This document shows positions 1 to 64,000 of a DNA stretch of 64,000 bases, piece after piece. Both the position numbers and the translations under genes were made by a program. The notes under the pieces are model-generated. The model was not told where the DNA came from and did not search any database. It was given only the letters and a program-made list of their open reading frames with translations. Source of the stretch: Candidatus Eiseniibacteriota bacterium (GTDB lineage Bacteria > Eisenbacteria > RBG-16-71-46); NCBI GenBank assembly GCA_963707915.1, contig OY970178.1, positions 384,001-448,000 of the forward strand. Reading direction: 5' to 3'. Each line of letters opens with the position of its first letter. Position 1 is the stretch's first letter.

Positions 1-147
1 CGATACCGACATGTGCCCGAGCTGCACGCCCGGGTGGGTCCCGGGACGCAGCGCGGACGTGTAGGTGCCCGGCACGGGATCGGCGATGGCGGTGAGCGAC
101 ACGAGCAGGAGGGGGATGGCGAGAACGACGGTGGCGCAATGGCGCAT
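1..147 (-). CDS. N-terminal part of a secreted protein (runs off window edge)
   Basis: Minus-strand reading MRHCATVVLAIPLLLVSLTAIADPVPGTY..., signal-peptide-like, with GAGG upstream. Confidence 0.6.
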   Translation of the reverse strand, partial: MRHCATVVLAIPLLLVSLTAIADPVPGTYTSALRPGTHPGVQLGHMSVS

Positions 148-380
148 GGCATGACCTCGCGGAAGGAGCCGGTACTGGGCCGAGGGGCCCGCTAGTCGTT
201 CCGAATGCTGCCGACGACTGCGAGTACGATAGCTCCGCGCGCTGCGGGGACGATAACGATTACGGCGTCCGCCGGGGTCGGCCGGCAGGATTCACGACGC
301 CGGGGAGAGGCTCCTGTGGGAGGCGCCCGCGTGCCGGGGCCCGGGCGCCCCCGCGGCGGCGGCCGGTCCGACCGCCCCCG

Positions 381-1403
381 CTACTTCCCCGCCACCGCCG
401 GGTGGCGGCGCTGGATGAACTCCTCGCACTCGCGCACGTCCTTGCTGCTGCCGAGGAAGAGCGGGGTGCGCTCGTGGAGCGAAACGGGCGTGATGTCCAT
501 GATGCGCCGCGTGCCGTCGCTGGCCGCGCCGCCCGCCTGCTCCGCGACGAAGGCCAGGGGGGCCGCCTCGTAGAGCACGCGCAGCTTCCCCTTCACGCTG
601 CGGCGGCTCGCGGGGTAGAGGAAGATGCCGCCGTACAGGAGGTTCCGGTGGAAGTCCGCGACCAGCGAGCCGATGTAGCGGCCGGTGTAGGGATGGTGGA
701 GCGCGGCGTCGTCGGCCTTGAGCCAATCGACGTAGGCGCGGACCTCGTCGGACCAGTAGGCGTAGTTGCCCTCGTTGGTGCTGTAGATGTGGCCGCGCGC
801 CGGGGTGCGGATGTCCGGCTCGGAGAGCAGGAACTCGCCGATGCTGGGCTCGTAGGTGAAGCCGTGGACGCCGTTGCCGGTGGTGTAGACCAGCATCGTG
901 CTCGAGCCGTACATCACGTAGCCCGCGGCCACCTGCCGCTTCCCGGGCTGGAGGCAGTCCTGCATCGTCCCGTTCCCACCGCGCGTGACCCGCGGCAGGA
1001 TGGAGAAGATCGTCCCGATGTTGACGTTCGCGCCGATGTTCGAGGAGCCGTCGAGCGGGTCGAAGTTGACCACGTAGTTGCCCGGCCGCCGTCCCTGCAG
1101 CACGGGCACGATGCCCTCGTCCTCCTCGGACGCGAGCACGGCGAGCTGCCCGGTCGACCCCAGCAGGCGGTGCAGGGTCTCGTGGGCGTAGCGGTCGAGC
1201 CGCTGCACCCGCTCGCCCTGCACGTTCTCCTCGCCGGTCTCGCCGATGATGTCCACCAGGCCCGCCCGGACCACCAGCCGGTTGATCATCTTCGCGGCCA
1301 GGGCGATCTCCATCAGGAGGTCGGTGAACTCGCCCGAGGCCTCCGGATGCTGGTCCTCCTGCTGGAGGATGAACTGCGACAGGGGCAGCGCGGTGTCCGG
1401 CAC
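381..1403 (-). CDS. fbp: Fructose-1,6-bisphosphatase class 1
   Basis: Motifs ASEE, FDPLDGSSN, GTIFSI, RYIGSLVADFHRNLLYGGIF, KLRVLYE. Confidence 0.97.
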   Translation of the reverse strand: MPDTALPLSQFILQQEDQHPEASGEFTDLLMEIALAAKMINRLVVRAGLVDIIGETGEENVQGERVQRLDRYAHETLHRLLGSTGQLAVLASEEDEGIVPVLQGRRPGNYVVNFDPLDGSSNIGANVNIGTIFSILPRVTRGGNGTMQDCLQPGKRQVAAGYVMYGSSTMLVYTTGNGVHGFTYEPSIGEFLLSEPDIRTPARGHIYSTNEGNYAYWSDEVRAYVDWLKADDAALHHPYTGRYIGSLVADFHRNLLYGGIFLYPASRRSVKGKLRVLYEAAPLAFVAEQAGGAASDGTRRIMDITPVSLHERTPLFLGSSKDVRECEEFIQRRHPAVAGK

Positions 1404-1412
1404 CCGGGGCTC

Positions 1413-2804
1413 CTAGTCGGCGAGTCCCGTGACGTCCTCGTGGCCGCGCACGCTGCCGGCCGCGCCGAGCACGGGGTACGAACCCGGCACGAACGGCGCG
1501 TGCTTCGCCGCGATCGCTGCGGTGCCCGGCACCTGCAGCTTCTGCATCAGGAAGCGGAACTTGTCCTCGAGCGCCTGGCCGATCGCCGCGCGCACCGGCA
1601 CGGGCAGGCTCCACAGCTCGCGCTTGTACAGTCCGCTCAGCTTCTTGCGTGACTTGTAGAGGAACTGCTCCTCGGAGTCGCCGGCCTTGCGCTCGTCCGC
1701 CGCCACCGTGCGCAGGCGGTCGTACATCTCGCGCTTCAGCCCGGCGGGGAAGGCCGGGTGGTCGAAGATCATGTTCTGGAACTCGGTCGCCAGGTGGATC
1801 TCGATGCAGCCCAGCTTCGCGAAGCGGTCGAACAGCTCGGCCGGCAGGGTCGAGGCGCCGTGCTGCACGGCCCCGCCCATCCCGTAGCGGTCGGTGGCCA
1901 GCTTCGAGAGCGACTCGATCACGCCGAAGTCCACCTTGACCTGGGCCATGGTGCCGTCCGGCAGGGGCACGCCGCCATGCGAGGTCCCGGTCTGGATCGA
2001 GATCTTGCTGATGCCCTCGGCGCCGGGGGCGAGGCGCGCGAGCTCCTCGAGGTAGAGCTTCATGAACGCGTTGAGCTCGTCGGGCGTCGAGTTCTGGCTG
2101 CCCACCTCGCCGATCTCGCCGCCGACCGAGATGGTCACGCCCCTGGGCTGCAGGCCGCGGATGAACGCCGTCAGCCCGGCGCACAGCGTGCCGTTCAGGT
2201 GCTGCTGGGCCTCGTGGCCTGCCTTCGAGAGGTCCACCAGGGTCGAGGTGTCGATGTCGATGTTGTAGAAGCCCGCGGCCACGGCCTCGCGGCTCATGTC
2301 GCGCACCGCCTGCAGCTCGGCCTCGGGGCCGGCGGCGTACTTCTTCGCGTTGACCTGGAAGTGGTCGCCCTGGATGAAGACCGGTCCCTTGCAGCCCTCG
2401 CGCAGCGCCGCGGCCAGCATCACGAAGGCGTACTCGGCCGGACGCTGATCGGTGTAGCTGCATTCGGAGCGCGCGATCTCGCAGATCACCGCGCCGACGT
2501 CCAGCGCCTTGCGGGCGCGCATCAGCGCCCGGGCCGTGTCGTAGGCCATGCCGCGGATGTTGAAGGCGGGCACGGTGAAGGTCGCGGGCAGCTCGCGGCG
2601 ACCGCGGGCGGCGTAGAGACCGTGGATCGACGCCGGGTAGATCCCGGCCGACGCGGCCTGCGCCAGCACGGCGGTGCGGGCCCGGTCACGCAGCTCGCCG
2701 GTGCCGAACACGCCGGTCCAGACCAGCCGGTCGAGTGCGTCGTGGTTGCCCGTCGCGATGGCGGCCGTGGCGTGGCGGATCTCTTCGAGGGTCTTGAGTT
2801 CCAT
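1413..2804 (-). CDS. Class II fructose-bisphosphate aldolase family protein
   Basis: Motifs VPAFN, QGDH, GGEIGEVG, GTSHGG, VQHGAS. Start MELKTLEE with GGAG RBS. Adjacent to fbp. Confidence 0.9.
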   Translation of the reverse strand: MELKTLEEIRHATAAIATGNHDALDRLVWTGVFGTGELRDRARTAVLAQAASAGIYPASIHGLYAARGRRELPATFTVPAFNIRGMAYDTARALMRARKALDVGAVICEIARSECSYTDQRPAEYAFVMLAAALREGCKGPVFIQGDHFQVNAKKYAAGPEAELQAVRDMSREAVAAGFYNIDIDTSTLVDLSKAGHEAQQHLNGTLCAGLTAFIRGLQPRGVTISVGGEIGEVGSQNSTPDELNAFMKLYLEELARLAPGAEGISKISIQTGTSHGGVPLPDGTMAQVKVDFGVIESLSKLATDRYGMGGAVQHGASTLPAELFDRFAKLGCIEIHLATEFQNMIFDHPAFPAGLKREMYDRLRTVAADERKAGDSEEQFLYKSRKKLSGLYKRELWSLPVPVRAAIGQALEDKFRFLMQKLQVPGTAAIAAKHAPFVPGSYPVLGAAGSVRGHEDVTGLAD

Positions 2805-3000
2805 GGCGGTCGGGTCTCCTGTGCGGGCACGGCGTCGGTGGCGGGCGCATCCCGGCCACGGCGCCGATCGGGTCCGTGGGCGGCGAGGAATCGGCCGCAG
2901 TATAGACTCATGCGCCGACGCGCTGCCATGCGGCGGCGGGCGGGAGCACGGCGCCTCTGCCCGATCAGCACCACGCCCGGGCCCCGTGCCCGGCCCTTGT

Positions 3001-3029
3001 TTGACACCGTCGAGACGAGTCGCTTCAAT
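3001..3029 (+). promoter_or_regulatory. Putative sigma70 promoter of the xdhC operon
   Basis: TTGACA-17 nt-TTCAAT about 38 nt upstream of the GTG at 3067. Confidence 0.5.
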
Positions 3030-3066
3030 CGCCACGGCCCGTTCCGTACCCCATCGAGGAGCCCGC

Positions 3067-4032
3067 GTGAGCACCCCTGACGAAGAGACGCCCCTGGCCG
3101 GACCGCCGGTGGGCGTGGACAGCGAGGTCGGGCCCGGGGACGACGAAGGGCTGCTGTGGGCGACGCTGGCCGGCTGGCGCGCCGAGCGGCGGCGCTTCGC
3201 CCTGCTCACCGTGGTGGAGACGCGGGGCTCGACGCCGCGCAAGAGCGGGGCCCACGTCCTGCTGGCGGAGGACGGCGAGACCGTCGGGACGCTGGGCGGG
3301 GGCGCGATCGAGTACGAGGCGCTGAAGCAGGCGCGCACGGCGCTGGCGCAGGGCGGGACGGCGCTCTTCCGGCGCCACCTGGCGCAGGATCTCGGCATGT
3401 GCTGCGGAGGCGAGATGAGCATTTTCATCGAGACCGTGGAGCCGAAGCCCCGGCTGTTCATCTTCGGGGCGGGCTACATCGGCAGGCCGCTCGTGGCCAT
3501 GGCCACGGCCTGCGGCTTCGAGGTCACGGTGGTGGACGGCCGCAGCGAGTGGGCCGACCCCGCGCGCTTCCCGGGGGCGGCCGTGCGCTGCCAGGATCCC
3601 GAGGACGCGGCGCGCGCGCTGCAACTGACCCCCGGCGACTACGCCTGCGTGGTGACGCACGACCACGCGCTCGACCAGCGCCTCGTGCAGATCCTGGTCC
3701 GCCGCCCGCTGCGCTTCCTGGGCATGATCGGCAGCCGCGCGAAACAGCGCCGGTTCGTCCAGCGCCTGCGCGGGCACGGCCTCGGCGAGGAGGAGATCGC
3801 CCGGCTGCACACCCCGCTGGGGCTGGCGATCGGCGCGGCCACCCCCGAGGAGATCGCGGTGAGCGTGCTCGCGCAGCTCATCGCGGTGCGACGTGGCGTC
3901 GCGATCGAGCCCGGCTGGGAGGCGCCCACGGGCGCGCACCCGGCGGGAGAGGAAGTGGACCCGGCCGGGGTCCGGCCCGCGCAGGACGCGGGAACGCCGG
4001 GCCCGGCCACGAAGGAGGGCGAGGGCTCATGA
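3067..4032 (+). CDS. xdhC: XdhC/CoxI family molybdoenzyme accessory protein
   Basis: Motifs GSTPRKSGA, GTLGGGAIE, LGMCCGG, IFGAGYIG, VTHDHALD, GMIGSRAK, TPEEIAVS. GTG start after GAGGAG. Confidence 0.92.
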   Translation: MSTPDEETPLAGPPVGVDSEVGPGDDEGLLWATLAGWRAERRRFALLTVVETRGSTPRKSGAHVLLAEDGETVGTLGGGAIEYEALKQARTALAQGGTALFRRHLAQDLGMCCGGEMSIFIETVEPKPRLFIFGAGYIGRPLVAMATACGFEVTVVDGRSEWADPARFPGAAVRCQDPEDAARALQLTPGDYACVVTHDHALDQRLVQILVRRPLRFLGMIGSRAKQRRFVQRLRGHGLGEEEIARLHTPLGLAIGAATPEEIAVSVLAQLIAVRRGVAIEPGWEAPTGAHPAGEEVDPAGVRPAQDAGTPGPATKEGEGS

Positions 4033-4727
4033 TGGTCGGCGTGCTGTTGGCGGCCGGTGCCTCGACGCGGATGGGAAGCCCGAAGGCGCTGGCGAAGACG
4101 GGGAAGAAGACCCGCCAGGAGAGCTACATCGCCCACGGGGTGCGCAACCTGTGGTGCGCCTGCGACACCGTGGTGGTGGTCCTGGGGGCCAACGCGAAGC
4201 TGATCCGCAAGCGCACCGAGGACGAGTTCGTGCGCCTGGTCGAGACCGGCTGCTTCGACCAGGAGTTGCACGCGGCGCACCGCCACGCGGCGCAGAAGCT
4301 CGAGGTGCGCTTCGTCGTGAACCGCGCCTGGAAGAAGGGCATGTACTCCTCGGCGCGGGTGGGGCTCGAGGCGGCGCTGAAGTACGCGCCGGCGGGGTTG
4401 TTCGTGCTGCCGGTCGACCACCCGTCGGTGCGCGCCGCCACGGTCCTCGACCTGGGGACGGTGATGGCCCAGGCCATCCACGCCGCGCACGGCCCGGCGC
4501 GCAAGGGGGCGGCCCGGCGCGCCCCGTTCTGCTACGCGCTGGTGCCGCGCCGCCGCGGCCGCCGGGGCCACCCGGTCGTGCTGACCGCCGCGCTGGCGCG
4601 GGCCATCCTGAAGGACAAGGGGGCCGAGCACCTGAGCGATGCGGTGCGCCGCAGCGCCCGGTTGGTGGGCTACCTGGACGTGCGCGACGCCGGGATCACG
4701 CGCAACGTGAACCGCCCGGGGGACTGA
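4029..4727 (+). CDS. MocA/MobA-like nucleotidyltransferase (molybdenum cofactor cytidylyltransferase-like)
   Basis: Motifs LLAAGASTRMGSPKAL, GMYSS, LPVDHP, GHPV. Start overlaps the xdhC stop (ATGA). Confidence 0.85.
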   Translation: MMVGVLLAAGASTRMGSPKALAKTGKKTRQESYIAHGVRNLWCACDTVVVVLGANAKLIRKRTEDEFVRLVETGCFDQELHAAHRHAAQKLEVRFVVNRAWKKGMYSSARVGLEAALKYAPAGLFVLPVDHPSVRAATVLDLGTVMAQAIHAAHGPARKGAARRAPFCYALVPRRRGRRGHPVVLTAALARAILKDKGAEHLSDAVRRSARLVGYLDVRDAGITRNVNRPGD

Positions 4728-4746
4728 GCGTGCGAACGGTGCGCCG

Positions 4747-5298
4747 ATGAGCCGCCGGCCGCTGGTCGCGGTCTTCGGCAGCAGCACGATCCGCGAGTCG
4801 AGCCCGGAGTTCCGCGAGGCCGAGGAACTCGGGCGGCGGCTCGCGGCGGCCGGGGCGGACGTCATCACCGGCGGCTACGGCGGGGCCATGGCCGCCTGCT
4901 CGCGCGGCGCCCACGAGGCCGGTGCCCACGTGGTGGGCGTGACGGTCGAGCTGTTCGCGGACCGCGCCCCGGTGAACCCCTGGGTGAAGGAGCGGGTGCA
5001 CACCGGCGACCTGTTCGAGCGCCTGCGCACTATCATCGGCCGGGCGGACGCGTTTATCGCCGTCTCGGGGAGCGTGGGCACGCTGGCGGAGATCCTGCTG
5101 ACCTGGAACCTGCTCATGGCGAAGGGGCATGCGGCGGCGCCGCTCGTGCTGCTCGGCCGGCCCTGGAAGGGCTGGCTCGAGGCGCAGCGCGCCCCGGGCC
5201 TGGTGCTGCCGGAATTGTTCGCCTTCGTGCAGCTCGCGGACACGCCCGAGCAGGCGGTGCGGCTGGCGCTCGACGGCGCGGCGCCGCGGAACGCCTGA
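4747..5298 (+). CDS. LOG family (Rossmann-fold nucleotide-binding) protein
   Basis: Motifs VAVFGSS, TGGYGGAM, and a variant SGSVGTLAE of the PGGxGTxxE motif. Confidence 0.85.
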   Translation: MSRRPLVAVFGSSTIRESSPEFREAEELGRRLAAAGADVITGGYGGAMAACSRGAHEAGAHVVGVTVELFADRAPVNPWVKERVHTGDLFERLRTIIGRADAFIAVSGSVGTLAEILLTWNLLMAKGHAAAPLVLLGRPWKGWLEAQRAPGLVLPELFAFVQLADTPEQAVRLALDGAAPRNA

Positions 5299-5389
5299 AG
5301 CCGCCGACCGCCCGATGGAGCGCCGGCCGCGCGCTCTGCTAGATTGCGGGCCGCCACCCGCCACCCCCCACCCAGCAGGAGGCCCAGGC

Positions 5390-6187
5390 ATGGACGCGAG
5401 CGGTACGGCCCGTCCCCTCAGGATCATCCACGAGCCGAAGGTGTACCTGGTGGGCCGCCAGGTGACGGACCCCGCGGCCATCGAGCGCTTCCTCGCCGAT
5501 CACGAGCTGACCTGGACCACCGACACGGAGGTCGGCGCCGAGGCGCTGGCCGAGATGGCCGGGCGGCTCTGCTACCTGTCGTACGGCAAGGGCCGCAAGA
5601 CCAATCGCGAGTTCCTCGACCACCTCATCGAGGTGGGGCACGGCTCGGTGCTGGAGCACGCGGTGTGGAGCTTCGTCATCACCGGCGTGTCGCGCTCGCT
5701 CACCCACGAGTTGGTGCGGCACCGGGCGGGCTGGGCCTACTCGCAGCTCTCGCAGCGCTACGTGAACGAGTCGGAGTCGCCCTACGTGGAGCCCGGCGTC
5801 GTCGCGGACGACCCGGCCCTGCACGCCGTCTGGGTCGCGGCGGTGAACCAGGCGCGCGGCGCCTACGACCGGCTGGTGGAGGGGCTCGAGCGGCACTACG
5901 CGGGCGAGCCCGACACCACGCAGCGCCGCAAGCTGGCCCGCCAGGCCGCGCGCTCGGTGCTGCCGAACGCCACCGAGACCCGCATCTTCGTCACCGCGAA
6001 CGCGCGGGCGCTGCGGCACTTCATCGAGATGCGCGGCTCGGCGGCGGCCGACGTCGAGATCCGCACGGTGGCGCTCCAGTTGCTCGAGTTGATGCGCCGG
6101 GAATCGCCGGCCCTGTTCTCGGACTACGAGCGGGTGCCGCTGCCGGACGGGGGCGAGGCGGTGCGCACCGCCCACCCCAAAGTCTGA
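5390..6187 (+). CDS. thyX: FAD-dependent thymidylate synthase
   Basis: Motifs GHGSVLEH, THELVRHR...SQLSQRY, ARSVLPNATET, NARALRHF. AGGAGG RBS. Confidence 0.96.
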   Translation: MDASGTARPLRIIHEPKVYLVGRQVTDPAAIERFLADHELTWTTDTEVGAEALAEMAGRLCYLSYGKGRKTNREFLDHLIEVGHGSVLEHAVWSFVITGVSRSLTHELVRHRAGWAYSQLSQRYVNESESPYVEPGVVADDPALHAVWVAAVNQARGAYDRLVEGLERHYAGEPDTTQRRKLARQAARSVLPNATETRIFVTANARALRHFIEMRGSAAADVEIRTVALQLLELMRRESPALFSDYERVPLPDGGEAVRTAHPKV

Positions 6188-6366
6188 GGGGGGGCGGTCC
6201 GCCGGGTCGGCCCGCCGCGCGTCCGGCGTGACGGCGGAGGCCGACGGTAGTAGGCTCCACAGCCATCATCCAGCCCCGCGCGCGGTTCGTGGCGGGGGGC
6301 CGCGCCGCACGCAGCCGGTCGGCGCCGCCGCGTTCGAACGTGAGACTCTCCACGGAGCGTGTGACC

Positions 6367-7503
6367 ATGTGGAAGACCTCGCCCGGCAGCACCGGGCGGC
6401 TGCTGCAGCTCTGCCTCGGCTACTTCTCGCTCTACGTCCTCAACGGGGTGTTCGCCAAGGTGTTCACCGGCGGCCAGCCCTACCGCATGCCGGAGATGGC
6501 CTACCTGTTCAACAACACCCTGGGCGGCAGCATCCTCGCGCTGCTGGTGGTGTTCGCGCTGGGCTGGTACAAGCTCAAGTCCAATCGCCTGACGAAGTGG
6601 GGCCCGCTCACGGTCCCCTCGGAGGCCGCCTACATCATCCCCTCGGGCATCTGCACGGCCATCGTCATCCCGACCACGACCCTGATGTACACCCTGCCCA
6701 TCTCCGTCATGGTGGCCATGGTGATCATGCGGGGCAGCATCATCGTGATCAGCCGGCTGATCGACGCGGTCCAGATCCGGCAGGGCATCCTCAAGAAGCG
6801 CGTCTACGCCGAGGAGAACTGGGCCGTGCTGTTCGCCATCCTCGCGGTGGCCACCAACGTGGTGCTGCTCCCGATCGTCGCGTGGCTCGAGGGCCACGGC
6901 GTCGAGGCCTCGCGCTGGCTGGGGCTCAAGCCCGGGGCGCTGGCGGGCGGCTTCGACTTCCTGCGCTCGGGCCAGGCGATGACCATCATGGGCCTCTACA
7001 TCACGGCCTACACCATCCGCATCTACATCATGAACTACTTCAAGAACACCCGCGCCCGGGGCGTGCCGCTCGACAACCAGGGCTTCATCGGCGTCGAGCA
7101 GATCGCGGCCAGCCTGACCATGGCGGGGATCGTGGCCCTGTTCTACTTCGGCTCGCCCGCCTTCGGCTGGACGGCGAAGCCGGTGGTCGATTTCCGCGCG
7201 GCGGTCGAACAGCCCAACCTGGCGGCGTTCCTCTCGGGCCTGCCGTACGGCGCGCTGGCGTTCTTCTCGGTCTTCATCTTCATGTTCAAGGGCCGCACCG
7301 CGACCTTCGCCGGCCTGGTGAACCGGCTGACCTCGCTGCTGGCCGGCACCGCGGCGACCCTGCTCATGTTCTTCATCTTCAAGGCCAAGTTCCCGGCGGT
7401 GCAGGACTGGGTCTCGGTGGCCTTCATCCTGGTGGCGGTCTACTTCCTGGGCCTGGCCGAGAAGCGGCGGATGGGCGAGCTGGCGCGGGAAGCGACGGTC
7501 TGA
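6367..7503 (+). CDS. Multi-pass membrane protein of unknown function (possibly DMT-superfamily-like)
   Basis: About 10 hydrophobic segments and strongly biased codon usage. No motif recognised. Confidence 0.75.
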   Translation: MWKTSPGSTGRLLQLCLGYFSLYVLNGVFAKVFTGGQPYRMPEMAYLFNNTLGGSILALLVVFALGWYKLKSNRLTKWGPLTVPSEAAYIIPSGICTAIVIPTTTLMYTLPISVMVAMVIMRGSIIVISRLIDAVQIRQGILKKRVYAEENWAVLFAILAVATNVVLLPIVAWLEGHGVEASRWLGLKPGALAGGFDFLRSGQAMTIMGLYITAYTIRIYIMNYFKNTRARGVPLDNQGFIGVEQIAASLTMAGIVALFYFGSPAFGWTAKPVVDFRAAVEQPNLAAFLSGLPYGALAFFSVFIFMFKGRTATFAGLVNRLTSLLAGTAATLLMFFIFKAKFPAVQDWVSVAFILVAVYFLGLAEKRRMGELAREATV

Positions 7504-7537
7504 GCGGGCGCTGCCCGGGACGGGGAAGGAGGCCGCG

Positions 7538-8074
7538 ATGAGATCCCTGCAGGACGCGACCGGCCGCGAGCTGGTCTGGAAGTCCCGAAGCCTGCTGTCG
7601 CGCACCCACGACCTGCTGGACCCGGACGCCGGCGCCGACGGGCTCTACGCCACGCTGGTCTGGCGGGCGGGATTCGTGCTGCAGGCCCCGGCGGAGGCCC
7701 AGTCGGGCGACGGCAGCTGGCACTTCCTCCACCAGGGCTTCTTCCGGCGGGACGTGCGGGTCGTGGCCGCGGACGGCAAGACCCCGGTGGCGACGCTGAA
7801 GCGCCACTGGCGGCGCGGCGTCCTGCGGTTCGAGGACGGCCGGGAGTTCATCTGGCGGCGGCGCTCCTTCCTGAGCCCTTCTTGGCGGTTCGAAGACCCC
7901 AACGGCACGATCGTGGTGGGCCTCCAATGGAGGTTCGCGCTGCCGCGCAGCACCATGAGGGTGGAGTCCGAAGCGTCGGCCGCGCCGGCCGTCGACCGGG
8001 CGTTGCTGGCGTGCCTGGGCATGTACCTGGTGCTCATGTCCCGTCGGCGGGTGGCGGCCCACGGAGCGGGCTGA
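7538..8074 (+). CDS. Hypothetical protein
   Basis: AAGGAGG RBS, 178 aa, Trp-rich beta-type pattern with a C-terminal hydrophobic helix. Confidence 0.7.
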   Translation: MRSLQDATGRELVWKSRSLLSRTHDLLDPDAGADGLYATLVWRAGFVLQAPAEAQSGDGSWHFLHQGFFRRDVRVVAADGKTPVATLKRHWRRGVLRFEDGREFIWRRRSFLSPSWRFEDPNGTIVVGLQWRFALPRSTMRVESEASAAPAVDRALLACLGMYLVLMSRRRVAAHGAG

Positions 8075-8198
8075 TCAGGATGGCTGGCGGTTCTGCGGTG
8101 ACGGTAGCGCACTCGCTTCGGCCATCATCGGGCACCAAGGCGCTCGGGATTGCGTCTAGAAATGGAACGATACGTTGTGCTGCAAGAGTTTAGCGTTA

Positions 8199-8213
8199 TG
8201 GAACCGAGTTTGC
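8199..8213 (+). promoter_or_regulatory. Putative sigma54 (-24/-12) promoter
   Basis: TGGAACCGAGTTTGC fits GG-N10-GC and lies in an AT-rich patch upstream of the OMP gene. Confidence 0.5.
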
Positions 8214-8615
8214 GGATGGTCCGGGTGGCCACTGCGGGGTTGACTTTGGCCGAGTCCGGTCGGTAGGTTCCGCATCGGAAGCGGCGGCCACGGAGGGGCC
8301 GTCGAAGACAGCAGGCGGCCCGAGCCGCCGCGGCTGCGCATCGGGACCAGGGAGGGCATCACATTTCTCGTGTCCGATCCCGCCCGGTCGAATGCTCCCT
8401 GTACCGAGGCGCCGGCTTCCTCCCGGATGCACGCGGGGAAGTCCACCTTCAAGCGTGGAAGATCCTGATGGTCGGCCCGGGCCGTCCGACCATCCTCACC
8501 AGCAGGCCCAGGTGAAATCGGAAGTGAGTCGGTAGTCTCTCGAAGTGGCGGCGGATTCCGGTCCCAGGGGCCGGCCCGACCGCCCAGTCAGACCCCTGAA
8601 GTGGAGGAAACAAAG

Positions 8616-9266
8616 ATGCGGAAGCTCGGAATCGTCGTGACTGCGATCGCGTGCCTGATGGTGTCGGCTGTTGCTTTCGCGGCTGACGCGCCGGCGGCCG
8701 GCAAGGCGGCCGGTGCGATGACCTTCGGCGTTGACGGCGGCATCGCTGTGCCGACGGGCGACTACGGAGACGTGGCCAAGATGGGCTTCACGGGCGGCGT
8801 GTTCGGCGAGTACGGGATCAACGAGATGTTTGCGATCGGCATCGGCGCGGACTACGTCAAGATCTCGGCGAAGGACGATGTCGTCACGGTGGCAGAGGCC
8901 GTTTACTCGCTGGTGGCGGAAGAGGCGATCACCGCGAAGCTGAGCACCTCGATCATCCCGATCCTGGCCTACGCGAAGTGGACGCCGCCGATGAAGGACA
9001 GCAAGGTTGCCCCCTACATCATGGCCGGCGGCGGCTTCTACATGATGAAGGCCAAGTCCGAATTCACCCCGGATCCGTTGAGCCTGAATGGTGACACCTC
9101 CGAGAACAAGGCCGGCTTCTTCGGCGGCGTGGGCGTTGATTTCAAGGCGTCGCCGCAGGTCAAGGTCGGCGTGTTCGGCAAGTTCCACGATGTCCTCACC
9201 GATGTGAAGTCCACGATGTTCATGACGGCTGGCGTCAGCGTGGGCTTCGGGCTGGCCACCAAGTAG
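8616..9266 (+). CDS. Outer-membrane beta-barrel (OmpA/OmpW-like 8-strand) protein
   Basis: Signal peptide ending AFA, alternating amphipathic strands, PYIMAGGG motif, GGAGG RBS. Confidence 0.88.
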   Translation: MRKLGIVVTAIACLMVSAVAFAADAPAAGKAAGAMTFGVDGGIAVPTGDYGDVAKMGFTGGVFGEYGINEMFAIGIGADYVKISAKDDVVTVAEAVYSLVAEEAITAKLSTSIIPILAYAKWTPPMKDSKVAPYIMAGGGFYMMKAKSEFTPDPLSLNGDTSENKAGFFGGVGVDFKASPQVKVGVFGKFHDVLTDVKSTMFMTAGVSVGFGLATK

Positions 9267-9292
9267 CTCCAGTCATCGTACCGGCTGAAACG

Positions 9293-9322
9293 ACCGGCCC
9301 GGGTCTCGCGACCCGGGCCGGT
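9293..9322. terminator. Hairpin between convergent genes (likely terminator)
   Basis: Perfect 13-bp stem ACCGGCCCGGGTC-tcgc-GACCCGGGCCGGT. Confidence 0.7.
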
Positions 9323-9347
9323 GTCGTTCGCGGGGCACCCGCCGCCC

Positions 9348-10535
9348 CTACCGGTACGCCGCGATTCCCGTGACCTGCTCGCCCAGCACCAGCGTGTGGA
9401 TGTTGTGCGTGCCCTCGTAGGTCTTCACCGACTCGAGGTTGCACATGTGCCGGATGACCGGGTACTCGGCGGTGATGCCGTTGGCGCCGAGGATGTCGCG
9501 GGCCTCGCGCGCGATGTCGAGGGCGACCTCGCAGTTGTTGCGCTTGGCGAGCGAGATCTGCGCGGGCGTGACCCGGCCCTGGTCCTTGAGACGGCCGAGC
9601 TGCAGGCAGAGCAGCTGGCCCTTGGTGATCTCGGTGAGCATCACCGCCAGCTTCTCCTGGACCAGCTGGAACGATCCGATCGGCCTGCCGAACATGACGC
9701 GCGTCTTGGCGTACTCGGTGGCCTCGTGGAAGCAGGCCATGGCCGCCCCCAGCACGCCCCAGGCGATGCCGTAGCGGGCCTGCGAGAGGCAGGCCAGCGG
9801 CGACTTGAGCCCGTTCACGCCCGGCAGGTGGTTCGCCTCCGGCACGAAGACGTCGTCGAGGATCAGCTCGCTGGTGACCGAGGCGCGCAGCGAGTGCTTG
9901 TGCTTCTGCTCGGGCGCGGAGAAGCCCTTCGCGCCCTTCTCGACCAGGAAGCCGTGGACCTCGTCGCGCCCCGAGGCGTCGTTCTTCAGCTTGGCCCACA
10001 CCACGGCGAGATCGGCGATGGTGCCGCTGGTGATCCACATCTTGGCGCCGCTGAGCCGGTAGCCGCCGTCCGCGCGGACCGCCCGCGTGATCATGCCGCC
10101 GGGGTCCGAGCCGAAATCGGGCTCGGTGAGTCCGAAGCAGCCGATGACCTCGCCCCGCGCCATGGGCGGCAGCCAGCGGCGGCGTTGCTCCTCGGAGCCG
10201 AAGGCGAAGATCGGGTACATGCACAGCGCGCCCTGGACCGAGACGAACGAGCGCAGCCCGGAATCGCCGCGTTCCAGTTCCTGCATGGCCAGGCCGTAGG
10301 CGGTGTGGGAGACCCCCGCGCCGCCGTACTCCTCCGGCAGCGTCGCGCCGAACAGGCCCATCGCGGCCAGCTCGGGGACGACCTCGATGGGGAAGGTCGC
10401 GTCCTCGTAGGCCTGCTCGACGACGGGCAGGTAGCGCTCCTCGACCCAGCCGCGCACGTGCTCGCGGATCTGCCGTTCGTCCTCGGTGAAGAGCGGGTCG
10501 ATCCCGTAGAAGTCGATGCCGGTGAAACGGGCCAT
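9348..10535 (-). CDS. Acyl-CoA dehydrogenase, glutaryl-CoA dehydrogenase-like
   Basis: Motifs ELERGDSGLRS, GCFGLTEPDFGSDP, GAKMWITS, SLRASVT, NLESVKTYEGT. Confidence 0.93.
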   Translation of the reverse strand: MARFTGIDFYGIDPLFTEDERQIREHVRGWVEERYLPVVEQAYEDATFPIEVVPELAAMGLFGATLPEEYGGAGVSHTAYGLAMQELERGDSGLRSFVSVQGALCMYPIFAFGSEEQRRRWLPPMARGEVIGCFGLTEPDFGSDPGGMITRAVRADGGYRLSGAKMWITSGTIADLAVVWAKLKNDASGRDEVHGFLVEKGAKGFSAPEQKHKHSLRASVTSELILDDVFVPEANHLPGVNGLKSPLACLSQARYGIAWGVLGAAMACFHEATEYAKTRVMFGRPIGSFQLVQEKLAVMLTEITKGQLLCLQLGRLKDQGRVTPAQISLAKRNNCEVALDIAREARDILGANGITAEYPVIRHMCNLESVKTYEGTHNIHTLVLGEQVTGIAAYR

Positions 10536-10842
10536 GGGTTGGCTCCTCCGGAGTCCAGCGGGGCGTGGCGCGGGTGCGAGGCCAGAATATAGGGGAGCCC
10601 TCCAGCCCCGACAATCCCGCATGGGTGCGAGTGCGGCACCCGGGGCTCCCGCCGCCCGGCGGCGCACCCGACGCGGGCGCCGGGGGTGGTGGTGGGCGAG
10701 CAGAGGCACCGTGCGCCCGCCCGCCACCACCCACGGCGCCCGCCCATCCAACGCCCACCGTGCCCGCCGGATTGCGGCCGTGCCTGCCGCTCGCTACGCT
10801 GCCCGGCATGGTGTCCGTCCCGCCTGCCCAGGAGAACCCGCC

Positions 10843-12558
10843 ATGCCCCGTCTCCGCTGCCTGCCGCCCGCGCTCGCCGCGCTCCTCGTCGCCATGAGCC
10901 TCGTCCCTCCCGCGGGTGACGCCGCCGCCGCCCGCGGCGTGGCCAGCCGCTCGGTGGTCTACGCGCGCCACGGCATGGTCTGCGCGGCGCAGCCGCTGGC
11001 GGTCCAGGCCGGGGTCGAGGTGCTCCAGGCCGGCGGCAGCGCGGTGGACGCGGCCATCGCGGTCAACGCCTGCCTGGCGCTGATGGAGCCGACCTCGTGC
11101 GGGCTGGGCGGCGACCTGTTCGCCATCGTCTGGGACCCGAAGGCCGGTCGGCTGGCGGGGCTCAACGCCTCGGGTCGCGCACCGCTCGCGCTCACCATCG
11201 ACCAGGTGAAGCCCGAGCCGGACGGCACCATCCCGCTCTACTCGCCCTACGCCTGGACCGTGCCCGGTTGCGCGGACGGCTGGTTCGAGCTGCACGCGAA
11301 GTACGGCCGGCTGCCGATGCGCCGGGTGCTGGAGCGCGCGATCCGCTACGCCGAGGAGGGCTTCCCGCTCTCGCCGGTCATCGCCTCGGACTGGGCGCGC
11401 GGGGCGGCGCGCTTCAAGGACAAGCCGGGCTTCGCCGAGGTCTTCATGCCCGGCGGGGCCGCGCCGCGCGAGGGCGAGACGTTCCGCAACCCGGCGCTCG
11501 CCAGGACCCTGCGCCGGCTGGCGGAGCAGGGGCGCGACGCCTACTACCGCGGTCCCATCGCCGAGGCGCTGGTGCGCTACTCGAAGGCGCACGGCGGCTT
11601 CTTCGCGGCGGAGGACTTCGCGCGGCACCGCTCGACCTGGGACGCGCCGATCTCGACCGACTACCGCGGCTGGACGGTCTGGGAGCTGCCGCCCAACGGG
11701 CAGGGCCTTGCCGCGCTGCAGCTGCTGAACCTGCTCGAGGACTTCGACCTCAAGGCGATGGGCCGCGAGTCGGCCGACTTCTGGCACGTCATGACCGAGG
11801 CCAAGAAGCTGGCCTTCGCCGACCGGGCCCGTTACTACGCCGACCCGGCCTTCGCGAAGGTGCCGGTCGAGGCGCTGCTGTCGAAGGAGTACGCGAAGCG
11901 GCGCGCGGCGCTGGTGGACCTGCAGCGCGCCGCGCTCACCGACAGCGCCGGCGACCCGGTGGCCCTGAGCCGCCGGGAGACCACCTACCTGTGCGCCGCC
12001 GACGACAGCGGCATGATGGTCTCGCTCATCCAGAGCAACTACACCGGCTTCGGATCGGGCTACGTGGTGCCCGAGCTGGGCTTCGGCCTGCAGGACCGCG
12101 GGGGCTGCTTCTCGCTCCAGCCGGGCCACGCCAACGCGCTCGCGCCGGGCAAGCGCCCGTTCCAGACCATCATCCCGGCGTTCGTGACCCGCGACGGCAA
12201 GCCCCTGATGGCCTTCGGCTTGATGGGCGGCGACATGCAGCCGCAGGGCCACGCGCAGATCATCGTGAATCTCCGGGACTTCGGGATGAATCTGCAGGAG
12301 GCCGGTGACGCCATCCGCTTCCACCACACCGGCTCGAGCGAGCCGACCGGCACGGTGATGACCGACGGCGGCGTGCTCCACATCGAGGACGGGCTGCCGC
12401 CGGGCGTGCTGGACGAGTTGAAGCGCCGCGGCCACGTGCTGGAGCCCGAGCCGGTCGGGGCCTACGGCGGCTACCAGGCGATCTGGCGGGACCCGGTGAC
12501 GGGCTTCTACAGCGGCGCGACGGAGAAGCGAAAGGACGGGTGTGCGCAGGGCTACTGA
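10843..12558 (+). CDS. ggt: Gamma-glutamyltransferase (secreted)
   Basis: Signal peptide; motifs GGSAVDAAIA, GLGGD, ETTYL (Thr nucleophile), PGKRPFQT, GGDMQPQG. Confidence 0.95.
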   Translation: MPRLRCLPPALAALLVAMSLVPPAGDAAAARGVASRSVVYARHGMVCAAQPLAVQAGVEVLQAGGSAVDAAIAVNACLALMEPTSCGLGGDLFAIVWDPKAGRLAGLNASGRAPLALTIDQVKPEPDGTIPLYSPYAWTVPGCADGWFELHAKYGRLPMRRVLERAIRYAEEGFPLSPVIASDWARGAARFKDKPGFAEVFMPGGAAPREGETFRNPALARTLRRLAEQGRDAYYRGPIAEALVRYSKAHGGFFAAEDFARHRSTWDAPISTDYRGWTVWELPPNGQGLAALQLLNLLEDFDLKAMGRESADFWHVMTEAKKLAFADRARYYADPAFAKVPVEALLSKEYAKRRAALVDLQRAALTDSAGDPVALSRRETTYLCAADDSGMMVSLIQSNYTGFGSGYVVPELGFGLQDRGGCFSLQPGHANALAPGKRPFQTIIPAFVTRDGKPLMAFGLMGGDMQPQGHAQIIVNLRDFGMNLQEAGDAIRFHHTGSSEPTGTVMTDGGVLHIEDGLPPGVLDELKRRGHVLEPEPVGAYGGYQAIWRDPVTGFYSGATEKRKDGCAQGY

Positions 12559-14683
12559 CCTGACGGGCGGGACCGGGGCCGCGGGCCACGGCGGGCTGGG
12601 CCCGAGGAGCTCGTCGCGTTCTACCGCACGATGGTCACCTCGCGGCGGCTGGACGACGAGGAGATCCGCCTCAAGAAGCTCAACCAGACCTACTTCCAGA
12701 TCTCGGGGGCGGGACACGAGGCCGTGCTGGCCGCGGCGGGCAGCGTGCTGCGGCCTGGGCACGACTGGTTCTATCCCTACTACCGCGACCGCGCGCTCTG
12801 CCTCGCGCTCGGCATGACGCCGCGCGAGATGCTGCTCGCCGCGGTCGCCTCGGCCGAGGACCCCGGCTCGGGCGGCCGGCAGATGCCCAGCCACTGGGGC
12901 CACAAGGCGCTCAACATCGTCTCGCAGAGCAGCCCGACGGGTACCCAGTTCCTGCAGGCGGTCGGCGCCGCCGAGGCGCTGGTCAAGTACCGCGCCCTGG
13001 AGCGCGAGCACCCCGCGCTGCGCGGCCGCGTGCAGGGCGACGAGGTGGTCTACGTCAGCTCGGGGGAGGGGACGACCAGCCAGGGCGAGTTCTGGGAGGC
13101 GCTCAACTCGGCGTGCAACCTGCGGCTGCCGGTGCTCTTCCTGATCGAGGACAACGGCTACGCCATCTCGGTGCCGGCGGACGTGCAGACCGCGGGCGGC
13201 GACGTGGCGCCGCTGGTGCGGGGCTTCCCGAACCTGTACTGGTGCGGCGAGGTCGACGGCAGCGACCCGGTCGCCTCGCATGGCGTGCTGCGGGAGGCCG
13301 TCCGCCACTGCCGCGAGCGCCGCGGGCCGGCCTTCGTCCGGGCGCTGGTGACCCGGCCGTACTCGCACTCGATGTCGGACGACGAGAGCAAGTACAAGCC
13401 GCGGGCGGTGCGCGAGGCCGAGGCGAAGCGCGACTGCCTGCCCCGCTTCGCGGGCTTCCTCGAGCAGGACGGGCATCCTCGACGCGGCGGGCTTCGAGCG
13501 CCTGCACGCCGAGGTCCAGGCCGGGATCGCCGCGGCGAGCGAGGCCGCCCGCGCCAGCGCGCAGCCGGAGCCCGAGACCGCGCTGCTCCACGTCTACTCG
13601 TCCGAGGTGGACCCGGCCGCCGAGCGCTTCGCCGCCGAGCCGCGGCCGCTGCACCCCGAACGCACCGAGACGCTGCTGCAGAGCATCAACTTCTGCCTGC
13701 GCGACGAGATGCGGCGCGACCCGCGCATCCTGGTCTACGGCGAGGACGTGGCGGACTCGTCCGACGAGGAGCTGCTCGCCCAGATCAAGGGCAAGGGCGG
13801 CGTCTTCGGCGTCACCTGGGGACTGCAGAAGCTCTTCGGCAAGGAGCGCGTCTACAACTCGCCGCTCGCCGAGGCCAGCATCGTCGGGCGCGCGATCGGG
13901 CTCGCCACGCTGGGGCTGCGGCCGGTGGTCGAGATCCAGTTCGTCGACTACATCTGGCCCGCGATGATGCAGCTGCGCAACGAGCTGTCGATGTTGCGCT
14001 GGCGGTCGAACGGCGCGTTCGCCGCACCGGTCGTGGTGCGCGCGGCCTACGGCGGCTACCTGCAGGGCGGGGCGCCCTACCACAGCCAGTGCGGGGAGAG
14101 CATCTTCGCCCACTGTCCCGGGCTGCGCGTGGTGATCCCGAGCGTGGCGAGCGACGCGGCCGGGCTGCTGCGCACGGCGCTGCGCAGCGAGGACCCGGTG
14201 CTGTTCCTCGAGCACAAGCACCTCTACCGGCAGCCCTACGCCAAGGAGGCCTACCCCGGGCCCGACTACACCGTGCCGTTCGGCCGCGCCCGCCTGGTGC
14301 GCGCGGGCGCGCACGTGACCGTGGTGACCTGGGGCGCGGTGGTGCAGCGCTCGGTGCTCGCCGCGCAGGAGGCGGCGGAGCAGGGCATCGAGACCGAGAT
14401 CCTCGACCTGCGCACGATCCAGCCGCTCGACTTCGGCGCGGTGGCGCGCTCGGTGGCGAAGACCGGGCGCCTGGTGGTGGCGCACGAGGACACGCTGACC
14501 TGCGGGTTCGGGGCGGAGGTCGCCGCGCGGGCCGCGGCCGAGTGCTTCGCGGACCTCGACGCGCCGGTGCGCCGCGTGGCCGCGCTCGACACGCCGGTGG
14601 GCTACGCACCGCGGCTCGAAGACCGCATCCTGCCCCAGAAGGACGACCTGCTGGCCGCGATCCGCGAGATCGCGGCGTACTGA
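12542..14683 (+). CDS. 2-oxoacid dehydrogenase E1 alpha/beta fusion, with two apparent frameshifts (~12600 and ~13471)
   Basis: Alpha motifs [37 protein letters not shown] in frame 12631. Beta motifs [23 protein letters not shown] in frame 13607, which is the same frame as the GTG at 12542. Confidence 0.88.
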
Positions 14684-14707
14684 GGTCCGGTCCCCTCCGC
14701 ACGCGAA

Positions 14708-14737
14708 ACGGGCCCGGGCGGGTGCGCCCGGGCCCGT
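14708..14737. terminator. Hairpin between convergent genes
   Basis: 13-bp stem ACGGGCCCGGGCG-ggtg-CGCCCGGGCCCGT. Confidence 0.7.
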
Positions 14738-14753
14738 CTCGTCGACGAACCGG

Positions 14754-15458
14754 CTAGGGCTTGACCTCGGCGGCGGGCGGCTCGGTGCGGGCCTTCTGGC
14801 CGCCGAGCGGCACCTTCAGCCCGATGCGGAACACCAGTCCGCTGTAGTCCAGCCGGAGCTGGGAGCCGTCGGGATTGCGGGCGACGACCCCGCCGATCTT
14901 GACCTCGGTCGCCTTCGCGGTGCGATAGCCCAGCGTGGCGTAGACCCCGCAGCGGCGCTGTCCCCACCAGTCGGCGCCGAAGTACGGCTCGAACAACGAC
15001 GCCTTCGCGCTCACGTCCTGGCTCGCGACGCCGATCAGGCGCGACCCGGAGGTCGACACGCTCCCGGCGGCCACGCCGAGGTGGGCGCCCAGCGCGCCCC
15101 GCGTGGGCAGGGCGTATTCGGCGACGGCGCGCAGCACGTTGGCGGGCAGCTGGAGATCGTAGCGGCGGGTGGCGGTCTTGACCCCGGACGAGGCGTACCA
15201 GCGCTCGTAGCCGGCGCCGATCGAGAGTCCGCCCCAGAGGTCCAGCCCGGCGCCCGCGCCCCAGGCGGGGCCATTGTCGATCGGCCAGAGCGTCGCGTTG
15301 GCCCCCTGGTTCTGCGCTTCGAGGGAGCGATTCACGTCGTCCAGGGAGTACCGGCCCAGGGAGCCGCTGAGACCGACCCACGGCCGCAGGGTGGTGGCGG
15401 CGGCGGGCACGGGGACGGACAGCGCGACGGCCAGCAGGAGAACCGGGATTCCTCGCAT
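14754..15458 (-). CDS. Secreted outer-membrane beta-barrel-like protein
   Basis: Signal peptide, amphipathic strands, terminal [14 protein letters not shown] strand, GGAGG RBS. Confidence 0.7.
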
Positions 15459-15657
15459 CGTTTAGCCTCCGACGAATATCGCCAGACTCGGTTGATTCCA
15501 CAGGTGCCGGAGGCCGGGCAGCGGGGGATACCCCGGTGGGGCGGCCACCCCGGGTGAAGACCACGGCGACGGCCCGGCGGCCGGATGCTCCGGATGGGAC
15601 GAACCGGTGCGGACACTACCACACCCCGAGGATCCCCCGGAAAGGCCCGGGAGCGGC

Positions 15658-18096
15658 TCAACGCCTGCGCGGCAGCAGCCGGAGCGCGCTCTCGCCGGCA
15701 GCCTCGGCGCGCTCCCAGGAGAGGTACAGCGGCACGTCGCCGTGCCGGGCCCAGCGCGCGAGGTGGTCGCGGGCGTGCGGGCTGCCCGGGTCGCCGGAGT
15801 TGCCCGGCGGCAGCACCACGAACGAGGACTCCGGGACCGCGAGGTCCACGAGGTGCCGCAGCACGGGACCGTGCGTCACCCAGGGGTTCCAGGGCAATCG
15901 CGAACCGCCCACGCTCGGCGTGCCGGCATCGCCGTCGACGGGCACGGGCGGCGGCTCCCAGGCGGCGATGCCGAGGTCGCGGCCCAGGTCGTGGCGGAAG
16001 CGGGCCTGGTGCGCCCGGCCGTAGCGCCAGCGAGCGAGGTCCGGGCCCAGCAGCTTCGCGAGCTCGGCGAGGCCCAGCCGCAGGGCCGCCACCGCCGCCA
16101 CGGCGGGCCGCTCGGGTGCGCCGGTGGCCGGGTCGCGCAGCGCTTCCGGCGCGCGGCCCTGCAATGCGCTCCACGCCAGCCCGGGCAACCCCTCGAGCCT
16201 CGAGCGCCGCAGGTAGGCGCCGTACCAGCCGCGCCACAGCGTGGGCGCGACGCGCGAGCGGCGGGCGGAGAAGTCCCAGCCGCGCAGCGTGTCCACCGCG
16301 GCGCGCAGGCGTGCGTCGAGCGAGTCGGGCAGCGAGTCGGCACAGGCCAGCAGCAGCGGCAGGGTGCGGCGCGCGAGGCGCGAGACCACGTCGTTCTGCA
16401 CGCTGCGCAGGTCGGCGAGCGTGAGGCTGCGCGCGCCATCGAGGCGCTCCGCGATGCGGAGCGCGCGGTCCTGGGGCCAGTCGTAGCCCGCCAGCCGGGG
16501 CTCGAAGCGCGCGCCCACCGGGGCGTTGTTGGCGTTCACCACGATGCCGCCCGGGGGCGCCTCCCACGCCGGCATCTCCCCGGGCGGGATGGTGCCCCGC
16601 CACTCCCAGCGCCCGTCGCCCGGCAGGACCCCGGGCGGCGGCCGGAACCCGCGCCAGGGCAGGCGCCCCGCGGCCTGGTAGCGGACGTGGCCGTCGCGGT
16701 CCGCGGCGACCACGTTGAGGGTCGGGGTGACGAGCGCGCGGAAGGCCGCGCAGGCCTCCGCCGCGGAGCCCGCGCGGGCGATCCCGAGGAGCGCGCCGAG
16801 GTCCACGTCGTCGGCGACGCCGGACCAGCGCAGGCTGAGCGCCACGCCGTGCCTGCGGTCCAGCGCGATGACCGGGCCGTGCGGGGTGTAGCGGCGCACC
16901 TGGCCCGCGAGCCACACCGGGAGCGGCACGCCGAGCACGCGGAAGCTCATCCGGTAGGGCGCCTCGCGCACCTCCGCCCACCCGCCCTGCCAGCGCACGC
17001 GCTTGCCGTCGCGCGAGAGGCTGTCGGCGTAGACGTCGGTGGTGGCGGCGCTCAGCGCGGTGATGCCCCAGGCGCAGCGCGCGTTGCGGCCGCTCACGAT
17101 GGCCGGCAGTCCCGGCACGCAGGCGCCGGCGGCGTCCACCACGCCCGGCACCGTGATGTGGACGAGGTGAAGCGTGCCCGGCGCGGTGAGCGGCAGGTGC
17201 GGGTCGTTGGCGAACAGCGGGCGCCCGCCGGCGCTGCGTTGCGCGCCCACGGCGAAGACGTCGCTGGCGCGGGCGTCCAGATCGGGTGCCGCGCCCGGGC
17301 GCTCCGCGCCCAGCGTGCGCCGGGCCGCGGCGAGCAGGCCGGCGGGGAGTACCACGGCGGGCGGCTCGAGCGTGGCGCCGGGGCCCGGTGCCGCGCCCGC
17401 CCGCGCGCCGTAGAGGCGCCGCGCGGCGCTGTCGGGGATGGTCGCGTAGGGCCAGAGGCCCTCGAAGCGGCGGCGGTGGGCGAGCCAGGCCCGGCCGCGT
17501 GCCGCGATGGTGTCGCGCTCCGCGAGCTGCGGGAAGTCGAGGTCGAGCAGCGAGCCCATGGCGAGCAGGACGCCGGCGACGTCCGCAGGCGCCCAGTCGT
17601 CAGGGCGGCAGCGCAGGCGCTCGACCTCGACCGGCCAGGGGAGCGTCCCGCTGCGGCACCGCGCGAGGTAGGCGTTCACGCCCAGGCTGTAGCGCTCGAG
17701 CGGCATCGCCGCCGCCGGGTCGCGCCGGGCCCGCTCCCAGATCCGCCGGGCCAGCGCGTCCATCTCGAGCAACTGCGCGCCGCCGTCGGCCTGGAGGTGG
17801 CGGTTCCCGCCCCAGCGCGCCATCTGGCCGCGCACCGCCTGTCGCATGGCCAGCATCTGCCAGAGCCGGTCGCGCGCGCTGACGAAGCCCCAGGCGAAGT
17901 AGAGGTCGCGCTCGTTCGCGGCGCGGATGTGGGGCACCCCGAAGCGGTCGGTGAGCACGCGCACCGGCTGCTCGAGCCCCGCCAGAGTGAGCGTCGTGTC
18001 GAGCGGCGCGCCGGCGGGAGCGGCGGTGGGCCGGGGCGCGGCGGACAGGAGCAGCAGGGCGGCGATCGCGCAGCCGAGCAGCAGGCGGGTGAGCAT
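15658..18096 (-). CDS. Penicillin acylase family (S45) Ntn hydrolase
   Basis: Motifs DRFGVPHIRA, ARDRLWQM, SDVFAV..RS..GRPLFANDPHL, NANN, PPGNSG. Signal peptide. Confidence 0.92.
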   Translation of the reverse strand: MLTRLLLGCAIAALLLLSAAPRPTAAPAGAPLDTTLTLAGLEQPVRVLTDRFGVPHIRAANERDLYFAWGFVSARDRLWQMLAMRQAVRGQMARWGGNRHLQADGGAQLLEMDALARRIWERARRDPAAAMPLERYSLGVNAYLARCRSGTLPWPVEVERLRCRPDDWAPADVAGVLLAMGSLLDLDFPQLAERDTIAARGRAWLAHRRRFEGLWPYATIPDSAARRLYGARAGAAPGPGATLEPPAVVLPAGLLAAARRTLGAERPGAAPDLDARASDVFAVGAQRSAGGRPLFANDPHLPLTAPGTLHLVHITVPGVVDAAGACVPGLPAIVSGRNARCAWGITALSAATTDVYADSLSRDGKRVRWQGGWAEVREAPYRMSFRVLGVPLPVWLAGQVRRYTPHGPVIALDRRHGVALSLRWSGVADDVDLGALLGIARAGSAAEACAAFRALVTPTLNVVAADRDGHVRYQAAGRLPWRGFRPPPGVLPGDGRWEWRGTIPPGEMPAWEAPPGGIVVNANNAPVGARFEPRLAGYDWPQDRALRIAERLDGARSLTLADLRSVQNDVVSRLARRTLPLLLACADSLPDSLDARLRAAVDTLRGWDFSARRSRVAPTLWRGWYGAYLRRSRLEGLPGLAWSALQGRAPEALRDPATGAPERPAVAAVAALRLGLAELAKLLGPDLARWRYGRAHQARFRHDLGRDLGIAAWEPPPVPVDGDAGTPSVGGSRLPWNPWVTHGPVLRHLVDLAVPESSFVVLPPGNSGDPGSPHARDHLARWARHGDVPLYLSWERAEAAGESALRLLPRRR

Positions 18097-18188
18097 GCCG
18101 GGCAGGGTGCCATGGCCGGCCCCGGGCCGTCGAGCGGGAAGCGCCGTGCCGGCGAAGCGCTGTGCTAGGCTGGCCGGCCGGAGGAGCC

Positions 18189-19109
18189 ATGGAGCCACGC
18201 TACGCGATCGGCCTCGACCTGGGAGGCACGGACCTCAAGGCCGGGCTGGTGTCGAGCCGGGGTGAGGTCGCGCACTTCCAGCGCCGGCCGGCGCGCGCCG
18301 GGGAGGACGCGGACGCGCCGCTCCGGGTCATCGCTCGAGCCGTGAGCGAGCTGCGGGCCGCGGCCGGTGGCCCGCTCGTCGGCATCGGGCTCGGCTGCCC
18401 CGGCGTGATCGACCCGGCCAGCGGGGCGCTGGTGGGGCGCACGGCGCACCTGCCCCACTGGGACTCGCTGCCGCTGCGCGCGCTGCTGGCGGAGCGGCTC
18501 GGCAGCGGCCTGGTGGTCGAGAACGACGCCAACCTGGCCGCGCTGGCGGAGGACCGGGCGGGTGCGGCCCGCGGCGCGCGGGCCTCGCTCACGGTCACGG
18601 TCGGCACGGGCATCGGTTGCGGCGTGATCGTGGAGGGCCGCGTGCTGCGCGGGGCGCACGGGGGAGCCGGGGAGCTCGGCCACCTGCCACTGGACGGGCG
18701 CCACCCCTGCCGCTGCGGCGTGCCGGGCTGCGTGGAGCCCGAGTGCTCGGGCAGCGGACTCGCGGCGCGGGCCGCGGAGGCGGGGCTGGCGGCGCCGGAC
18801 GCGGCGGCGGTGTTCGCCGCGGCGTCCGCGGGAGACGCGCGCGCCACGCGGCTGATCGAGCGCATGACCGACCGCCTGGGCGCCCTCATCGCGGCGGCGG
18901 TGCAGCTGTTCGACCCGGACGTGGTCGTGGTCGGGGGCGGGGTCGCGAACGCGGGCGAGGCGCTGATGGACCCGCTGCGCGCGGCGGTGAAGCGCTACGC
19001 GCTGGAGTCGCACCACCGCGGCCTGCGCATCGCGCCCGCGGAGCTCGGCGAGCGCGCGGGCGTGGTGGGCGCCGGGCTGGCCGCGTGGGACGCGGCGCCC
19101 AGGAGCTAG
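18189..19109 (+). CDS. ROK family sugar kinase (glucokinase-like)
   Basis: Motifs GLDLGGT, ENDANLAALAE, GTGIGCG, GELGH, CRCG..GCVE. Confidence 0.93.
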   Translation: MEPRYAIGLDLGGTDLKAGLVSSRGEVAHFQRRPARAGEDADAPLRVIARAVSELRAAAGGPLVGIGLGCPGVIDPASGALVGRTAHLPHWDSLPLRALLAERLGSGLVVENDANLAALAEDRAGAARGARASLTVTVGTGIGCGVIVEGRVLRGAHGGAGELGHLPLDGRHPCRCGVPGCVEPECSGSGLAARAAEAGLAAPDAAAVFAAASAGDARATRLIERMTDRLGALIAAAVQLFDPDVVVVGGGVANAGEALMDPLRAAVKRYALESHHRGLRIAPAELGERAGVVGAGLAAWDAAPRS

Positions 19110-19208
19110 CAGCTAACGTGGACTGCGCATGACCCGCTGCTGCGAACGCGAGCCGATCGCGAGCTGACCGCGATCGGCAGCGGGCCTGTGCGTCGCTGCC
19201 GGCGAAGA

Positions 19209-19396
19209 TGTCACCCGTGCCCGGGGAGTGATCTGCTACGGGCGTCGCCAGTCGCAACCTCGATGTCGGCGATGGTGTCACCCGGGTCCCCGGTCTGCGG
19301 TGTCACCCGCGTCCCCGCTCGGGACTTCGATTCGGGCGGAAGGTGTCACCCATGTCTCCGGTCTGATCTGTTACCAATCTAGGCGGTCTGGACATC
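19209..19396 (+). repeat. Three degenerate tandem ~67-68-bp repeats resembling IS481 ends
   Basis: Units start TGTCACCC at 19209, 19276 and 19344. Each is a 51-bp pair of 25-bp subrepeats like the IS end at 20718-20769, followed by TCGAT (the third is split by the IS). Confidence 0.8.
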
Positions 19397-20769
19397 TGAA
19401 GCAACCGGGGACATGGGTGACAGGACAGACCGGGCACATGGGTAACACATTCTAGCTTCCATAACGGCGGCGACGACGTCTGCTCAAGGCAGGATCAACG
19501 ATGGGTTCGAGCCGCCCAAAGTGGCGGGGTCCGCGGTCGGTGGCCTGCTTGAGATCTAGCAGTCCGATCGGCACCCAGCCGAAGTGGACACGCCACCGGC
19601 CATCGTCGCAGGGCTCGAGTCCGACCCGTTCGCCGACGAGGCAGTTGCTCACGTACCACTGCGTGGTGCCGAAGGTGATCACGCCGTTGGGATAGGCCAC
19701 CCGGGTCTCGAAGTGTCGCGGGTACTCTGGTTCGGGGAGCTCGCGCGGGTACGAGCGAAGCGATGGGCGGTAAAGCGCGGCCGGCACCTCCTGGCCGAGC
19801 GCCTCGTGCGGCCGCTCCTGGTTGTACTCCGTCTGGAAGCGATCGAACGCGCGTTGCTGGGCGCTGAAGCTCGAGCGCGGCGGTCTGGCGGTCTCGGCTT
19901 TCAAGGTGCGATGCATGCGCTCGTGGCGCCCGTTCTGTTCGGGACGACCTGGCATGATGCGTTCGGGACGGATCCCGAGTCGGATCCACCAGACCGAGAG
20001 ACGCGACAGTCCGCCCGGGGCGAGCGTCGAGAACGGCGGCCCGTTATCGGTGCGGATCGCCCTCGGCAAGCCGTATTCGGTGAAAGCGGACTCGAAGACG
20101 CGCCGGACATGCTGAGTGAGCGGACGACGCAGGGCGCGGCAGCGAAGGAGCAGGCGACTGTATCCATCGCTGATGGTCAGCGGATGACAGCGTTCACCCC
20201 GGCGACCCAGCGGGAAGTGGCCCTTGAAGTCGGCACACCAGACGGCGTTGGGTGCGTCGTACTGCCGCAGCCGGTCCCCGTACGGTGAGCTGCGCCGGAC
20301 TCGCCGGCGCGGGCGAACCAGTCCGCTGCGCCTCAGGATGTCGCCGATCGTGCTGGCCGCCGGGAGCGCGACCGGCGGCCGTTCCCGCTTCAGCACCACC
20401 CGCACCTTGCGTGGTCCCCAACGCGGATGGCGACGTCGGATCGCGACGATCGCCTGCACGAGGTCGGCGGCGACGGCGTTGGGATGAGAGTGCGGCGCGC
20501 GTGAGATCTCCTCGAGGGCCGCGACCCCGTCGGCCTCATAACGACGGACCCACTTGTACCCCGTCTTCCGGCTGACCCCGAAGTCGTGGCACAAGTCGGA
20601 GAAGCTGGCCTCCGCCTGCAGGTAGGCGGCAATGAACTTCACTCGTTCAGACATCCAGTCGGTCCTCGCCCAGGGCATCGTGTGGTCCTCCTCGAACCAC
20701 CCATGATGCCCGCGGGCTGTAACCCATGTCCCCGGTCTGATCTGTTACCAGTGTGCCCGGTCTGAACCA
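19397..20769 (-). mobile_element. IS481-family insertion sequence (copy 1)
   Basis: TG...CA termini with ~51-bp inverted ends built from 25-bp subrepeats (consensus TGTYACCCATGTSCCCGGT). Short duplication of TC, or up to CATC depending on the end assignment. Confidence 0.9.
19452..20678 (-). CDS. IS481-family DDE transposase
   Basis: MPW start, HTH GVSRKTGYKW, motifs WCADFKG, RTDNGPPF, QNGRHERMHRTLK, YNQERPHEAL. Confidence 0.96.
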   Translation of the reverse strand: MPWARTDWMSERVKFIAAYLQAEASFSDLCHDFGVSRKTGYKWVRRYEADGVAALEEISRAPHSHPNAVAADLVQAIVAIRRRHPRWGPRKVRVVLKRERPPVALPAASTIGDILRRSGLVRPRRRVRRSSPYGDRLRQYDAPNAVWCADFKGHFPLGRRGERCHPLTISDGYSRLLLRCRALRRPLTQHVRRVFESAFTEYGLPRAIRTDNGPPFSTLAPGGLSRLSVWWIRLGIRPERIMPGRPEQNGRHERMHRTLKAETARPPRSSFSAQQRAFDRFQTEYNQERPHEALGQEVPAALYRPSLRSYPRELPEPEYPRHFETRVAYPNGVITFGTTQWYVSNCLVGERVGLEPCDDGRWRVHFGWVPIGLLDLKQATDRGPRHFGRLEPIVDPALSRRRRRRYGS

Positions 20770-21003
20770 TCGATTTCGCTTGACAGGTGTCGGGGCTCGC
20801 GATGCGCCACGACTGCCGGGCTGTTCGCGCGGCTCGCAGGAAGTCGCAGGTCGAGCGGAGTACGCATCGCGGCCGCGATCGTGAACGCGTTCTCCCGCCG
20901 AGCCTCGTTGTGCGACCTGCCGGGCGCTGCGAGAGCTGAAGACCGGCATGATATGAATGGCCTCGCACTGCCCCCGTGACCCGCCCCCGCGCGGAGTCAC
21001 ACG

Positions 21004-22293
21004 ATGGATCGCTACTCCCTGGCCCACGTTCCCGACCCGGTCCTGCTGCGCGAACTGCGCTCGCTCGTCGCCCAGGACCGCGTCACCACCGCCCTGCTCG
21101 TCGCCCACCTCGGCGAGGTCGATGCCCGGCGGCTCTACGCCGAAGCCGGCTACCCCTCGATGTTCGCCTGGTGCGTGGAGCGGTTGGGCTTCTCCGAGGA
21201 CAGCGCCTACAAGCGCATCCGGGCGGCGCGGACCGCCCGCGAGTTCCCGGACGTCCACGCGATGCTGGCCGACGGCCGGCTGCACCTCGGTGGCGTGGTC
21301 GCGCTGGCGCCCTGCCTGACCGCCGCGAATGCGGGGGAGTTGCTGGCCGCCGCGGCGCACCGGAGCCGCGCGGGCATCGAGCAGATGCTGGCCGAGCGGT
21401 TCCCGCGGCCCGACCTGCCGGGCCTGATCCAGCCCGTACCCCAGCCGCCGATTAGTACGGATGTTCAGTGTGATCAAATTTCACTGGCCCCGGGGCCAGT
21501 GATTTCCAGTCCTGCTAAACACGAGGCCGCATCTCCCGCATTCGGTGAGCGCCAGGTCACCCCTCTCGCTCCGCAACGCTTCGCCGTGCAATTCACCATG
21601 GACCAGGAAGCGCACGCCGACCTGCTCTACGCCCAGGCCCTGCTCGGGCACGCGGTGCCCTCCGGCGACCCGGCCGCGGTGTTCGCCCGCGCGCTGAAGA
21701 CCCTGATTGCGCAGCTCGAGCAGCGCAAGTTCGCGAAGACCGACCGGCCCCGCCGCTGCCGCGCCAGCGACGACCCGCGGCACGTCCCCGCGGAGGTGAA
21801 GCGCGCGGTGTGGGAGCGTGACGGTGGCCGCTGCACGTTCGTGGGCACCGGCGGGCATCGCTGCGAGGCGCGCACGCGGCTCGAGTACGACCACGTCGAG
21901 CCGGTGGCCGACGGCGGGCGCGCGACGGTGCGCGGCCTGCGGCTGCGCTGCCGGGCGCACAACCAGTACGAAGCCGAGCGACACTTCGGGCGCGACTTCA
22001 TGGCGGCCAGGCGGGAGAGCGGCGGACGTGGGTCGGCTCCGAACGGGGCCGAGCGACACGGTGGGCGCGACTTCATGGCGGCCAGGCGGGAGCGGAGCGG
22101 GAAGCCCGGGCTGCCTTCGCACCTGGCGGAGCTGGTGCCCTGGCTGCGAACGCTCGGGCTCCGCGCGGAGGAAGCGCACCGGGTCGCGGAGAACTGCGGC
22201 GCCCCACCCGACGCCCCGCTCGAGGAACGCGTGCGCTACGCGCTGCGCTGCTACGGCGGTCCGCGCGGCGCGGTCACACGTCCCGCGGCCTGA
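21004..22293 (+). CDS. HNH endonuclease domain protein (DUF222-like multicopy family)
   Basis: N-terminal LVAHLGEVDARRLY..GYPSMF. C-terminal RHVPAEVKRAVWERDGGRCTF...C...LEYDHVEP...GG...LRLRCRAHN. Confidence 0.88.
   Translation: MDRYSLAHVPDPVLLRELRSLVAQDRVTTALLVAHLGEVDARRLYAEAGYPSMFAWCVERLGFSEDSAYKRIRAARTAREFPDVHAMLADGRLHLGGVVALAPCLTAANAGELLAAAAHRSRAGIEQMLAERFPRPDLPGLIQPVPQPPISTDVQCDQISLAPGPVISSPAKHEAASPAFGERQVTPLAPQRFAVQFTMDQEAHADLLYAQALLGHAVPSGDPAAVFARALKTLIAQLEQRKFAKTDRPRRCRASDDPRHVPAEVKRAVWERDGGRCTFVGTGGHRCEARTRLEYDHVEPVADGGRATVRGLRLRCRAHNQYEAERHFGRDFMAARRESGGRGSAPNGAERHGGRDFMAARRERSGKPGLPSHLAELVPWLRTLGLRAEEAHRVAENCGAPPDAPLEERVRYALRCYGGPRGAVTRPAA
21973..22092 (+). repeat. 45-bp in-frame direct repeat inside the HNH gene
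   Basis: 21973-22017 and 22048-22092 are identical except TTC/GGT, encoding AERH[F/G]GRDFMAARRE. Confidence 0.9.
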
Positions 22294-22323
22294 GCGAGGC
22301 GGATGCGCGGCGGCGTGAGCGGG

Positions 22324-22436
22324 CTGGAGGCCCGGCAGCACGGGAGCCGCGTGGCCCGCACGACCCGAACCCGTGACGCGTCCGACTCGAACCTCCGGAT
22401 CGTGCGCGCCGCGCTTGCGACTACCCGGAAAGGCTC
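22324..22436 (+). mobile_element. Solo right-end remnant of an IS1182-like element
   Basis: Reverse complement reads CTAG-GAGCC-N11-TCGCAAGCGCGGCGCGCACGATCC, matching 55335-55380. TGGAGGCCCG is also shared with the 55.5-kb remnant. Confidence 0.65.
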
Positions 22437-23732
<1,296 letters not shown>

Positions 23733-23845
23733 GGGGCGCGGACGATACCACGCTCGACTTCGCGGCGCGCAGCGCCCCCGGCGGGGGCGGCTTGACCCGG
23801 TCACGGGCGGCCTTCAGACTGCGGCCCGCGCCCCAAGGAGGAGCC

Positions 23846-24238
23846 ATGGCCAGCCGACCCCGACGCACGCTCGACACGTTCCCGAACCCCAGCCCGGACC
23901 GGGACTACGTCATCCGGCACGAGTGCCCCGAGTACACGGCCCTGTGCCCGGTCACCGGACAGCCGGACTTCGGCACCATCGTGGTCGTGTACACGCCCGA
24001 CCGCACCTGCGTGGAGCTCAAGTCGCTCAAGCTCTACCTCTGGTCCTTCCACGACGAGGGCCACTACTTCGAACAGGTCACGAACCTGATCCTCGACGAC
24101 CTGGTGCGCGCGCTGCGGCCCCGTAAGCTCACGGTGATCGGCAAGTTCAACGTGCGGGGGGGGATCTGGAGCACGGTGGTGGCGCGCTACGAGGCGCCCG
24201 CCGCCCGCCGCCGCAACGTTCGGCGCGCCCGGCCGTAG
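23846..24238 (+). CDS. queF: NADPH-dependent 7-cyano-7-deazaguanine reductase (type I)
   Basis: Motifs [40 protein letters not shown]. Confidence 0.96.
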
Positions 24239-24289
24239 CAGGGGACAGCCCCTCACCGGGGGGCCGCGGCCCCCGGCCACTGGAGTCCG

Positions 24290-26605
24290 ATGAACGCGTT
24301 CCTGCTCCTGTCCACCCTGAACCTCTCGCTGGGCGGGCTCGTCTTCCTGCTGGGCTTCCTCATCCTGCGCGAGAACCCCGGGCAGCGGCTGAACCGCGTG
24401 GTCGCCCTGATGCTGTTCTTCGGCGGGTTGGGGGCGGTGTTCTCGGCGCTCTCCTTCATGGCCTCCCGGGGAGGCACCACGGCGGCCCCGGGCACGCTGC
24501 GCGACCTCTCCTACATGTGGGAGCTGTTCTTCCCCACGTTGTTCCTGTTCGCGAGCATCTTCCCCGAGGAGCGCGCCTTCGTGCGCCGCCCGCTGCTGCG
24601 GATCGGCCGCCGGTGGACCGTGGGGTTCACGCCCGTCCTCTTCGTCCCGCACGTCTTCCACTTCTTCTTCGTCCTGGCGGCCTCGTCGTGGCGCCCGGAC
24701 GTGCCGTCGGCGGGACTCGGGGCGTTCCACTACCTGGGCGCGCTGGCCACGCTGCTGGGGCTCGTGGTCAAGCTCTTCCTGTTCGTCCACCGCGCGCTGT
24801 TCTCGCTCGTGAACCTGGGTTTCGGGCTCGCCACCATGGCGCTGCTGTTCGACTCCTACCGGCGCGCCCGCGTGCCCCGCCTGCGCCAGCAGATCGGTGT
24901 CGTCGCGCTGGGGCTGTCCGCGAGCCTGGTGCTCTACAGCGCCGCCAGCTCGATCCCCACGCTGCTCGGCCTGCAGCTCGCGGAGGACCTGCGCGCGAGC
25001 CTGACGTTCGCCGCGCTGACGCTGGGCCCCGGCTCGATCGCCTACGCGGTGGTGCGGCACAAGTTCCTGGACGCGAAGCTGCTGGCGCGCCGGGGCATCC
25101 TCTACGCGCTCTCGTCCGCGGCGCTGGTCGGGCTCTACCTCGCGGTCGCCGCGCGGCTCACCCGGGCGCTGAGCGCCGCGGCCGGCACCGACGTGCGGGT
25201 CGTCGAGTCGGTGCTGCTGATCGTGGCGCTGGCCCTCTCGCAGCCCGCGGTGGCCTGGCTCGAGGCCATGCTCGACCGGGCGTTCCTCAAGGACCCCGGC
25301 GACTACCGCAACGTGCTGCGCCGCCTGGCCGGCGAGCTGCAGACCACCATCGACCTCGACGCCCTGCTCGGCCGCACCATCACCACGCTCACCGAGGCGA
25401 TGCTGCTGCGCACCGGGTACGTGGTGGTGTTCGGCCGGGGCGCGCCCATCGGCCGCAGCGGTGCCGGGGCGCCGCCCGACGCGGCGGCGCTCGAGCGGGT
25501 CGCCGCGCTGCTCGGGCGGGTGCCGCCGGGCGAGGGCAGCTTCCGGGTCGCGGACCCGGTCGAGGGGCTGGGCCCCGCGGACCGCGTGTTCCTGGCGTCG
25601 CTGGGGATCTCGCTGGTGGTGCCGCTGCGCTGGCAGGAGGAGCTGGTCGGGGCGCTGCTGCTGGGGGAGAAGCACACCGGCACGCCACTGACCTCGGAGG
25701 ACGCCGCGCTGCTCGCGACCCTGGCCGGCCAGGTCTCGGTCTCCCTGCAGAACGCGCTGCTGCTGAGCGACCGCGTGGCCGTGGCACGCTTCGAGGAGGA
25801 GCTCAACCTGGCGCGGCAGATCCAGCGCAACTCGCTGCTCTCGGAGTTCCCGGCGCTGCCGCGCTGCGAGGTGCACGCGCTCATGCTGCCCTCGAAGCAC
25901 GTGGGCGGGGACCTCTACGACGTGGTCGAAGCGGGCGACGGCTCGTGGTTCGTGGCCATCGCCGACGTCTCGGGCAAGGGCGTGCCGGCCGCGCTGCTGT
26001 CGTCGATGCTCCAGGCCTCGCTGCGCACGCAGGCGGCGAGCGTACGGTCGCCGGCCGAGATCCTGCGCAACATCAATCACCTGATGTACCGGAGCACGGC
26101 GGTCCAGCAGTTCGCCACCTTCTTCCTGGCCCGGCTGGACGGCGAGCGCCTGGAGCTGTCGTGCTCGAACGCCGGGCACAACTGGCCGGTGCTGCTGCGC
26201 CGCGGTCACGAGCGGCGCTTCCTCGAGCGCGGCGGGCTGGTGCTGGGGTTCCGGGAGGGCGCCGAGTTCGAGGAGGAGCGGGTGAGCCTGCTGCCCGGGG
26301 ACCTGCTGGTGCTCTACACCGACGGCATCAGCGAGGCGGCCCTCGCCAGCGGCGAGCAGTTCGGCGAGGAGCGGCTCTACGCGGCCCTGGCCGCGATGCC
26401 CGCGGCGCTGCCCGCGTGCGAGGTGGCGGCCCGCCTGCTCGCCACGCTGCGCGGGTTCCTGGACGGCGTCGAGCCGCAGGACGACATCACGCTGCTGGTG
26501 CTGAGGGTGCTGGAGCCGGTCGCTCAGCGGCCCGGCGTGGTGCCGGCGATGACCGAGTCGAGTTCCGCCGAGCTGGCCACGCGCAGCGCGCCATCCGGGC
26601 GGTAG
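24290..26605 (+). CDS. Membrane sensor plus GAF plus SpoIIE/RsbU-type PP2C phosphatase
   Basis: N-terminal TM helices; motifs ARQIQ, VGGDLYD, IADVSGKGVPAAL, NAGH, LYTDGISEA, QDDITL. Confidence 0.92.
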   Translation: MNAFLLLSTLNLSLGGLVFLLGFLILRENPGQRLNRVVALMLFFGGLGAVFSALSFMASRGGTTAAPGTLRDLSYMWELFFPTLFLFASIFPEERAFVRRPLLRIGRRWTVGFTPVLFVPHVFHFFFVLAASSWRPDVPSAGLGAFHYLGALATLLGLVVKLFLFVHRALFSLVNLGFGLATMALLFDSYRRARVPRLRQQIGVVALGLSASLVLYSAASSIPTLLGLQLAEDLRASLTFAALTLGPGSIAYAVVRHKFLDAKLLARRGILYALSSAALVGLYLAVAARLTRALSAAAGTDVRVVESVLLIVALALSQPAVAWLEAMLDRAFLKDPGDYRNVLRRLAGELQTTIDLDALLGRTITTLTEAMLLRTGYVVVFGRGAPIGRSGAGAPPDAAALERVAALLGRVPPGEGSFRVADPVEGLGPADRVFLASLGISLVVPLRWQEELVGALLLGEKHTGTPLTSEDAALLATLAGQVSVSLQNALLLSDRVAVARFEEELNLARQIQRNSLLSEFPALPRCEVHALMLPSKHVGGDLYDVVEAGDGSWFVAIADVSGKGVPAALLSSMLQASLRTQAASVRSPAEILRNINHLMYRSTAVQQFATFFLARLDGERLELSCSNAGHNWPVLLRRGHERRFLERGGLVLGFREGAEFEEERVSLLPGDLLVLYTDGISEAALASGEQFGEERLYAALAAMPAALPACEVAARLLATLRGFLDGVEPQDDITLLVLRVLEPVAQRPGVVPAMTESSSAELATRSAPSGR

Positions 26606-28098
26606 ACCGCGTAGCGGTAGGGCTCGGGCAGCGGGCGGTAGTCGGCGACGAACCGCACGCTGTCCACCTGCGGCAGGAAGACGCGGACGGCCAGGCCGTC
26701 GAACAGCGCCGTGCGCACGTTCCGCTCGAAGTAGCCCTCGGCCGCGCCGCCGGCGAGCGAGCGCCCGATCGGGGACCAGAGCAGCAGCCGGGTGCCGGCG
26801 GGGAGCGCGGCGCCGCGCAGCGCCGCGACGGCCCGCTCCGCGATGAGCGCGCGGTCCACCACGGCGTCGGCGCGCAGCGCGGGCGCCGCCGCGAAGGGCA
26901 TGGTCTCGATCTTGCGGGCCAGCATCCCGCCGTTCACCGCCAGCAGCGCGACGGCGGCCACGCCCAGTCCCCAGGCGAGCGGGCCGCTGTCCGCGCGGCC
27001 GGGCGCGACGGGCGCGGGCGGCCCCTTCCGTTCCGGCTCCACCCCGCGGTCCCGGCGCGGGAGGTGCTCGAGCAGCAGGTCGATGGCGGCCGCCACGCAC
27101 CAGGCCAGGCCCGCCAGCGGGGCGTAGAGGTAGTAGTGGTAGGTGTGGTGCGCGAGCGGGAGCGCGGGAAGCAGCAGGGCGAGGTAGAGCGCGCCCGCCG
27201 CCAGCCAGCCGCGGCGCCGGAGCCCGGGGGAGAGGAGCCCCGCCAGCCACAGGGCGAGCAACCCGGCGCCCCAGCCGTAGACCAGCGGGTCGGCCCCGTC
27301 CTGGAAGCGGCGCACCGTGGGCAGCAGGAAGTTCGCGCTCCAGCCCAGGTAGGACGCGAGGTTCGCCAGCAGGCCCGGGCCGAGGTCGACCCCGTAGGCG
27401 CCCGGGCCCGACCGCGTCCCCAGCGTGTCGGCGGCGATCACGTACCCGCCCAGCGCGACCGCGAGGGCGGCCAGCGCAAGGACGAGCGGGTCGCGCCAGG
27501 CCCGCGCCCCGCGGCCCGGCCGCCGACGCGGGTCGCCGCGCAGCAGCGGCACGAGCGCGAGGGGCAGCAGGAGCACCGATTCCCGGGCGAGCAGGGCCGC
27601 CGCGAAGAGCGGCAACGCGAGCCAGCGCGCCGGCCCATCGCGCAGCGCCGTGGCGATCACGGCGAGGCCGAGCAGCAGGGCCAGCGGCGCGCCGACCGCC
27701 GAGACCCAGTAGGCGGCCGCGTAGTGGGACGGGTGCGCGGCGAAGAAGCCGGCGCCGACGAGCGCCGCCGGGGTCGAGAGCCGGCGCCGCAGCAGGGCGT
27801 ACAGCGCGACCGAGCAGGCGGCGTGCAGCAACAGGCTCGCCGCGTGGTAGCCGCGCGGGTCGAGCCCCGCGATCGGCCGCATGAGATCGAAGTAGAGCTG
27901 GCCCGAGAGCAGGCGCCAGGGACCGTGCAGGCGCGGCAGGAGCCCCGCCGCCCGGGCCAGCGCGGGGAAGTCGTCCGCCGAGAAGAAGTAGCCGAGCGCG
28001 CCGCGGAAGACCCAGAGGGCGACCGCGGCGACCAGCAGGCCGCCGAGCAGGCCGGTCGCGGCCCGCGATCGCGGGGAGGATGCGGGAGTGCCGAGCAT
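26524..28098 (-). CDS. Integral membrane protein, possibly GT-C glycosyltransferase-like
   Basis: N-terminal TM followed by FSADDF, many TM helices and an LLARES motif. Overlaps the phosphatase 3' end by 82 bp. Confidence 0.7.
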   Translation of the reverse strand: MLGTPASSPRSRAATGLLGGLLVAAVALWVFRGALGYFFSADDFPALARAAGLLPRLHGPWRLLSGQLYFDLMRPIAGLDPRGYHAASLLLHAACSVALYALLRRRLSTPAALVGAGFFAAHPSHYAAAYWVSAVGAPLALLLGLAVIATALRDGPARWLALPLFAAALLARESVLLLPLALVPLLRGDPRRRPGRGARAWRDPLVLALAALAVALGGYVIAADTLGTRSGPGAYGVDLGPGLLANLASYLGWSANFLLPTVRRFQDGADPLVYGWGAGLLALWLAGLLSPGLRRRGWLAAGALYLALLLPALPLAHHTYHYYLYAPLAGLAWCVAAAIDLLLEHLPRRDRGVEPERKGPPAPVAPGRADSGPLAWGLGVAAVALLAVNGGMLARKIETMPFAAAPALRADAVVDRALIAERAVAALRGAALPAGTRLLLWSPIGRSLAGGAAEGYFERNVRTALFDGLAVRVFLPQVDSVRFVADYRPLPEPYRYAVYRPDGALRVASSAELDSVIAGTTPGR

Positions 28099-28317
28099 GT
28101 CCGCGCATCATATCAATGACCGGCGCGGGCCGCCTCCGGGAGGCCACGCGGGTCGGTCGGCCGGGCGGGCCGGGCGCCGCCATGACATCCGCGCGCGGTG
28201 GGGCTATCGTACGCCCCGCGCGGGGGCGTCCGCGCGGTCGCCGCGCGACCCGGGAGGCGGTTCCACCGGGCGCGCGGGCGGGATCGCGGGAGGGGACCCG
28301 GCGAGGGAGGACGATCG

Positions 28318-29382
28318 ATGGGACCGTGGCCGATGTCGAGATGGCTGTCGTGCGCGCTGCTGCTCGCGTTCCTGGCCGGGCCGCCGCCCGCGGCCGGGGA
28401 GCCGGCGCCGCCCGCGCTCGAGGACCAGTTGCGCGAGCTGAAGGCGGCGAACGAGGACCTCAACCACCGCCTGGACGAACTGGCCAAGTCGGTCGACGAC
28501 GTGGCGTTCTTCGTCCGGCTCGGCGACGTGGCCGAGGTGGACAAGTGGCGCATCACCGGCCCGCCGCCCGCGAACGTGAAGAACCCGCAGGCCGCGGGCG
28601 CGACCAACCCGGTCAAGTTCTACACCTACACGTTCGTCCCGAAGAACCGCAAGCCGGGGGAGAAGCTGCCGATGCTGATGCTCCCCCATGGCGGCGTGCA
28701 CGCCGACTTCACCACCTACCACGTGCACATCCTGAAGGAGCTGCTCGCCCAGGGCTACGTCGTCGTCGCGCCCGAGTACCGCGGCTCGACCGGCTACGGC
28801 GGGGGCTTCTACCGGCTGATCGACTACGGCGGCCGCGAGGTGGACGACTGCCACGCGGCCGTGCAGTGGGCGCTCGAGAACTTCGACTTCATCGACCGCG
28901 ACCGCGTCGGCCTCATCGGCTGGAGCCACGGCGGGCTGATCGTGCTGTTCGAGGCGTTCCAGCACCCGAAGGACTACCAGTGCGTCTTCGCCGGCGTGCC
29001 GGTCTCGGACCTGGTGCAGCGCATGGGCTATTCCGACGACGAGTACCGCGGACTGTTCAGCGCGCCGTACCACATCGGCAAGACCGCCGAGCAGGACCTC
29101 GAGGAGTACCAGAAGCGCTCGCCGGCGTGGCACGTGGACAAGCTCCAGATCCCGCTGCGCATCCACACCAACACCAACGACGAGGACGTGCGCTACGTCG
29201 AGGTCCAGCACCTGATCGAGGCGCTCAAAGCGGCGGGGAAGCAGTTCGAGGTCAAGGTCTTCCAGGATGCGCCCGGCGGTCACAGCATGGACCGCCTCGA
29301 CACCGCGCTCGCGAAGGACGCGCGGCGCGAGATCTACCGCTTCCTGGCGAAGTACCTGAAGCCGCCGCGGCCGGCGAAGTAG
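28318..29382 (+). CDS. S9 (prolyl oligopeptidase-like) alpha/beta hydrolase, secreted
   Basis: Signal peptide; motifs PHGG, PEYRGSTGYG, GWSHGG nucleophile elbow, DEDV, GGH. Confidence 0.9.
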   Translation: MGPWPMSRWLSCALLLAFLAGPPPAAGEPAPPALEDQLRELKAANEDLNHRLDELAKSVDDVAFFVRLGDVAEVDKWRITGPPPANVKNPQAAGATNPVKFYTYTFVPKNRKPGEKLPMLMLPHGGVHADFTTYHVHILKELLAQGYVVVAPEYRGSTGYGGGFYRLIDYGGREVDDCHAAVQWALENFDFIDRDRVGLIGWSHGGLIVLFEAFQHPKDYQCVFAGVPVSDLVQRMGYSDDEYRGLFSAPYHIGKTAEQDLEEYQKRSPAWHVDKLQIPLRIHTNTNDEDVRYVEVQHLIEALKAAGKQFEVKVFQDAPGGHSMDRLDTALAKDARREIYRFLAKYLKPPRPAK

Positions 29383-29425
29383 CCGGGGCCGGCGTGGCGC
29401 CGGGCGACGAGCCGCGGCGCCACGC

Positions 29426-30640
29426 CTACGCCTCCGGCGGGGACGGCGCGGCTTGCGGGTCGCTGCCGAAGGCCGCGTGCTTCGCGGCGATGGCGTCCGC
29501 CAGGCGGTCGAGCGCCTCGAGGTCGGCGGGCTTCGGCAGCCCCCGGGCCGTGATCGGCTCGAACCAGTCGAGCTTGAGCGCGGGCATCAGGGCGGTGAGC
29601 TGGGCGACGGTCTTCCCGCCCCAGCCGTAGGAGCCGATGACGGCGCCGTGGCGCGCCCGGGGCTTGAGCAGGTTCGCCACGAAGGCGGCGTTGGCGACCA
29701 GCGGGTGCGCGCCGCCCACCACGGTGGGCGATCCGAGCACCAGCGTGCCCGCGTCCACCAGCGCGACCGCGAACTTGCCGAGGTCGGCGGTGGCGAGGTT
29801 GAAGAGGTCCACGCCCACGCCGCGCTCGATCAGCCCCTCGGCGAGGCGCTGCGCCATGAGCCGCGTGGAGTCGTGCATCGAGGCGTACGCGATCACCACG
29901 CGCTCGCCCGGCCGGTCGGCGACCCAGCCCTGGTAGGCGTCGAGGATGGCCCGCGGCCGGCGCAGCACTGGCCCGTGGCTCGGGCAGATGGTGGCGACCG
30001 GGAGCGCGGTCACGCGCGGCAGGTTGCCGCGGATCACGCCGCGGTAGGGCATCATGATCTCGGCGAAGTAGCGCCTGGCGGCCTCCATGGCGACGTGGTC
30101 GTCGGGCGCCGCCAGGTCGCCGACCGCGAGGTGGGCGCCGAAGAGGTCGCAGGAGAACAGCACGCGGTCCGGCTCGAGCCAGGTGAGCATGGTCTCGGGC
30201 CAGTGCACCCAGGGGAAGTGGATGAAGCGCAGCGTGCGCCCGCCCAGCTCGAGGGCCGCGCCGTCCTCGGCCGGCAGGAACCGCTCCGCCGGGATGGACA
30301 GCAGGTCCGCGAGCAGGCCCTGGCCCTTGGGGGTCGCGACCACCCGCGCCTCGGGATGGCGCGCGAGCACCGCCGGGATGGCGCCGGAGTGGTCCTGCTC
30401 GGCGTGGTTCGAGATCACGTAGTCGATCCGCGTCGTCCCGAGCGCCGCGAGCCGCTCGAGCAGCACGCCCGCGAAGGCGGGGTCCACCGAGTCGATGAGC
30501 GCGGTCTTCTCGGCGCCCTTCACCAGGTAGGCGTTGTAGCTCGTGCCGTCGGGCAGCGGGATGAGCTCGTCGAAGGTGCGGCGGTCCCAGTCGATCGCCC
30601 CCACCCAGTGGATCCCGTCGGTCAGCGTGCGGCTCGGCAT
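29426..30640 (-). CDS. fprA: Flavodiiron protein (FprA family)
   Basis: Motifs GTSYNAYL, NHAEQDHSG, HWPE, FSCDLFG, PSHG, and a flavodoxin domain with GSPT and GSYGW. Confidence 0.93.
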   Translation of the reverse strand: MPSRTLTDGIHWVGAIDWDRRTFDELIPLPDGTSYNAYLVKGAEKTALIDSVDPAFAGVLLERLAALGTTRIDYVISNHAEQDHSGAIPAVLARHPEARVVATPKGQGLLADLLSIPAERFLPAEDGAALELGGRTLRFIHFPWVHWPETMLTWLEPDRVLFSCDLFGAHLAVGDLAAPDDHVAMEAARRYFAEIMMPYRGVIRGNLPRVTALPVATICPSHGPVLRRPRAILDAYQGWVADRPGERVVIAYASMHDSTRLMAQRLAEGLIERGVGVDLFNLATADLGKFAVALVDAGTLVLGSPTVVGGAHPLVANAAFVANLLKPRARHGAVIGSYGWGGKTVAQLTALMPALKLDWFEPITARGLPKPADLEALDRLADAIAAKHAAFGSDPQAAPSPPEA

Positions 30641-30722
30641 CGTCTCGCCCTCCCCAGGTTCGTGGTCGTGGCCGTCGCGACGATCCGGGCGAAGCGCGCG
30701 GAGCGTGGCAAGCCGGGCGCCG

Positions 30723-31982
30723 TCAGAGCACGCGGTCGAGCGCGGCGACCAGCCGGCCGACCTCGTCCGCGGTGTTGGTGTGGACCATGCTCGCCCTGAC
30801 GACGCCGTTGCACCGGTGCAGGCCGAGGGCCTCGATCGCCCGGTGGGCGTAGAAGTGCCCGTAGCGCACCGCGATCCGCTCGGCGTCCAGCAAGGCGGGG
30901 ATCCCGCCCGAGTCGCGGCCCTCGGCCACGAACGAGACCGTCGGCGCGCGGTCGGCGTCGGCCGCGGCGCGGCCGAGGATGCGCACGCCCCGGCGCGAGC
31001 GCAGGAAGTCGAGCAGCGGCGCGACCAGGGCGGCCTCGTGGGCCGCGATGTCGCCGAAGACGCGCTCGAGCCGCGCGGGCTCGGGGGCGGCCGCGCCCGG
31101 GTGCAGGTGCCCGTCCAGCGCCAGCAGGTACTCGGGGATGGCCGGGAGCGCGGCCGCCAGTTCGTGGGGCACGCTGCCGGGCTCGAGCTTGCCGGGGATC
31201 TCGTGTTCGGGGACGAAGAAGTGGTTCCGTCCCCGGGCGCGCAGCAGCAGGTCCCGCCTGCCGTAGAGCATGCCGAGGTGGGGACCGAAGACCTTGTAGG
31301 CCGAGAGGAAGTAGAAGTCGGCGTCGAGCGCCTTCACGTCCACGCGCCGGTGCGGGGCGCAGGCGACCCCGTCGACGCAGGCCAGGGCACCGGCCTCGTG
31401 GACCCGGCGGATGATCGCCGCCGCGTCGTGGATGGTGCCCGCGAGGTTCGAGCAGTGGGTGAAGCAGACCAGCCGAGTACGTTGGCCGAGAATGGGTTCC
31501 AGTCCTTCGAGCGTCAGCTCGAGGCTCCCGGGGTCGAAGCCCCATTCGCGGATGACGAGACCGTCGGCCGCGAGCGCGCGCCAGGCCCCGATGTTGGCTT
31601 CGTGGTCGAGATTCGTCACCACGATCTCGTCGCCGGGGGAGAACAGCGGCGCCAGCGCGCGGGCCAGCGTGCCGACGTTCGCGGTGCTGGATGGGCCGAG
31701 GACGATCTCGTCGGGCGCGGCGTTCACCAGCCGCGCCATGGCGCGGCGCCCCTCGGCGACCAGCGCCGTGGCCGTGGCCGACTGCCGGTAGGTCGCGCCG
31801 AGCTGGACCTGCCAGCGGCTCATGTAGTCGCGCACCCGCTCGATCGCGCCCGCGAGCGGCACGCTCCCGCCGGCGTTGTCGAACAGCGCCCAGTCGTTCG
31901 ACAGGGCGGGGAAGTGGCTCCGTGCGAACGCGACGTCGAAGGCCGCCGACGCGCCGGGGTGGCCGGGCGTGGTCGGGCTCAC
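30723..31982 (-). CDS. Cysteine desulfurase-like aminotransferase class V
   Basis: Motifs FDNAGGS, LDHEANI, THCSN, VDG, SAYKVFGPH (PLP Lys). GTG start is coupled to the upstream stop. Confidence 0.9.
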   Translation of the reverse strand: MSPTTPGHPGASAAFDVAFARSHFPALSNDWALFDNAGGSVPLAGAIERVRDYMSRWQVQLGATYRQSATATALVAEGRRAMARLVNAAPDEIVLGPSSTANVGTLARALAPLFSPGDEIVVTNLDHEANIGAWRALAADGLVIREWGFDPGSLELTLEGLEPILGQRTRLVCFTHCSNLAGTIHDAAAIIRRVHEAGALACVDGVACAPHRRVDVKALDADFYFLSAYKVFGPHLGMLYGRRDLLLRARGRNHFFVPEHEIPGKLEPGSVPHELAAALPAIPEYLLALDGHLHPGAAAPEPARLERVFGDIAAHEAALVAPLLDFLRSRRGVRILGRAAADADRAPTVSFVAEGRDSGGIPALLDAERIAVRYGHFYAHRAIEALGLHRCNGVVRASMVHTNTADEVGRLVAALDRVL

Positions 31983-32773
31983 GCGAAGAACACCGAGCGC
32001 ATGGACAGCGATCCCAGGTCGAACCCGGTGACCGGGAAGCTGACCGGGGCGGCTTCGCCGGCGGCGCCGGCCGCGTAGAGCAGAGGCAGGTAGTGGTCGG
32101 GCGTCGGGTGGGACATCCGGCCGTTCTCGTCGTCGAGGGCGCGTGCCAGGAAGGCGTGGTCGTGCGTCTCGAGCGCGCGGGCGATCGTGGCGTCGAAGGC
32201 GCTCGCCCACGCGGGCGTCGAGTGGTCGCCGCGCGCGTGGCTGCGCATCGCGTGGCCGAGGTTGTGCACGAGGTTGCCGCTGCCCATCACCAGCACGCCC
32301 TCGTCGCGCAGCGGCGCGAGCGCGCGCCCGAGCGCGAGGTGCGCCGCGGCCGGCAACCCGTCGTGGACGCTGAGCTGCACCACCGGGACGTCCGCCGCGG
32401 GGCGCAGGTGGAGGAGCACGGACCAGGTGCCGTGGTCGATCCCCCACTCGGTGCTGGGCGCCACGTGCGCCGGGCCGACGAGTTCCACGATCCGGCGCGC
32501 CAGCCCGGGGTCGCCCGGTGCCGGGTACTGCACCGCGTAGAGCGCGGGCGGGAACCCGCCGAAATCGTGGATGGTCTCGGGGCGCTCGTTCGCTCCGACC
32601 CAGGTCCCCGGCACGAACCAGTGCGCCGAGACGCAGAGGATCGCCTTCGGCGGGGGCAGCCGCCCGGCCAGCGCGCGGAAGGCCCGGCTCCACTCGTTGT
32701 CCTCGATGGCGTTCATCGGCGAGCCGTGGCCGACGAACAGCACCGGCATGCGGGGCGGCGGGCCGGACGTCAC
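31979..32773 (-). CDS. ygiD: 4,5-DOPA extradiol dioxygenase (YgiD/LigB family)
   Basis: Motifs LFVGHGSPMNA, SAHW, TIHDFGGFP, WGIDHG, GSGNLVHNL, HPTPDHYLPL. Confidence 0.92.
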   Translation of the reverse strand: MTSGPPPRMPVLFVGHGSPMNAIEDNEWSRAFRALAGRLPPPKAILCVSAHWFVPGTWVGANERPETIHDFGGFPPALYAVQYPAPGDPGLARRIVELVGPAHVAPSTEWGIDHGTWSVLLHLRPAADVPVVQLSVHDGLPAAAHLALGRALAPLRDEGVLVMGSGNLVHNLGHAMRSHARGDHSTPAWASAFDATIARALETHDHAFLARALDDENGRMSHPTPDHYLPLLYAAGAAGEAAPVSFPVTGFDLGSLSMRSVFFA

Positions 32774-33330
32774 GAGACGGCCCCGGGCGTCGGGCGGGGG
32801 TCCGCGAGCGCCGCGCGTCGGCCCACGAACGCGAAGACCAGCAGGATGCCGCCGGTCAGCCAGCCCCCCGCGCTGAACGGGGCGCGCACGTAGAGCCCGA
32901 GCGCGAGGCCGAGCGTGACCAGCAGGCCGCAGAGGACGGCGAACTGGCGCATGCCGTACAGGAACACGAACGGCAGGTAGTGCGCCCCGAGCAGGATCAT
33001 GAACGATGGATAGAACCAGTCCGCGCGGTGCAGCGTCGCCGCACCCACCAACGGCAGCCCGAGCGGGAGCGTGAAGGCGACCTGCATGGCGAGACCGTTG
33101 AACGGATGGCCCGGCGGGAGCGAGGCGGGGCGTCGCATCGCGCGCAACACGGCCTGCGTCAGCGGGAAGATGAAGAAGCCGCCGACCACCAGGGCCAGGA
33201 TGGCCTGGCGCGGCGAGCCCCAGGTCCCCAGCGCCGCGGACAGCAGCCAGAGCGCGCCGGAGACGAGCTGCCCGGCGAATCCCCCCAGGAAGGTCGAACG
33301 GACGTCGCGCTGCGCATCACGGACCAGCAT
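32770..33330 (-). CDS. Small multi-pass membrane protein
   Basis: About 6 TM helices, GAHYLPFVFLYG motif, AGGAGG RBS. Confidence 0.8.
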   Translation of the reverse strand: MLVRDAQRDVRSTFLGGFAGQLVSGALWLLSAALGTWGSPRQAILALVVGGFFIFPLTQAVLRAMRRPASLPPGHPFNGLAMQVAFTLPLGLPLVGAATLHRADWFYPSFMILLGAHYLPFVFLYGMRQFAVLCGLLVTLGLALGLYVRAPFSAGGWLTGGILLVFAFVGRRAALADPRPTPGAVS

Positions 33331-33486
33331 GGCTTCCTCCTCCTCGGGGCCGCCGCCATCCTACCGCAGGATGCCCGGCATGGCGGATGCGGGGGGCCGA
33401 CCGGGGTCGGGTGATTCCCGGCCTGGCCCCGCGCATCGTACCCGAGGATGCCGCGCCCCAGGGATCCTGGAAGGGGCATCGTCGCG

Positions 33487-36336
33487 CTACCGGGCCGGCG
33501 ATCCCGCCTCGGGCAGCAGCGTGATGACCGTGTAGCGGTCGAGCGGGAAGTACTTGCGGAAGGTCTCCCGCAGATCCGCCGTCGTCAGCCGGTCGATGCG
33601 CTCGCGGCGGCTGGCGATGCGGCGCGGGTCCCAGCCGAGCCGGTTCACGACCTGCAGAGCACCCAGCCAGTAGCCATTCTCCCGCAACGAGGTCTCCAGC
33701 TCGCGGCGCTGGATCTCCTGCTCGCGCTTCAGGTCGGCGTCCGATGGTCCGGCGTCGCGCAGCTGCCGCACCTCCTCCAGCGCCGTAGCCACCATGGAAT
33801 CCACCCGTGCGGGGTCGCAACCGAACTCGATCGACATCGTGGCGTACCCGGGCAGTGGACTGAGGTAGGAGAACGAGGCCGCGGCGCTGTAGGTGCCGCC
33901 GAGCAGCTCGCGAAGCGACTGGCGCAGGTGCTCGGTGAGGATCGAGGCGCACGAGCGCGCGCGGTGCAGGTCCAGTTCCTCGAGACCGTCGTTGATGAAG
34001 AAGGTGATCCTCGTGCTGCTCTGCGGCTCGACGCCCTTGTGCACCGCGACCTGTCGCACCCCGGCGGGGTAGCGCGGTCCCCGGGCCACGTACGCCGACG
34101 TGCGGCGGCCCGTCGAGGGCAGCGAGGCCAGGTATCGTTCGATCAGCGGCGCCACCGAATCCACCTGGAACGAGCCGACCATGAAGAACGTAAAGTCCGC
34201 GGCGTTGGCGAAGAGCCGGCGGTGGAAGGCGAGCGCGTCCTCCAGCCGGACCGCGTCCAGCTCGGCCACGGTCGGGACCCGATCGAGGTAGAAGCCGCCA
34301 CTGTTCACGGCGATCAGCGTGTCCTCGAACGCCGCGTCCGGGCTGTTCGCGCGCTGGAGCAGGAAGCCGTGGAAGCCCCGTTGCATGGAGATGAACGAGG
34401 CGGAATCCGAGGTGAGATGCGTGAACTCCAGGTGGGCGAGCTGCAGGGCGGTCTCGAGGTCCGCCGGACGCGCCGCGCCCGACAGGCCGTGCACATAGGC
34501 CTCCATGTTTGTCCCCGCGCTCGCGATGCGTCCGGCGAGCAGCTTCTGCACATCGGTCGAGGTGAAGCCGCCGACGCCGCAGCGCCCCACGACGACGGAC
34601 GAGAGGCCGGCGGTGAGGACGGCGGCGGAATCGGCGAGCGAGGTTCCGCCCGGGGCCTCGGCGCTGAAGACGATCTCGTCGGCCTTGAAGTCGGTGGGCT
34701 TGAGCCACACCTCGACCCCGTTCGACAGGGTGAGCACCGTGACGCCGATTTCGTCGAGCGACCGGCGCGAGACGATGCGGCCCGGCGCGGGCAGCGTCTT
34801 CATCAGCACGCTGCCGGCGATGTCGTCCCGCCACGCGGCGAGTGGCCGCTGGCCGGTGCGGGCGGCGAGCGCGCGCAATGTCGCCTCGGCGGGCACGGCC
34901 ACGCCCGGCTTCTCGGGCGAAGAGGCCAGCACGACCCGCCCCTCATCGGGCATCAGCGTGGCGCTGAGCGCGTTGACCTCGTCGAGCGTGATGCCGCCGA
35001 TCAGGGCCTGGGTGATCGTGTGCCGGGCCTCGATCCCCGGCACGGGAACCCCGTTCAAGAAGCCTCTCACGTAGGCTCCGGCGAAGCCCGGGCTCTCGCT
35101 CTTGTCGCGTTCCGCCCAGGCGCGCTCGTCCGCCGCGCGCTGGCTCTCCCGGGCGCGCTCGAGCTCGCTGGCGAGGAACCCGTGCTGGCGGACGCGCGCC
35201 GTCTCCTCGAGGAGCACCGCGAGGCCCTTCTCGATGCCGCCATCCTGCACGGTCGCATACACCAGCCACCCCTCGATCGTGCGGCCGAGCGCGGTGCTGG
35301 ACGCGCCCGCCCACATGATGGGCGAATCCGCCCGGCGCGAGACCTCCGCCAGCCGGGCATTGAGCATCGCCGCATAGAGCCCCACGGCCAGGTCGTTCCG
35401 GAAGTCCGCCACCGTGCGCGTCAGCTCGAGCGGTCGCTTGAAGTACAGCGTGACGTTGGACAGGGTCAGTTCCTTGTCGGTCGCCACCGACACCAGCGTC
35501 TCGCGGTGGAGCGGGATGTCGAAGCGCGGACGGGCCAGCGTGCGGGCCGGCCGCTTCAAGCCGGCGAAGTGCACGTGCAGCAGGCTGTCCATGCGCGCCG
35601 GGTCGACGTCACCCACGATCACGACGGCCATCCGGTCAGGCGTGTACCAGGTGCGGTAGAAGTCGCGAAGCCGCGCCGCTGGAGCGTGCTCGATGATCTC
35701 GGGCCGGCCGATCGGCAGCCGGTCGGCGTAGCGCGAACCGTGATAGAGCACCGGATACTGCTTGCGGGAAACGCGCTCCTCGGCGCCGCGACCGAGACGC
35801 CACTCCTCGAGCACGACGCCCCGCTCCTTCTGGATCTCCGCGTCGGCGAACGTCGCGCGCCCGGCGAAGTCCGCCAGGGCCATCAGGCCGCGGTCCAGCA
35901 GCGTGTCGCGATCGGTGGGTACCTCGAGGCGGTAGACCGTCTCGTCGAACGAGGTGTAGGCGTTCGCATCCGATCCGAAACGCAATCCGATCGCCTCGAG
36001 GTAGGCGATCATCTCCTCGGGCTTGAAATGCTCGGAGCCATTGAAGTCCATGTGCTCGGCGAAATGCGCGAGGCCGCGCTGGTCGTCGCGCTCCGCGGTG
36101 GAGCCCGCGGCGATCGCGAGCCGCAGGGAGACCCGGGCCGCGGGCCGGTCGTTGTGGCGGATGTAGTAGCGCAGTCCGTTGTCGAGCGTCCCGGTTCGCA
36201 CCGCCGGGTCGAAGCGCAGCGAGTCGCCGAGGGCGGGGACGGCCGCGGCGGCCGGGGTCGCATCTGCGGCGCAACCGAGCGCGACGACAGCGGCGAGGGC
36301 GAGGACACGGAGCGGGCGCGGCGGTCGGTTCGTCAC
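33487..36336 (-). CDS. M16 family zinc metallopeptidase (PqqL-like), secreted
   Basis: Motifs LDNGLRYYI, GLAHFAEHMDFNGS (HxxEH), NAYTSFDET, and a second half with LSNG and LRE.LGGTY. Confidence 0.93.
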   Translation of the reverse strand: MTNRPPRPLRVLALAAVVALGCAADATPAAAAVPALGDSLRFDPAVRTGTLDNGLRYYIRHNDRPAARVSLRLAIAAGSTAERDDQRGLAHFAEHMDFNGSEHFKPEEMIAYLEAIGLRFGSDANAYTSFDETVYRLEVPTDRDTLLDRGLMALADFAGRATFADAEIQKERGVVLEEWRLGRGAEERVSRKQYPVLYHGSRYADRLPIGRPEIIEHAPAARLRDFYRTWYTPDRMAVVIVGDVDPARMDSLLHVHFAGLKRPARTLARPRFDIPLHRETLVSVATDKELTLSNVTLYFKRPLELTRTVADFRNDLAVGLYAAMLNARLAEVSRRADSPIMWAGASSTALGRTIEGWLVYATVQDGGIEKGLAVLLEETARVRQHGFLASELERARESQRAADERAWAERDKSESPGFAGAYVRGFLNGVPVPGIEARHTITQALIGGITLDEVNALSATLMPDEGRVVLASSPEKPGVAVPAEATLRALAARTGQRPLAAWRDDIAGSVLMKTLPAPGRIVSRRSLDEIGVTVLTLSNGVEVWLKPTDFKADEIVFSAEAPGGTSLADSAAVLTAGLSSVVVGRCGVGGFTSTDVQKLLAGRIASAGTNMEAYVHGLSGAARPADLETALQLAHLEFTHLTSDSASFISMQRGFHGFLLQRANSPDAAFEDTLIAVNSGGFYLDRVPTVAELDAVRLEDALAFHRRLFANAADFTFFMVGSFQVDSVAPLIERYLASLPSTGRRTSAYVARGPRYPAGVRQVAVHKGVEPQSSTRITFFINDGLEELDLHRARSCASILTEHLRQSLRELLGGTYSAAASFSYLSPLPGYATMSIEFGCDPARVDSMVATALEEVRQLRDAGPSDADLKREQEIQRRELETSLRENGYWLGALQVVNRLGWDPRRIASRRERIDRLTTADLRETFRKYFPLDRYTVITLLPEAGSPAR

Positions 36337-36650
36337 GGGGGCCTCCTGGCGAATGCCGGTATCTCGGCGACCGGCGGGGGCGATCGGTGGCCCCGGCGCT
36401 GGCGGCCCCATCCTATCACCGTCGGCGCTCCGGCCGCCGCGGCCGCGGATCGGGCGCGAGGCACGAGACGGCCGAACAATGTTCGGCGGGGCGGGAGCTG
36501 CTCCGGCCCGGTCGCGGGGGCTGCCGCCCTCGCCCGGGGCGGCCCCGCCCGCGTGCGCGGAGGGGCCCCTTTCCGCTATCTTCTCCCGACGTAGTCAGCA
36601 CCTGCGTATCCGCGGCCGATTGGCATCTTGGGAACCAAGGAGAGTCGACG

Positions 36651-38046
36651 ATGCCCAGCGTGGAAGAGAAGCCCAAGCCGTTCCTGGTACCCGAGTACTG
36701 CAAGGGTTGCGGCCGGTGCGTGAACGTGTGCACCAAGGGCTGCATCGCCTTCTCCGACGAGATCAATCCCGTTACGGGACTCGTTCCGATCGTGCTGGAC
36801 CTGGCGAACTGCACGGGCTGCGGCCTCTGCATCGACGCCTGTCCGGAGCCCTACGGCCTGCGCGCCATGGAGCAGGGCGAGAACTACGAGCTGCTGGATC
36901 CCGCGAAGCTGTTCGGGGCCAAGCCCGAGCCCGTCGCCGCGCCGGTCGACATCCCCGCCCGCCGGATCCCCCTGCCGAAGACCCAGCCGCTCATCATCAA
37001 GGGCAACTACGCGGCCGCCGTGGGCTCGCTGCTGGCCGGCTGCCGCCACTTCTACGGTTATCCCATCACCCCCTCCACCGAGGGCGCGGAACTGATGGCC
37101 AAGCTGCTGCCCAAGCTGAACGGCGTCTTCCTGCAGGCGGTCTCCGAGGTCGCCACCGTGAACCACATGTACGGGACCGGCGGCGCCGGGCTCGGCTCCC
37201 TGACGTTCACCTCCGGCCCCGGCTTCTCGCTGATGCTGGAGGGGATCTCCTACATGGTGGGCTCCGAGCTGCCGGGCGTGTTCGTGAACGTCATGCGCGG
37301 CGGGCCGGGCCTCGGGAACATCGCTCCCGAGCAGTCCGACGTGAAGCTGGCCTGTCACGGCCTGGGTCACGGGCACACGCAGTGCATCACGCTGATGCCC
37401 AGCACGCCGCAGGAGATGCTGGACTACGCCATCCTGGCGTTCGAACTCAGCTTCAAGTACCGGAACCCGGTCGTGATCCTGGCCGACGGCTACCTCGGCC
37501 AGATGACCGGCAAGGTCCAGCTCCCCGACTACATGGTGAAGCCGGGGATCCCCGCGTGGGCGGTCTACGGCGACAAGGGCCACCGCGGCAACCTGGTCTC
37601 CTCCATCCAGCTCCTCGAGCTGGACCTGGAGAAGTTCAACACGCACCTCGAGGAGAAGTACCAGTCCATGAAGGCGGAGGCCCGGGCCGAGTCCTACATG
37701 ACCGATGACGCCGAGGTGCTGCTGGTGGCCTGCAACACGCCCGCCCGCGCCGCCAAGGGCGCGGTGAAGAGCCTGCGCGACGCGGGCGTGAAGGCGGGGT
37801 TGTTCCGCCCGATCACGATCTGGCCCTTCCCGGTCGCAGCAGCTCGAGGCGCTGCTCCCCAGGATCCGGCGCATCGTCGTGGTCGAGGCCAACGCGGGCG
37901 GCCAGATCATGGACGAGCTGCGGCTGAGCATGAGCAAGGCGGGCGTGGAGAAGCTGCCCCCCCTCACGCACGTGCGACGGTTCGGCGGGATGCTGCCCCA
38001 GCAGACCGAGATCGTCGACCACGTCCACTCCATCCTCGGCAAGTAG
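36651..38046 (+). CDS. 2-oxoacid:ferredoxin oxidoreductase ferredoxin(delta)-alpha fusion, with a frameshift at ~37836
   Basis: Two CxxCxxCxxxC motifs; GYPITP, TSGPG, RGGPGLGNI, FRPITIWPFP; the shifted frame continues QQLEALL..VVEANAGGQ..GGMLP. Confidence 0.9.
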
Positions 38047-38056
38047 GGAGGCACTC

Positions 38057-39490
<1,434 letters not shown>

Positions 39491-39504
39491 CCGCTTCACC
39501 GTCG

Positions 39505-39534
39505 ACGAGGGCCCGGCGCACGCCGGGCCTTCGT
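39505..39534 (+). terminator. Hairpin after the oxidoreductase operon
   Basis: ACGAGGGCCCGGC-gcac-GCCGGGCCTTCGT. Confidence 0.55.
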
Positions 39535-39636
39535 GTCGGGGCGAGGAGTGAACGCTTCGTCCCGGTCGGCGGTTGTCCTATCATCGTCGGGCAGAGGTTC
39601 CGTCGGCTCCGACCCCGCACCCGGAGAATCCCGCCC

Positions 39637-41454
39637 ATGCTGCACTCCCGCCATCGCCTCGCCCGGGTCTTCCCGCTGCTCGCCCTCGCCACCCTCGCTC
39701 TCGCCCCCGCGGCCTCGGCCGCGAGCCTCGGGATGGAGAAGATCGACCCCTGGGTGGTCCAGCGCGCGGCCGCCGAAGGGCAGGCGGAGTTCATCGTGGT
39801 GCTGGGGGAACAGGCCGACCTGTCGCCGGCGGCGCGGCTGGCGGACAAGGCGGCGAAGGCCCGCTTCGTGCGTGACGCCCTGTACGCCAAGGCGCAGGCC
39901 ACCCAGGCCCCGCTGCTGGCGACGCTGCGCGCACAGGGGGCGGCGGTCCGCCCGTTCTTCATCGTCAACGCGGTGCTGGTGACGGGACCGCTGGCGCTGG
40001 CGCAGGCCGTCGCGGCCCGGTCCGACGTTGCGCGCATCGACGGCAACCCGGAGCTGCCCGCGCTCCAGCCGGTCGAGCTCACGCTCGAGGAGGTCGAAGC
40101 GGCGGCGCGGAGCGCGATGGCCCCGCAGGCGATCGAGGCGGGGGTCAGCGCCATCCGCGCGCCCGAGGTCTGGGCGCTGGGCTCGACCGGGCAGGGGATC
40201 GTCATCGGCGGCGCGGACACCGGGGTGAAGTGGGACCACGCGGCCCTGGTCGACCACTACCGCGGCTGGAACGGCGTCTCCGCGGACCACGACTACAACT
40301 GGCACGACAGCGTGCACAGCGGCGGCGGGGTCTGCGGTCCCGACTCGCCGTTCCCGTGCGACGACCATGGCCACGGCACGCACACCATCGGCACCGCGGT
40401 CGGTGCGGATGCGAGCGGCGTCAACCAGATCGGCGTGGCGCCCGGGGCGAAGTTCATCGCCTGCCGGAACATGGGGCAGGGGGTCGGAACGCCGGCGCGC
40501 TACCTCGAGTGCATGGAGTGGTTCCTCGCGCCCTACCCGGTCGGCGGGACCCCGGCCGAAGGCGACCCGTCCCGGGCCCCGGACATCACCACCAACTCGT
40601 GGGGGTGCACGGCCTCCGAGGGCTGCGGCCCGGCGACGCTGCAGATGGCGGTCGAAGCGCAGCGGGCCGCCGGGATCCTGTTCGTCGCCGCAGCCGGGAA
40701 CGGCGGGCCGGGCTGCAGCACGGTCTCCGAGCCCGCGGCCATCTACGACGCCGCCTACTCGGTCGGGGCCTACAGCGCCGGCACCGGGACCGTCGCGTCG
40801 TTCAGCAGCCGCGGACCCGTGACGGTGGACGGCAGCAACCGGCTCAAGCCCGACATCGCGGCGCCGGGCGTTTCGGTGCGCTCAGCCTACGTGACGGGCG
40901 GCTACTCGGTGATGAGTGGCACGTCGATGGCGGCTCCGCACGTGGCGGGGGCGATCGCGCTGCTGTGGTCGGCCCGCCCGGGGATGCGCAACGACATCGA
41001 GGAGACCGAGTACATCCTCGACCAGTCGGCCGTGCCGGTGAGCTCGACGCTCTGCAGCAGCGCGGGCGTCCCCAACAACACCTACGGCTGGGGCCGGCTC
41101 GACATCAAGGCGGCGGTCGACCTCGGCTCGACGGTGGCCGTGGAGCCGGGCCTGCCGGACTCGCCGGTCTCCGGCGGCATCTCGCTGGCCCCCGCCTCCC
41201 CGAACCCGGCGCGCCGGTCGACCGCGATCCGCTTCCAGTTGCCGCGCGACGGGTCGATCGATCTCGCGGTGTTCTCGAGCGGCGGTCGGCGAGTGCGCAC
41301 GCTCGCAGCGGGGACGGTCCCGGCGGGCGAGCACGCCTTCCGCTGGGACGGCAGCGACGCGCGCGGCGTGACCGCGCCGCCCGGCGTCTACCACGTGCGG
41401 CTCCGCGTCGGGGACGAGGGCGTGACCCGCAAGGTGATCTGGCTCGGCCCCTAG
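39637..41454 (+). CDS. S8 subtilase with C-terminal FlgD-Ig-like domain
   Basis: Catalytic triad motifs DTG, HGTH, GTSMA; AAGN; signal peptide; C-terminal PNP..GRRVRTL..WDG..GVY. Confidence 0.93.
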   Translation: MLHSRHRLARVFPLLALATLALAPAASAASLGMEKIDPWVVQRAAAEGQAEFIVVLGEQADLSPAARLADKAAKARFVRDALYAKAQATQAPLLATLRAQGAAVRPFFIVNAVLVTGPLALAQAVAARSDVARIDGNPELPALQPVELTLEEVEAAARSAMAPQAIEAGVSAIRAPEVWALGSTGQGIVIGGADTGVKWDHAALVDHYRGWNGVSADHDYNWHDSVHSGGGVCGPDSPFPCDDHGHGTHTIGTAVGADASGVNQIGVAPGAKFIACRNMGQGVGTPARYLECMEWFLAPYPVGGTPAEGDPSRAPDITTNSWGCTASEGCGPATLQMAVEAQRAAGILFVAAAGNGGPGCSTVSEPAAIYDAAYSVGAYSAGTGTVASFSSRGPVTVDGSNRLKPDIAAPGVSVRSAYVTGGYSVMSGTSMAAPHVAGAIALLWSARPGMRNDIEETEYILDQSAVPVSSTLCSSAGVPNNTYGWGRLDIKAAVDLGSTVAVEPGLPDSPVSGGISLAPASPNPARRSTAIRFQLPRDGSIDLAVFSSGGRRVRTLAAGTVPAGEHAFRWDGSDARGVTAPPGVYHVRLRVGDEGVTRKVIWLGP

Positions 41455-41843
41455 GCCGGGGCGGGCAACGAAGCGGCGACGGCCCAGGGCCGAGCCGAGG
41501 CGCCGTGCGCCCGGCCCCGGGCCGTCGCCGTTTCGCCCGATCCGCCCGGACGCGCCGATCGAGCGGTCCGACCGGGCTCTTCCGCGGGTGGCGGGGGCCG
41601 TGAGCCGGCCGGGACCGGCAACGCTCCCGGCCCGTCTTCCGGGGTTGCAGCCTGCACGGTCGGGCGCCGTCCACCCCGGGCGCATGGCGGCGGTGCCTGT
41701 CCTTCCGGTCGCCGCCCGAAGTATCATCAACGGAACCATTCCACGCGAGTGCCGGCAGGAGCAGGACGCGGACCGACCGCAGCATCCGGGCGACGTCGGG
41801 CAGGTCCGGCCCGCACGGGCCGCGTGGGCCCACCCCGAAAGGC

Positions 41844-44066
41844 GTGCCCCCATCCGTGCGAAACCTCCCCGCGCTGTTCGTGGCCGCGATGTTCGCGGTG
41901 TCCGTCGCCGTGACCCCGGCCCGCCCGGGCGTCCTCCTCTCCGAGCTGTGCGATCCTGCGAGCAACTACACCACCGATCGCTTCATCGAGATCTACAACA
42001 CCGGCCCCGACGCGGTGGACCTCACGAGCTGGTCGGTGGTCGCGGTGGCGAACGGCGGGGACGGCACCACCTGGGCGCTCTCGGGCACCATCGCCCCGGG
42101 ACAGGCGAAGGTGCTGGGCTACACGACGCCGACGACCGCCTTCACCGTGAACTTCCCGAACGCCGCGTGGAACGCCAACAGCAGCTCGGGCGGCGCCTAC
42201 AACTGGAACGGCAAGGTCGGTGACGGCGCGAAGCTGAAGAACGCCGGCGGCACGGTGATCGACATCGTGGTGGCGACCGGGACGCTGTTCGAGAACTCGT
42301 CCCTGGCCCGCAACGCGAGCGTCACCAGCCCGAACTCCGTCTACACGCCCTCCGAGTGGACCGCGACCGCCGTGACGCTCGCCACCGACGCGACCCCGGG
42401 GTCGCACAACGGCTCGCAGGTCACCGCCGCGGGACCGAGGATCGCGAACCTCGTGACCGACCCCGCGGTCCCGGTGGCGGGGGCCGGGGTGGCGGTGCAG
42501 GCGAGCGTGGTGGACACCAGCGGCGCGATCGCGTCGGTGACGCTGTCCTGGGGCACGGCCCCGTCGTCCCTGCCCAACGCCATCGCGATGACGCTGCTGT
42601 CGGATTCCACCTACCGGACGAGCGCCGCGATCCCGGCGCAGTCCGCCGGGGCGACGGTCTACTACCAGGTGACGGCGGTGGGCGCATCGGCCAGCAGCAC
42701 CTCGTCGGTGCTGAGCTACACGCTCGGCGGCGGCGGGAGTGGGGCGCCGACCCTCCTCTGGGTGTACGAGACCAGCGACTCGACGCTGCTGGTCCAGTTC
42801 AGCGAGCCGGTGGAGGAGACCAGCGCCGAGACCCCGGGCAACTACACGGTGGGTGCGCTGGTCGGCGTCGACGCGGTGCGCGACCCGGCCCAGACCTCCC
42901 AGGTGCTGGTGACCGTCCGCGGCATCCCCGCGGGAACGCGCACGCTGGCCGTGAACGGCGTGGCCGACCTGACCGCCAGCGTGGCGTACGGTGCGACCTG
43001 CAGCTTCAACTACGTGGACGTGAGCATCCCGGCCGGCTATTACGCCGGCACCGCCGGACTCAAGGGCTCGGCGCTGCGCGTCGCGCTCCACAACATCATC
43101 AAGAACCACACGGTCCAGAGCTACGCGTACGCGCTCACGGCCTTCGGGACCACCGACGTCAAGCCGAACGGCAGGATCTGGGACATGTACTCCGACGTGC
43201 CGGGCGGCACGCCGCCCTACGAGTACGCCGTCGGCGGGACCGGGCAGGGCGGCTCCGAGGGGCTCGGCTACAACCGCGAGCACTCCTGGCCGCAGTCCTG
43301 GTTCAACGGCGTGTCGCCGCCGTACTCGGACCTGTGGGTCCTCTATCCGACCGACTCCTACGTGAACAACTACCGCGGGAACTACCCGTACGGCGAGGTC
43401 GCCGGCGCCACCTACACCTCGCTCAACGGCAGCCAGCTCGGATCGAGCGCCAGCGCCGGCTACTCCGGCACGGTGTTCGAGCCGATCGACGCCTTCAAGG
43501 GCGACCTCGCGCGCAGCACGTTCTACGTCTCGACGCGGTACTTCAACGAGGACGCCAGCTGGGCGAGCAGCGGGTCGGCCAACCGCGCCGAGTTGCTGGG
43601 CTGGGCGGTCGATCAGTACTCGGCCTGGAACACGGCCGACCCGGTGAGCTGGAAGGAGCGCATGCGCAACGGGGCGATCTACGTCATCCAGCACAACCGG
43701 AACCCCTTCGTCGACCATCCCGAGTACATCGCCATGATCTACGATTCGAGCTCGGTGGTCGGCGTGGGTGACGTCGCGGCGGCGAACGCGGTGCGCCTGC
43801 GTCCGAACCTGCCGAACCCGTTCGGCGCGCAGACCACCATCGCGTTCGACCTCGCCCGCCGGGAGCGCGTCACGCTCCGGATCTACGACGTCACCGGGCG
43901 CCTGGTCCGGACCCTGGCCGACGGCAGCGAGCTGGAGGCCGGCGGTCACCGGGTCGAGTGGAACGGGCGGGACGAGGGCGGCGCGCAGCTCGTGGCGGGG
44001 CTGTACTTCTGCCGGCTGGTCGCCGGCCCGGCGAGCGAGACCCGACGGATGGTGCTCGCGCGGTGA
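41844..44066 (+). CDS. Extracellular endonuclease I family nuclease with lamin-tail-like, Ig-like and FlgD-Ig-like domains
   Basis: N-terminal LLSE..FIEIYN; nuclease motifs YNREHSWPQSWF, N.YRGNYPYG, KGDLAR, RNGAIY..QHNRNPFVDHPE. Confidence 0.88.
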   Translation: MPPSVRNLPALFVAAMFAVSVAVTPARPGVLLSELCDPASNYTTDRFIEIYNTGPDAVDLTSWSVVAVANGGDGTTWALSGTIAPGQAKVLGYTTPTTAFTVNFPNAAWNANSSSGGAYNWNGKVGDGAKLKNAGGTVIDIVVATGTLFENSSLARNASVTSPNSVYTPSEWTATAVTLATDATPGSHNGSQVTAAGPRIANLVTDPAVPVAGAGVAVQASVVDTSGAIASVTLSWGTAPSSLPNAIAMTLLSDSTYRTSAAIPAQSAGATVYYQVTAVGASASSTSSVLSYTLGGGGSGAPTLLWVYETSDSTLLVQFSEPVEETSAETPGNYTVGALVGVDAVRDPAQTSQVLVTVRGIPAGTRTLAVNGVADLTASVAYGATCSFNYVDVSIPAGYYAGTAGLKGSALRVALHNIIKNHTVQSYAYALTAFGTTDVKPNGRIWDMYSDVPGGTPPYEYAVGGTGQGGSEGLGYNREHSWPQSWFNGVSPPYSDLWVLYPTDSYVNNYRGNYPYGEVAGATYTSLNGSQLGSSASAGYSGTVFEPIDAFKGDLARSTFYVSTRYFNEDASWASSGSANRAELLGWAVDQYSAWNTADPVSWKERMRNGAIYVIQHNRNPFVDHPEYIAMIYDSSSVVGVGDVAAANAVRLRPNLPNPFGAQTTIAFDLARRERVTLRIYDVTGRLVRTLADGSELEAGGHRVEWNGRDEGGAQLVAGLYFCRLVAGPASETRRMVLAR

Positions 44067-44107
44067 CCGGGAACGCCCCCGAATCGAGGCACGGCTGCTG
44101 ATCTCCT

Positions 44108-44133
44108 GGCGGCCACCCGCGCGGGTGGCCGCC
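44108..44133. repeat. Perfect 26-bp palindrome (terminator or REP-like)
   Basis: GGCGGCCACCCGC|GCGGGTGGCCGCC. Confidence 0.6.
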
Positions 44134-44244
44134 GCACTCCGGACGGTTCGTCGCGCGGTTGCGCCACGCGGTCCCATGCGCTAGAAGGAGGCGAGCGGTC
44201 GGCGACCGGTCGCCCGCGCGCCCCCTCTTCCCGAGCGAGGAGCC

Positions 44245-45162
44245 ATGACGGCTGTGCATCCTGAACTCGTGGTCATGGCCGCCGGCGTGGGTTCGCGCTT
44301 CGGCGGCCTCAAGCAGCTCGAGCCGGTCGGTCCGGGCGGCGAGAAGCTCATCGATTACTCGATCTACGACGCCCTGCGCGCGGGCGTGGAGCGGGTCGTC
44401 TTCGTCATCCGCCCCGAGATGGAGGCCGACTTCCATGCGCTCGTCGGCGCCCGTTTCACGGGGCGCGCGGAGGTCGTCTACGCGCACCAGGCGCTCGGCG
44501 ACCTGCCGGACGGCCTCGTCCCGCCGGCGGGGCGCGTCAAGCCGTGGGGGACCGCGCACGCGATCCTCGCCGCGCGGCGGGTGGTGCGCGCGCCCTTCCT
44601 GGTCATCAACGCGGACGACTTCTACGGCGCCGCGGCGTACGGCGCCGCGGCCGCCTTCCTGCGTGCGCCGGCCGGCGCGCCGCCGGAGCGCTGGGCGATG
44701 GTCGGCTACCACCTCGCCAACACGCTGTCCGCGCACGGCGCCGTCTCGCGCGGCGTGTGCTCGGTCGGGTCCGGCGGCCTGCTGCGCGACATCGTCGAGC
44801 GCACCGCGCTCACCCCGTGCGACGGTGGCGCGCGCGAGACCGGCCCCGACGGTGCCGAGCGCCGCTACCCGGGCGACACGCCGGTCTCGATGAACTTCTG
44901 GGCGTTCACGCCCGCGATCTTCGGCCACCTGACCGAGCGGTTCGCGCGCTTCCTGGAAGGGCGGGGGCAGGACCTCAAGTCCGAGTTCTACATCCCCGCC
45001 GCGGTCAAGGAGTTGATGGACGAGGGCCGCGCGACGGTACGCGTGCTCGATTCTCCGGACCCGTGGTTCGGCCTGACGTATCGCGAGGACCGCGACGCGG
45101 TGGCGGCCCGGCTGCGCGAGCTCGTCGCCCGGGGCGACTACCCGGCGCGGCTCTGGGGGTAG
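44245..45162 (+). CDS. Sugar-phosphate nucleotidyltransferase family protein
   Basis: Motifs MAAGVGSRFGGLKQ, KPWGTAHA, INADDFYG, VSMNFW, WFGLTY. Confidence 0.9.
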   Translation: MTAVHPELVVMAAGVGSRFGGLKQLEPVGPGGEKLIDYSIYDALRAGVERVVFVIRPEMEADFHALVGARFTGRAEVVYAHQALGDLPDGLVPPAGRVKPWGTAHAILAARRVVRAPFLVINADDFYGAAAYGAAAAFLRAPAGAPPERWAMVGYHLANTLSAHGAVSRGVCSVGSGGLLRDIVERTALTPCDGGARETGPDGAERRYPGDTPVSMNFWAFTPAIFGHLTERFARFLEGRGQDLKSEFYIPAAVKELMDEGRATVRVLDSPDPWFGLTYREDRDAVAARLRELVARGDYPARLWG

Positions 45163-45173
45163 GGGACCGCCCG

Positions 45174-46049
45174 ATGGGGGCGTCCGACCGGCCGCTCGCC
45201 ACCGCCGTGCTCGCGTCGCTCGCCCTGGCCGCCTTCGCGGCCAACTCGGTGATCTGCCGCGCGGCGCTGGGCGGCCGCCTGATCGACGCTCCCGGGTTCG
45301 CGGCGATCAGGATCGCGGCCGGCGCCGTGACGCTGCTCCTGCTCCAGGGCGGGTCGCGCCGCAGCCTCCGGCCCGGGTCCGACCTGGTGCAACCGGCCAT
45401 GCTCTTCGTCTACGCGACGGCCTTCGCCTTCGCCTATCTCCGCCTGGGAAGCGGCACGGGCGCCCTCCTCCTGTTCGGCGCCGTCCAGGCCACGATGATC
45501 CTGGCCGCGTTCCGCTCGGGGGAGCGCTTCCGGCCGATCGAGGCGATCGGGCTGGTCCTGGCCCTCAGCGGGCTCGCCTGCCTGGTCGCTCCGGGCGTGA
45601 CCGCGCCTTCCCCGGGCGGCGCGGCCATCATGGTCGCGGCCGGCGTCGCCTGGGGGATCTACTCGCTGCGGGGCCGGGGCAGCGTGGACCCGCTGGGCGA
45701 CACCACGCGCAACTTCGTCCTCGCGGTGCCGCTGTCGCTGGTCGTGGTCGGATTCGCGCTGCGCGATTCCCACTTCACGCCGCCGGGCGTCGGGTTGGCC
45801 GTGGTGTCGGGCGCGATCACCTCGGGGCTGGGCTACGTCGCGTGGTTCGCCGCGCTGCGCGGCCTGACCGCGATCCGTGCCGCCATCGTCCAACTGGCGG
45901 TGCCGGCGCTCGCCGCCGCCGGGGGCGTGGCCTTCCTCTCCGAGCGGGTGTCCCTGCGTCTCGTCCTGTCGGGTCTGCTGATCCTGGGAGGCGTCGCGCT
46001 GGCGATCGCGGGGCGGTCGCGATCGGGCGGGGGCCGCGCCGCGGCCTAG
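45174..46049 (+). CDS. DMT/EamA family transporter
   Basis: Motifs AFAANSVICR, GALLLFGAVQ, AWGIYSL, SGLGY; about 10 TMs. Confidence 0.9.
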   Translation: MGASDRPLATAVLASLALAAFAANSVICRAALGGRLIDAPGFAAIRIAAGAVTLLLLQGGSRRSLRPGSDLVQPAMLFVYATAFAFAYLRLGSGTGALLLFGAVQATMILAAFRSGERFRPIEAIGLVLALSGLACLVAPGVTAPSPGGAAIMVAAGVAWGIYSLRGRGSVDPLGDTTRNFVLAVPLSLVVVGFALRDSHFTPPGVGLAVVSGAITSGLGYVAWFAALRGLTAIRAAIVQLAVPALAAAGGVAFLSERVSLRLVLSGLLILGGVALAIAGRSRSGGGRAAA

Positions 46050-46103
46050 GCACGGGCCGGGCGCGGCGACGTGCAGCGGCGGGCCCGGCGTCCGCGACCT
46101 AGC

Positions 46104-47164
46104 TGTGGAGTCTCACTAGGTTGTTCACAGGTTGAGACTGTTCAACCGGGGTCCTTCTGACAGATGTTGGTGGTGTTCGAAGCCGTCAACGTCTGACCAG
46201 CGAGGAACCCCGGATGAACCTCCACAGTGGAGCACGGACCTGCCCTGCCAGTCGAGCACTGCTTGTTGGCCGGGTACGGGAGTCGGGCTGGAGCGTGACC
46301 CGAGCGGCCACGGCCGCAGGGATCAGCCGCCGGACGGCCCACAAGTGGCTGGGCCGCTACCAGGCCGAGGACTCGGCCAGCCTGCAGGACCGCAGCTCGC
46401 GGCCTCGGCGCCACCCCCACGCGACCCCGATCGAATGGCGGGAGATGATCCTGCTGCTGCGGCGCACGAGGATGACCGGGCCGCAGATCGCCCGGGACCT
46501 GAAGCGTCCGCGGGCAACGGTGGCGCGGGTGCTCAAACGCGCCGGGCTGGAACGGCTCCAGAAGCTCGAGCCGCAGGAGCCCGCGAACCGCTACCAGCAT
46601 CGTCGCCCGGGGGACCTGCTCCACTTCGACGTCAAGAAACTGGGGCGGATCAGTGGCTTCTACGGTCACCGCATCACCGGAGACCGCCGGCGACGGGGTC
46701 ATCGGGTGGGCTGGGACTACGTGCACGTCGCCATCGACGACCGCAGCCGGATCGCCTATGCCGAGGTGCTGCGGGACGAGACCGGCGTGACCTCGGCAGC
46801 GTTCCTGCGTCGTGCTGTGGCCTGGTTCCGCACCTTGGGCATCCGCATCCGCCGAATCCTCAGTGACAACGGCTCGGGCTACCTCGCGCGCTGCTTTGCT
46901 CACGAGGTGGAACGGCTGCGCTTGGTCCACAAACGTACGCGGCCCTACCGCCCGAGGACGAACGGCAAGGCCGAGCGCTTCATCCAGACCCTGATCCGCG
47001 AGTGGGCCTACGGGGCCGCCTACCTGACCTCCGAGGTCCGGGCCCGCGTCCTGCCCCGCTGGCTTCGCTACTACAACCAGAGACGTCCACACGGTAGTCT
47101 GGACGGCCTACCACCCTTCAGTCGGTTGCGACCCCGGGTGAGAACAACGTCCTGAGACTCCACA
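46104..47164 (+). mobile_element. IS481-family insertion sequence (copy 2), intact
   Basis: Terminal inverted repeat TGTGGAGTCTCA...TGAGACTCCACA. 6-bp target duplication CCTAGC at 46098-46103 and 47165-47170. Confidence 0.95.
46214..47155 (+). CDS. IS481-family transposase
   Basis: Motifs MNLHSGART, PGDLLHFDVKKLG, HVAIDD, SDNG, TNGKAERFIQT, YNQRRPH. Confidence 0.96.
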   Translation: MNLHSGARTCPASRALLVGRVRESGWSVTRAATAAGISRRTAHKWLGRYQAEDSASLQDRSSRPRRHPHATPIEWREMILLLRRTRMTGPQIARDLKRPRATVARVLKRAGLERLQKLEPQEPANRYQHRRPGDLLHFDVKKLGRISGFYGHRITGDRRRRGHRVGWDYVHVAIDDRSRIAYAEVLRDETGVTSAAFLRRAVAWFRTLGIRIRRILSDNGSGYLARCFAHEVERLRLVHKRTRPYRPRTNGKAERFIQTLIREWAYGAAYLTSEVRARVLPRWLRYYNQRRPHGSLDGLPPFSRLRPRVRTTS

Positions 47165-47165
47165 C

Positions 47166-48122
47166 CTAGCGGGCCGACCTCGCCAGCGGGTGGAAGTCGC
47201 CGGTCAGCCCGACCGGGCCGGACGTGCGGATGCGATGCGCCAGCTCGATCGCGGGGCGCGCGTCGCGCACCCCGAACCCCCGGCCCTCGAGCATCTCGCG
47301 GTAGCAGGCGGTGTGCAGGTCGGCGAAGCCCTCCGAGAACTCGATCGCCTCGCCGTCCAGCGTGAGGGAGCGGAAGGTGGAGCGGCCCCCGGCCTCGGCG
47401 GGCAGGTCGGCGCGGTCGAGGGAGAGGAACCAGCGCACGCGCGCCCGCTTCAGCTCGATGAAGCCCGCCATCTTGTCAGGTCGCGCCAGGTGGACGCGCT
47501 GGTCGAGCACCGGCCCGAAGACCCAGGCGAGCATGTCGAAGAAGTGGATGCCGATGTTCGTGCCGATGCCGCCGGAGCGGCTCTCGTCGCCCTTCCAGGA
47601 GACGAAGTACCACGGGCCCCGCGAGGTGATGTAGGTGAGATCGAGGTCGTGGACGCGGCCGTCCGGCTCCGCCGCGATGCGCCGGCGGAGGTCCACCATC
47701 GCCGGGTGCAGGCGGAGCTGCAGCAGCGCGTAGACGCGCCGCTGGTACTCCGTCTCCAGCTCCTCGAGCGCGTCGAGGTTCCACGGGTTGAGCACCAGCG
47801 GCTTCTCGCAGAGCGCGTCGGCGTGGATGCGCAGCGCGAAGCGGATGTGCGCGTCGTGGAGGTAGTTCGGGGAGCAGATCGAGACGACGTGGATCCGCTG
47901 ATCCGGATCCATGCGGCGCAGCTTCTCCGCGTGGCGGTCGAAGCGCTCGAAGTCGACGAAGAACCGCGCCTGGGGGAAGTGGCGGTCGAGGACGCCCACC
48001 GAGTCCGACGGGTCCAGGGCGGCGACCAGGCGCTGGCCGGTGTCCTGGATGGCCTGCAGGTGCCGCGGGGCGATGTAGCCCGCGGCGCCGGTGAGAGCGA
48101 AGTTGCGAGGGGACGTTTCCAT
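47166..48122 (-). CDS. Gfo/Idh/MocA oxidoreductase, WbpB/WlbA-like UDP-GlcNAcA 3-dehydrogenase
   Basis: Motifs GAAGYIAPRH, ICSPNYLH, CEKPLVLNPWN, SWKG, TNIGIHFFD. Confidence 0.9.
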   Translation of the reverse strand: METSPRNFALTGAAGYIAPRHLQAIQDTGQRLVAALDPSDSVGVLDRHFPQARFFVDFERFDRHAEKLRRMDPDQRIHVVSICSPNYLHDAHIRFALRIHADALCEKPLVLNPWNLDALEELETEYQRRVYALLQLRLHPAMVDLRRRIAAEPDGRVHDLDLTYITSRGPWYFVSWKGDESRSGGIGTNIGIHFFDMLAWVFGPVLDQRVHLARPDKMAGFIELKRARVRWFLSLDRADLPAEAGGRSTFRSLTLDGEAIEFSEGFADLHTACYREMLEGRGFGVRDARPAIELAHRIRTSGPVGLTGDFHPLARSAR

Positions 48123-48319
48123 GGGTCCATTCTCCAGCGACGCGTGAGCCCGACCGCCGGCTCGCAAGCGTCGGGACGGGGCAACTGCGGCATCCTACCA
48201 GATGCGCAGGAACGTGCGGCACCCGTCGTGACCTCGCCCCCGCGGCCGAGCCGCTCCGGCACCTGGGCGCGGCAAAGGTGCGGCCGTCCCGCCGTCGGGT
48301 CCCGGAGGGATCCCGCCGC

Positions 48320-48961
48320 CTACCCGCCGAACAGGGCCTGCGGCTTTACGCGGAACGACTCGTTGAACAGGACGACCACGAGGCCGACGTACGCCGCGAG
48401 CCCCAGGACGATCAGCCACTGAGCCGTGGACGTCTTCTGGATGGCCTGCCGCGATCCTGCGTCACACGTCTCTCCAGGGCAGTACTGCGCCTTCTCGCGA
48501 TAGACCAGCGAGTAGACCTTGCAGCCGAGGCAGATGCCGAAGGCGGTCTCGAAGAACAGGAAGATGAGGCAGGCGAGACAGATGAGGCCGGAGATCATGC
48601 CGTAGGTGTTCATCACGTTCACGAGGACGAACATCGCCGAGACCAGGACCACGCCGATGATCCAGGCGAACCGCTTCTGCTGCGCGCCGACGTATTCGGG
48701 GACCTGGTTCCTGACGATCAGCCGGCCGAGGATCAGCGAAGGGGAGAACCGGGGATTGATGAAGACGCGGATCATGATGTCCGGGAGGAAGATCGCGACC
48801 GCGTACTTCAGGAGCAGGAAGTTCTCCTTGAGGCCGGCGGCCATCACGGAGATGAACATCATCAGGAACAGCAGGCCGGCCGCCGCGCGGATCTCCCGCT
48901 GGTTCAATACGGGGATGCGATACCCTTCCACGTCCTCTCCGAACCTGAAGATCCTGCTCAT
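48320..48961 (-). CDS. DUF4395-type membrane protein
   Basis: Motifs EIRAAAG, QKRFAW, FETAFGICLGC, CPGETC. Confidence 0.8.
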   Translation of the reverse strand: MSRIFRFGEDVEGYRIPVLNQREIRAAAGLLFLMMFISVMAAGLKENFLLLKYAVAIFLPDIMIRVFINPRFSPSLILGRLIVRNQVPEYVGAQQKRFAWIIGVVLVSAMFVLVNVMNTYGMISGLICLACLIFLFFETAFGICLGCKVYSLVYREKAQYCPGETCDAGSRQAIQKTSTAQWLIVLGLAAYVGLVVVLFNESFRVKPQALFGG

Positions 48962-49138
48962 GCGGCGTTCCCTTTCCACCGATGGACTGCGCAAGTGCGG
49001 GCGACTCCTGGCGCCCCTGGGCGAACGTCCATCATGCAGGATAGCCGGGTCGACCGGCGCCCCGAAAGTGACCGGCGCGAGGTGCGATCCGTCGAGCGCG
49101 GGGTCCCGCGGGATGTCCGAGCAGCGGGCCTTCGCCGG

Positions 49139-50374
49139 TCAGTCTTCCTGCGGCCAGCCGTACTCCCGCGCGATCGCCCGGACGATCTCCATGGCGAGCA
49201 GGTTGCCCTTGGCGCCGTTGGTCATGACGACCGCCCCCTGGCCGGACTCCGGATAGCCGACCAGCCAGCAGGTCGCGCCGGGCCAGTTGTCGCCTGGATG
49301 GAGGAAGGACAGGCCCGGCCCCCGGCCGTGGAGCAGGATTCCGAGTCCGTCGGACAGGGGCATCCCCAGCAGCTCGGGGTCGAGTTCCACCTGCGGCTGG
49401 AACATCTCCCGGGCGGTCGCCTGCGAGAACAGCCGCTCCGAGCGCCCCTGCCGGGCGAGCATCAACTCGATCGTGAAGCGAGCCAGGTCGGAGGGGGTCG
49501 TCATCAGGCCGCCCTGGGCCAGGGCGGTCGGGTGCATCGCCGGCTCCTGGACCGCCCCCTCCTGGTCGTGCGGCAAGGCCTCTTCGGCGCGCAGCCTCGG
49601 CGCCAGCGGATAGATGAAGGTGCTGGACCGCATGCCCAGCGGCCGGAAGACGATCTCGTCCACGATGCGTGTGAGCGGCCTTCCGGTGACGTCTTCCAGG
49701 ATCATCTGGATCACCGCGTAGCCGACGTTCGAGTACTCCCAGCTCGTGCCGGGGACCGTCCCCACGATCGCGGGCTTGTTCCGGGCGGGGGGCTCGCCGT
49801 TCAGGACCTGGACCAGCGTGGGCGGCGTGTCGTCCCAGCCCATGTTGGTCGAGGGCAGGCCGGCCTGGTGCGTCAGCAGCAGGCGCAAGGTGACCTTGTG
49901 GTCCCGCGTGAGGTCGCTGGCGGGGGTCCGCCAGGACTTCAGGTAAGTGTCGACGTCCGCGTCGAGGTCGAGTTGGCCGCGTTCGACCAGATGCATGACG
50001 GTCGCCGCCACCACGGCCTTGCTGGTCGAAGCGGCTTCGAAGCGGGAGTCCGGAGTCGCCGGCGCGCGACCGCCGGCCTGGAGAAGCCCGTATCCCTTGG
50101 CCCACTGGATCCGGAAGCCGTCGATGACGGCGATGCTCACCCCCGGAATGCGGTAGAACGCCATGCGCTCGGACAGCGTCGCAGTGTTCGCCGGCCCCCG
50201 GCCGGCGGAGTCGGCGGATGCCGGTGCGCCCGCCGACAACCCGTTCTCGATGCGCCATGCCCGCTGTTCGGGCCGTGGCGCCGGCACATCGAGCGCCCGC
50301 GCCTCGAGAGTCGAGCACGAGGCGAAGGCGATCACGGCGGCGAGCAGGTGGGGCGGGGAGATCCGCGGCATCAT
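49139..50374 (-). CDS. Serine hydrolase, beta-lactamase class C-like (S12)
   Basis: SxxK (ASTSK), LLTHQAG, YSN, AQGGL, HPG. Signal or lipoprotein peptide. Confidence 0.9.
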   Translation of the reverse strand: MMPRISPPHLLAAVIAFASCSTLEARALDVPAPRPEQRAWRIENGLSAGAPASADSAGRGPANTATLSERMAFYRIPGVSIAVIDGFRIQWAKGYGLLQAGGRAPATPDSRFEAASTSKAVVAATVMHLVERGQLDLDADVDTYLKSWRTPASDLTRDHKVTLRLLLTHQAGLPSTNMGWDDTPPTLVQVLNGEPPARNKPAIVGTVPGTSWEYSNVGYAVIQMILEDVTGRPLTRIVDEIVFRPLGMRSSTFIYPLAPRLRAEEALPHDQEGAVQEPAMHPTALAQGGLMTTPSDLARFTIELMLARQGRSERLFSQATAREMFQPQVELDPELLGMPLSDGLGILLHGRGPGLSFLHPGDNWPGATCWLVGYPESGQGAVVMTNGAKGNLLAMEIVRAIAREYGWPQED

Positions 50375-50669
50375 GGGAGCCTCTCGAGTGGCTTGGGAAT
50401 TGGCGACCGCCCGCCGGATGGCGCCGGCGGGCCGTTCCGGCGGCCGGTCCGCCGGCGCTGTAGCGACGGACCCGCCCCGGGCTGGATGTGGGACCGCATG
50501 GATGGACCGCGATCGCGCGGCGAGAGGTTTCGGCGCGACCCGGATCGTCCACGAACGCACCCTTTCCGATGACGGGTGCACGGGGTACGGCCTTCACTCT
50601 CCTGTGCGCCCGCGGTGCAGAAGCGGACCGAGCCAATCACCGGCGGCACCCGCGACCCGCGAACCTGCA

Positions 50670-50842
50670 CGGCCTCGAATGACGAGGCCGAGTTCGAAGA
50701 GAAGGGCATGCGGGTCATCGAGCGCCTCTACGTGGTGGGTTCGACCGAATTCCAGCGGGTCGCGGCCGTGCCTCACGGGGACGACTGGAAGCTCGGCAAC
50801 TTCCTCGATTCGTTCCAGATCACTCGCTGGCTGCGGCGGTGA
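50670..50842 (+). pseudogene. Possible C-terminal gene fragment
   Basis: Protein-like stretch EFEEKGMRVIERLYVVG...FLDSFQIT with coding-like codon use but no good start. Confidence 0.3.
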
Positions 50843-51087
50843 TCCACCAGGATGGCGTCCCCAAGATTCAGGATTTCGAACCGGGTCGCCCGCTGGCTGC
50901 GAAGGATGGATGCGCTTCGGCAGGCGATCAGCACCGCGGCCTGGGTCTGCGCCAGCGTCAAGGTAGTGGCAACGGGAGGGTCCGCGCCCCGGTGCCGGAC
51001 AGCGGCGCCCGCCCGCCCGAGATGTCCGCCCGCCGCTCGGGAAAGCCATGCGCGGATCCGTGCGGGCCTCGCCTATCTCCCGCCCGG

Positions 51088-51117
51088 GTGTGACGCGGAG
51101 GCCGTTGCTGTCTCCAA
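51088..51117 (+). promoter_or_regulatory. Putative ECF promoter upstream of the FG-GAP gene
   Basis: GTGTGACG-N16-CTCCAA, with the same boxes and spacing as 58682-58711. Confidence 0.7.
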
Positions 51118-51174
51118 GCGGTGTCCACGATGCCGTGCACGTCCACCCGCCTGCATCCCGATGTGAGGAGCGTC

Positions 51175-54100
51175 ATGTCTGAAATCCACCTGGGGATATC
51201 CGGCCGTCGTTGCGCCCTCGGGCTGTTCCTGCTGTTGTCGCTCGGCGTTGTCTTCGTGGGGATCCAGGCCTGGTCCCGGGACAGGCACCACGGACGACCG
51301 CGCTCCTCGCCGCTGCCCGGGGGAAGGGCGATTCCGGCCAGTTGGTGGGCCCAGGTCCAGCAGCGCATTGCGGCCGAGGAGTACAACGCGACCCCACAAG
51401 CGGGCTTGCTCCAGGCCCCGAATCGCGCGCAGGGCTTCCGTACGATCTTCACGAGCGAGGGAATCGAGGTCGTGCCCCGGGTCGGTGCGGCGGAATGGCG
51501 CCTGCGCTGGCGAACCGTGTCGTGGGGCCGGGAAGGCGCACTTGCCACCGTGGCCACCGTGCCCCCTCGCGCACAGGAGGCGCGGGTCGAGTACGAGCGC
51601 GGGCCGCTCGTCGAGTGGTACGAGAATCGGCCCGAGGGGGTCGAGCAGGGTTTCACGATCTCGGGCCGTCCGCGAGGGGAAGGCGGGGTGCGCATCCGGG
51701 GGCGGTTCAAAGCCGAGGGATTCGAGCTGCAGCCCGCCGCGAACGAGCGAGGCCTGACGTTGCGGAACCGCGTGGATGCAGCGGTGCTCACGTACGCCGG
51801 GCTGGTCGCGCGGGACGCGCGCGGAATCGAGCTGCCCTCGCGACTTGACCTGCGGGGAAGCGACGTCGAACTGGTCGTCGACGACCGGAGCGCGCGTTAC
51901 CCCGTCACGATCGATCCGCTGCTCTCGGCCCCTTCGTGGACGCACGAGGGCGACCTGGCCAATGCCCAGTACGGCTTCTCGGTGGCGACGGCGGGCGATG
52001 TGAACGCCGACGGCTTCAGCGACCTGCTCGTGGGCGCCCCGGGCTACGACAACGGTGCCCTGAAGAGCCTCGGTCGCGCGTTCCTCTACCTGGGTGCGGT
52101 CGACGGCCCGTCCGTGGTCGCCGATTGGAGCGCGCAAGCCGGCTTCCTCGGCGGTCCGGGCGCGTTCGGGGAGTCGGTGGCGTCGGCGGGCGACGTGAAC
52201 GGCGATGGCTACTCCGATGTGATGATCGGGGCGCCCCAGATCTCGAACGGTCCGGAGGCCTCCGAGGGGCACGTGTACCTGTGGCTCGGCGGACCGAGCG
52301 GTGGCGCAGGAGGTGCCTCCGGAATGGGCGCCAACGGCACGGCAGCGAACGCCGACTGGTTCGCCCAGGCCGACCTGCACGACGCGCGCCTCGGTTACTC
52401 GATCGCGTTCACCGGCGACCTGAATGGTGACGGCTACGACGACGTCGCACTCGGCGCGCCCGGCTACTCGAACGGTGAAGCGAGCGAGGGCATGGTGTTC
52501 GTATGGTTCGGCGCCGCCACCGGCTTGGGAGCCAATGGGACGCCCGCGAACGCCGACTGGTCCGCCCAGGGCAACGCGGCGAACATCGCGTTCGGCCACT
52601 CGGTCGCGGGCGCCGGCGACGTGAACGCGGACGGCTACGCCGACCTGCTGGTGGGCGCACCGCTCGCCAACTTCGCGTTCCTCTACCTGGGCAGCGCCAC
52701 CGGGCTGGGCGCCCCGGGCACGCCGCTCAACGCCGACTGGTCGGCGAACGGCACGCAGGCCGGCGCGCAGTTGGGTTACAGCGTGGCGACGGCCGGCGAT
52801 GTCAATGCCGACGGATATTCCGACGTGATCATCGGCGCGCCCTACTACGACGATCCGACGCTCGACGAGGGCAAGGCGTTCGTCTGGCTCGGCGGACCGA
52901 GCGACCTCGGCGCCAATGGCAACCCCGCGAACGCGGCGTGGTCGTATCGCGGAGGCACCAACGCGGCAAGATGCGGATGGAGCGTGGCGACGGCGGGCGA
53001 CGTGGACGGCGACGGGTTCGCCGACGTCGTCGTCGGCGTCCCCGGGTACTCGGGCGGCCAGGACAGTGAAGGGCGCGTGGTGGCGTTCCGCGGCTCGGGC
53101 TCGGGGCTGGGCACGCTGTCGTTCTGGAGCTACCAGAGCAACCAGTCGGGCGCGCAGCTCGGCGCGTCGGTCGCGACGGCCGGCGACGTCAACGGCGACG
53201 GGTTCGCGGACATCGCCGTCGGCGCCTGGCTCTTCCACGGCGACCTCTCCGACGAGGGTCAGGCGGCCGTGTTCTTCGGCCGCGCCTACGGGCCTGAGAC
53301 AACGGCGTCCTGGATCGGCGAGAAGAACGTGGCCGGGGCCCGGCTGGGCGAGCGCGTGGCTGCCGCGGGCGACGTGAACGGCGACGGCTACAGCGATGTC
53401 CTGGTGGCCGCGCCCTACTATGACGGCGGCAACGCGGACGAGGGGCGGGTCTACCTGTTCGTCGGACAGCCCACCGGGCTGGCGCTGAACCACTCGTGGA
53501 GCGCCGAGGGCAACCAGACCTCCGCGTTCCTCGGCGGCGGGATCGGCGCGGCCGGGGACGTGGACAACGACGGCTACGACGATGTGCTGATCGGCGCCCC
53601 CCTCTACGACAGCGGCGGAATGCAGGACAACGGCGCGGTGTTCCTGTGGCGCGGCGGGCCCGCGGGGCTCGGCGTGGACGGCACGCCTGCGAACGCGAGC
53701 TGGAGACAGGACGGCACGCAGAGCGGCGAGTACCTCGGCCTGTCCGTGTCCGGTGCGGGCGACGTGAACGGGGACGGGTTCGCCGACGTGGTCGTGGGCG
53801 GCTACGGGTGGAGCAACGGCCAGGCGGGCGAGGGACACGCGCTCCTCTTCCTCGGCGCCAGCACTGGCCTGGCGGCCGCACCCGCGTGGTCGGCCGAGGG
53901 GAACCAGGCGGGGATGAGGTTCGGCTACACCGTCGCCAGCGCGGGCGACGTGAACGCCGATGGGTTCGGCGACGTGATCGTCGGCGCACCCGAGTACTCG
54001 GGGGGGCAGGCTTCGGAGGGCCGCGCGTACGTGTTCCTGGGCGTACAGGGCGGGCTCGCGGTCGTCGCGCAGTGGACTGCCGAAGGGAACGTGGCCCAGG

Positions 54101-55338
54101 CCTATTTCGGGCACTCCGCGGCCTCGGCGGGTGACGTGAACGGCGACGGCTACTCCGACGTGATCGTCGGCGCCTACGGCTACGATGGCGATCAGGTGGC
54201 CGAGGGGCGCGCGTTTGTCTACCACGGCTCCGCCGTGGGAGTCGGCGCCGCCCCCGCCTGGACCGCGGAAAGCAACCAGTCGGCCTCGCAATTCGGCATC
54301 TCCGTCTCGTCGGCAGGAGACGTGAACGGGGACGGCTACAGCGACATCGTGGTGGGCGCTCCCGGTTACCAGACCGGCGGCGTGTCCACGGGAAGCGCCT
54401 TCATCTGGCTCGGAGGCTCCAGCGGGCTGGGCGCGAACGGTTCGCCGCTCAACGCCGACTGGAACGACAACGGCGCCCAGTTGGGCGTCCAGGGCATGAG
54501 CTTCGGTGACGCGGTCGCATGCGCGGGCGACGTGGACGGCGACGGCTTCAGCGACGTCATCATCGGCGCGCCATACGCCGACGACGGCGAAGTGGATGAG
54601 GGCGCCGCGTTCGTGTTCTACGGGAACCTCGGTCACGGCATGGACCGCGCGGTGCAGCAGCGGCGCCACGACGACGCCAGCCGTGTCGGCCTGCAGAACT
54701 TCTCGAGCTCGGAGACGGCGTTCCGCATCCGCTCGCTCGCGCGCAGTGCCGGCGGCCGGGCGCACGTCCGGCTCGAGTACGAACTCCGCTCGCTCGGGGG
54801 GCCGTTCGAGCCGGGCAACGCCGGGCGAAGCCCGGCATGGAGCTCGACCGGGGTCCCGGGCGCGCGGGGGAGCGTGATCGCGCTGGACGACTACGTCGGG
54901 CTGCCGGAGGGGGGGGGTGTGATCCGCTGGCGCACGCGCGTGGTGACCGATTCTCCGCTATTCCCGCACGGCCCGTGGCTCTCGATCCCCGGCAATGGCC
55001 GTACGGAGGGCGACATCCGGCTGTTGAACGGCGTGCTGGCCGTCGGTCCACTCGCCGCCGGGGAGCTGTCGTTCGCGCTCGCCGGTCCGAACCCGTTCCG
55101 CGACCGTCTCGCGCTGTGCTTTGTCCTGCCCGCGCCCAGCCATGTACGGCTCGAAGTGTTCGATGCCGGCGGCCGCAGAGTGACCACGCTGGTGAACGGT
55201 GCGCTGCCGGCGGGAGTGCACGCAGCGGCCTGGAACGGACGAGACGACGCCGGGCATCCGTCGCCCACCGGGATCTACTTTGCGAGGCTCACCGCGGGTT
55301 CGGTTTCGCGCACGTTGAAGACGATTCGCGTCAGCTAG
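51175..55338 (+). CDS. Large secreted FG-GAP (integrin-alpha-like) repeat protein with FlgD-Ig-like C-terminus
   Basis: 14 GD[V/L][N/D]xDGxxD repeats. N-terminal domain EWY.N...GVEQGF..YPVTIDP. GAGGAG RBS. Confidence 0.92.
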   Translation: MSEIHLGISGRRCALGLFLLLSLGVVFVGIQAWSRDRHHGRPRSSPLPGGRAIPASWWAQVQQRIAAEEYNATPQAGLLQAPNRAQGFRTIFTSEGIEVVPRVGAAEWRLRWRTVSWGREGALATVATVPPRAQEARVEYERGPLVEWYENRPEGVEQGFTISGRPRGEGGVRIRGRFKAEGFELQPAANERGLTLRNRVDAAVLTYAGLVARDARGIELPSRLDLRGSDVELVVDDRSARYPVTIDPLLSAPSWTHEGDLANAQYGFSVATAGDVNADGFSDLLVGAPGYDNGALKSLGRAFLYLGAVDGPSVVADWSAQAGFLGGPGAFGESVASAGDVNGDGYSDVMIGAPQISNGPEASEGHVYLWLGGPSGGAGGASGMGANGTAANADWFAQADLHDARLGYSIAFTGDLNGDGYDDVALGAPGYSNGEASEGMVFVWFGAATGLGANGTPANADWSAQGNAANIAFGHSVAGAGDVNADGYADLLVGAPLANFAFLYLGSATGLGAPGTPLNADWSANGTQAGAQLGYSVATAGDVNADGYSDVIIGAPYYDDPTLDEGKAFVWLGGPSDLGANGNPANAAWSYRGGTNAARCGWSVATAGDVDGDGFADVVVGVPGYSGGQDSEGRVVAFRGSGSGLGTLSFWSYQSNQSGAQLGASVATAGDVNGDGFADIAVGAWLFHGDLSDEGQAAVFFGRAYGPETTASWIGEKNVAGARLGERVAAAGDVNGDGYSDVLVAAPYYDGGNADEGRVYLFVGQPTGLALNHSWSAEGNQTSAFLGGGIGAAGDVDNDGYDDVLIGAPLYDSGGMQDNGAVFLWRGGPAGLGVDGTPANASWRQDGTQSGEYLGLSVSGAGDVNGDGFADVVVGGYGWSNGQAGEGHALLFLGASTGLAAAPAWSAEGNQAGMRFGYTVASAGDVNADGFGDVIVGAPEYSGGQASEGRAYVFLGVQGGLAVVAQWTAEGNVAQAYFGHSAASAGDVNGDGYSDVIVGAYGYDGDQVAEGRAFVYHGSAVGVGAAPAWTAESNQSASQFGISVSSAGDVNGDGYSDIVVGAPGYQTGGVSTGSAFIWLGGSSGLGANGSPLNADWNDNGAQLGVQGMSFGDAVACAGDVDGDGFSDVIIGAPYADDGEVDEGAAFVFYGNLGHGMDRAVQQRRHDDASRVGLQNFSSSETAFRIRSLARSAGGRAHVRLEYELRSLGGPFEPGNAGRSPAWSSTGVPGARGSVIALDDYVGLPEGGGVIRWRTRVVTDSPLFPHGPWLSIPGNGRTEGDIRLLNGVLAVGPLAAGELSFALAGPNPFRDRLALCFVLPAPSHVRLEVFDAGGRRVTTLVNGALPAGVHAAAWNGRDDAGHPSPTGIYFARLTAGSVSRTLKTIRVS

Positions 55339-55730
55339 GAGCCGGTCCGAGCGCTCGCAAGCGCGGCGCGCATGATCCGAGGATCCGGATGGTGCGCGCC
55401 GATCTTCATTCCGGCTCGTCGGGGAGCGAGTCGGAGGCGGTGCGGGCAGCGGGCGAACTCGCCGTGCGCCGCGGTGGGCGCAGGCGAGCCGCCATTCATG
55501 CGGGCCTCCACGCGACCTTGAGCTTCAGCAGGTTCGTGCACCGTGCAGACCAGCGACCACTCCTGACCGACCCGCTCCACGCCGCGCCACGATCACCTGC
55601 GCCCGATCGTCCAGCGACGCCTTCGCCGCCATCCGCCGCGGCCCGTACGTCACCGTGCGGTACGCGTTCAACAGCAGCGTCACCATCAGCCAGCGCGGCG
55701 CTCGCGACGGAACCGCGAATGACATATAGT
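55339..55730 (-). mobile_element. Internally deleted IS1182-family remnant (MITE-like)
   Basis: N-terminal-like LMVTLLLNAY..YGPRRMA..VIVA is joined directly to C-terminal-like RGVERVGQEWSLVCTVH/NLLKL. End TCGGACCGGCTC abuts CTAG. Confidence 0.7.
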
Positions 55731-55827
55731 CGAGTGTGGCGGTGAGGGCCGTCGCCGCCGACTGGGCATCCCCCGGTGGCCGAACCGACTGCAGTCGTCG
55801 CGCCTTCGGAGCGATGCGAACAGTGGA

Positions 55828-58719
55828 GTGTCGGCCGTGCGCCTGGTCGTAGAGCTCGGACTGCTGCTGCTATCGGGTGCCACGTGTCTGCCGCGTGCGA
55901 CCCTCGCGGTCGCGGCGCCCGCCGCGGTGGCCGAAGCGGACTCGCTCGCCCGCGGAGGCCATGTGCCTGCCGCGCTCGCCACACTCGATCGCCTCCTGCG
56001 TCAGCTGCACCCGCCGGCCGATGCGCCCACGCGCCGCCGGGCCTTGCTCCTGGAGGCGCGCCTGCTGGCGCTCAGCGGGCATTCCGGGGCGGCCGAGGCC
56101 GCGGCGCGCGAGGCGCTTGCGGGCGCCGAGGCCACGGGCGACTCGGCCCAGCTCGGCGAGGCGCTGCGCTGGATGGCCTATGGCGCCGGCGCGCAGGGCC
56201 GGGTCGCCGACGCGGCCGCGCTCTGGTCTCGACTCCTGAACGTGGCGCGGGCGCGCGGGGACCGCGAGCGAGTGGGCTACGCCCATTATGGGCTGGGCTA
56301 CGCCGCCCAGATTGCCCGGGACCTGCCGCGGGCGCGTCGCGAGTACGCGCACGCGGCGGAGGTGTTCCGCGCGCTGGAGCTGGCGCCCTTCGACCAATGG
56401 GCCCTGGCGGCCCACGCCAGCGCCTGTGCTTCGCTCGGAGATTTCGGCGCCGCCCGCGCCGGCTACCGCGAGGCGATCGCGCTGGGCCGGCGGCGCGGGG
56501 ATGCGATGGGCGAGGGGAGGGCGCTCAACGATCTCGGCGCGCTCGAGTTCGAGTTCGGAGATCCGGCGTTGGCGCTCGGGCTCTACGAGCGGGCGCTGGT
56601 CGTCGCTCGTGGCCGCGGCGATGCGGCCGGCGCTCTCACTCCGCTGCGCAATGTCGCTGTGGCGCTCACATACCTCGGCCACCTCGACGATGCCGCCGCG
56701 CGGATCGAAGAGGGTCTCGGGACGAGCGGCCGGCTCGGACTGGCGGTGCAGACCTCCGAGCTGCTGGAGCAGCTGGCGTACGTCCGCGGCCAGCAGGTGC
56801 GCCTGCACGAGGCCACCCGGCTGTTCCGTCGCTGCATCGCTCTGGACGACTCGCTGGGACGGCAGGACAACGCCGAGCCGGTGCTCGGTTTGGCGGCCTG
56901 CCTCGGGGTGATGGACAGCACCGACGCCGCGCTCGAACTGCTTCGCACCCGTCTCGAGCCTCGGCGCGGGGAGCTCGGCGAGTACGATCGGCTGAAGCTC
57001 GACCGGCAGTGGGCGGAGCGGCTGGAGGAAGCCGGACGCTACCCCGAGGCGCTGGCCCATTCCCGCGCCGTGGAGCGGGCGGCGCAGCGGCTCGGGGTCG
57101 CGAGCATTCAGTTCTCGGAGCGCACGACGGCGGCGCGATGCGAACGGGCGCTTGGCAGGCCGGACCGAGCGCTCGCTCAGCTTCGGCGCGGGGCGCGCGA
57201 TTGGGAGGAATTGCGCACCACCCAGCGCGAGCCCGAGTGGCGCGAGCGCCTCGGCGACGAGCGCCGCGAGCTGTACACCGAGCTGGCCGACCTGCTGATC
57301 GAGTACCCGGCCGAACTCCCGGCCGGGGAGCGGATACGACGCGCGCTCGAGGCCGTTCAACGATTCAAGGCGCGCACGCTCTACGAACGGGCGCGCGGGC
57401 CGGCGGCAGCACCTCTGCCACCGGCAGCGTACGAAGCGGTTGGCTTGCGCGAACTGCAGACCGCTGTGCTTCGACCGGGCGAGGCGCTGGTGGATGCCTA
57501 CATCGGCCGCCGGTTGGGCATCGTCTTCATCGTCACGCGCGATACCTGCCTGGCGCGGCGGGTGCCGATCGCCGCCAGTGGTCTGGGGATGCGGCTGCGG
57601 CGGTTCCGGGAGTACCTGGCCACCCCGCCTGCCGGCGCCGGGCTCGACGGCGCGGCGCCCGGGTCCGCCGCATCGCACTCGCTCCTCACGCCCGCTGCGA
57701 AAGCGCGGCGGACGATGCTGGCCAGCGCCGCTCGCGGGATACGCCGCGAGTTGTTCGGGGATGATGCACCATGGCTCGCGCGCCAGCGTCGGCTGCTGTT
57801 CTGCCTCGACGGTCCGCTCACGGCGATTCCGCCGGGTGTGTTGATCCCGGGGAGCCCGGAGGCCGGTCCGCTCATTGGGAGCCCCGAGGTGGTGGTCGTG
57901 CCCTCGGCAACGTTGCTCGCCGAGTCGCGGCGATCTGCCACGGGCCCGCTTGTGCGCAAGCCCGGTGCCCTGCTGTTACTGGCATCGGGCTCGGGTCCAG
58001 GGCGCACCGTCCTGCGCGGCGCCGAACGCGAGGCGCGCTGGTTGGCCGGGCGATTCACGACCATCGCATCCGAGAGCCTGGCCCGCATCGCGAAGGGCCC
58101 GGATTCCGCTCCGCCCCGCTGGTTGCGCGGGTGCGCGGCGCTCCACGTGGCCGCCCACACGGAGCTCGATGACCAGCGTCCATGGCGGTCGGGTATCCGG
58201 CTCCCCGGGGTCGCGGATGCGTCCGGGGATTCGCTGCTGCGTGCCGGACGCATCGCGCTGCTGCGGCTTCCGGTCGGGCTTGCGGTGTTGTCCGCATGCG
58301 AGACGGCCGGTCAGCGCGCGCCATCCGGCGAGGGCATGCTCGGGCTTTCCAGCGGCTTCCTCGCTTCCGGCATCCCCGCGGTCGTCGCCAGCCTGTGGCC
58401 GGTCAGCGATCTTGCGACCGCCCAGCTCATGGAAGTCTTCTACGATGGACTCGACCGCGGCCTGAGTGTGGCCGCGGCGCTGCGCCGGGCGCAGCTCGCG
58501 CTGGCCGGTCGCGACCCGACCCGGGACCCGTTCTACTGGGCGGGCTTCGTCGTGATCGGCGAGGGTGACGCCCGCGCCGTGCTGCGACGCCGCCGGATCC
58601 CATCGCCGGCCAACGCGGCGGCAGCGCTTGTCCTTGCGCTGGGGGGGATTGCGGCCGTGCGCGGATGGCGAAGGCGGACGCGTGTGACGGGGCGTGTCGC
58701 TGGGACTCCAATGCTATGA
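55828..58719 (+). CDS. TPR-CHAT (caspase-like) domain protein with signal peptide and C-terminal membrane anchor
   Basis: TPR-like helices (ALNDLG, LRNVA); CHAT motifs DGPL, LHVAAH, VLSACET, GEG, SLWPVSD, FY, PFYWAGF; C-terminal TM followed by RGWRRR. Confidence 0.9.
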   Translation: MSAVRLVVELGLLLLSGATCLPRATLAVAAPAAVAEADSLARGGHVPAALATLDRLLRQLHPPADAPTRRRALLLEARLLALSGHSGAAEAAAREALAGAEATGDSAQLGEALRWMAYGAGAQGRVADAAALWSRLLNVARARGDRERVGYAHYGLGYAAQIARDLPRARREYAHAAEVFRALELAPFDQWALAAHASACASLGDFGAARAGYREAIALGRRRGDAMGEGRALNDLGALEFEFGDPALALGLYERALVVARGRGDAAGALTPLRNVAVALTYLGHLDDAAARIEEGLGTSGRLGLAVQTSELLEQLAYVRGQQVRLHEATRLFRRCIALDDSLGRQDNAEPVLGLAACLGVMDSTDAALELLRTRLEPRRGELGEYDRLKLDRQWAERLEEAGRYPEALAHSRAVERAAQRLGVASIQFSERTTAARCERALGRPDRALAQLRRGARDWEELRTTQREPEWRERLGDERRELYTELADLLIEYPAELPAGERIRRALEAVQRFKARTLYERARGPAAAPLPPAAYEAVGLRELQTAVLRPGEALVDAYIGRRLGIVFIVTRDTCLARRVPIAASGLGMRLRRFREYLATPPAGAGLDGAAPGSAASHSLLTPAAKARRTMLASAARGIRRELFGDDAPWLARQRRLLFCLDGPLTAIPPGVLIPGSPEAGPLIGSPEVVVVPSATLLAESRRSATGPLVRKPGALLLLASGSGPGRTVLRGAEREARWLAGRFTTIASESLARIAKGPDSAPPRWLRGCAALHVAAHTELDDQRPWRSGIRLPGVADASGDSLLRAGRIALLRLPVGLAVLSACETAGQRAPSGEGMLGLSSGFLASGIPAVVASLWPVSDLATAQLMEVFYDGLDRGLSVAAALRRAQLALAGRDPTRDPFYWAGFVVIGEGDARAVLRRRRIPSPANAAAALVLALGGIAAVRGWRRRTRVTGRVAGTPML
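58682..58711 (+). promoter_or_regulatory. Putative autoregulatory ECF promoter (near-leaderless sigma transcript)
   Basis: GTGTGACG-N16-CTCCAA ending 4 nt before the sigma ATG at 58716. Confidence 0.7.
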
Positions 58720-59306
58720 CTGGACCGGAATCACGACAGGTCCCCGATGCAGAGCTGGTGCGTCTTGCGCAGGCCGAACGGGGCCACGCGCGGGGACGCG
58801 CGGCGGCCGAGCAGCTCTTCGGTCGCTATCATGGGCGGGTCTTCGCGTGGTGCCTGAGGCGGGTGCGAAATCGGGACGAAGCCTACGACCTGGCGCAGGA
58901 CGTGATGTTGAATGCCTACAGGGCGCTGCCGGCCTTTGCCGGCGAGTCGAGCTTCTCGACCTGGCTCTACGTGATCGCGCGCAATCGTTGTGGGCGTGCG
59001 ATGAGGAGGATGAGCTTGGTGCGCGACGAGGCGCAGGAGCCGGACGCCCTGCCTTCCAGCGGAGCCTCTCCCGATGACGAGGTGTCGGGGCGATTGGAGC
59101 AGGAGGCCGTGCTCGACCTGATGCGCCGGCACCTCGAGCCGCGGGAGCAGATCGCACTCTGGCTGCGCTGCTACGAGGGGATGGACGTGGCGCAGATCAC
59201 TGAAGCACTCGGTATTGCCACGGCCTCGGGCGCACGTGGCATGTTGCAGACGGCGCGACGCAAGCTGCGCGCGGCGCGCGAGCACCCGTCCACGCAAGGG
59301 GAATGA
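58716..59306 (+). CDS. ECF sigma-70 factor
   Basis: Motifs DAELV, AYDLAQDV, FSTWLYVIARN, and a region 4 HTH. ATGA-coupled to the CHAT gene. Confidence 0.92.
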   Translation: MTGPESRQVPDAELVRLAQAERGHARGRAAAEQLFGRYHGRVFAWCLRRVRNRDEAYDLAQDVMLNAYRALPAFAGESSFSTWLYVIARNRCGRAMRRMSLVRDEAQEPDALPSSGASPDDEVSGRLEQEAVLDLMRRHLEPREQIALWLRCYEGMDVAQITEALGIATASGARGMLQTARRKLRAAREHPSTQGE

Positions 59307-59310
59307 CGCC

Positions 59311-60036
59311 ATGGACGACCGCTGTCCTTCCGATCCGGAATTCGCGGCAATGATCGAGCTTCCCGAGGGCGATACCGGACGCGCTCACGTGGAACGCTGT
59401 CCGCGCTGTCAGGCGCGCCTGATCGACCTGAACGCATTCCTTCGGCCCGCCACAGAAGCGGAGATCCCCGGACTCGCGTCCGTCGAACGGCGGATGGCAG
59501 CCGCGCTCGAAGCCGAGATGGAACGGGACGCGGCGTCCGCGGCCCCGCGTCCCGTCCCATCCGGGCCCGCCGATACGGCTTCAGCGCGGCCGACCCGCAC
59601 CGGGGCGCTCGTGCACCTCTGGAACCGGCCGGCCTGGGTGATGGCTGCCGCTGCTGCCGCGCTCGTGATGGTCGCCGGAGTGTTCGCGCTGTGGCCGCAT
59701 GCGCCGGGCGGCGATGCACTGAGAGGGACCTCGGGTCCCGGCAACGCCGCGAACCGTCAGGTGCACGTGTTCCCGGCCCGCATCGAGGGCGCGCGGGCCA
59801 TCCTGCGCTGGAGGGCGGTCCCCGGTGCCGACTCGTACCTGGTGAGCCTGTTCGGCTCCGACCTGGCCGAACGTGGGCGGCTCGGCCCGCTGGCCGGTAC
59901 GGCGATCGGACTTCCGCTCGACACGCTTGCCGCCGGGGGCGGACCGGCCGGACCGCTGGTGTGGCAGGTCATCGCGCTGAGAGCCGGGGACGAACTCGCA
60001 CGCTCGGCGCTGCAGACGGCGCTGCCAGAACGCTAG
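59311..60036 (+). CDS. Zinc-binding (zf-HC2/ZAS) transmembrane anti-sigma factor
   Basis: HVERCPRC (HxxxCxxC), a TM segment WVMAAAAAALVMVAGVFALW, then LRG and an FN3-like LRWRAVPGADSYLVSL. Confidence 0.82.
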   Translation: MDDRCPSDPEFAAMIELPEGDTGRAHVERCPRCQARLIDLNAFLRPATEAEIPGLASVERRMAAALEAEMERDAASAAPRPVPSGPADTASARPTRTGALVHLWNRPAWVMAAAAAALVMVAGVFALWPHAPGGDALRGTSGPGNAANRQVHVFPARIEGARAILRWRAVPGADSYLVSLFGSDLAERGRLGPLAGTAIGLPLDTLAAGGGPAGPLVWQVIALRAGDELARSALQTALPER

Positions 60037-60412
60037 TGAACAAGACTCTCTTGGGCACACTTGGCATGATGGCCCCCGGTTGGACGGTGCCCGAGTTGGC
60101 GGGCGCTCGTGGCTCCATGGGGTGCGGCTGCCCCGCCTGCCCCGATCAGGCGCCGGACCGCCGTATCAGGGAAGCGTGCGGGCCGTGGCCTCGCTCCAGG
60201 CGGCGATCGGAGCCGCAGTCTGAGCGCGGAGCAGCGCGCCGGGATGCTCCCGTTCCATGCTTTCGGGACAGGGACGCTCCATCTGGCGCTCCGCTCGCGG
60301 TCCCGGCGCCGCGATCCCGTGCCGGCGTGGCTGGGATTTGCCGGGCCGGGAGAGTCGGTCCTGGAGTAGAATAGAGGTCCCAACGAAGCCCTCTGACCCG
60401 GGAGGTCGCGCC

Positions 60413-61873
60413 ATGCGCAAGGCTGGAACGTTCCTTCTCGTCTGTGCCGGGATTCTGTGCCTGCTGCACGAGACCGTCGACGCGCAAGTGCCGCCTGCTC
60501 CCCGAGGCGCAGAGCAACCAATGCTGGCTTCGCTGGATTGGCGCAACGTCGGCGGACACAACTATGTCAGCGGCGTTCGCGACCAGGGACAGTGCGGCTC
60601 CGACTGGGCCTTCGTGACGGTCAGCATGCTCGAGTCGGCGCTGATGATCCGGCTCGGACTGCCCGACGTCGACCTGGACTACTCCGAACAGCGCCTCCTT
60701 TCCTGCGGCATTCCCTATAGCGGCTGTAATGGCGGCCAACCGTCCGGTGCTCTGAACTACCTTCGGGACACCGGCACGCCGCGCGAGACGTGCTTCCCGT
60801 ACCAGGCGAATGACCAGGTGCCCTGCAGTGCGGCTTGCGCGGACGCCGCGAACCAGATCCGGCGTCTGCAGAGCTGGCGGTGGGTCGGCGGGTACACGGG
60901 AGCGCCCATCGATTCCCTGAAGGCGGCGCTCGCTTACGGGCCGATCGGGGTCTGGATGGACGTCTACGACGACTTCTACCACTACGCGGGCGGAGTCTAT
61001 TGGCATGTTCCGGGAGGAAGCCCCGTGGGTAGCCACTATGTCCTCGTCATCGGCTATGACGACGCCCAGCAGTACTGGATCGTGAAGAACAGCTGGGATA
61101 CCTGGTGGGGCGACCAGGGCTTCTTCCGCATCGCGTATGTGAACAATTGCAGGTTCGGGGACTGGGCGACGGCATGCACGGCGGCGATTCCCCCGATCAA
61201 CTGGTGCAACCTGCAGTGGCCGCCGGCGTTGAACGCGACCGCCGGTGTGGCGAGCGACCTGGTCTTCGGGCAGCTGTGGATCGATGTCGTGACGAGTCAC
61301 CCGGGCGCGACGCCCGAACTCGTGGCCGAACTGGGCTACGGACCGGACGGGAGCGATCCGTCCGCGGACCCGGCCGGATGGCAGTGGACGCCGGCCGCGT
61401 ACAACCTCGACGTCGGCGCCAACGACGAGTTCATGGCCAGGGTCACCGTGGCCACGCCCGGGGAGTACGACTACTGCTACCGTTACTCGTACTTCGGCGG
61501 ACCGTGGCGGTACGCCGACCTGGACGGCACCAACAACGGTTACTCGCCGGCCCAGGCCGGGGCGCTCACCGTGACCTCGGCGAGTGCGGCGGAGGACGGA
61601 CTTCCGGCACAGCTGTCGTTCGCGCTGCAGGGCGGAAACCCGTTCGTCGGATCCGCGCGATTCCGCCTCGGACTGCCGCAGCGGACCAGGGTCGAGCTCT
61701 CGATCCACGACGTGACCGGCCGGCGCCTGGCGACACTGGCGTCGGGCGAACTCGACGCCGGCTATCACACGCTGACCTGGGAGGGCGAAGGCACGGTGCA
61801 GGCGGGAGCGTACTTCGCCCGGCTCCACGCCGACGGCAGATCGTTCACACGGAAACTCACGGTGCTGCGTTAG
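60413..61873 (+). CDS. Papain-like (C1A) domain protein, catalytic Cys replaced by Asp, with FlgD-Ig-like C-terminus
   Basis: Motifs LDWRN, RDQGQCGSDWAF, SEQ, GCNGG, HYVLVIGY, WIVKNSW. Signal peptide and GGAGG RBS. Confidence 0.9.
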   Translation: MRKAGTFLLVCAGILCLLHETVDAQVPPAPRGAEQPMLASLDWRNVGGHNYVSGVRDQGQCGSDWAFVTVSMLESALMIRLGLPDVDLDYSEQRLLSCGIPYSGCNGGQPSGALNYLRDTGTPRETCFPYQANDQVPCSAACADAANQIRRLQSWRWVGGYTGAPIDSLKAALAYGPIGVWMDVYDDFYHYAGGVYWHVPGGSPVGSHYVLVIGYDDAQQYWIVKNSWDTWWGDQGFFRIAYVNNCRFGDWATACTAAIPPINWCNLQWPPALNATAGVASDLVFGQLWIDVVTSHPGATPELVAELGYGPDGSDPSADPAGWQWTPAAYNLDVGANDEFMARVTVATPGEYDYCYRYSYFGGPWRYADLDGTNNGYSPAQAGALTVTSASAAEDGLPAQLSFALQGGNPFVGSARFRLGLPQRTRVELSIHDVTGRRLATLASGELDAGYHTLTWEGEGTVQAGAYFARLHADGRSFTRKLTVLR

Positions 61874-61971
61874 GCCGCGCGGAAGTCCGACGTCGATCGC
61901 CACATCGGGGCGGCCGCCTCGTCCTGGCAGCGGACGGGAGAGACGCGGGGGGTTCTGCGAGCGCCTGCGGT

Positions 61972-61994
61972 TGGCGTCGCCAACGGGATTCGAA
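61972..61994 (-). other. tRNA 3'-end fragment (Glu-like), probable att site of an integrative element
   Basis: Minus strand TTCGAATCCCGTTGGCGACGCCA gives a T-loop, 3' T-stem, acceptor strand and G-CCA. No D or anticodon arm upstream. Confidence 0.75.
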
Positions 61995-62973
61995 TCGGAA
62001 CCACCGCTGGGACCAAATGTAAGCAAGGAGAACCAAGCGAATAGCACCAAGGACTTGGCTTCTCGCGGGGGAGGGGACTGTGACCCCTAGTGCCCCTTGG
62101 TGCGCACCCGTTCCCGCACAGTTCCCACACAGCGGACGAGAGATCGCACGACTTCCGTGGGCCCGCTGCGACTTCTGCGGGCGGTTGTTCCCGCTGGCCC
62201 GGTGGAACGGTCGCACCTGCCCAAGATGCACCAGGATCGGCGCTCCAGATCAATCCACGCTGCCTTGGCCGGAGTACCTCCGCCGAGCTCGTCGCTTCCT
62301 GCGGTCCACCGGCCGGCTCGCGCCTCTCGCCGGCACCGCTGCCCAGCTCGAGGCGCATGCGCTGGCGCGAGTGAGCGTCCATGGACCTCCATCACAGCGG
62401 CGAATCTCCCCCACGACGGGCGACCGCCCTCTGGCGAGGGTGTCGGGCTTCCCGGCTTCCCGGTAGGGCTCAGAACGGGGAATCGCACCAGGTCGATTCG
62501 GTGCTGCCAGGGGGAGGCCGGCTCATTGGCGAGCGGGGGGACCCCGGTCGGAGCGCGGGTCTAGGAGAGGGGGTCTCCGCACATTCGCGTTTCCTTCGCG
62601 GCCCCGGAGAAATGGGTCCCACTGGCAGGTGCCGTTCCGAATGGGCCCCCTGGTTTGAGTCCTGTGGATGGGACCCAGGGAGCGGTGGTCATCGGGACGG
62701 GGGCTTCTGCAAACCGCTGGCAGGCTCGCCCCGCCTTCGTGTGCGGCGGTCCTGAAATCGCGCTCCTGGTCCGTCCGATGACCGCAGTACGCTCCGGGTC
62801 GAGTACTTTGCTCCGCCTGCCCGAGCGTGACCGCATGGCGCGCTCCATGCGTAGTGGTGGGCTCTTCTTGCTCCGCAGCGAACTAATCGTAAGCTCCTCC
62901 GACGGTCGCCTGTCGCTTTCCACCTCCCCCGAGCCTGGGCCGCTGCCGGGTACCCCTTACCCGGAGGCTTGCC

Positions 62974-63074
62974 ATGAACCGCACCAGGTCATTCTTCTTC
63001 GTCTGCGCGGGGTTGTTTGGCATCGCGCTCTTGCTGCCGCGCCCGGCGGCTGCGGCCTGGCCCACCGATCCTAG
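62974..63074 (+). pseudogene. 5' end of a secreted-protein gene interrupted by IS3
   Basis: GGAGG RBS, then MNRTRSFFFVCAGLFGIALLLPRPAAA-AWPTDP running into the IS end. Confidence 0.7.

Positions 63075-64000
<926 letters not shown>

Follow-up and report, generated by a model that had tools for sequence, protein, structure and literature searches.

Putative stacked end remnants of an IS481-family insertion sequence at the leader of a multicopy HNH gene unit in Candidatus Eiseniibacteriota

The short array of diverged repeats that precedes an HNH-family gene in the window (the whole 64,000-nt stretch of DNA analyzed here) is probably a stack of dead ends left by one IS481-family element, which inserts in a site- and orientation-specific manner at a motif in the leader of the HNH unit. 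The address of this element appears to be the HNH leader motif, with the repeats constituting a record of its earlier visits. The evidence comes from the structure of the array, from the insertion sites of all copies of the element in the same genome and from equivalent junctions in relatives and in other phyla.

The resident element, the array and the HNH unit

The insertion sequence (hereafter abbreviated as IS) residing in the window is intact and, as delimited by BLAST, spans 1372 bp on the reverse strand (19397–20768), with terminal inverted repeats of 44 nt that are 82% complementary. It is flanked by a 3-bp target duplication, ATC, present at 19394–19396 on the left and at 20769–20771 on the right. 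An earlier reading of the same DNA, hereafter the sequence-only reading, had placed the element at 19397–20769 with a 2-bp TC; its contact with the third unit of the array stands, but the bounds are better set at 19397–20768 with a 3-bp ATC, since an element of 1372 bp then shows a perfect 3-bp duplication at all five of its copies in the genome. The IS ends are 51 bp long and contain two 23-nt subrepeats each, one end lying at the side of the transposase stop codon (19397–19447, forward strand) and the other at the side of the start codon (20718–20768, forward strand), the latter being the sequence that is copied in the three units of the array. The single transposase ORF, on the reverse strand (19452–20678), encodes a 408-aa protein with helix-turn-helix domains and an rve DDE core (Pfam matches to rve, rve_3, HTH_32 and LZ_Tnp_IS481), and the non-coding DNA of the element amounts to only about 90 nt. 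The protein scores 229 bits against the NCBIfam IS481 model NF033577 (cut-off 224, model positions 2–283 of 284) and 119 against the IS3 model, under the cut-off of 160, and the frameshifted two-ORF layout of IS3 is absent. A public peat-metagenome contig joins position 20768 back to 19397 with three letters in between. The four public runs aligned to the window, all made up of contigs, leave 19000–19354 and 20846–20987 uncovered, a gap to which we attach no weight, nor are small word shares in other runs (X2–X20) taken as evidence of habitat.

Three IS-end-like units with a period of 67–68 bp, and TCGAT linkers following the first two, had been recognized in the sequence-only reading, and we confirm both features, the units being 50–51-bp copies that start at 19209, 19276 and 19344. 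A repeat search returns four 50-nt copies with starts at 19209, 19276, 19344 and 20718 (spacings of 67, 68 and 1374), of which the other three are 62%, 68% and 84% identical to the copy at 19344. All units lie on the forward strand. Unit 1 (19209–19259) is the oldest-looking remnant of the transposase-start-side end, with a first subrepeat that scores 17/23 in the subrepeat matrix and a badly decayed second one; unit 2 (19276–19326) retains two subrepeats (20/23 and 18/23), while unit 3 (19344–19393) is the best-preserved remnant (22/23 and 17/23), and its tip adjoins the target duplication of the resident IS. Compared with the IS end at 20718–20767, units 1, 2 and 3 are identical at 34, 37 and 42 of 50 positions, respectively, similarity increasing toward the IS, whereas identity between units is only 31–34/50, none of the units resembling another as closely as it resembles the IS end. 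Linker 1 (TCGATGTCGGCGATGG, 19260–19275, forward strand) is similar to the IS interior just within the end, as judged against the interior stretches that precede end copies in relatives, and linker 2 (TCGATTCGGGCGGAAGG, 19327–19343, forward strand) is a near match to the interior stretch before an end copy at one such locus (L013). All junctions of the array follow the same order of tip, one or two bases and CGAT, and its linkers, together with that found at another IS copy of the genome (c2), are of equal length (16–17 nt) and all start with TCGAT.

Scanning the 3.62-Mb genome with the 23-nt subrepeat matrix at a threshold of at least 17/23 yielded 53 matches, 20 of which are the ends of the five IS copies, five lie within the 188-bp array, four belong to remnants adjoining two other IS copies and one to an IS relic; the remaining 23 are scattered, 20 of them exactly at threshold. 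With five of the 53 matches of the whole genome packed in 188 bp, against 23 scattered ones, the array is therefore far beyond chance. It is missing from the output of Tandem Repeats Finder because its copies are too diverged. The relic, at about 2,075,068–2,075,431, has no HNH gene nearby. Unit 3 and the IS end at 19397–19447 form a 49-nt imperfect palindrome (DNA fold of −25.9 kcal/mol, z −4.5), which is reflected in two Rfam miRNA-family matches at 19337–19453 that fall far under their gathering scores; an RNA gene at this position was thus rejected.

On the opposite side of the IS, the HNH unit begins with the target motif (20772–20795, forward strand), in which GATTTCGC is followed by TTGACA (20780–20785) and a degenerate second GATTTCG-like repeat and which forms the 5' edge of a conserved leader of about 232 nt (20772–21003, forward strand), with a TG-N-TATGAA box at about 20949–20957. 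This leader is 82–84% identical over 230 nt in two paralogues, and the motif, as seen in its logo, does not differ between occupied (21) and unoccupied (42) HNH loci. A sigma-70 consensus scan of positions 19100–21100 found no promoter, the TTGACA box having no matching −10 element, and we therefore do not call it a −35 box. The gene that follows (21004–22293, forward strand) is one of six paralogues in the genome and encodes a 429-aa protein with a weak Pfam HNH match at residues 287–318 and with matches to Atlas clusters named HNH endonuclease family protein (scores of 0.97–0.98). Its start at 21004 lies 235 bp from the array once the IS is discounted, as had been estimated. By protein-level synteny, the whole block from 19110 to 22436, with CTAG at both edges, is absent from the ROK/MiaB-like gene junction in three genomes of the same genus; DNA-level synteny via a 55-nt match at 19113–19172 led to unrelated loci (L223–L225) containing no HNH gene or transposase. 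The edges of this block were also considered as decayed IS ends and discarded, as their local alignment scores of 16 and 14 are within the null given by random genome segments (fractions of 0.45 and 0.83).

Insertion sites in this genome and in relatives

By BLAST, the genome contains five copies of the IS that are 100% identical, the fifth departing from the other four only at base 1373, and their 3-bp duplications (ATC, ACC, AAC, ACC and GGT) are all perfect. The sequence-only reading had proposed a comparison of their insertion sites, which turn out not to be unrelated: all five copies lie about 235 bp upstream of different HNH paralogues (54–72% aa identity) in the same orientation, always with the start-codon-side end toward the HNH gene. 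The copies are identical and each has its own 3-bp duplication, while their HNH neighbours are diverged; the five insertions are thus recent and independent, and the sites that received them old and diverged. A single nucleotide position, before GATTYC-N-CTTGACAG, is shared by four of the copies. Copies c1, c2 and c4 adjoin a remnant tip with 3 bp between, and copy c3 is displaced by 4 bp from the common position, within the tip of a remnant with 43/44 identical positions. The left neighbour of copy c5 is the other IS end (24 nt), with no leader-side end copy, and its position before GATTCC is unchanged. The sixth HNH paralogue has neither IS nor end remnant; the sole empty HNH site of this genome is thus also the sole remnant-free one (n = 6), so that remnants may still have a helping role.

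Among relatives in Candidatus Eisenbacteria, 31 loci were fetched around IS-like DNA matches, and an HNH homologue is present in 26 of them. With a strict definition of the tip, 12 of 14 sites have an HNH gene downstream and the other two reach the end of their contig, giving 12/12 assessable sites. The distance from tip to TTGAC (n = 31) is 11 nt in 21 cases, 10 nt in four and 8 nt in three, with 9, 6 and 18 nt occurring once each. A remnant in one relative (L022) is followed by the target motif and no HNH gene. The end remnants of relatives are mostly found without remaining transposase and retain IS interior of variable length, with left limits equivalent to window positions 19981 to 20739, some including the first transposase codons. 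At the same junction, remnants are stacked in L013, L006, L015, L002 and L024. The linkers that separate them vary in length, measuring 25 and 11 nt in L013, 10 nt in L024, about 76 nt in L015 and about 750 nt in L002, and L006 presents two 104-bp units that differ at a single base. Another locus (L010), which comes from an unpublished genome and was seen in BLAST tables only, supports none of the claims made here. The search for IS-free arrays suggested by the sequence-only reading thus found remnants, some of them stacked, in relatives, but none elsewhere in this genome, where the subrepeat scan returned only the relic near 2,075,071.

In a sample picked by HNH genes, the tip motif occurs at 10 of 56 loci and the transposase at none, 46 being devoid of any IS trace; in HNH-sampled genomes without the present transposase, only one of the 19 readable upstream regions scores at least 16/23. 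The HNH unit itself does not include the remnants. The connection between repeats and nuclease that had earlier been put forward as speculative retains its association with HNH genes (5/5 copies and 12/12 assessable remnants), but the link is one between IS and target rather than between repeat and nuclease.

The three closest relatives of the transposase (63–69% aa identity) belong to Acidobacteriota, Myxococcota and Pseudomonadota MAGs (L053, L054 and L055), and each shows an end tip, a spacer of 10–11 nt, a TTGAC or TGGAC box, a leader and an HNH-family ORF, the IS-to-HNH junction being kept across four phylum-level labels. Judging from identity ranks, adjacency to HNH genes seems confined to the closest relatives of the transposase. 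An 8.1-Mb genome (G041) has a related IS, also of 1372 bp, with duplications CAC, AAT and AAA, and six of its eight transposase matches are divergent to HNH paralogues. This IS occupies sites without end-like sequence, and four empty paralogous sites in the same genome have an uninterrupted target, again without any end-like sequence.

Origin of the array

Occupied sites that are free of remnants, matching empty sites and a junction shared across phyla place the address in the leader motif. The element would insert directly 5' of NNN/GA(A/T)TT-NN-CTTGAC, a sequence heading the roughly 235-nt leader of the multicopy HNH unit, possibly through direct recognition of this motif by the transposase and presumably by copy-out/paste-in transposition. 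Because the address is on the leader side, a new copy would fall between the previous tip and the leader, shifting older material to the left. The body of an IS copy would later be lost and its leader-proximal end would persist; repeated insertion and body loss would therefore produce head-to-tail end remnants, the youngest next to the leader, and the present IS would be the latest visitor at the locus. As the preferred route of body loss, the old tip, the 3-bp spacer and the new IS end may mimic an active end-to-end junction, and this junction-like structure could lead to intramolecular events, made by the transposase, that delete from the IS edge inward, by analogy with IS30; for this array alone, slippage between CGAT microhomologies 67 bp apart might have achieved the same. 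The proposal of the sequence-only reading that the array is a scar of repeated insertion and deletion is supported by the variable-length, sometimes stacked remnants found at the same junction in relatives and by the close resemblance of the units to the IS end. As a counterpoint, the location of copy c3 within a remnant tip looks like attraction to an end, and equal TCGAT linkers of 16–17 nt are not expected from random body loss, fitting instead with tandem duplication or a preferred internal break.

Attraction to ends is central to the other suggestion of the sequence-only reading, namely that the array is a landing pad or decoy: the transposase would be drawn to sequences like its own ends, as in IS30 and reportedly IS911, and the HNH gene would be a bystander inheriting the pad. 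The underlying notion that copy-out elements may insert beside their own ends holds for IS30, which does so beside its inverted repeats (PMC9333248). In agreement with such a pad, four of the five insertions in this genome meet an end-like remnant tip with a 3-bp spacer equivalent to the geometry of an end-to-end junction, c3 even lying inside a near-identical remnant at its tip, no IS occupies the paralogue that lacks a remnant and the peat contig displays the succession of an end, three letters and the other end. However, a pad is not needed where the related IS of G041 sits at remnant-free sites that have matching empty paralogues, nor for copy c5, which is bordered on the left by the other IS end (24 nt) instead of an abutting leader-side end and still takes the same position before GATTCC. 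The insertion position is, moreover, fixed relative to TTGAC, and the first-ever insertion at an HNH locus had no remnant to use; we thus regard this explanation of the array as unlikely.

A single old insertion might suffice if one remnant and its 16-nt inner flank had been tandemly duplicated by slippage at CGAT microhomology and had then decayed, as would suit the equal linkers, the uniform junctions (tip, one or two bases, CGAT), the identical junction at copy c2 and the two 104-bp units of L006 that differ at one base. However, the units of the array are each more similar to the IS end than to adjacent units, with similarity increasing toward the IS, and linker length varies in the stacks of relatives (L013, L015, L002 and L024), rendering a minisatellite origin rather improbable. 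We find it very hard to believe that the IS travels jointly with the HNH unit, or that the HNH unit homes to IS ends, with the end copies being parts of a larger transposon. Such a composite element could explain why the junction is kept across four phylum-level labels and why the CTAG-bordered block at 19110–22436 constitutes an insertion by comparison with three genomes of the same genus; yet the IS copies are identical next to HNH neighbours that are 54–72% identical, the 3-bp duplications enclose the IS alone, 46 of 56 HNH loci have no IS trace, the block edges are no more IS-end-like than random genome segments (0.45 and 0.83 of nulls) and no subrepeat is present downstream of any HNH paralogue in the genome.

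Implications and comparison with known targeting systems

DDE insertion sequences mostly choose their targets loosely, strict addresses being known mainly from systems with a dedicated selector protein or guide RNA. Here, a probable stack of end scars is accompanied by a 1.4-kb, one-gene element that takes one nucleotide position and one orientation before a gene family, in Eisenbacteria and in MAGs of Acidobacteriota, Myxococcota and Pseudomonadota. We tentatively suggest, as a wider reading that is perhaps too bold, that a single-protein, IS481-family DDE lineage spread across at least four phylum-level groups keeps a true attachment site, an asymmetric motif of about 20 bp at the 5' edge of a multicopy HNH unit that would itself be mobile. 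This site might be read directly or via a bound protein, possibly the N-terminal domain of the HNH protein, the IS would be a dedicated hyperparasite or a partner of another selfish element, and the stacked solo ends would derive from self-inflicted junction deletions. If true, a protein-only, sequence-addressed DDE transposase would offer a natural template for targeted insertion. Three questions become open to direct testing, namely by what means a plain transposase recognizes a long asymmetric site, why this site is part of another repeated HNH unit and whether self-deletion is triggered by old ends lying beside a new copy. Stacked ends would also preserve a legible history of successive invasions of one locus and, in annotation, end arrays that precede HNH genes need to be distinguished from regulatory repeats or CRISPR-like arrays.

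IS481 of Bordetella, the type of the family, prefers NCTAGN targets, whereas the present lineage is directed, in a single orientation, to one long asymmetric site. With its family the element shares a single-ORF DDE transposase scoring over the family cut-off, terminal inverted repeats and a target duplication inside the family range, which is 2–15 bp and mostly 6 bp (PMC10045372); the duplication of 3 bp in both the present IS and that of G041 differs from the 6 bp of most members in the same source. We found no earlier report in print of an IS481-family element addressed to HNH leaders with stacked end scars.

IS911, a copy-out/paste-in element of the IS3 family, is likewise said to insert beside its own inverted repeats, and we know of no HNH or promoter-edge target in its case. 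IS30 inserts either at hot spots or beside its own inverted repeats, and its junctions give rise to deletions whose starting point is precisely the edge of an end (PMC9333248). The present element resembles IS30 in its fixed hot-spot target and in insertions that adjoin a copy of its own end across a spacer equal in length to the target duplication; it differs in belonging to another family and in having a spacer of 3 bp instead of 2 bp. In the IS30 literature consulted, no description was found of solo ends stacked at a single chromosomal location.

Other elements with a dedicated address are Tn7 at attTn7, the REP-targeting IS and the IS110/IS1111 elements with their seekRNA. Like these systems, the present IS has inserted independently and repeatedly at a single position of a conserved sequence, with a fixed orientation, and has left the neighbouring gene intact. 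While they employ a separate selector protein or a guide RNA, the present IS has one DDE protein and only about 90 nt of non-coding DNA, and its target is part of a different gene unit, itself repeated and apparently mobile.

Composition of the array and of the IS481-family element

Repeat search and sequence reading between 18900 and 21500 bear out the repeats described in the sequence-only reading, here as in-register 50-nt copies that begin at 19209, 19276, 19344 and 20718 (n=4; spacings of 67, 68 and 1374). The copy at 20718 is the IS end that adjoins the transposase start codon, hereafter called the leader-side end (20718-20768). Compared with this end over 50 positions, unit 1 of the array has 34 identities, unit 2 has 37 and unit 3 has 42; the array is absent from the Tandem Repeats Finder output for the window. 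The matrix scan of the assembly that the same reading had proposed, run with a 23-nt subrepeat matrix over the whole 3.62-Mb genome, gave 53 places at a threshold of at least 17/23, divided into 20 within IS ends, 5 in the array, 4 within remnants (leftover IS ends without a body) beside two other IS copies, 1 in a relic and 23 scattered places. This relic (C1:2,075,068-2,075,431, on the genome's contig) is a decayed copy of the IS comprising the stop-side end and ~115 C-terminal codons of the transposase gene (39% amino acid and 71% DNA identity); HNH homologues are absent from its surroundings.

The transposase ORF (408 aa, 19452-20678, minus strand) has helix-turn-helix and rve domains and scores above the NCBIfam IS481 cut-off (229 vs 224 bits), which places it in the IS481 family. 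The genome, a single contig of 72% G+C, carries five IS copies that are 100% identical, except that one differs at base 1373 only. When the IS is bounded at 19397 and 20768 (1372 bp), all five copies show perfect 3-bp target duplications (ATC, ACC, AAC, ACC and GGT), a length within the 2-15 bp range of the IS481 family but unlike the 6 bp of most members, as given in an excerpt of PMC10045372.

Together with the IS end that it abuts, unit 3 makes up an imperfect palindrome with 49-nt arms (19339-19452; DNA fold -25.9 kcal/mol, z -4.5), which may add to local instability and which accounts for spurious hits to Rfam miRNA families at this place. In a public peat-metagenome contig, 20768 is linked to 19397 across three letters; since its sequence departs from the IS interior past 42 nt of the end, we reject it as proof of an IS circle and consider it another remnant-plus-IS arrangement. 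In a peat-metagenome contig of run X2, 19427-19448, from the inside of one IS end, runs straight into 20718-20768, the other end. The product is a MITE-like miniature of ~100 bp, and its flanks do not resemble the HNH leader.

A shared insertion address upstream of HNH genes

The 429-aa HNH gene (21004-22293, plus strand) belongs to a set of six paralogues in this genome, with 54-72% amino acid identity. Each of the five IS copies (c1-c5) lies ~235 bp upstream of a different paralogue, its transposase divergent from the HNH gene, and the sixth paralogue has neither IS nor end-like sequence upstream. Four of the five insertions fall at one identical nucleotide, directly 5' of GATTYC-N-CTTGACAG; c3 is offset 4 bp leftward, within the tip (the outermost bases) of a remnant 43/44 identical to the IS. 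Before insertion, c1, c2 and c4 already had a remnant tip at the insertion point, with two stacked units for c2 and only ~18 nt for c4; at the site of c5, the remnant was instead a 24-nt piece from the opposite end of the IS. Because the IS copies are identical, their HNH neighbours old and diverged, and each insertion has its own duplication, we take this to mean that the five copies are recent independent insertions into pre-existing sites.

The motif (A/C)(A/C)GA(A/T)TT-NN-CTTGAC-R-N-G-N-TTTCG is common to 21 occupied and 42 unoccupied sites aligned on TTGAC, often as a direct repeat of GATTTCGC flanking TTGACA on both sides. Site conservation begins ~10 nt 5' of TTGAC, and therefore in Eisenbacteria the IS lands right at the 5' boundary of the conserved portion of the HNH unit; in G041, an 8.1-Mb genome from which locus L053 derives, the unit reaches further left. 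A sigma-70 consensus scan of 19100-21100 found no -10 partner for TTGACA. The ~230-nt leader itself (20772-21003; loci L006-L052 and L132-L211) has conserved islands across genera and phyla, namely the GATTTCGC direct repeat around TTGACA, a GCCCCCGCG...CCCGCCCCCGCGGAG stretch and a CGAAAA-N6-TG-N-TAT-N-AA box ~45 nt before the start, and matches no Rfam family.

In three same-genus genomes a ROK gene and a MiaB-like gene abut, their stop codons overlapping in CTAG. Here they are separated by a block (19110-22436) of a 60-nt element, the array, the IS, the leader, the HNH gene and a 143-nt tail, with CTAG at each edge, and thus the HNH unit with its scars is itself an insertion and looks mobile in its own right. 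The likeness of the block edges to IS ends is not above chance. A ~55-60-nt element with ATGACCCGCTGCTGCGAACG (19113-19172), which may represent a very short ORF or a regulatory sequence, has a second copy in this genome at 3,337,648-3,337,698 and is also found in the same-genus G004, G005 and G007, with no HNH gene or transposase nearby.

Remnants in relatives and other phyla

A DNA search over 41 genomes (this one and 40 relatives) gave IS-like matches in 25, many spanning just the final 50-140 bp of the IS and the first leader bases; the conclusions do not draw on G026, an unpublished genome. Among 31 loci retrieved around such matches, 26 have an HNH homologue and only 6 any transposase fragment; 14 sites satisfy a strict tip definition, with HNH downstream in 12 and the contig ending first in 2. 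The length of IS interior kept by the remnants varies up to ~800 bp and takes in the first codons of the transposase; whatever their length, all terminate at one common junction. The tip motif occurs in 31/84 distinct HNH upstream regions, at a distance from TTGAC of 11 nt in 21, 10 in 4 and 8 in 3 (9, 6 and 18 once each). L022 is a counterexample, with remnant and target motif present and the HNH gene absent.

The window transposase was found in none of five relatives searched at E 1e-10, G015, G019 and G020 having no match and G004 and G021 only 29-36% relatives. Of 20 further HNH upstream regions retrieved from these genomes, 19 gave a readable score, and one of these reaches at least 16/23 on the subrepeat matrix; on visual inspection, a few additional ones have a decayed tip only. 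Among loci chosen solely for their HNH similarity, almost all from MAGs titled Candidatus Eisenbacteria, the 56 with sufficient upstream sequence have TTGAC at -300 to -170 in 48 cases, the tip motif in 10 and a transposase in none. Judged from these distributions, the HNH unit does not include the end remnants.

Among 79 loci encoding transposase relatives, an HNH homologue stands beside the IS only in the closest, L053 (69% amino acid identity, Acidobacteriota MAG by title) and L055 (64%, Polyangiaceae). Both, together with L054 (63%, Pseudomonadota MAG), present the end tip, a 10-11 nt spacer and a TTGAC or TGGAC box, then ~190 nt, a TG-N-TAT-type box and an HNH-family ORF. A more distant IS481-family cousin (51% amino acid identity) in a deltaproteobacterial MAG (L083:2380-3800) has similar two-subrepeat ends and lies inside an HNH-like ORF, just before the HNH motif. 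The IS of G041 is 1372 bp as here, with copies 99.7-100% identical and duplications CAC, AAT and AAA; six of its eight transposase matches are divergent to HNH paralogues, three directly and three with another 2-2.4-kb insertion between. The latter (L217, L218/L235 and L219/L238) are interrupted or split from TTGACA by this insertion, only 8 nt past the IS tip in L217, a hint that another element also exploits this HNH neighbourhood. L243 (G041:C1 ~1,521,900), at the usual HNH site, is an IS copy with a ~950-bp internal deletion; besides its stop-side part, it retains the last 36 nt of the leader-side end and may represent a stage on the way from a full copy to a solo end.

Formation of the array and comparison with known systems

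The sequence-only reading had left the array either as a landing pad for the transposase or as a scar of repeated insertion and deletion. The variable-length remnants and stacks in relatives favour the scar; the landing pad is disfavoured by four empty paralogous HNH sites in G041, in which the target is uninterrupted and end-like sequence absent. As counterpoints, the only remnant-free HNH site in the present genome is also the only empty one, c3 misses the shared position by 4 bp, and the C1 relic and L022 lack an HNH gene. On balance, the array is probably a stack of scars at a hot spot for site-specific IS insertion, with the HNH leader defining the spot. With the address on the leader side, each new copy would insert between the older tip and the leader, and the array would gain one unit whenever an IS body is lost and its leader-side end kept.

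Stacks of two to four units are present at L013, L006, L015, L002 and L024, with linkers of 10 to ~750 nt. In the stacks that were read, the older unit has a complete tip and the next begins within a few bases of it, which suggests that body loss sets in at the edge of the new IS. Old tip and new IS end, three bases apart, would mimic an end-to-end junction, and in IS30 such junctions drive intramolecular deletions beginning at the edge of an end (excerpt of PMC9333248); we infer junction-driven deletion as the route of IS-body loss. Slippage between CGAT microhomologies 67 bp apart could have made the present array equally well, given its equal linkers of 16-17 nt and recurring tip-N-CGAT junction. 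Slippage would likewise explain the pair of 104-bp units in L006, which are nearly identical. However, each unit has a closer match in the IS end than in its neighbours, and similarity increases toward the IS, contrary to pure duplication, and the unequal linkers of relatives need the junction-deletion route.

A full-text literature search found neither an IS481-family lineage described as targeting HNH-gene leaders nor an account of solo IS ends stacked at an HNH-leader site. The IS resembles site-specific Tn7 and IS110/IS1111 in outcome, and its apparent behaviour is similar to the two modes of IS30, which uses a hot spot and its own ends. A scar stack at an HNH-leader hot spot would add to the already known kinds of targeted transposition.

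Follow-up and report, generated by a model that had tools for sequence, protein, structure and literature searches.

The locus analysed here raises two linked questions, namely, what a protein with TPR repeats and a caspase-like CHAT domain does next to an ECF sigma factor and a putative anti-sigma factor, and which genes this sigma factor would switch on. The locus was found in the 3.6 Mb genome of an uncultured soil bacterium of the Eiseniibacteriota, within a stretch of 64,000 nucleotides that is referred to below as the window. Its relevant features are the following:

51089..51117, + strand: predicted sigma-type promoter of the FG-GAP gene (TGTGACG, 14 nt, GTCTCCAA; exact match)
51175..55338, + strand: FG-GAP protein of 1387 aa, predicted target of the sigma factor (Pfam FG-GAP, FlgD_ig)
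55828..58719, + strand: TPR-CHAT protein of 963 aa (Pfam, alignment A1, AF2, Foldseek)
58683..58711, + strand: predicted sigma promoter within the 3' end of the CHAT gene (TGTGACG, 14 nt, GACTCCAA, 4 nt, ATG)
58716..59306, + strand: ECF sigma factor of 196 aa (Sigma70_r2, TIGR02937, PDB ECF sigmas)
59311..60036, + strand: putative single-pass anti-sigma factor of 241 aa (alignment A2, AF2, Foldseek)
60257..61873, + strand: papain-family (C1) peptidase with a T9SS-like tail (Pfam Peptidase_C1, E 1.5e-47)

The TPR-CHAT protein and the adjacent regulatory genes

The TPR-CHAT protein was matched by Pfam CHAT (PF12770; E 2.8e-47, 162 bits versus a cut-off of 24) and TPR_12 (E 2.4e-11), and it is composed of a signal-like N-terminus, about 11 TPR-like helix pairs, the CHAT domain, a C-terminal transmembrane (TM) helix, and a basic tail. 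Both LHVAAH and LSACET are present, and all 26 aligned homologs keep residues H773, H777, and C824 without exception (alignment A1). From this conserved His/Cys pair we infer that the protein is probably an active protease. A sequence-only reading of the window had taken the HT in place of the usual HG as a reason why protease activity is not guaranteed. Yet G follows H777 in none of the 26 homologs and T in 10 of them, so that HT is the norm in this family. Of the 26 homolog N-termini with an assigned start, 25 bear a hydrophobic signal-like segment (L004 is truncated by the contig end), and all 30 C-termini read, namely, those of 29 homologs and the window's own, show a TM helix with an R/K tail. 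On this topology, read from the sequence with the homolog termini included, the body of the protein is predicted to reside outside the cytoplasm and to be membrane-anchored, in line with the placement proposed by the sequence-only reading. The AF2 model (pLDDT 84.5, pTM 0.78) retrieved DdvA as top Foldseek match (8rw5; E 7.6e-13, 15% identity), followed by Csx29 at ranks 2-3 and separase. A search for homologous proteins with the CHAT protein returned 12 matches, dominated by TPR words.

The ATG of the sigma gene at 58716 overlaps the CHAT stop codon (ATGA). Its product was recognized by Sigma70_r2 (E 1.7e-16) and TIGR02937 (80.4 bits versus a cut-off of 42.9), with Sigma70_r4_2 at 23.4 bits, just below the cut-off of 25.7, and comparison with the PDB returned ECF sigmas at E 5e-11. 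By these scores the protein is assigned to the ECF (group 4) sigma-70 factors, which transcribe from a two-box promoter, their own promoter usually included. From the comparison of loci given below, the sigma factor is predicted to use its own promoter.

The anti-sigma gene starts 5 nt past the sigma stop codon. The N-terminal helical domain of its product bears the motif C-x20-H-x3-C-x2-C, in which C5 is conserved in 20 of 23 homologs and H26, C30, and C33 are each conserved in 22 of 23 (alignment A2). The TM helix spans residues 107-127, and in the AF2 model (pLDDT 80.3) residues 8-76 form helices and the ectodomain (157-232) forms a beta-sandwich, for which Foldseek returned Fn3-like domains. 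Ten residues past the TM helix, in a disordered linker with a pLDDT below 50, is the sequence L137-R138-G139, which is found in 19 (L137), 22 (R138), and 16 (G139) of the 23 homologs. A Pfam family was not found for this protein, and its score against the NCBIfam anti-sigma profile was 16.9 bits versus a cut-off of 100 bits. The H-x3-C-x2-C motif, the helices, and the adjacency to a sigma gene nevertheless identify it as a putative zinc-binding (ZAS, class I) anti-sigma factor, predicted to bind and inhibit its sigma factor. Profile scores, alignment, and structure matches thus bear out what had been read for this pair, namely, an ECF sigma factor and an HxxxCxxC TM anti-sigma factor with an FN3-like domain.

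Of 206 genomes from this phylum, 148 encode CHAT homologs (E of 1e-10 or below). The best non-self loci, 29 in all, include 27 with an adjacent sigma homolog and 28 with an adjacent anti-sigma homolog; the gene order was CHAT-sigma-anti-sigma in 24 loci and sigma-anti-sigma-CHAT in 3, and two loci (L011 and L026) have CHAT and anti-sigma genes with no detectable sigma gene. All three genes were present in 13 of the 79 loci of a genome-wide scan, Latescibacteria and Krumholzibacteriia records included. The 26 aligned CHAT paralogs and orthologs show 32-42% identity, and the genome of the window has a second module at C1:3151084-3155241 with its own predicted sigma promoter. As judged from these gene neighborhoods, the CHAT, sigma, and anti-sigma genes form a conserved module, with paralogous copies, in Eiseniibacteriota and relatives.

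Possible gating of the sigma factor by proteolysis

Classical anti-sigma factors are removed by successive proteases, RseA by DegS and then RseP, and those of cell-surface signaling by Prc and then RseP. The module resembles these systems in its single-pass anti-sigma factor and predicted autoregulated ECF promoter, and removal of the ectodomain by a site-1 protease followed by intramembrane cleavage would match them. In place of a serine protease as in the classical systems, each paralogous module would encode one dedicated caspase-like cysteine protease.

To our knowledge, DdvA is the sole characterized anti-sigma factor with a periplasmic TPR-CHAT part, and its trigger and cleavage are still hypotheses. 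As described in the accessible part of PMC11506125, the DdvA/DdvS system of Myxococcus xanthus (PDB 8rw5, 8rot) consists of an ECF sigma factor and a single-pass CHCC-type zinc anti-sigma factor with a periplasmic TPR-CHAT, for which a CHAT-dependent loss of the periplasmic part and subsequent cleavage by RseP were proposed; DdvA-like proteins are reported there only from Myxococcota and one Comamonas. The window shares with it the ECF sigma factor, the zinc single-pass anti-sigma factor, and a TPR-CHAT of the separase/craspase type on the predicted outer side. However, whereas the TPR-CHAT of DdvA makes up the C-terminal portion of the anti-sigma factor itself, the one encoded here is a protein in its own right, equipped with a signal-like N-terminus and a C-terminal anchor, and the anti-sigma factor bears a small FN3-like ectodomain instead. 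Furthermore, the same part of that paper calls the His-Cys site of DdvA incomplete and has DdvS controlling a CBASS/CRISPR island, whereas the pair is invariant in the family studied here and the predicted targets are secreted or surface proteins. Since the anti-sigma factor and the TPR-CHAT protein are encoded by separate genes with the sigma gene between them, the locus is not a DdvA-like member, although its working may be DdvA-like. Sequence comparison of the CHAT, sigma, and anti-sigma proteins with the PDB gave no link to DdvA/DdvS, and phmmer with CHAT found only TPR proteins. By analogy, we infer that the locus may be a split version of the protease-gated sigma pathway known from DdvA. 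In the literature searched, which covered few subscription journals, neither a description of a separate exported CHAT protein with an ECF/anti-sigma pair nor anything on sigma factors of Eisenbacteria was found.

DdvA/DdvS thereby replaces Csx29/Csx30, the comparator chosen in the sequence-only reading, as the nearer relative, being the top Foldseek match with a periplasmic TPR-CHAT fused to an anti-sigma factor. In the Craspase of type III-E CRISPR, Csx29 (TPR-CHAT) acts together with Csx30, and the substrate controls a sigma factor, according to the part of PMC10028731 at hand (PDB 8eey, 8d9g). The TPR-CHAT fold is common to both; as described in that part, however, Craspase is cytoplasmic, RNA-guided, and Cas7-11-bound, whereas the CHAT protein of the window is predicted to be exported and membrane-anchored. 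CRISPR components are absent from the genes annotated at 44.5-62 kb of the window.

Another group to be compared is ECF54, for the context of which Huang et al. 2015 are cited in the Casas-Pastor supplement. The accessible part of the Casas-Pastor et al. 2021 supplement describes ECF54 as 100% actinobacterial and located near CHAT and TPR proteins, with CTCC in the predicted -10 element, a -35 element of GTATCAG, subtilase and carboxypeptidase-regulatory-like neighbors, and no putative anti-sigma factor. The window has in common with this description the nearby CHAT/TPR genes and the CTCC in the -10 box, but differs in phylum (Eiseniibacteriota), zinc anti-sigma factor, and -35 box (TGTGAY), and does not show the ECF54 context.

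A complex of CHAT and the anti-sigma ectodomain, proposed as a check in the sequence-only reading, was predicted with a median score of 0.60 (runs 0.58, 0.65, and 0.60) versus 0.01 for the best control, which passes but supports the contact weakly. Among 157 solved complexes, 116 attain the mark for a pass, as do 2 of 215 mismatched pairs, and a passing score of at most 0.60 was obtained for 18 of the 157 solved complexes and for both passing mismatches; unless the pairing is likely beforehand, a weak pass is wrong in more cases than it is right. The runs share at least 42% of contacts with a partner pLDDT of at least 67, and no interface was returned. Together with the conserved Leu-Arg-Gly in the linker, this pass suggests that CHAT may cleave the anti-sigma factor. 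CHAT proteases solved to date do not all cleave after Arg.

In the mechanism proposed here, the TPR-CHAT protein would read a signal, possibly a ligand of the TPRs that activates CHAT as the sequence-only reading had proposed, and the system would act like DdvA/DdvS split over two polypeptides. The signal would lead to the removal of the anti-sigma ectodomain, probably by a cut in the disordered juxtamembrane linker near Leu-Arg-Gly; loss of the ectodomain would permit intramembrane proteolysis and free the sigma factor, which in turn would raise its own expression and switch on a surface protein, here the FG-GAP protein. We consider this explanation as a whole, comprising a conserved three-gene module, its own leaderless sigma promoter, a surface-protein target, and a split-DdvA mechanism, somewhat more probable than not. 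A more specific version is put forward tentatively and is rather less probable than not: in each copy, a periplasmic caspase-like site-1 protease would cut its own anti-sigma factor at Leu-Arg|Gly, a private -10 code would tie one leaderless ECF sigma factor to one T9SS surface protein, and this switch would have been multiplied in Eiseniibacteriota and relatives. If true, a cell could turn on individual surface proteins in response to distinct outside signals via the TPR arrays. In a two-protein version, protease and substrate could be expressed, mutated, and mixed apart; with the intact catalytic pair, the small FN3 ectodomain, and a candidate cleavage motif, the proposed caspase-like site-1 step would become directly testable.

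RseB shields RseA, and CHAT may similarly bind the FN3 ectodomain as a co-sensor or guard and protect it from a general site-1 protease; alternatively, it may cut itself or another envelope protein and leave the removal of the ectodomain to a different protease. The wiring would be as described, and the predicted contact fits mere binding equally well. In CHAT-first loci, moreover, the sigma promoter is downstream of the CHAT gene, which places CHAT outside the feedback loop. The cleavage of DdvA is a proposed self-cleavage that is yet to be proven, according to the available text of PMC11506125. The invariance of the His/Cys pair among homologs of 32-42% identity, however, argues that catalysis was kept, and the conserved Leu-Arg-Gly in its disordered linker close to the membrane also speaks against a mere guard, which we hold to be unlikely, though deserving attention. 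Quite improbable is a role of CHAT in the maturation or turnover of the sigma-controlled cargo, here the FG-GAP protein, with its place beside the regulators due to co-inheritance only and no part in signaling. Both proteins are predicted to be extracytoplasmic and their genes adjoin in the window, but cargo varies by locus while CHAT, sigma, and anti-sigma stay together, the target gene follows the anti-sigma gene rather than CHAT in most loci, and the complex controls gave unrelated partners no advantage.

A shared putative promoter and the predicted target genes

The second question, which genes the released sigma factor would control, can be approached through the motif GTGTGACG-N16-CTCCAA, noted in the sequence-only reading and present exactly at 51088-51117 and 58682-58711. 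Two matches in the window were reached in 0 of 100 shuffles. Genome-wide, TGTGAC-N16-18-CTCCAA has 2 matches (0 in the backwards control), and TGTGACG-N14-G[AT]CTCCAA exactly 2, one ahead of the sigma ATG and the other ahead of the FG-GAP gene; arithmetic from base composition gives about 0.004 second exact sites expected by chance. Box geometry is identical at both sites, and their spacers differ, which excludes a duplication. A genome scan with one mismatch per box was at background (5 matches versus 5 in the control at N14), so that no wider regulon can be claimed.

The -10 box of the sigma gene ends only 4 nt upstream of the ATG, and this geometry suggests that the sigma mRNA would be leaderless, a point that the sequence-only reading had not raised. 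Across loci, the consensus is TGTGAY at -33 to -28 and GnnTCCnA at -12 to -5 from the start codon, a placement that makes the start codon the predicted transcript start. Of 38 sigma loci, 34 have the motif together with an in-frame start; counted from the first base of xxTGAy, the start codon follows at a distance of exactly 33 nt in 25 loci and of 32-34 nt in 29, which is the conservation upstream of homologous sigma genes that the sequence-only reading had called for. The 3 sigma-first loci, which lack an upstream CHAT gene, have the element too, and it is thus a property of the sigma gene and not of the end of the CHAT gene. The CHAT stop codon is inside the -35 box in 15 of 24 CHAT-first loci, so that part of the box conservation could be coding-derived; the translational coupling of CHAT and sigma that had been read in the window is not conserved. 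In the accessible part of the Casas-Pastor 2021 supplement, ECF22, ECF118, and ECF11 are given -35 boxes of the TGTGA type. Readings of the shared motif other than a sigma promoter, namely, a chance match, an operator bound by a different regulator, or an RNA element coupling CHAT and sigma translation, might be suggested by the tight spacing to the ATG and the stop codon in the -35 box, but are very improbable in view of the chance expectation and empty backwards control, the sigma-first loci, second copies that precede unrelated genes and co-vary with the -10 box of their own locus, and the agreement of geometry and -35 box with the ECF promoters catalogued in that part of the supplement.

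These second copies emerged from a scan in which the boxes of each locus were searched for across its own 20 kb, which gave 18 extra matches of at least 14/18 versus 3 in reversed controls. A cognate second site of at least 16/18 was found in 7 of 19 long loci versus 5 of 342 non-cognate pairs, and one of at least 15/18 in 11 of 19 versus 31 of 342; at the latter threshold none was found in 8 of the 19 long loci, including the second module of the window's genome, where the best site reached 14/18. Within the window, the own-box scan detected no cognate site in the 490-nt gap before CHAT, the ORFs of which match no Pfam family, and none of at least 14/18 in the 220 nt that separate the C1 peptidase gene from the anti-sigma gene, where the gap sequence was also read; membership of this peptidase in the module is therefore uncertain. 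A scan for consensus sigma-70 promoters found none, and terminator-like sites were about as frequent as expected by chance (3 versus 3.9). A search of sequencing runs with the stretch returned two DNA runs of one study (0.09 and 0.05 of words) and no RNA run.

Second sites are mostly just past the anti-sigma or CHAT gene, 40-120 nt ahead of genes with signal-like N-termini, the products of which comprise FG-GAP proteins, an SBBP propeller with Por_Secre_tail, FlgD_ig proteins, DUF6345, a beta-helix, and an OMP barrel. The FG-GAP protein of the window has a signal/anchor-like N-terminus, 14 FG-GAP repeats (Pfam E 8.6e-111 across 14 stretches), and a C-terminal FlgD_ig/T9SS-like tail (FlgD_ig E 3.9e-10, 40 bits versus a cut-off of 27; Por_Secre_tail 20.9 bits, below the 23-bit cut-off), and the genome encodes a PorU-type sortase homolog (G000:C1:472003-475452; 464.9 bits versus a cut-off of 420). 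Its transcript is predicted to start near 51121-51122, where an in-frame GTG is located (51121), and its ATG at 51175 follows GAGGAG. The fixed place of the motif in homologous loci and the locus-specific second copies make the predicted link from the sigma factor to the FG-GAP gene well supported, as had been anticipated when the motif was first taken for the sigma promoter. The boxes offer a first regulatory logic for surface proteins of an uncultured phylum and, being locus-specific, a ready collection of sigma/promoter pairs that are predicted to be orthogonal. The FG-GAP site of the window matches the boxes of its own sigma factor at 15/18 and the sigma promoter of L036, from another genome, at 17/18, and the second site of L034 precedes an FG-GAP homolog.

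The conserved module and its surroundings

The genes discussed here lie in a region of about 72% G+C:

46214-47155, + strand, IS481-family transposase (rve_3, LZ_Tnp_IS481, rve), about 4 kb 5' of the FG-GAP promoter
48278-50572, + strand, 764-aa ORF without Pfam or NCBIfam family, directly 5' of the FG-GAP promoter
51175-55338, + strand, FG-GAP protein of 1387 aa with 14 FG-GAP repeats (E 8.6e-111) and a FlgD_ig tail
55828-58719, + strand, TPR-CHAT protein of 963 aa (CHAT, E 2.8e-47)
58716-59306, + strand, ECF sigma factor
59311-60036, + strand, anti-sigma factor of 241 aa, without Pfam family
60257-61873, + strand, papain-family (C1) peptidase directly 3' of the anti-sigma gene, with a FlgD_ig/T9SS-like tail as in the FG-GAP protein

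Judged by its recurrence in other genomes, the CHAT, sigma and anti-sigma gene set is a conserved module. CHAT homologs at E <= 1e-10 were found in 148 of the 206 genomes of the phylum, mostly several in each. Among the best 29 non-self loci, searched by tblastn with the proteins of the window as queries, 27 have a sigma homolog next to CHAT and 28 have an anti-sigma homolog; 24 are arranged as CHAT-sigma-anti-sigma and 3 as sigma-anti-sigma-CHAT. At the homologous loci L011/L037 and L026/L048, of which L011 and L026 belong to these 29, CHAT adjoins an anti-sigma homolog, with no sigma gene detectable between or beside them. The genome of the window itself carries a second CHAT-sigma-anti-sigma module (C1:3151084-3155241). 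A wider pattern scan, which took a single genome for each species, yielded 79 loci, 13 of which have all three homologs adjacent; these belong to Eisenbacteria, one Latescibacteria record, one Krumholzibacteriia record and further MAGs. No sigma homolog at E <= 1e-4 turned up within 4 kb of the remoter CHAT matches, which come from Aminicenantes, Acidobacteriota and Bacteroidota.

An unusually long intergenic stretch (55339-55827, 490 nt) separates the FG-GAP gene from CHAT; its ORFs had no family match, and a search of it for a cognate sigma site found none.

A predicted sigma promoter and its probable locus-specific targets

The sequence-only reading had proposed that one bipartite motif precedes both the sigma ATG and the FG-GAP gene, and this is borne out: both copies, at 51088-51117 and 58682-58711, match it exactly, these are the only two matches to TGTGAC-N16-18-CTCCAA in the 3.62 Mb genome (0 in a backwards control), and the position before sigma is conserved in homologous loci. 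Because the spacers between their boxes differ, the two copies are not one duplicated stretch. Upstream of sigma in nearly all homologous loci stands a (T/C)GTGA(T/C) word, in many cases extended by TCC; a box of consensus GnnTCCnA comes next. The -35-like word was found together with an in-frame start codon in 34 of 38 sigma loci; measured from the first base of the word, this codon lies exactly 33 nt away in 25 of the 38 and 32-34 nt away in 29. Relative to the start codon, the boxes occupy positions -33 to -25 and -12 to -5, and the interval between them lacks a Shine-Dalgarno sequence, a geometry that is apparently that of a promoter whose leaderless transcript begins at the sigma start codon. 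In 15 of the 24 CHAT-first loci, the CHAT reading frame terminates at the TGA of the first box; the element is present in all three sigma-first loci too and thus belongs to sigma. The second module has a promoter of its own, TGTGATTCC, 10 nt, CGGCGTTTC, which ends 4 nt 5' of the second ATG in ATGATG. Entries of the Casas-Pastor 2021 supplement list TGTGA-type -35 elements for ECF22 (TGTGATTTT), ECF118 (TGTGAC) and ECF11 (GTGATC).

For the link to target genes, 20 loci of at most 19.5 kb each were taken together with the two modules of the window's genome. A sigma promoter could be assigned in 19 of them, and its two 9-nt boxes then served as the query for that same locus, the spacing being allowed to differ by 1 nt. 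At a threshold of at least 14/18, these 19 loci contained 18 additional sites, versus 3 in reversed sequences. When every locus was also scanned with the boxes of all other loci, a best site of at least 16/18 was obtained in 7 of 19 loci with cognate boxes versus 5 of 342 non-cognate pairs, and one of at least 15/18 in 11 of 19 versus 31 of 342, ratios that overstate the number of separate events since some loci are related and not independent (L035/L043, L042/L045). The pattern was repeated in two further loci, L057 (16/18) and L058 (15/18). No cognate second site at 15/18 or better was found in 8 of the 19 loci, including the genome's second module, which has none within 10 kb.

Most second sites lie directly 3' of the anti-sigma gene, or of CHAT in sigma-first loci, and mostly 40-120 nt 5' of genes with signal-like N-termini. 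These genes encode a beta-helix protein, two DUF6345 proteins, an OMP barrel, an SBBP propeller with Por_Secre_tail and three proteins of about 820 aa, two of them with FlgD_ig tails by Pfam; at L034 the second site precedes the gene of an FG-GAP protein 43% identical to that of the window. Since this cargo varies by locus and the trio of CHAT, sigma and anti-sigma is kept, CHAT is, on the evidence of gene content, part of the regulatory core. An in-frame GTG at 51121 coincides with the predicted transcript start of the FG-GAP site; the more likely FG-GAP start codon is the ATG at 51175, behind GAGGAG. A scan of the 220-nt gap between the anti-sigma and C1 peptidase genes with the sigma's boxes found no cognate promoter, and the peptidase gene may therefore be transcribed by read-through from sigma or independently.

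Predicted topology and action of CHAT

The sequence-only description of a TPR-CHAT protein with a signal peptide, a C-terminal transmembrane segment and a basic tail holds across the family as far as predicted segments go. A basic stretch followed by a hydrophobic signal-like segment is present in 25 of 26 homolog N-termini that were given a start, the 26th (L004) being cut off by a contig end, and all 30 C-termini read (29 homologs and that of the window) carry a hydrophobic helix of 18-22 residues with Arg/Lys after it; together these fit an exported body anchored at its C-terminus. The candidate catalytic residues H773, H777 and C824 are invariant in 26/26 sequences at 32-42% identity. The HT in place of the usual HG, on which the sequence-only reading had based its caution about protease activity, is not exceptional, as Gly follows H777 in 0/26 family sequences. 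The AF2 model (pLDDT 84.5, pTM 0.78) runs from a long TPR solenoid through the CHAT fold to the terminal helix. Foldseek placed DdvA on top (8rw5, E 7.6e-13), with Csx29 and separases next, at low TM-scores (0.28-0.46), as expected with long flexible multi-domain chains. A search of the PDB by CHAT sequence matched TPR proteins only.

The anti-sigma factor likewise agrees with its initial description as an HxxxCxxC transmembrane protein with an external FN3-like domain. In the alignment, C5 is kept in 20/23 homologs and H26, C30 and C33 in 22/23 each. Its model (pLDDT 80.3) predicts helices between residues 8 and 76, a TM helix (107-127), a disordered segment (128-150) containing a Leu-Arg-Gly, and a beta-sandwich at 157-232, matched best by Fn3-like modules (5g56, E 4e-4; 3mpc_A, E 1.5e-3, TMt 0.62). 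W167 and Y176 are found in 23/23 homologs, and the linker residues L137, R138 and G139 in 19/23, 22/23 and 16/23, respectively. In the near-identical homologs at L030 and L032 the zinc motif is gone, its His and its two Cys alike, the region reading ...QALADPAVRAL... in L030.

The module comprises the parts of Myxococcus xanthus DdvA, an anti-sigma factor with a fused periplasmic TPR-CHAT, and its sigma factor DdvS, divided over two proteins, and we infer the action of CHAT. The anti-sigma factor would be cut by CHAT at the conserved Leu-Arg-Gly, a candidate site in the disordered linker 10 residues past the TM helix, in parallel to the linker cleavage proposed for DdvA in PMC11506125. The four-ligand C/H/C/C pattern also recalls the CHCC zinc site reported there for the DdvA N-terminus. 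The sequence-only reading had called for a complex prediction of CHAT with the anti-sigma ectodomain; with CHAT 45-922 and anti-sigma 129-241, it was graded 'weak support', with a median of 0.60 (runs 0.58, 0.65 and 0.60) versus 0.01 for the best control, on a scale where the mark is reached by 116/157 solved complexes and 2/215 mismatched pairs, and at or below 0.60 by just 18/157 solved complexes and both passing mismatches. The runs share at least 42% of contacts with a partner pLDDT of at least 67, and no interface was returned.

Comparison with known systems and surface secretion

The Casas-Pastor 2021 supplement catalogues actinobacterial ECF54 with CHAT/TPR neighbours and without an anti-sigma factor; unlike it, the module described here has an anti-sigma factor and a different -35. 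The literature searched gave no account of a CHAT protein exported as a separate polypeptide alongside an ECF/anti-sigma pair. The window adds a lineage-wide promoter code of fixed and apparently leaderless geometry, along with target promoters particular to each locus.

The C-terminal tail of about 90 residues common to the FG-GAP protein and the peptidase has more than 40 tblastn matches across the genome, and a PorU-type T9SS sortase homolog (C1:472003-475452) scores above the curated cut-off; the FG-GAP tail itself scores below the Por_Secre_tail cut-off. The PorU homolog and the dozens of ORFs that bear this tail are consistent with the FG-GAP protein being secreted to the surface, and they suggest a large T9SS-type secretome in Eiseniibacteriota.
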